64,000 nt of DNA, from the NCBI RefSeq assembly GCF_009914755.1, contig NC_060931.1. One strand, given 5' to 3'. The notes beneath the pieces were generated by a model. That model ran no database searches and had not been told where the DNA came from. It saw only the letters and a program-made list of their open reading frames with translations. This DNA is from the human T2T-CHM13v2.0 reference genome, Homo sapiens. Below, one piece after another: positions 1-64,000 of the stretch (positions within the stretch are counted from its first letter, which is position 1; every line of letters begins with the position of its first letter). Both the position numbers and the translations under genes were made by a program.

Positions 1-38
1 ACTATCTCTCTAAGGCAGATATATACAACTAAAAGTAA

Positions 39-456
<418 letters not shown>

Positions 457-916
457 TAGGAATTTAGGCTTTATTCATATGATGCTCAAGATTTATATAT
501 GAATGGAGGGAAGTATTATCAAATTTTACTTCTAATGCAAGGATTTCCTAAAATACTATTCGACTCTGTCCAAAAGAATTATGTCATGCCATCCAAAAGA
601 CAAAGCAAGAAACAGCACCACTGCAAAGTTAACTTCCATATTCGGGTGCTTTAAGTAGAATCACTCACAGATCAGAAGCACAAGAAGTGATAGAGCCCTT
701 CATGTTATATCTTAGGGCAAGAGCTCAACTATTCATAGTTTTCTGAGAAGACAGGCATGCCAGAAAGTCACCTTCCTTATTTTCCAACTTACATGTATAA
801 AAGAGTATGTTCTCTGTAAAATACTATAAACTTTCAGCTGGGCATGGTGGCTTACGCCTGTAATCCCAGCACTATGGGAGGCAGAGGTGGACGGATCACT
901 TGAGGTCAGGAGTTCA

Positions 917-1153
<237 letters not shown>

Positions 1154-1212
1154 CTATAAACTTCTATAAACTTTTCTTAAAAGAGAGAGAAAAAATGCTG
1201 CATTTTTCTAAC

Positions 1213-1269
1213 CTTCCATTGGTAATTCCATTTCTATTACTTCATTGCTTGTGGAAGAAGGGTGGCTTC
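1213..1269 (-). CDS. GTF2IRD2: GTF2IRD2 exon 10 (GSHPSSTSNEVIEMELPME); gene continues beyond window start
   Basis: tctttcAG|GA AGC ... GAA G|GTTAGA; 57 nt, phase 1 to 1; tail of ORF 1208..1534. Confidence 0.9.
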
Positions 1270-1466
1270 CTGAAAGAAAAATAAATAATATATAACAAAG
1301 GAGAAATACAAAAATGTAAAAAGAAATCACTGAATACAATGCAAACAAGTCAATACCCACACAGGAATACACCTGAAATACTTCTACCCCTTGAAATAAA
1401 ACTGGCTGCGCGCGGTAGCTCACGCCTGTAATCTCAGCACTCTGGGAGGTGGAGGCGGGCAGATCA

Positions 1467-2249
<783 letters not shown>

Positions 2250-2430
2250 TGACCAGTCAGTTCAGGAACTGTCAGTCAGGTCTGCCCATGATAAAGTCCC
2301 CATCAGACTTTTATAAAATGGTTTTAATGACCACTGACAATTATTGCCAAGATGCACTGCTTCATTAGGTGGTGCAAAATCATGACAGTCGTGACAATTT
2401 ATGACTTCTTTTTAAAAGCCTTATGGGTCA

Positions 2431-2559
<129 letters not shown>

Positions 2560-3055
2560 TTAGCCAGGCGTGGTGGCACACGCCTGTAATCCCAGCTCCT
2601 TGGGAGGCTGAGGCACAAGAATCATTTGAACCCAGGAGGCAGAGTTTGCAGTAAGTGGAAATAGTGCCACTGAACTCCAGCTTGGGCAACAGAGTGAGAT
2701 TCTGTCTCAAAAAAAAAAAAGAGTATGTGGATTTAGCCCAGGCATGGTGGCTCACGCCTATAATCTCAGCACTTCTGGAGGCCAAGGCTGGAGGACTACT
2801 TAAGCCCAGGAGTTAGAGAACAGCTTGGGCAACAAGGTGAGACCTCATCTCTGTAAAAAAACAAACAAAAGAGTACGTGGATTTAGGCTAAATAGAATCT
2901 ATTTTATAACTGTAGGATTATTTACTCTAAATGGCAGCATGCTAGATCCTAGGTAAACACACATGGGTGCTCGCCAGTTTTTCAGACAGGTAGTAATTAA
3001 AATCTTCCATCCCAAATAACTTTTGGGGAAGAAAATTATTATCAAACAGTATTAC

Positions 3056-3133
3056 CTTGCATATTATATTGATAGTAATTAGGATCTTCTGATTCTTTCT
3101 TGACTGAGACAGCTTCTGCTTTCAGTGAAATGC
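3056..3133 (-). CDS. GTF2IRD2: GTF2IRD2 exon 9 (ISLKAEAVSVKKESEDPNYYQYNMQ)
   Basis: ttccAAG|GC ATT ... CAA G|GTAATA; 78 nt, phase 1 to 1; resembles TFII-I ESEDPDYYQY. Confidence 0.92.
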
Positions 3134-3511
3134 CTTGGAATGTAATGGAAATGATAAAATTGTATGTTAGGTTAAGTTTGCCAACAAAGAAATACGACTA
3201 GCTAATATAAGTTGATTAATACAGCAATGTTACAATCAGCAAAAGAACTTGTAGCTCACTCACTATGAACAAATTTGACCTCTTGATACAAAAATAGAAA
3301 TACTATAAATTAAAATAATATACATATAGAAAACATACATTTGTGTATTTATGTATGTTTATATAAAAATAATATCAATTGTAAAATCAATAGAAAAGGA
3401 AAGAAGGAAGGAGGGGACCGGGCACGGTGACTCACGCCTCCAATACCAGTACTTTGGGAGGCTGAGGCGGGCAGATCACTTGAGGTCAGGAGTTTGAGAC
3501 CAACCTGGCTA

Positions 3512-3805
<294 letters not shown>

Positions 3806-3818
3806 TCAGGGTGGCTGA

Positions 3819-4037
<219 letters not shown>

Positions 4038-4274
4038 TAATTTTTGTATTTTCAGTAAAGACGGGGTTTCACCATGTAGGCCGGGCCGGTCTCAAACTCC
4101 TGACCTCAGGTGATCCACCCACCCACCTTGGTCTCTCAAAGTGCTGGGATTACAGGCATAAGCCACCGTGCCCGGCTAGGCACTTATAATCTTAACTTAC
4201 TCACTATAATGGAATGGATTTCAAAACCTGGAGAAGCTATATCAGTACAACCTAATGCCTTTATCAGAGAAGGG

Positions 4275-5307
<1,033 letters not shown>

Positions 5308-5958
5308 CTAAAATGTACATGTAATTTAACCATGAATGTTTGTAATAGCAAAACAAAAAAACTGTGGCATAGCTTGGGGTTCATTGTTTAACATAATTTA
5401 TAAGTTCTGAGGGGTCGTCTGAAAACCTTTAACAGCTCTGTTGGTATAAGGACAGTGAAGCTAAACATTTAAAAATCTGATTTTCAGCTGGGGACAGTGG
5501 CTCAGACCTGTAATCCCAGCACTTTGGGAGGCTAAGGTAGGCAGATCATTTAAGGTCAGGAGTTCGAGACTAGCCTGAACAACAGGGTGAAAACCCGTCT
5601 CTATTAAAAATACAAAAACCAGCCAGGTGTGGTGGTGGGCACCTGTAATCCCAGCTACTCGGAAGGCTGAAGCAGGAGAATCGCTTGAACCCGGGGGGGC
5701 GGAAGTTGCAGTGAGCTGAGATCACACCACTGTACTCCAGTCTGGGCGACAGCGAGACTCTGTCTCAAGAAAAGAAAAAAAAATTGGCCTGGTGCGGTGG
5801 CTCATGTCTGTAATCCTAGCACTTTGGGAGGCCGAGGAGGGTGGATTACCTGAGTTCAGGAGTTTGAGACCAGCCTGGGCAACACGGTGAAACCCTGTCT
5901 CTACTAAAATACAAAAAAATTAGCCAGGTGTGACGGCGTGCACCTATGATTCCAGCTA

Positions 5959-6226
<268 letters not shown>

Positions 6227-6340
6227 CTACACACATATCACAAGAAATAAGGACCAATTGAGGACCAGCTCTCAGGAGCCTGCTGGCAGCTGGTAGCAAT
6301 CCATATCGCTTTATAAAGTCTACAGTAGGAAGTTTTGTGA

Positions 6341-6896
<556 letters not shown>

Positions 6897-7386
6897 TGAA
6901 AACATCCAAGGCTAATATTGAGTGGGCAAGAGTTTGAGGCCTGTCACGTCAGAAACGAGACCAAGATTCCACAGCTGACCTGTGCTCACAGCTGAATTGT
7001 GCTGAGCTGAAATACTGCGCCCGTTTCTTTCCATTCAACTTGTCTTGGTTTGACCTAGAACCACACTGCACAGGAGAAGCACCATTTTTTGTTCAGACTC
7101 TCATCTGAAGCTGGAGCTTCTGCTAAGCACTTGTTTGCATGGGAGTGGAAGGGGACATGTGCACCCACAGTTGTGGCGAAAAGATCCTTGGGTGTGACAA
7201 AGGAGGAGGCGGGCCAAGGAGACCCATCCACTGTGTCCCTGGACCCTCCCAAGGAATCCCAGGAACTGCGAAGCATAAACCACATCTTCACTGTCTTAGA
7301 GACGCTGCTGTCCTTCCTTCATTTTACTCATGCTAAAGGCTCTATTTTTCTTTTCTCTAGAACTTTCTTTCTTTCCTTTTTTCTGA

Positions 7387-7524
<138 letters not shown>

Positions 7525-7722
7525 TAATTTTTGTATTTTTAGTAAAGACAGGGTTTCACCATGTTGGCTAGACTGGTCTCAAACTCCTGACCTCAGGTGA
7601 TCTGCCTGCCTCCGCTTCCCAAAGTGCTGGGATTACAGGCGTGAGCCACTAGACCCAGCCAGGTCTTTGTTTCTTAACACAGAATATTGTTTTTCTTTTG
7701 GATTATGATTATTATTCTTTGA

Positions 7723-7881
<159 letters not shown>

Positions 7882-8235
7882 TAAATATTTTTTGTAGAGA
7901 CAGGGTCTCGCTTTGTTGCCCAGGCTGGTCTCAAATTCCTGGACTCAGGCGATCCTCCTGCTTCAGCCTCCCAAAGTGCTGAGATTACAGGCGTGAACCT
8001 TTCAACTTTTAATGCTTTCAGTATTTTCCCATCCCTTGATTGAACATTTGGGTTTTAAATTATTTTTGTTGTTGTTGTTTCTTTTTGAGACAGAGTCTTG
8101 CTCTGTCACCCAGGCTAGAATGCAGGGGTGTGATCTCGGCTCACTGCAACCTCTGCCTCCTGCGTTCAAGCGATTCTTGTGCCTCAGCCTCCTGAGTAGC
8201 TGGGATTACAGGCGCCTGCCATGATGCCCAACTAA

Positions 8236-8385
<150 letters not shown>

Positions 8386-8745
8386 TAATCTTAACCTGTT
8401 AACATTTTTCCTCTAATTAATGCTGGTTTTCTTTTATTGAGGAGTGAGGAGAAGCAAGAATGGGGTCAACCCCATTGAAGAGGGATTTTTTTTCCAGTAT
8501 ACACTGTCATAGTAATGTACCTATATTGTAAAACATTTAGAAATGACAGAAAAGTCCAAAAAAGCAGTAGTATATGTCCAAAAATGAAAACACTGCTCTA
8601 TTTGTGAGTCAAGTAATAATTCCAAATTTATATTCAAAATGTTTTACTCATTTCAAATTCAGGTTCTCATTCAACTATAAATAAAATAATATTCTGTCCA
8701 AAAGTATGTGTATTTAATAACATCTTAGTCCCTATTATGTACTGA

Positions 8746-8904
<159 letters not shown>

Positions 8905-9165
8905 TAGGATCACAGGCATGCACCACCATTTTTTATATGTTTTGCAGAGATGAAGTCTCGCCATGTTGCCCAGGCTGGTCTTGAACTCCAGGGTTCAAGC
9001 AATTTGCCTGCCTCGGCCTCCCAAGGTGTTGGAGTTACAGTCGTGAGCCCGCACACCCTGCCAAGGCTTGTTTTCTAGATATTTGAGTAAAATAATGGTT
9101 CTGCAAATGAGGCTCCACTGAGGTTAATTCACGCCCTGGTCTTTATTTATTTATTTATTTGATAA

Positions 9166-10068
<903 letters not shown>

Positions 10069-10281
10069 TAATAAGTTGTTCCCAAATTAAACGTGTCTAC
10101 CGAAAGTAGTCTTCTAATTCCAAAGGTCCTTTTGGACAAAGAATAGGATAGAAAATAAGGAAGGGAAGAAGCACATTAACCCTTTACACTCCACTTAAAT
10201 GCTGTAAGGAGGCCTTTCTGTCATCCAAAAACGAACGCTGTGCATAGTTGTGGATTTTGGTTGCTGTGATTTATCTTTTAC

Positions 10282-10336
10282 CTTTCACTTGGTGATACTA
10301 TGGATCTCTCCGCATCTGTTACCATCCCAGGGCCAC
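10282..10336 (-). CDS. GTF2IRD2: GTF2IRD2 exon 7 (GGPGMVTDAERSIVSPSE-S)
   Basis: ctacAG|GT GGC ... GAA AG|GTAAAA; 55 nt, phase 1 to 2. Confidence 0.9.
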
Positions 10337-10739
10337 CTGTAGAGGAATGAAAAAACACACACCAGCCCCTTTTAGCACCTCGGAAAATGACTAACATCCA
10401 AAGGCATAGAAATTGACAGCAAATACACAGAAAACGGAACTCCCAGATCGAAGCCAACGTGGAAAAGTCATCGAGAGAGAAACTGACTCAAAGCAGCCGC
10501 TGTGTTCCGGGGCCATTTGTGTGGGCAGGATGGGGGTTACCGAGGAGTGTTTTGGGGCCAGAGCACGGTCGTGCGGCTGAGCCTCAGCTCACCAGCTGGG
10601 CTGCCTCCAGCAACTCACTAAACCTCCCTCTGCCTCCGCTTCCTCGTGAACACGGTGGTTGTGGGAGGATTCATGAATATACGCAAAATGACTAGAACAG
10701 TGCCTGCATGTTGTAAGCACTAAGTTAGAGCTGCTATGA

Positions 10740-11585
<846 letters not shown>

Positions 11586-11886
11586 TATTATTGTTTTTCT
11601 ATGATGATGATACAAGTCAGTTGGGACAACAATCCATGGCCACCTGCCACCCTGCCCCTCTCATTTGTCCTTTAATGTGAGTTAGAGGATGACAGGAACT
11701 CACCATCCCTCCCGAAACAGACTTTCCACTGTGTTTAGTCCCCGGCTAAGAAGAACTGAAGCATGTCATACACCCAGCAGGTGCCTTGTGAACTGTGCCA
11801 CCCCCCACCCCTGCCGTCTCCTTACTCCACTTAGGCAGTCTCAGCAAGACATCTTCTTTTATTCTTCTTTATTTATTTATTTTTGA

Positions 11887-11994
<108 letters not shown>

Positions 11995-12333
11995 TAACTG
12001 GGATTACACGCACCCGCCACCATGCCTGGCTAACTTTGGTATTTTTAGTAGGGATGGGGTTTCACCATGTTGACTAGGCTGGTCTCGAACTCCTGACCTC
12101 AAGTGATCTGCCCACCTCTGCCTCCCAAAGTGCTGGGATTACAGGTGTGAGCCACTGCGTCCGGCCAATTTTTTTTTTTTAATAGCTACAAATGTATTTT
12201 TCTTTTTTTAAAAAATATTCTTTATTTCTTCTAAAAAAAAAAAGGGGGGGATACATCTGCAGAATGTGCAGGTTTGTTTCCTAGGCACATGTGTGCCACA
12301 ATGGCTTGCTGCACCTATTGGCCCATCCTCTAA

Positions 12334-12567
<234 letters not shown>

Positions 12568-12739
12568 TAGCCAGGATGGTCGCGATCTCCTGACCTTTGT
12601 GATCCACCTGCCTCAGCCTCCCAAAGTGCTGGGATTACAGGTGTGAGCCATCACGCCCGGCCCCCAATTCAAGTTTTAATGAAGAAGAAGTGGTTCAGCA
12701 GCTCAGAAGAGCCACCAAACCTGAGAAGCTGTCACTTAC

Positions 12740-12768
12740 CCAGCTGACTCTCTGGTCCTAGGAAGGGT
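12740..12768 (-). CDS. GTF2IRD2: GTF2IRD2 exon 6, 29-nt microexon (R-PFLGPESQL-G)
   Basis: cttgcAG|A CCC TTC ... CTG G|GTAAGT; completes the I-repeat RPF motif; phases fit both neighbours. Confidence 0.92.
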
Positions 12769-12935
12769 CTGCAAGAAAAGCAACACCATTACCCAGCACG
12801 GACCAATGAAAAAAGCATGACACATCTGAACAGTCAGCTCTGAAACGCAGCAGGCGGGATGCACGAGTGAATTAAAATTAGGCTATTGGTTTCATCTTTA
12901 AATGAACTGAAGGGGCGGGGGTGCAGAGTGTGTCA

Positions 12936-13489
<554 letters not shown>

Positions 13490-13600
13490 TAGTTTTTTTT
13501 GTTTTTGTTTTTGTTTTTAATTAAGAGACAGGGTCTCGACTGGGCTCACTGCAACCTCTGCCTCCTGGGTTCAAGCAATTCTCCTGCCTCTGCCTCCTGA

Positions 13601-13771
<171 letters not shown>

Positions 13772-13803
13772 TAGCTTTTTAAAACACTGCAAAGGATTTT
13801 TGA

Positions 13804-13989
<186 letters not shown>

Positions 13990-14180
13990 TAGGTGGAGTG
14001 ACAACTGAGGGGTGAGGGAGGTGACTGAGCCAACATTGACTGTCTTTAGCAATACACTGGCCTTGATGCAGGGCTCTCTAAAATGGGATCAAGGAAGAAA
14101 GAGTGATCAATACAGAAGTTTCCACAGAGCAGAAGATCCAAGATCCACATCATCTTCTATAAGAACACTTAATCTGGTAA

Positions 14181-14285
<105 letters not shown>

Positions 14286-14948
14286 TAACACAATGAAACC
14301 CCGTCTCTACCAAAAAATACAAAAAAAGTTAGCCGGGCACGGTGGCGGGTGCCTGTAGTCCCAGCTACTCAGGAGACTGAGGCAGGAAAATGGCAGGAAC
14401 CCGAGAGGCGGAGCTTGCAGTGAGCCGAGATTGAGCCACTGCACTCCAGCCCGGGCAACAGAGCGAGACTCTGCCTCAAAAAAAAAAAAAGAACTGGTGG
14501 CCAGGCACGGCGGCTCACACCTGTAATCTCAGCATTTTGGGAGGCCGAGGCAGGAGGATCACCTGAGGTCAGGAGTTCGAGACCAACCTGGCCAACATGG
14601 CAAAACCCCATCTCTACTAAACATACAAAAATTAGCTGGGCAAGGTGGTGGGCACCTGTAATCCCAGCTACTTAGGAGGCTGGGGTGGGAGAATCGCTTG
14701 AACCCAGGAGGCAGAGTTTACAGTGAGCTGAGATTGTGCCAATGCACTTCAGCCTGGGTGTCAGAGCAAGACTCCTCTCAGAAAAAAAAAAAAAAAAGAA
14801 CTAGCTCCTCGCTTGATAAGCATATGGGTTTTGAAATGTTCAAACATTCTAAGTAGTCATGGCAATAAGACTGTCTGTGACACTGTCCTACTCCTGGGTG
14901 AACCACTTAGAGAATTCATGCTTGGCTGGGCGCGGTGGTTCACGCCTA

Positions 14949-15364
<416 letters not shown>

Positions 15365-16054
15365 CTGCAAATGGATGATTGGCATTAGGTCAGTTTCTAA
15401 GCATTTGTGCTGTACACTTCCGTACTTTGTTTCTGGTATTGAAAGAAAAAAGGGGAAAAAAGTGAATAAATATAAAACAAGATCTTTTAAAGAAAAACAA
15501 GAAAAAATTGTATTTATGATAAACAGGTTAATGAACTATAAAAAAATCAACATATAAAGAAATAGTAGTAGTTTAAGGAAATTATTATTTTTAGAGACAG
15601 GGTTTCACTCTGCTGCCCAGGCTGGAGTGCAGTGGGATGATCGAAGTTCCCGGCAGCCTCAAATTTCTGGGCTTAAGCGGTCCTCCCACCTCAGCCTCCA
15701 GGAGTGCCCCATCACACCTGGCTAACTTTTAAATTTTTTTTAGAGATGGGATCTCACTATGTTGCCCAGGCTGGCCTCTAACTCCTGGCCTCAAGTGATC
15801 CTCCCATCTTAGCCTCCCAAAGTGTTGGGATTACAGGTGTGAGGCACTGCACCCATCCAGAAATTATCTTTATAACAGAAATTTGATTTGCTATACAGTT
15901 GAAACGTGGCAATAATTGTATAGGAAGACTATACCCCTGAACCCATTCAAGACCAGCCCCAGAATCAATTGCTCCTCCAAAAGTTTTAAAACTGATTGTT
16001 TTCATCAGTCTAGTCAGAAGAGAGAAACCACATAGTAATTTGAACACAGAAAGG

Positions 16055-17607
<1,553 letters not shown>

Positions 17608-17974
17608 GTGAAGTTTCCTAGAAGAGTCGTCAACTGGTAACATGGGATTAGCTGCTAGAGGGACTGAGGACTCTAAAGAGAACATAAGCAGCAAATTGCA
17701 AGAGCATCTGTGACTGCTGGGCTAAGGCAGGGGACCCAGGAGGGAGCAAATCCAGGAATGGGGTGGCTCCCCAGGGCCGAGATCCAGACCTCATTAAACA
17801 GGATTTGGTCACGGCCCACTGGATAGTGGGGAAGCCTGTGGGGGTGTCCATGTGGTGGCTGGCAAGCAGGGGCCTGCTTTCTGGGGGTGCTGGTGGAAAT
17901 CACTAGACAGTTACCCTGTGGGTGCCTGCAACACTTTCTGGGCGTTATAAGGAAGATGGCCTCTAGTGTGCTAG

Positions 17975-18306
<332 letters not shown>

Positions 18307-18419
18307 TAGTAGAGACGGGGTTTTCCCATGTTGACCAGGCTGGTCTCGAACTCCCAACCTCAAGTGATCTGCCCGCCTTGGCCTCCCAAAATGCTGGGAT
18401 TACAGGCGTGCCTGGCCCC

Positions 18420-21205
<2,786 letters not shown>

Positions 21206-21504
21206 AAAGATTATCACACCAATTTCAGAACAGTTTCATTACAAGATGAATACTAGAGAAAATATTTGCGACAACAAAATTAACATGCAACTATGAATCT
21301 TAAAAAAATCTACAAGTAAATTTCAGTGATTAGAAATTCAACTGGCATCTGACATTAATGAATTGAGAATACCCTTCTTGTGTATCAATTACATACTGTA
21401 TTATTTAAAGATGGCTTCATTTTTTAATCTGTCTTTTTGATAGTGGAGACCTTAATTTGGGATCTCGGAAGTAAATTTGAATCAATCTATCACTCAATTC
21501 TCCC

Positions 21505-21812
21505 CTCTCTCATCTCTCTCTCTCTCTCTCTATCCATTCATCTAATCTATCTATATACATATATATATATAATTCCTGTCTCCCTTATCTATCCATCCAT
21601 CTAAGCTATCTACATACATATATATATATAATTCCTCTCTCTTATCTATCATCTATCCATTTATCTAATCTGTCTATATACATATGTATATAATTCCTCT
21701 CTCTTATTTATCTATCTACCTATCTATCTAATCTACTTATACACACACAGACACACACACACACACACACTTTATATACCCTCTGCCAATCCATAGAGAC
21801 CCCTCTCTCTGT

Positions 21813-21856
<44 letters not shown>

Positions 21857-21870
21857 ATACCCTCTGACGA
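21505..21870 (+). repeat. Compound (CT)/(TATC)/(TA)/(CA) low-complexity repeat
   Basis: Directly visible; includes a ~60-nt unit repeated three times and two CA tracts. Confidence 0.9.
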
Positions 21871-22119
21871 ACCTTTCTGATTTTTATCCTTTCATGGTTA
21901 CAAGGAATATTAAATTGCTGTATCAATACTTGGTAAATAACCTACAGTGTTAGAGATTACCACCATAAAAGGTGTAGTTTTTTGTCTGGTTTTGTTTTGT
22001 CTTGAGACCGGGTCTCGCTCTATGGTCCAGACTGGAGTGCAGTGGTGTGATCACGGCTCACTGCAGCCTTGACCTCCCGGGCTCAAGAGATCCTCTCACC
22101 TGAGCCTCCTGAGTAGCTA

Positions 22120-22813
<694 letters not shown>

Positions 22814-23026
22814 CTAAAGAGTATTTTGTAAAATGGTGTTTATTTTAGGAATTAAAGATAATTTGTTCTATGTCCTTGAAATTTATTCTAATAAACCAGA
22901 GTACCGCTGAGGACCTAGTATAAAATAAAATGACCATTTGTCTTGGACTCTGCAGTGTTAAGCAGTGTTTATTTGGTAAGCTGAATCCAAGAAGATGTGT
23001 TAGGATCGTTTCTAGGAGAATGCTTA

Positions 23027-23281
<255 letters not shown>

Positions 23282-23342
23282 CTACAAGGGCAGATCCAAG
23301 TTTGTGGGGCCTGGGAGGCCTGATTTAAGAATACAAAATTAG

Positions 23343-23594
<252 letters not shown>

Positions 23595-24518
23595 TAGCCA
23601 GGATGGTCTCGATCTCCTGACCTTGTGATCCGCCCACCTTGGCCTCCCAAAGTGCTGGGATTACAGGTGTGAGCCACTGCGCCCGGCCAGGAATATTTAT
23701 TTAGAATGAGAAAAATCACTGAGAAAGGAAATCAAAAGAAATTTATCAAGCAAACACCATAAACATCATAAAACCCAAAGAACATATTTTTATTGACTGC
23801 CTGACATGGATCTTCCAATATGCCTTTTCCCTACATTTTTGGCTGCAGACTTTCTGGTTACCTCTTCATATATACCTTTTTTTTTGAGATGGAGTCTTGC
23901 TCTGTCACCCAGACTGGAGGGCAGTGGTGCGATTTCGCCTCATTACAACCTCCGCCTCAGCCTCCCATGTTAGCTGGGATTAAAGGTGCCTGCCACCACA
24001 CCCAGCTAATATATTTGTATTTTTAGTAAAGACGGGGTTTCACCAAGTTGACCAGGCTGGTTTCAACTCCTGACCTCAGGTGATCCACCCTCCTCGGCCT
24101 CCCAAAGTGCTGGGATTACAGGCGTTGAGTCCCCATGCCCAGCCGAATTTGTTTATTGTTTATCTCCCGAGTAGGATATAAGATCTCTGTAAGGCGGACC
24201 TTCTCAGGTCTTGTGACTCCAGTTCCTAGAAGAGGGCCTTGGCTTAGGAAGTGCTTCATGGATATTTGTCAAATGAAAGGAATGTGATCAGTTCTTAAAC
24301 AATGTCCCTGGGGAAGATATTTCGAGTTTTCTTCAAACAGATCCTAATGCTTTATTATTATTATTATTTGAGAGAGGGTCTTGTTCTGTTACCCAGGCTG
24401 AAGTACAGTGGTGCAATCCTAGCTCACTGCAGCCTTGATCTCCTAGGCTGGAGCAATCCTCTTGCCTCAGCTTCTCTAGTAGCTGGGACTATAGGCATGT
24501 GTCACCACGCCTGGCTAA

Positions 24519-24743
<225 letters not shown>

Positions 24744-25510
24744 TAGCCAGGCTGGTCTCGAACTCCTGACCTTGTGATCTGCCTGCCTCGGCCTCCCAAA
24801 CTCCCAAAGTGCTGGGATTACAGGTGTGAGCCACCGCGCCCGGCCTAAAAATTGTTTTTAGTAGACAGAAGGTCTTGCTATGTTACCCAGGCTGGTCTCA
24901 AAACTCCTGAGCTCAAGTGATCCTCTGGCCTTGGCCTCATGAAGTGGTGGGATTACGGGCGTGAGCCACCCTGCCTACCCCTAATGCTTTCTTCTAAAAT
25001 TAATTCCAACTTATTTTTTTTTTTTTTTAAGAGTCAGGGTCTTGTGCTGTGCAGGCTGGAGTGCAGTGTCATGATAGCTCATGATAGCTTACTGCAGACT
25101 TGAACTCCTGGGCTCAAGCAATCTTTCCATCTCAGCACCCCAACTAGCTGGAACTATAGCACCATCCCCTCCAGCTAATTTTTTAAAAATAGTCTTGTAG
25201 AGACAAGGTCTCACTATGCTGCCCAGGCTGGTCTCCAACTCCTGGCCTCAAGCCATCCTCCCACCTCGACTCCCAAACCGCTGGGATTACAGTCTGACTA
25301 TGCTAATTTTGATCACTTGAATGAGGTGGTGTCTGTCAGGTTTCTGCACTGTAAAGTTACTGATTTTCCATTTTTAATCAATAAATATCTTCTGATCAGG
25401 TACTTTGGAGTTATGTAAATTTCTCATCAAATTTTCACCCACCAGGTAAAGTTTATCTTTTGGATGTAAATAGATATATATAAATAGGCTGTTTACTTTT
25501 TTTTTCTTGA

Positions 25511-25618
<108 letters not shown>

Positions 25619-26027
25619 TAGCTGGGAATACAGATGCCCGCCACCACGTCCAGCTAATGTTTCTATTTTTAGTAGAAATGGGGTTTCACCATGTTGGCCA
25701 GGCTGGTCTCCAACTCCTGACCTCAAGTCATCCACACACCTTGGCCTCCCAAAGTGCTGGGATTACAGGCGTGAGCCACTGCACCTGGCCTATTTACTTT
25801 TGAAATTAGATTTTTAAAATATTCTCAAACATGGTAACAAAGGTTACCATTCATTACATTTCAGATCTGGGAAGCTTAAGTTTATATAATTGCATCCATA
25901 ATGTAATATACAAATACATAAATAATCTGACAAGCCCATTACCCTCTATAAAGGATACCCTTATATAGATGTCAGGCAGCAGGCAAACATCAAAAGTGAT
26001 ACTGAAGCAGCCAGACACGGTGGCTCA

Positions 26028-26746
<719 letters not shown>

Positions 26747-27180
26747 TTAGAGATGTGAGGGTGCTCACCAAAGATCTAGTTCAAACTTTCCTCTTGAGAT
26801 GAAGAAACTGAAATTTAAAGGCATTTAGTGACTTGCCCATGAGCTCCTGAATAGTAATGCTAACTTATTTTATTTTATTTTGTTTTATTTTGAGACAGGA
26901 TCTTGCTCTGTCACCCAGGCTGGAGTGCAGTGGCGCAATCACAGCTTACTGTAACCTCTGCCCCCTGGATTCAATCAGTCCTCCCATCTCAGCCTCCCCA
27001 GCAGCTGGGACTACAGGTGAGCGCCATCACGCCTGGCTGATTTTTGTATTTTTTGTAAAGACGGGGTTTTGCCATGTTACCTAGGCTGGTCTCAAACTCC
27101 TGAGCTCAAGCAATCTGCCTTCCTTGGCCTCCCAGAGTGCTGGGATTATAGGTGTGAGCCACCACACCCAACCCTGCTAA

Positions 27181-27420
<240 letters not shown>

Positions 27421-27584
27421 TGAGGCGATCCGTCCGCCTTGGCCTCCCAAAGTGCTGGGATTACAGGCGTAAGCCACCGTGCCCAGTCAACTTTCTTTTT
27501 TAAAAACTATTTATTTATTTAGACACAGGGTCTTGCTCTGTCACTCAGGCTGGAGTGCAGTGGGGCAATCTCAACTCACTGTAG

Positions 27585-28001
<417 letters not shown>

Positions 28002-28004
28002 TGA

Positions 28005-28263
<259 letters not shown>

Positions 28264-30022
28264 TAGCCAGGATGGTCTCGATCTCCTGACCGCGTGATCC
28301 GCCCACCTCAGCCTCCCAAAGTGCTGGGATTACAGGTGTGAGCCACCGCGCCCGGCCCGCACCCAGCCTTTTACATTTATTTTTATGCTAACTTTATAGA
28401 ATATATTTTCCACTAAACCTACACATGGCCTCCCCGTAAAACAAACTCAGGTATTATGTGAGAGGAGCATGCTGTTTCCCAGATGAGGAGAGGAGGATTT
28501 GTACCTTATTGATCCAATGATGTTTAGTCAGATTTCAGCATGGTTGTGACAGCTACCACACTATTTCACTTACACATAGAAAGGGTATAATGGGTTTGTG
28601 TGCTAAAGATAGGAAGAGAAAATTCCTTCTTTCCCACTTCCCTTCGGACTTCTGTCTCCTAAAAGCTCACTCTAAATTTTGCCAAGATTTTTTTTTTTTT
28701 TTTTAGCTTTTTGTTTGTTTTGTTTTTAGAGACAGGATCTCACTCTGTCACCCAGTCTGGAGTGCAGTGGCACAATCATGGCTCACTGCATCCTCCAACT
28801 CTCAGGCTCAAGTGATCTTCCTGCCTCACCCTCCCGTGTAGCCCCAGCTATGTTTTGCATATGGGACTGCAGGCATGTATTACCAGGCTCAGCTAATTTT
28901 TAAACATTTTTTTGTAAAGATGGGGTCTTGCTCTATCGCCAAGGCTGATCTCAAATTCCTGGGCTTAAGCCATCCTCCTGTGTCGGCCTCCTTAAGTGCC
29001 GGGATGACAGGCATGAGCTACTGTGCCTGGCTGATACATTTTGCCAAGCTCTAAATGAAGTTAGCTTTAAGAAATTTCTTTGAAAAAAATTCTCTGAAAT
29101 CTTAAAAACAACTTTTTGAAATGGAACATGCAAATTAAGTACCTGTCAGCTACCATCATATCCCTCCAATATTTGGCTTAATTCTATTTGTAAGCAAAAG
29201 ATACACAGATCAACATGAGTGTGCATGCGGAAGGAAGACAGAAGATTTTTCTATTGAGTTTCACTCTTGTCACCCAGGCTGGAGTGAAGTGGTGTGATCT
29301 CTGCTCACTGCAACCTCTGCCTCCTGGGTTCAAGCGATTCTCCTGCCTCAGCCTCCCAAGTAGCTGGGATTACAGGCAGGCGCCACCATGCTCGGCTAAT
29401 TTTTGTATTTTTAGTAGAGACGGGGTTTCACTATGTTGCCCAGACTGGTCTCCAACTCCTGGGCTCAAGCGATCTTCCTGCTTCTGCCTCCCACACCAGT
29501 GCTGGGATTACAGGTGTGAGCCACCGCGCCCAGCCGGTATTGTTTTTCATAGCAAAGACTCTGTTCTGGCAACAGAGCTGGAGTCAGAAAAAGCAGCCTC
29601 AATTGCCTCTCCGCTTTTTGGCTAAGATGAAGAGTAGCAAAAGCGGCATCCAGCCATGAGACGCGTAGGTCCTAGAAAGTCTTTTCTTGAGCATTCTAGA
29701 TTCCACTCACCAAGCAAATGCACATCAAAGAATATGTAACGGCAAAGACGTGTTAAGTTCCCATTCACCAGAACACTCCCTTAGATCATGCTCCATCCTG
29801 ATTCTTTTGGAAGCTCAGAGAATTTCCATTCGTAATCTTTATTTTGTCTTTAGCATCCCCGGGAGAGAAAAGGGCGTAGAAGTATTCTCATTTTACAACT
29901 TAGCAAGTTGTCCAAGCAAAGCTAGAACATACACCAGGACAATTTTTGCCTAGTGCTATTTCCACTTCTTCACACCTGCAATTGCCATTGATCTATGATG
30001 TCATCACACTCAATGTGTATTA

Positions 30023-30148
<126 letters not shown>

Positions 30149-30154
30149 CTACTA

Positions 30155-30304
<150 letters not shown>

Positions 30305-31044
30305 CTAAAAACAAAAAAAGGGAGATGCCACAGCAACAGCCCAAGGGGCACCCCTGGTGATGAAGGTCCTATGTCTTTTTTTTTTTTTTTTTTTTTTTGA
30401 GACGGAGTCTCACTCTGTCGCCCAGACTGGAGTGCATGATCTCTGCGCACTGCACCCAGTGGCATGATCTCTGCGCACTGCAAGCTCTGCCTCCCAGGTT
30501 CACGCCATTCTCCTGCCTCAGCCTCCCGAGTAGCTGGGACTATACGCGTGTGCCACCATGCCCAGCTAATTTTTTGTATTTTTAGTAGAGACGGGGTTTC
30601 ACCATGTTAGCCAGGATGGTCTCGATCTCCTGACCTCGTGATCTGCCCACCTCGGCCTCCCAAAGTGCTGGGATTACAGGCGTGAGCCACCGCACCCGGC
30701 CGGTCCTATGTCTTTATCATAACTTTCAGGGCATGCAGCAAGCCTTGCAGGATGGAAGGCACCCTGGGGACGGCGACCCACGGGCCTTCTCTGTGCTTCC
30801 TGCTCTCTGGAAATGGGTGCATCCGGGTCACATCAGAAGTTTACTGTTCTTTGCTTGTCCCGAGGTTCCTTCCTGGGACAGTCCTTAGTTGAAACTATTC
30901 ATGGAGCCTTCCCTGCACCCTTCACTTGGGGACGGCTCCCTCTCTTCTCTCCTCTTCCCAGAAAGAAACTGCCATCAGGAGGTGGCATTAATTAACAATG
31001 AACACCAGAGGAGGCATCGGGCCAGGCAGGTGACGCCAGCTTAG

Positions 31045-31655
<611 letters not shown>

Positions 31656-31984
31656 TAGTAGAGATGGGGTTTCATCATGTTGGCCAGGCTGGTCTCGAAC
31701 TCCCGACCTCAAGTGATCTACCTGCCTTGGCCTCCCGAAGCCCTGTGATTACAGCCATGAGCCACTGAGCCTGGTCAGCTTTTTTATTTCTAAGAGTCAG
31801 AGTCTCACAATGTCACCCAGGCTGGAGTGCAGTGGCTTGATCATGGCTCCCTGCAGCCTCCAACTCCTGGACTCAAGCCATCCTTCCCCCTCATCCACAC
31901 TGGGATTACAGCTGCAAGCCACTACACCTGGCTCAATCAACTACTTCCTATGAATGTTTCACTTCTGACCTTTTATGAATCCCC

Positions 31985-33504
<1,520 letters not shown>

Positions 33505-34166
33505 TGACAGGCGTGAGCCACCGCGCCCAGCTAAAGAGATTTTTAAAAATCAAATAAAATCAAAGAGAGGTTGGATGGAAAAAAAGAAAATTAACATGTA
33601 CTGAACTACACTCTATGCGCCGATGCTTTTACGATCACCCAATTTAAAACCTACACACCCTCCAAGGGAAATATTATTTTCCGTGAAAGGACACAGAGAG
33701 CATGGGAGCCTGCTGGTGGGTGTGCAGATGGTTTAAGGAATGGCAGAGGCTGCAACCGCAGTGGAGGAGCAGAAAGGCAAACAGAAGAAAGGCCCCATGA
33801 GGGGAAAATAAGATGGGTGACCCACATGTCCCAGGTGGGACAGTCCTAGTCCACACCCACCCTGCCAGTGAAATTATTAACAATGCTCCCTTCATTCTCA
33901 AGTGCCTGGAAGATGAATTATAAGATATTTATGTATGGGTTGTTGTGTGTGAAATGCACACACAAAATTACTAGAATCATGGCACCCCACGTCCTTAAAA
34001 CAACCTCCAAACTCAGAGAGGTCTCTCCCTGACGCCGACCAAAAGGCAATCAAAACACCGATCTCTTAACTCAATGCTTAAGTCTGCATACTTTATTTAG
34101 CATGAAGAAAAATGGTCAAAACAATCATGCAATCCATTTCCTGTGAAATAAAAAAAAAAGTTTTAA

Positions 34167-34355
<189 letters not shown>

Positions 34356-34669
34356 TAGTAGAGACAGGGTTTCACCGTGTTAGCCAGGATGGTCTTAATA
34401 TCCTGACCTTGTGATCCACCCGCCTTGGTCACCCAAAGTGCTGGGATTACAGGCGTGAGCCACCACTCCTGGCATGCCCAGCGAATTTTTGTACTTTTAG
34501 TAGAGACGAGGTTTCCCCATATTGGTCAGGCTGGTCTTGAACCCCTGACCTCAGGTGATCCACCTGCCTCAGCCTCCCAAAGTGCTGGGTTTACAGGCAT
34601 GATCTACCACGCCTGGCCGAAAATTCTTTTACCTGATGTAAACTAGACTAGATGAGGATTATGTTTTTT

Positions 34670-34708
<39 letters not shown>

Positions 34709-34923
34709 TTTTGAGACGGAGTCTCGCTCTGTTGCCCAGGCTGGAGTGCAATGGCGTGATCTCAGCTCACTACAATCTCCACCTCCCTGGTCAAGCGACT
34801 ATCCTGCCTCAGCCTCCTGAGTAGTTGGGACTACAGGCGCCCGCCACCACGCCCAACTAATTTTTGTATTTTTAGTAGAGATGGGATTTTGCCATGTTGG
34901 CCAGGCTGGTCTCGATCTCTTGA

Positions 34924-35328
<405 letters not shown>

Positions 35329-36654
35329 TAGGTAAAATTAAGGTATAAAACAGTTCTGTCATCCCCAGAATATTATACCACAATAATCCCTAAACAAGCT
35401 CTGATGTCAAAAGTCTGCTTTTTTACAAAAAAGAAAATAAAAATAAAAACACAAACAAAAATAGAAATAAAAAAATTGAAAAAACCGAAGAATAAAATAA
35501 TAGGCAGGATGATACCACGTGGAATTCAAAAAAAGATACTATCAGTTGGCGTCAACTATGCTACCAGTAATCATTTAAAAAACAAGTGTTTCATAATAAT
35601 TATTATCATTTTTTTGAGGCAGGGTCTCACTCCGTCACCCAGGCTGGAATGCAGTGGTGCAATCACAGCTCACTGCAGCCTCTGCCTCCCTGGGCTCGGA
35701 TGATCTTCCCACCTCAGCCTCCTGAGTAGCTGGAATACCAGGCATGCGCCACCATGTTCAGCTAATTTTTGTATTTTTTGTAGAGAGGGGGTTTCGCCAT
35801 GTTGCCCAGGCTGGTCTCGAACTCCTGGGCTTAAGTGATCTGCCTGCCTCATCCTCCCAAAGTGCTGGGATTACAGGTGTGAGCCACCGCGCTGGGCTGA
35901 GTGTCTCATAATTATTGTGCTTTCTTTGCATTTTGTACATAACAACAAATGGAGGCAGGAATGTTGTCTTTTATATTTTATGATTTGGAACACAGCATGC
36001 ATTAATAGAAAATTGAAAATAATGAAACATGACTATAAGCCAACACTGTGTTTCCTGTCCCAAGTACATTTTCCTGAGAAAATTTCACTGCACTCTAATA
36101 AAGCTCAAAAATCCTTCACCATAAGAACTTGTACCACAGAATAAAATCTCCCAAAGCCGATATAGTTATTAACCCTTTTTTTACTCACATCTGAAGTGCC
36201 AGCACCATTTACTGAGATCACAGATTTTTACATAGTACTTAACTTTTTACTCTTTTATTTTGAGATGGAGTCTTGCTCTGTGGCTCAGGCTGGAGCGCAG
36301 TGGTGCAATCTCAGCTCACTGCAAACTCTGCCTCCCGAGTAGTTGAAATTACAGGTGCGTGCCACCACATCTGGCTAATTTTTGTATTTTTAGTAGAGAC
36401 TGGGTTTCACCATGTTGGCCAGGCTGGTCTCGAACTCCTGACCTAAGGTGATCCGCCCCGCTCAGCCTCCCAAAGTGCTGGGATTACAGGCATGAGCCAC
36501 CGTGCCTGGCCCTTTTTGCTCTTTTAAAACTGTAGATGTAAACTCCAAAAACTTCCAAATCTCATTTTGTCTTCCCAGCAATGCTGGAGGCGTTTCTGTC
36601 CTTCTAGTGTAATATTTTACTAACGAAAAGCAAATACCTAGAACAATCTCCAGC

Positions 36655-36850
36655 CTACAGGTCAAATCCAGACCGCAGCCTAGTTTTGTAAATTAAGCTT
36701 TGTCAGAACACAGTCACATTCACTTGTTGACATCTTGTCTACAGCTGCTTTCCTGCAAAGGAAGGTTTGCATGCATGTGACAAAGACCCCATGTTCCCAA
36801 AGCCAAAAATATTTACTATCCTTACAAACAAAGTTTGCCCATCACTGATC
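36655..36850 (+). mobile_element. MER58-like hAT-Charlie MITE
   Basis: caaatccag, ttttgtaaat.aag.ttt….gaacacag.cac, aaagccaaaaatatttactatc, aaagtttgcc. Confidence 0.65.
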
Positions 36851-37303
36851 TAGAATCTGTATCTATCCCTTACAACCTTTCATCATTTGGAATGTCATCC
36901 ACTTCCTTTATGAAAACTCTGAAATCTTGAAATAGAGGACTGGTTTATTTTTAAAAACTGTTTCTAGATTTTCCCTTCCAAAGATTAATTTTTCAGGTTT
37001 TAAAGGGCTTAGTTTTTTTGTTTTGGTTTGGTTTTGAGACAGAGTCTGCTCTGTCCTCCAGATTGAAGTGCAGTGGTATCATCACAGCTTACCATGCGCC
37101 TGGCTAATTTTGACTTTTTTTTTTTTTTTTTTTTTTTGTAGAGACAAAGTTTCACTATGTTGCCCAGGCTGATCTTGAACTCCTAGGCTCAAGCGATTCT
37201 CCTGCCTCAGTCTCTCAAAATACTGGAATTATAGGAATGAGACACTGTGCCCAGACCTGGGACTTGTTTTCTGTTTTGTTTTGCTTTTTTTCTTTTGAGA
37301 TAG

Positions 37304-38007
<704 letters not shown>

Positions 38008-38010
38008 TCA

Positions 38011-38148
<138 letters not shown>

Positions 38149-38394
38149 CTAGGTGACAGAGCAAGACTCTGTATCCTTCCCCCCAAAAAAAAACGTATAC
38201 TGATGGCAAGGAGTGGAGGGGAATCACAAGCAATACAGTAAAAGGAGCCAGACACCCATGAAATGGCCTCAGGGCATGTAGGAACGCAGATGAATCCACT
38301 GGGAGGACAAGAGAAATGAAGGGCCAGGATTCTCCCCCTTATCTTCAGCAGACTCATTCCAAGACCCTCAGCGGATGCCTGGAACTGCAGATAG

Positions 38395-38637
<243 letters not shown>

Positions 38638-39159
38638 TAGTGGGACCAGCCTGGCAACATAATGGGACTTCACCTCTACAAAAAAATTAAAAATTAGCCA
38701 GGTGTGGGGGTGTATGCCTGTGGTCCCAGCTACTCAGGAGGCTGAGATGGGAGGATTGCTTGAGCCCAGGAGGTCAAGGCTGCAGTGAGCTGTGATCCCA
38801 CCATTTCAACAGGGCGAGGCCCTGGGTAGGACTCTGTCTCAAGAGAAAAACAAAGAAGGCCTGCCGGGCGTGGTGACTCATGCCTGTAATCACAGCACTT
38901 TGGGAGGCTGAGGTGGGTGAATCAACTGACGTCAAGATTTCGAGACCAGCCTGGCCAACATGGTGAAACCCCGTCTCTACTAAAAACGTAAAAATTAGCC
39001 GGGCGTGGTGGTACACGCCTGTCATCCCAGCTACTCTGCAGGCTGAGGCAGAAGCATGGCTTGAATCCGGGAGATGGAGCTTACAGTGAGCCGAGATCGC
39101 AACACTGCACTCCAGCCTGGGCGACAGGGCGAGACTGTCTTAAAAAAAAAATAAAGGCA

Positions 39160-39270
39160 AAGGTGACAGGTATGGAATTTTCAACTTGCATCAGGTCAGC
39201 GGCATTCAATAAGTTTTGGATTTTGGAACGGTTCAAATTTTGGATTTTTGGATTAGAGATGTTCAACCTG
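39160..39270 (-). mobile_element. Tigger4/MER46 (Zombi)-like fragment inserted at a TA inside Tigger7
   Basis: Minus strand TA|CAGGTTGAACATCTCTAATCCAAAAATCCAAAAT…GAAAATTCCATACCTG, the recalled Tigger4 terminus; other end not found. Confidence 0.7.
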
Positions 39271-39419
39271 TACATACATACCTACGATGAATTTTAATTT
39301 ATAAATTAGGCACAGTAAGAAATTAACAACAACAATAATAAAATAGAATATCAAGTACTGTAATGTTATGTGAATGTGATCTCTCTCTCTCTCAGTATAA
39401 CTTGTTGTAACGTACTTAC

Positions 39420-39900
39420 CCTTCTTCTTCTTCTTGTAATGATGTGAGAATCTATGCCTGAATCTGTGTAACCATCCCTTACTCGCAGTAAATGGCTTGG
39501 TGTCAGTTTCAGAGCATCCCTTGCAGAAGTCTTGGTATAGGCTCAAAGCTTTCTGGCGCAACATGTTGCTGTCAATGGGAACACGTTTTCTGTTCATCTC
39601 TTCCACCCACAAATGCAGTGCCTGTTCCATCTTAACTAAGCACTTATCACGCACTGTGGCCGTCACTTTAGCAGTTGGAGGTGAGACAGCAAAACTAGCA
39701 CGAATTTCTTTTTCCTTCTTCACAATTTCACGGATGGAAGATTCATTCTTCCCGTAGATCTTAGCAACCTCAGCATAGGATTTTTTGTCTTTCCTGATTA
39801 AGTCGAGAACTTTCACCTTTTCACTTAGAGGAAGCACTTTACGGCTTCTCTTTGGCCTATCCAAATTCCCAGCATCACTACTCTTGTGCTTTGGGGCCAT
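39420..39900 (-). CDS. Tigger7/MER44 transposase N-terminal DNA-binding region (two CENP-B-type HTH domains), candidate alternative first coding exon fused to GTF2IRD2
   Basis: Uninterrupted MAPKHKSSDAGN...LSEKVKVLDLIR...YAEVAKIYGKNESSIREI...MEQALHLW...FTASKGWLHRFRHR...KKKKKG; FxASxGWLxRF is the pogo/CENP-B HTH signature; Kozak ataATGG; ends at AAG G|GTAAGT in phase 1, in frame with exon 2. Confidence 0.75.
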
Positions 39901-40564
39901 TATGACGGAAAATAAGGGTGACTTGAACACATACACTGGGACACTGTGACGGTCGATCTGATAACCGAGCCAGCTACTAAGTGACTATGGGTGTGGAGCG
40001 TCCACAGCGTGGGGACGCTGAACAAAGGGGACGATTCACTGCCCAGGCTGCACAGCGCGAGATTTCATCACAGCGTGCAATTTAAAACTTACGAATTGTT
40101 TATTTCCGGAATTTTCCATGTAGTATTTTCAGACCACGGTTGACCTCAGGTAACTGAAACAGCGGGTAAGGGGGGACAACTGTACTTCCAGGTTCTGCAG
40201 CCTGAGAATGAGAGAAGGGACTGTGCAGGCTGAAGGCGTGGGGGAAGAGCCAGGGCCCTGGGGAGCAGACGTCAGGGACTAAACTGGAAGGCAAGCAGGA
40301 AGAACCGTGACCCACTCCAAACCGCCACTGAAGATTGATCCCAACTGCAAGCCGGTGCCAAGCCCCGCGTCCACGGAAGTCACACAGCCTATGACGCCTT
40401 CCTCTCCAAATGGAAGCAAAGAGGAGAAGAGGCTGCTGGAGTCTTCAATTGCAGCCGTGAGCAATCTCCAACTGGCCAGTTTCCAAGCTTATATCTAGAC
40501 ATCTGCTTACTTCAAATTACCAGCACGAAACTAAAACATGATTTTTTTTTCCTTAAAACACAAA

Positions 40565-41045
40565 GCTTGGCCCATCAATTCCAGTCCTTGGTATACACCT
40601 ATGAGAATTGAAAACAAATGTCCGCACAAAAACGTGTACACCAATGTTCATAGCAGTATTATTCATAACAGCCAAAAGGTGGAAATTACCCAAATAGCCA
40701 TCAATGGATGGAAAATCAAAATGCTGTGTATTCATATCATGGATTTTTATTCAGCCATAAAGAAGGAAAGAAGCCAGACACACAAAAAACTTCTTGGGAT
40801 GATTCTATCCACACAAAATGTCCAGAATAGGCAAATCCACGGAGACAAAAGTGATTGCCAGGGGCTGGGGATAGGGACGGGGTGGGGACCGGGGAATGAC
40901 GGCCTAATGGGGTTGGAGTTTCTTCTCCTCGGGTGCTGAAAGCGTTCTGCAATTAGTGGCAAAGGTTGCACAGCTCTGTGCACTGAATTATTCACTCTTA
41001 AAACGTGAATTTTACAATGGATCTCAACGAAGCTGTTATTAAGAA
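40565..41045 (+). mobile_element. L1MB-like 3' end
   Basis: caattcca.tcct.ggtat, aatgttcatagcag.attattcataa.agccaaaa, ttcagccataaa, ggcaaatcca, ggttgcaca.ctctgtg. Confidence 0.75.
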
Positions 41046-41239
41046 ACAAGAAAGCTTGGGCTTGAGGGATGGAGAATACAGCCTTGCGAGCCTTTTTCCC
41101 CCTAGAACTCGAAACCAGAATTGCAACGGGAAATTCCCGGGCCTCGGCCTTTTTCCTTGGGAGTCTGGATTGGTTTTCCGCCAACAAACAGATCCCCGGA
41201 GGCCGTCGCGAGGACCATACCCACGGACAAAACCCACAA

Positions 41240-42402
<1,163 letters not shown>

Positions 42403-42429
42403 TGAGCCACCGCGGCCGGCCAGGTTACA

Positions 42430-43905
<1,476 letters not shown>

Positions 43906-43909
43906 TTTA

Positions 43910-54800
<10,891 letters not shown>

Positions 54801-55231
54801 AATTATTTTTATTTTTTGGTCATCTCTTAGAATATGTATATTAACATGTTTATTTATTATTATTTTTTAAAATTTTTTATTTATTTTACTTTATTTTTTG
54901 AGATGGGAGTCTTGCTATGTTGCCCAAGCTGGTCTTGAACTCCTAGGCTCAAGCAATCCTCCTGCCTGGGCTTCCCAAGTAGCTACTGGCACACACCATC
55001 ACACTCGGCTGATTTTTAAAAAAATTTTTTAGGGACAGAGTTTCACTATTGCCCAGGTTGGTTTCAAACTCCTGGCCTCAAGCAATCCTCCGGCCTTGAC
55101 CTCCCAAAGTGTTGGGATTACAGATGTGAGCCATGACACCTGGCCAAAATAATGTTTTTTATATGGCAAGATGTATATGTGAGACTGTGGTTAAAGGAGC
55201 CTTTAGCCATACCCATATATAATATTTTTAA

Positions 55232-55465
<234 letters not shown>

Positions 55466-55711
55466 TAGGGTGATCTGCCCGCCTCAGCCTCCCAGAGTGT
55501 TGGGATTACAGACATAAGCCACTGCTCCCGGCCGATTTATTATTATTTTTTAACAAGGAACTGCATGATACATTAATTGTATAATTAAAGTTAATAATAA
55601 TACAAATAAAAACATGTAAGTTTAGTCTGGGCACCGTGGCTCATGCCTGTTATCCCAGCACTTTGGGAGGCCAAGGCGGGTAGATCACTTGAGGTCAAGA
55701 GTTCAAGACTA

Positions 55712-55969
<258 letters not shown>

Positions 55970-57310
55970 TCAGCTACATCAAACGTCAAAATAATTAGAA
56001 TGTGTACAGGAAAATGTCATCATAGGTGGCAAAGAAATTAGCTTGGCTAACGTTAGCAGACATTTGGATACTCTGAGATAGCTGATAGTTTGACAGTAGT
56101 ACCATCTTTTCCAAGCAAAAATTTGGACAGAAATGTAAGTATTTTCTAGCATAGAACCAGTCTACAAAACCAGCCAAGTTTTTTTCATGTTTGTTTGTTT
56201 GTTTGTTTGTTTTTGAGCCAGAGTCTCTCTCTGTCGCCCAGGCTGGAGAGCAGTGGCGCAATCTCGGCTCACTGCAACCTCTGTCTCCTGGGTTCAAGCA
56301 TTTCTCATGCCTCAGCCTCCTGTGTACCTAGGATTAAAGGCACCTGCCACCACGACCGGCTAATTTTTTTTTGTATTTTTAGTAGAGATAGCATTTCACC
56401 GTGTTGGCCAGGCTTGTCTTGAACTCCTGACCTCAGGTGATCTACCTGCCTCGACCTCCCAAAGTGCTGGGATTACAGGCGTGAGCCACCACGCCCAGCC
56501 AGAAAAGTAAGTATTTTCTAGCACAGAAGCAGTCTACAAAACCAACCAAGTTTTGATAGCAAAATAGAAAAGCCCAGTTGTGGCTACAAATCCAGCTCTT
56601 TATTGGCCAAATAGACGTTTAGGATGTTTTAGCCTTTCATAGGAGACAGAATTGGTGGGTAAGTATTGCCACCCCGTGGCTACGATTCACATTGCAGTTT
56701 GTCCTTTTGTCTTCAAAATACTAAACCAAGGCTTGTGTCCTTTGGATATCCCCTAATAGTAAAATGTTTTAGAAATTTGAGAAACTCACATAGGGTTATT
56801 AAAATATTGACAAGTAAAAAAAATTTTAAAACCTACTATCCTATTGTCATTATGAGTTTGTAAAAGACCAGACGTTGAGCCAGGTGGGATGGCTCACGCC
56901 TGTAATTCCAGCACTTACAGAGGCCAAGGCAGGTGGATCACCTGAGGTCAGGAGGTGGATCACCTGAGGTCAGGAGTTCGAGACCAGCCGGGCCAATATA
57001 GTGAAACCCCGTCTCTACTAAAAATACAAAAATTAGCCAGGCATTGTGGTGGGTGCCTGTAATCCTAGCTATTTGGGAGGCTGAGGTAGGAGAATCACTT
57101 AGAACCCAGGAGGCAGAGGTTGTAGTGAGCCGAGACTGTGCCACTGCACTCCAGCCTTGATGAAAAAGCCAGACTTTGAAAAAACAAAAAAATCAGATGT
57201 TGAAAACCAAAAAACTAGAAAGGACATAAACTCAGATAAAAGGACAGTCCTGCTTATGAAAGGTCAGTTCAAAATTTTTCTTTTCTTTCTTTCTTTTTTT
57301 TTTTTTTTGA

Positions 57311-57607
<297 letters not shown>

Positions 57608-57704
57608 TAAATATATAAATATTCCCTATATTAACTATTAATATTAACTATATTTATAATATTTACATAATTGTCCTTTATCAATATATGTCTCAGATTT
57701 ATCA

Positions 57705-57896
<192 letters not shown>

Positions 57897-58419
57897 TTAG
57901 CCGGGCGTGGTGGTGGGCGCCTGTAATTCCAGCTACTCAGGAGGCTGAGGCAGGAGAATCGCTTGAGCCAGGAGGTGGAGGATGCAGTGAGCTGAGGTCA
58001 CGCCACTGTACTCCAGCCTGGGCAACAAAAGTGAAACTCCGTCTCAAAAAAATAAAAAATAAGGGAATAAAGACGGAGATAAGGAATAAAGGAATAGAAA
58101 CGGAGATAAGTTTTTTTTGTTTTTTTGTTTTGAGATGGAGTCTCGTTCTGTCGCCCAGGCTGGAGTGCAGGGGCACGATCTCGGCTCACTGCAACCTCCG
58201 CCTCCCGGTTTCACGTGATTTTCCTGCCTCAGCCTCCTGAGTAGCTGGGATTACAGGCACACACCACCACACCCAGCTAATTTTTTGCGTATTTCTAGTA
58301 GAGACAGGGTTTCACTATGTTGGCCAGACTGGTCTCAAACTTCTGACCTCGTGATCCGCCCACCTCAGCCTTCCAAAGTGCTGGGATTACAGGCATGAGC
58401 CACCGCGCCCGGCTGGAGA

Positions 58420-60045
<1,626 letters not shown>

Positions 60046-60309
60046 AGGCTGGGGGCGGTGGCTTATGCCTGTAATCCCAGCACTTTGGGAGGCCGAGGTG
60101 GGTGGATCACTGGAGGTCAGGAGTTCAAAACCAACCTGGCCAACATCGTGAAACCCTGTCTCTACTAAAAATACAAAAATTAGCTGGGCGTGGTGGCGTA
60201 CGCCTGTGGTCCCAGCTACTCGGGAGGCTGAGACATGAGAGTCACTTGAACCCAGGCCAGAAAACAAATTTCGGTTTGTTTGTTGGTTTGTTTGTTTGTT
60301 TGTTTTTGA

Positions 60310-60414
<105 letters not shown>

Positions 60415-60425
60415 TGAGTAGCTGA

Positions 60426-61006
<581 letters not shown>

Positions 61007-61337
61007 TGATCCACCCACCTTGGTCTCCCAAAGCACTCAGATTATGGGCCTGAGCCACCGTGCCCGGCCAATCTCTTTTATCTTGTTTCCAAACCAAATC
61101 ATACCTGAAGACAACTTCATTCTCTTGGACAAAAGAGCACCGACCTCCAGCTGATCCTAACTCACACCTCCCACCTTCTCCATGGCTCCTGCTTAGACAC
61201 CAGGACACTCAAAGCTGTGGATGCCTCGGGCCTTCCCCCATCTGCCTTTCCTGAGACTTTCAGAACCCCCAGGTCAAATTGACACCCTTACCCCCACCCC
61301 AACATAGCCCACTGGCATCAGACATGCTTTGCTGTAG

Positions 61338-61975
<638 letters not shown>

Positions 61976-62097
61976 TCATCTCAAAAAAAAAAAAAAAAAT
62001 TAAAGCCTTAGTTTACAGGCATATATTATCATTGCAAAGGATGACTGCAAAAGAGAGTTCTCACTGTGACCAGTCATGGGATCTTTAAAAGTTGTCA

Positions 62098-62668
<571 letters not shown>

Positions 62669-62964
62669 TAAAAATGAAAATTTCAAATCCTCAAGGAATT
62701 TGAAGATCTCTCCAAATGCATTTTCACGTCCCTGTTTTGAGAGCCATCCCTGGGAAATCACCCCCGCCCACACACAGCAAGACCCCAGGGTCCAGGACCA
62801 CCTCATTGTATAACGTCCAGGACAGAGCAAGCACTTGGTAAATGCTAACAGGTGATTAAGTGAAGGAAGGAAAGATCTGGAGTGCAAGCAGGGGATGAAG
62901 ACACATGCAAAACGTTGGTTCAGAAGGTGCCCCTTCCCACAGTGGAGTGGAGGAATCTCAAAGG

Positions 62965-63305
62965 CAGGGGTCCATGGTCCCCAGCTGGTCCGTGACTTGT
63001 TACAAATCAGGTTGTGCAGCAGGAGGTGAGTGGCAGGTGAGGGAGCATTACCGCTGGAGCTCCGTCTCTTGTCAGATCAGTGGTGGCATCAGATTCTCAC
63101 GGGAGCGTGAACTCTATTGTGAACTGCGCACGTGAGGGATCTAGGTTGCATGTTCCTAATGAGAATCTAATGCCTGATGATCTGACATGGAACAGTTTCA
63201 TCCCCAGACCATCTGGCTAACTCCTACCCCCAACCCCATCCCCATTCGTTGAAAAATTGTCTTTTTTGAAACTGATCCCTGGTGTCAAAAAGGTTGGGGG
63301 TGCTG
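62965..63305 (+). mobile_element. MER1B-like hAT-Charlie MITE
   Basis: CAGGGGTCC start; cagcaggaggtgag…tgtcagatcag…ctattgtgaactgcgca…gagaatctaatgcctgatgatctg…ccctggtg.caaaaaggttgggg end. Confidence 0.85.
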
Positions 63306-63529
63306 GGCACAGTGGCTCACACCTGTAATCCCAGCACTTTGGGAGGCTGAGGTGGGTAGATCACTTGAGGTCAGGAGTTCAAGATTAGCCTGGCAAATAT
63401 GGCAAAACCCTGTCTCTACTAAAAATACAAAAATTGGCCGGGCATGGTGGCTCACGCTTGTAATCCCAGCACTTTGGGAGGCCGAGGCAGGCGGATCACG
63501 AGGTCAGGAGATCGAGACCATCCTGGCTA

Positions 63530-63712
<183 letters not shown>

Positions 63713-64000
63713 TCAAAATAAAAAAAAAAAAAAAAAATAATAATAATAAAATTAGCTGGGCGTGGTGGCACATGCCTGTAATTCCAGCTACTCAGGAGGC
63801 TGAGGCAGGAGAATCACTTGAACCTCAGAGGCAGAGGCTGCAGTTAGTTGAGACTGCGCCACTGCACTCCAGCCTAGGCAAGACAGCAAGACTCCATCTA
63901 AAAGAAAAAAAAAAGAAAAAAAAATGGGGACCACTGTTCTACGGGATAGAGGACAGGGAGGTGGAAGAAAGAAAGGGAGAAGTGTGAGGGGCATTTTGTC

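What the first reader, a model, noticed from the sequence alone, without database searches (positions are those of the whole stretch)
39420..40201. Captured Tigger7 transposase DNA-binding exon is in frame with GTF2IRD2: predicted double-transposase fusion transcription factor
Seen: a sense-oriented Tigger7/MER44 element in intron 1 has 160 stop-free, frameshift-free codons from a strong Kozak ATG (ataATGG, 39900). They cover both CENP-B-type HTH domains and end at a consensus donor AAG G|GTAAGT (39420/39419). Exon 2 begins GGATCATG, so the junction reads G|GG ATC ATG, giving …[18 protein letters not shown]…, a 162-aa N-terminal extension. A pyrimidine-rich acceptor (tcccttctctcattctcAG|G, 40202/40201) lies just outside the TIR. 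Established: the GTF2IRD2 C-terminus derives from a Charlie8 hAT transposase, and transposase capture by splicing produced SETMAR and CSB-PGBD3. Inference: an isoform with pogo DBD + leucine zipper + I-repeats + hAT domain that could target TFII-I-family complexes to Tigger7/MER44 TIRs. A long isoform may already be annotated; I am not aware of a described function.
Basis: partly seen in the sequence, partly recalled or inferred. Interest (0 to 1): 0.9.

Follow-up and report, generated by a model that had tools for sequence, protein, structure and literature searches.

The report
Known Tigger7 DNA-binding exon of GTF2IRD2
An old Tigger7 transposon in GTF2IRD2 supplies an alternative first exon that adds a transposase DNA-binding domain to the protein; the sequence confirms this, but it was already published in 2018, and its function is still untested.

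Summary
On the minus strand, an ATG at 39900 opens 160 codons plus 1 nt. The exon ends at a consensus donor (39420|39419) and joins exon 2 (26691) in frame, adding 162 residues. The residues match both pogo/CENP-B HTH domains.

It is not chance. None of 37 other Tigger7 copies keeps the frame. Of 150 protein-level matches, only the three Williams-region copies span both domains without a stop.

It is not new. Dougherty et al. 2018 (PMC6169893) published the same model base for base. They also reported long-read counts, primate dN/dS of 0.019, and the equivalent GTF2I exon.

The exon is a first exon (TSS about 40433).

- Annotated GTF2I isoforms with this domain occur in bats, pig, rodents and rabbits. 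GTF2IRD2 isoforms with it appear only in primates and a colugo.
- The primate exons share one internal deletion.
- The GTF2I and GTF2IRD2 exons are far more alike than their flanks or exon 2, and marmoset shows the same. This indicates gene conversion.

Translation, DNA binding and MER44 targeting remain untested.

The parts
39420..39900 (-). Coding part of the Tigger7-derived first exon: ATG plus 160 codons plus 1 nt. It encodes the CENP-B_N and HTH_Tnp_Tc5 domains and a lysine-rich tail.
   Evidence: Identical in length to the CDS segment of the published model (481 nt).
39414..39419 (-). Splice donor GTAAGT (exon end AAG|GTAAGT). It belongs to the Tigger7 3' region rather than being a new mutation.
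   Evidence: The same GTRAGT site is intact in 4 of 7 other Tigger7 3' ends and in the GTF2I copy.
39447..39450 (-). Internal deletion junction of the element, at about ORF nt 452. It joins the DNA-binding region to the 3'-terminal region.
   Evidence: The 5' parts of other copies stop aligning at ORF nt 442-454. The 3' ends start aligning at 39450-39447. Among the 40 places scored, only the GTF2IRD2, GTF2IRD2B and GTF2I-upstream copies span the junction.
39901..40433 (-). 5' UTR of the published long-read model (start at 40433). It contains 3 upstream ATGs. The stop of the last uORF overlaps the main ATG (TAATGG).
   Evidence: The first exon is 1,014 nt, which places its start at 40433.
40434..40598 (-). 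Extra 5' stretch of the RefSeq exon 39420-40598. It contains 3 more upstream ATGs. An AG lies just upstream at 40600-40599, and the exon's 5' end lies in an interspersed repeat.
   Evidence: Hub annotation. Repeat hits to query 1178-1383 correspond to window 40773-40568.
40158..40184 (-). 5' terminal inverted repeat of the Tigger7 copy. The element starts at 40182 and is preceded by TA at 40184-40183.
   Evidence: Other copies align from query position 18 onward. No matching 3' terminal repeat exists elsewhere in the window at 5 or fewer substitutions in 25.
39268..39413 (-). Remnant of the Tigger7 3' region, now intronic. The element ends without a 3' terminal repeat. The 3' limit is approximate.
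40201..40203 (-). It is present in the sequence but not used in the published or RefSeq exon.
   Evidence: hub annotation.
26588..26691 (-). Exon 2. Its acceptor is CAG|GGATC, and the canonical ATG lies at 26686. The exon is entered in phase 1 from the Tigger7 exon.
   Evidence: In the published model it is fully coding.
41675..41913 (-). Canonical non-coding exon 1. It has no ATG and lies in a CpG island (about 41200-41999). The Tigger7 exon start is CpG-poor by contrast.
   Evidence: Hub annotation.

Best explanation
An internally deleted, 3'-truncated and immobile Tigger7 copy in GTF2IRD2 intron 1 serves as an alternative first exon.

Transcription starts in CpG-poor DNA just upstream of the element, near 40433. 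It runs through the Tigger7 5' UTR and the transposase start codon at 39900. The exon ends at a GTAAGT donor that the transposon itself carried in its 3' region, and it splices in phase 1 to exon 2.

The predicted product is the canonical protein preceded by 162 residues, about 1,111 aa by arithmetic from the recalled 949-aa canonical length. The added residues form a CENP-B-like bipartite helix-turn-helix DNA-binding domain without the DDE catalytic domain.

Shown here: the ORF, the frame, the splice signals, the domain matches, the exceptional intactness of the ORF, and the published RNA evidence.

Inferred:
- The protein is made.
- It binds DNA, most plausibly Tigger7/MER44-like terminal sequences.
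- The GTF2IRD2 exon descends from the older GTF2I exon and has since been kept like it by gene conversion.
For: Sequence anatomy.

Domains:
- Pfam, both matches above their gathering scores.
- CENP-B DNA-binding domain 1HLV is the top PDB match with the single sequence (E 1.7e-6, residues 20-151; the next rows have E 0.25 or worse). It is the only match with the profile (E 4.5e-9).

Published evidence, PMC6169893:
- The same exon and CDS.
- PacBio capture reads from brain, Tigger7 versus annotated first exon: GTF2IRD2 154 vs 14, GTF2IRD2B 251 vs 21, GTF2I 48 vs 261.
- GTEx cortex junction reads: 1 unique (97 multi-mapped) vs 4 (199).
- Primate dN/dS of 0.019, and a transposon-containing isoform that matches or exceeds the canonical form only in testis.

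Intactness: 0 of 37 and 0 of 147 other copies.

Selection on this lineage: against the majority base of the 37 copies, pS is 0.15-0.16 and pN is 0.034-0.048. That is 13 synonymous changes in 88 sites against 12 nonsynonymous in 350, Fisher p 2.5e-4.

The GTF2I copy (L003) has an intact 159-codon frame, a GTGAGT donor and the same phase into GTF2I exon 2.

Cross-species models carry the domain joined to MAQVA:
- GTF2I in chimpanzee, marmoset, bats, pig, beaver, naked mole-rat, ground squirrel, degu, hare and rabbit.
- GTF2IRD2B in apes, Old World monkeys, marmoset, lemurs and a colugo.
Against: - I saw no protein-level evidence: no mass spectrometry and no ribosome profiling.
- The 5' UTR holds 3 upstream ATGs in the long-read model and 6 in the RefSeq exon. 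These may reduce initiation at 39900.
- Usage is tissue-limited and method-dependent. ONT reads from GM12878 gave 0 of 102 for GTF2IRD2. Unique short-read junction counts are near zero because the paralogues are identical. The 92% share in capture PacBio contrasts with about one third in multi-mapped GTEx junction reads.
- The domain evolves faster than the TFII-I core. Non-primate GTF2I is 76-86% identical to chimpanzee in the domain but 94-99% in the next 300 residues.
- My crude omega of 0.23-0.30 is much higher than the published 0.019.
- The cross-species proteins are mostly automatic gene models.
Confidence: 0.8

Rival explanations
1. The exon is only an alternative non-coding leader or promoter. 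Ribosomes are captured by the upstream ATGs, or they scan on to the canonical ATG at 26686. On this view the Tigger7 ORF is not translated to any useful level.
For: The leader holds 3 to 6 upstream ATGs, and one uORF stop overlaps the main ATG. I saw no protein evidence. Usage is low or absent outside brain and testis.
Against: A 160-codon frame has stayed open in GTF2IRD2, GTF2IRD2B and GTF2I, while 0 of 37 and 0 of 147 other copies stayed open. Nonsynonymous change is lower than synonymous change, and the published dN/dS is 0.019. The frame is open in models from many mammals. The main ATG has A at -3 and G at +4, and the uORFs are short at 10 to 37 codons.
Confidence: 0.1
2. The domain is translated and useful but no longer recognises Tigger7/MER44 terminal repeats. 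It has drifted to another DNA target, or it serves as a nuclear-localisation or protein-interaction module.
For: The domain differs from the family majority at 12-17 nonsynonymous positions. It diverges quickly between orders, at 76-86% identity. Residue 126 is Cys in human GTF2IRD2 and GTF2IRD2B but Ser in human GTF2I and in the ape, monkey, marmoset and lemur models. Basic clusters sit at both ends of the domain.
Against: Thirty-four positions are invariant across a 20-sequence alignment that includes fish, spider, lizard and mammalian relatives. Both HTH domains align over their full length with the CENP-B DNA-binding domain. Nothing here tests specificity in either direction.
Confidence: 0.25
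3. The near-identity of the GTF2I and GTF2IRD2 Tigger7 exons reflects extreme constraint on the nucleotide sequence itself, not gene conversion.
For: The low-divergence tract coincides closely with the exon, from about -33 to the donor.
Against: Synonymous sites are not frozen on this lineage: pS is 0.15 against the family majority. Paralogue pS is 0.021 in the Tigger7 exon, against 0.36 in exon 2 and 20-25% in the flanks (Fisher p 6.7e-7 and 2.2e-5). The two marmoset paralogues are identical over 160 residues, yet each differs from its human orthologue at 12-13 residues.
Confidence: 0.1

Closest known systems
Tigger7-derived N-terminal isoform of GTF2IRD2, GTF2IRD2B and GTF2I (Dougherty et al. 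2018, Genome Res, PMC6169893)
   Same: It is the same object. The exon end, the 481-nt CDS, the 162 added residues, the two HTH domains and the Tigger7 origin all match. The paper also covers the GTF2I counterpart and purifying selection.
   Different: Nothing differs in substance. The passages I read speak of primates only. They do not mention the shared internal deletion, the non-primate GTF2I isoforms or paralogue homogenisation. I could not read the paper's Supplemental_Material.pdf or see Figure 7.
Host-transposase fusion genes such as SETMAR and CSB-PGBD3. The hAT/Charlie8 part of GTF2IRD2 itself belongs here too.
   Same: A transposase-derived domain is joined to host exons by splicing. 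The Cosby et al. preprint names GTF2IRD2, SETMAR and PGBD3-CSB as documented cases (one passage).
   Different: Here only the DNA-binding part is captured, at the N-terminus, through an alternative first exon and the transposon's own donor. By recall, SETMAR and CSB-PGBD3 capture a whole transposase as a 3' exon.
CENP-B and other pogo/Tigger-derived proteins (TIGD, JRK, POGK, POGZ; these names are recalled)
   Same: They share the bipartite CENP-B_N plus HTH_Tnp_Tc5 DNA-binding architecture. The sequence matches CENP-B 1HLV residues 4-130.
   Different: There is no DDE-derived domain in the exon. The domain is fused to an unrelated transcription-factor body. It derives from Tigger7 specifically: other copies are 73-83% identical at the DNA level.

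Membership tests
pogo/Tigger (CENP-B-like) transposase DNA-binding domain | N-terminal CENP-B_N / psq-type helix-turn-helix | tested here: met
   PF04218: 27.8 bits against a cut-off of 21.2, residues 17-70 covering profile positions 1-53 of 53.
pogo/Tigger (CENP-B-like) transposase DNA-binding domain | Second helix-turn-helix of the Tc5/pogo type (HTH_Tnp_Tc5) | tested here: met
   PF03221: 55.8 bits against a cut-off of 22.2, residues 91-158. The alignment to CENP-B 1HLV spans both domains.
pogo/Tigger (CENP-B-like) transposase DNA-binding domain | Three-dimensional fold of two three-helix bundles | not testable with these tools
   Structure prediction accepted no jobs. Only sequence-level matches are available.
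Autonomous pogo/Tigger transposase | DDE catalytic domain (DDE_1, PF03184) | tested here: not met
   Pfam reports no DDE match in the 160 residues. The element is internally deleted at about ORF nt 452. Related full-length proteins do carry PF03184.
Tigger7 / MER44 element copy | Terminal inverted repeats flanked by a TA target duplication | tested here: inconclusive
   The 5' end at 40182 is preceded by TA. No 3' terminal repeat was found in the window, so the copy is truncated. I had no repeat library, so the family name rests on PMC6169893 and on 73-83% DNA identity to 39 other scored places.
Host-transposase fusion gene | Transposase-derived exon spliced in frame to host coding exons, with transcript evidence | tested here: met
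   Transcript evidence comes from the paper's GTF and Table S8. I saw no raw reads myself.
Host-transposase fusion gene | Purifying selection and conservation of the fused ORF across species | tested here: met
   pN/pS is 0.23-0.30 against the family majority, p 2.5e-4. The frame is open in models from primates, a colugo, bats, pig, rodents and lagomorphs. The published dN/dS is 0.019.
Host-transposase fusion gene | Protein product and DNA-binding activity demonstrated | not testable with these tools
   No proteomic, ribosome-profiling or binding data were available. None appeared in the passages read.

The most novel reading that the evidence does not exclude
The Tigger7 DNA-binding exon was first captured by GTF2I in an early placental (at least boreoeutherian) ancestor. 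It was reshaped by an internal deletion, seen here in primate GTF2I and in primate and colugo GTF2IRD2 exons (I saw no colugo GTF2I model). It was then copied as a patch of about 0.7 kb into GTF2IRD2 intron 1. Since then, the two exons have been repeatedly homogenised by gene conversion, independently in the human and marmoset lineages. That pattern would mean selection keeps one shared DNA-binding specificity in two TFII-I family members. It would fit long isoforms acting together at Tigger7/MER44-derived sites, mainly in testis and brain.
Probability: 0.35. Interest if true: 0.6.

Novelty: already known. Interest (0 to 1): 0.3.

Why it matters
GTF2I and GTF2IRD2 lie in the Williams-Beuren region, and the paper links the family to social behaviour. 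A long isoform with an extra sequence-specific DNA-binding domain could give these factors a distinct set of genomic targets. The existence of the isoform is already in print, so this report mainly closes the finding as confirmed and known. What remains open and testable is whether the protein is made, what DNA it binds, and why its exon is kept nearly identical between GTF2I and GTF2IRD2.

Tried and rejected
- Structure prediction of the 160-residue domain was not possible. The tool accepted no jobs, nor after the stated wait. No fold search was therefore run.
- The first search for GTF2I exon 2 used 701 nt and was swamped by Alu matches. A 151-nt query found it.
- The region upstream of the element (40202-41950) has no GTF2I counterpart, only GTF2IRD2B and an interspersed repeat. 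The two genes therefore do not share a promoter region there.
- I rejected independent Tigger7 insertions at GTF2I and GTF2IRD2. Both copies share a deletion junction seen in no other of the 40 scored places. They also share derived bases in the flanks: 4 of 12 on the 5' side and 9 of 12 on the 3' side.
- I rejected a recent wholesale duplication of the 0.7-kb block, because the flanks inside the block are 20-25% diverged.
- Seven literature searches found no paper other than PMC6169893 that links GTF2IRD2 or GTF2I with Tigger7. The Science version of Cosby et al. and the preprint's supplements were not searchable.

Full report
**1. The observation**

I read the region on the minus strand.
- An ATG lies at 39900 in the context ATAATGG.
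- It opens 160 stop-free codons plus one nucleotide, ending at 39420.
- The next six bases are GTAAGT, so the boundary reads AAG|GTAAGT.
- If unspliced, the frame continues to 39253, giving a 215-aa ORF.

Exon 2 starts GGATCATGG at 26691, behind a CAG acceptor. The join reads G|GG ATC ATG. The product is 160 residues, then Gly-Ile, then the canonical Met: a 162-residue extension.

Domain matches:
- Pfam places HTH_Tnp_Tc5 at residues 91-158 (E 4.5e-15) and CENP-B_N at residues 17-70 (E 2e-6). Both are above their curated cut-offs.
- Against PDB sequences the best match is the CENP-B DNA-binding domain 1HLV. It aligns over residues 20-151 (E 1.7e-6).
- With a 20-sequence profile, 1HLV is the only match (E 4.5e-9).

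**2. Is it more than chance?**

The same genome holds many Tigger7-like copies. The DNA search gave 2,616 first-look candidates, of which 40 were scored. The three Williams-region places match at 95-100%; the other 39 scored places are 73-87% identical.

I fetched the 37 non-Williams loci and aligned each to the ORF.
- None keeps the frame over its aligned part.
- Together they carry 241 frameshifting indels or in-frame stops in 14,338 aligned nt.
- That is about 8 per 480 nt, so P(0) is about 3e-4.
- These were the best-scoring copies, so the comparison is conservative.

A protein-level search scored 150 of 2,883 candidates.
- Only the three Williams-region copies (GTF2IRD2, GTF2IRD2B, upstream of GTF2I) cover 150 or more residues without a stop.
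- Seventeen other matches are stop-free but cover at most 106 residues.

**3. Anatomy of the element**

- The copy begins at 40182 after a TA.
- Other copies stop aligning to its 5' half at ORF nt 442-454.
- Other Tigger7 3' ends start aligning at 39450-39447.
- The copy therefore has an internal deletion that joins the DNA-binding region directly to the 3'-terminal region.
- Of the 40 places scored, only the three Williams-region copies span that junction.
- The lysine-rich tail and the GTRAGT donor are family features of the Tigger7 3' region. The donor is intact in 4 of 7 other 3' ends examined. The transposon thus supplied both the ORF and the splice donor.
- No 3' terminal repeat is present in the window, and a different repeat and an Alu follow. 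The copy cannot move.

**4. Already in print**

Seven literature searches led to one relevant paper: Dougherty et al. 2018, Genome Research, PMC6169893. I read passages from it and parts of its supplements. I did not see Figure 7 or the supplementary PDF.

The paper reports:
- Conservation through primate evolution, with dN/dS of 0.019.
- The same phenomenon, at lower abundance, in GTF2I.

Its GTF file gives:
- First exon hg38 chr7:74849112-74850125 (1,014 nt).
- CDS 74849112-74849592 (481 nt).
- A fully coding 104-nt exon 2.

Mapped onto the window, that is 39420-40433 with the CDS at 39420-39900.

Read counts for the Tigger7 versus the annotated first exon (Table S8):

| Data set | GTF2IRD2 | GTF2IRD2B | GTF2I |
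|---|---|---|---|
| PacBio capture, brain | 154 vs 14 | 251 vs 21 | 48 vs 261 |
| ONT, GM12878 | 0 vs 102 (both paralogues pooled) | pooled with GTF2IRD2 | 6 vs 214 |
| GTEx cortex junctions, unique (multi-mapped) | 1 (97) vs 4 (199) | 0 (97) vs 16 (199) | 6 (0) vs 472 (10) |

The hub's annotation shows that RefSeq now has an exon at 39420-40598.

The Cosby et al. preprint cites GTF2IRD2 only as a transposase-capture case and does not mention Tigger in its main text. Its supplements were closed. I saw four other papers only as search listings: PMC3072357, PMC8028841, PMC8700633 and PMC10162687. PMC5753468 states that TIGGER7 mobilised MER44A-D (passage).

**5.

- The exon is a first exon. The published transcript runs uninterrupted through the proposed acceptor at 40201.
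- With the start at 40433, the leader has 3 upstream ATGs. With the RefSeq start at 40598, it has 6. All open short uORFs of 2 to 37 codons.
- The stop of the last uORF overlaps the main ATG as TAATGG.
- An AG at 40600-40599 behind a pyrimidine-rich stretch could make the RefSeq exon an internal exon. I could not see the transcript models.
- The canonical exon 1 has no ATG and lies in a CpG island. The Tigger7 exon start lies in CpG-poor DNA. I take this, by inference, to fit tissue-restricted use.

(a) *The GTF2I copy.* L003 lies about 7 kb upstream of the GTF2I gene start given by the hub.
- It has an intact 159-codon frame plus 1 nt, a GTGAGT donor, and the same phase into GTF2I exon 2.
- The published GTF2I_1 model has a 478-nt CDS and a 64-nt leader that starts inside the element.

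(b) *Paralogue divergence.* Homology between the two loci is limited to about 700 bp, window 40005-39304. Within that block:

| Segment | Difference between GTF2I and GTF2IRD2 copies |
|---|---|
| Tigger7 exon | 3 substitutions in 478 sites plus one AAG indel (pS 0.021, pN 0.0026) |
| 5' flank | 21 of 105 |
| 3' flank | 29 of 115, plus 16 gap columns |
| Exon 2 | pS 0.36, pN 0.086 |

- The exon differs from its flanks at p 1e-23 for all sites.
- For synonymous sites, p is 6.7e-7 against the flanks and 2.2e-5 against exon 2.
- The low-divergence tract starts about 33 nt before the ATG and ends at the donor.

(c) *Synonymous sites are not frozen on this lineage.*
- Against the majority base of the 37 copies, the ORF shows pS 0.15-0.16 and pN 0.034-0.048, a ratio of 0.23-0.30 with p 2.5e-4.
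- The element's own 5' UTR is about 8.5% diverged.
- Derived bases are shared by the two paralogues at 29 of 31 ORF sites, but at only 4 of 12 sites in the 5' flank and 9 of 12 in the 3' flank.

Protein-level selection alone cannot explain (b). Recent gene conversion limited to the conserved exon can.

(d) *Cross-species annotation.* The protein database includes NCBI and UniProt eukaryotic models. In the search with the 160 residues and lengths 'longer', 143 proteins passed E 1e-10 and 120 were listed.
- GTF2I isoforms with this domain joined by G-I/T to MAQVA are annotated in chimpanzee, marmoset, several bats, pig, beaver, naked mole-rat, ground squirrel, degu, hare and rabbit.
- In the non-primates, the Tigger7-derived part is longer (MAQVA at residues 186-250). 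It runs past the point where the primate exon is deleted, so the donor is different.
- GTF2IRD2 or GTF2IRD2B isoforms with the domain appear only in apes, Old World monkeys, marmoset, lemurs and a colugo. All have the deletion-type tail.
- In a second search across the junction (1,209 hits, 120 listed), GTF2IRD2 models from tree shrew, dugong, manatee, a bat, whales, pangolin and cats lack the domain.
- Absence from automatic models is weak evidence.

(e) *Concerted change at the protein level*:

| Comparison | Differences |
|---|---|
| Marmoset GTF2I vs marmoset GTF2IRD2B | 0 of 160 |
| Each marmoset protein vs its human orthologue | 12-13 |
| Human GTF2I vs human GTF2IRD2 | 1 |
| Chimpanzee GTF2I vs chimpanzee GTF2IRD2B | 2 |

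This assumes the two marmoset models come from two loci, which I could not verify.

(f) *The domain evolves faster than the TFII-I core.* Non-primate GTF2I is 76-86% identical to chimpanzee in the domain, against 94-99% over the next 300 residues. That rate and my omega of 0.23-0.30 sit uneasily with the published 0.019. I did not see which species that estimate used.

**7. Mechanism and rivals**

Best reading (confidence 0.8 for the transcript and coding architecture, lower for function):
- An alternative promoter just outside the element drives an exon whose ORF and donor both come from Tigger7.
- The product is the canonical GTF2IRD2 protein with an added CENP-B-like DNA-binding domain.
- That the protein is made, and that it binds Tigger7/MER44-like sequence, is inference. 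It rests on analogy with pogo transposases and CENP-B.

Rivals:
- A purely non-coding leader (0.1).
- A translated domain with altered specificity or another role (0.25).
- Nucleotide-level constraint rather than conversion as the cause of paralogue identity (0.1).

**8. Verdict**

The finding is already known from PMC6169893, and RefSeq now annotates the exon. The possibly new points are the wider mammalian distribution in GTF2I, the shared deletion in the primate and colugo exons, the likely secondary origin of the GTF2IRD2 exon, and its homogenisation with GTF2I. They are modest and rest partly on automatic gene models.

Noticed in passing
G000 places listed (chr9, 13, 14, 15, 21, 22, 1, 20, Y and others): More than 40 places match GTF2IRD2 exon 2 and its edges at 71-84% identity. 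Many lie at low coordinates on the acrocentric chromosomes (13, 14, 15, 21, 22). This looks like a dispersed GTF2I-derived duplicon.
   Followed up: no
P0062, P0065, P0066, P0112 (Equus) and P0051 (Loxodonta): Other predicted host fusions carry a Tigger7-like DNA-binding domain at 82-90% identity. Horse, Przewalski's horse and donkey models have a nucleoside diphosphate kinase domain; some are named nucleoside diphosphate kinase (A), others uncharacterized. An elephant ZNF404 isoform has KRAB, the DNA-binding domain and DDE.
   Followed up: no
P0001, P0037, P0068, P0087, P0089, P0100, P0101, P0104: Close relatives of this mammalian domain (66-81% identity) occur in an arowana fish, orb-weaver spiders, lizards and a marsupial. 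The arowana hit scores higher than the self-like hits (497 vs 340 bits). The pattern suggests horizontal spread of Tigger7-like elements.
   Followed up: no
window 39898-39902 (minus strand): The stop codon of the last upstream ORF overlaps the main start codon as TAATGG. This arrangement could couple termination to reinitiation. The GTF2I copy lacks that upstream ATG.
   Followed up: partly
L003:1426-1500: Directly upstream of the homologous block at GTF2I lies a Tigger7 terminal-repeat-like segment in inverted orientation. It is 82.5% identical to window 40163-40124 on the opposite strand. It may be a rearrangement or a second element.
   Followed up: no
window 39523-39525 (codon 126): Human GTF2IRD2 and GTF2IRD2B have Cys at residue 126. 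Human GTF2I and the chimpanzee, orangutan, baboon, macaque, marmoset and lemur models have Ser. This is a human-lineage change in the second HTH region. I do not know whether it is fixed or polymorphic.
   Followed up: partly
G000 chr2 places (about 87-113 Mb): About ten Tigger7 domain copies on chr2 match at 63-66% protein identity, seven of them with a single TGA at similar extents. They are presumably one copy spread by segmental duplication.
   Followed up: no
upstream of the window's GTF2IRD2 (STAG3L2): The paper reports an out-of-frame STAG3L2-GTF2IRD2 fusion transcript. It estimates this at 33% of GTF2IRD2 transcripts in brain.
   Followed up: no
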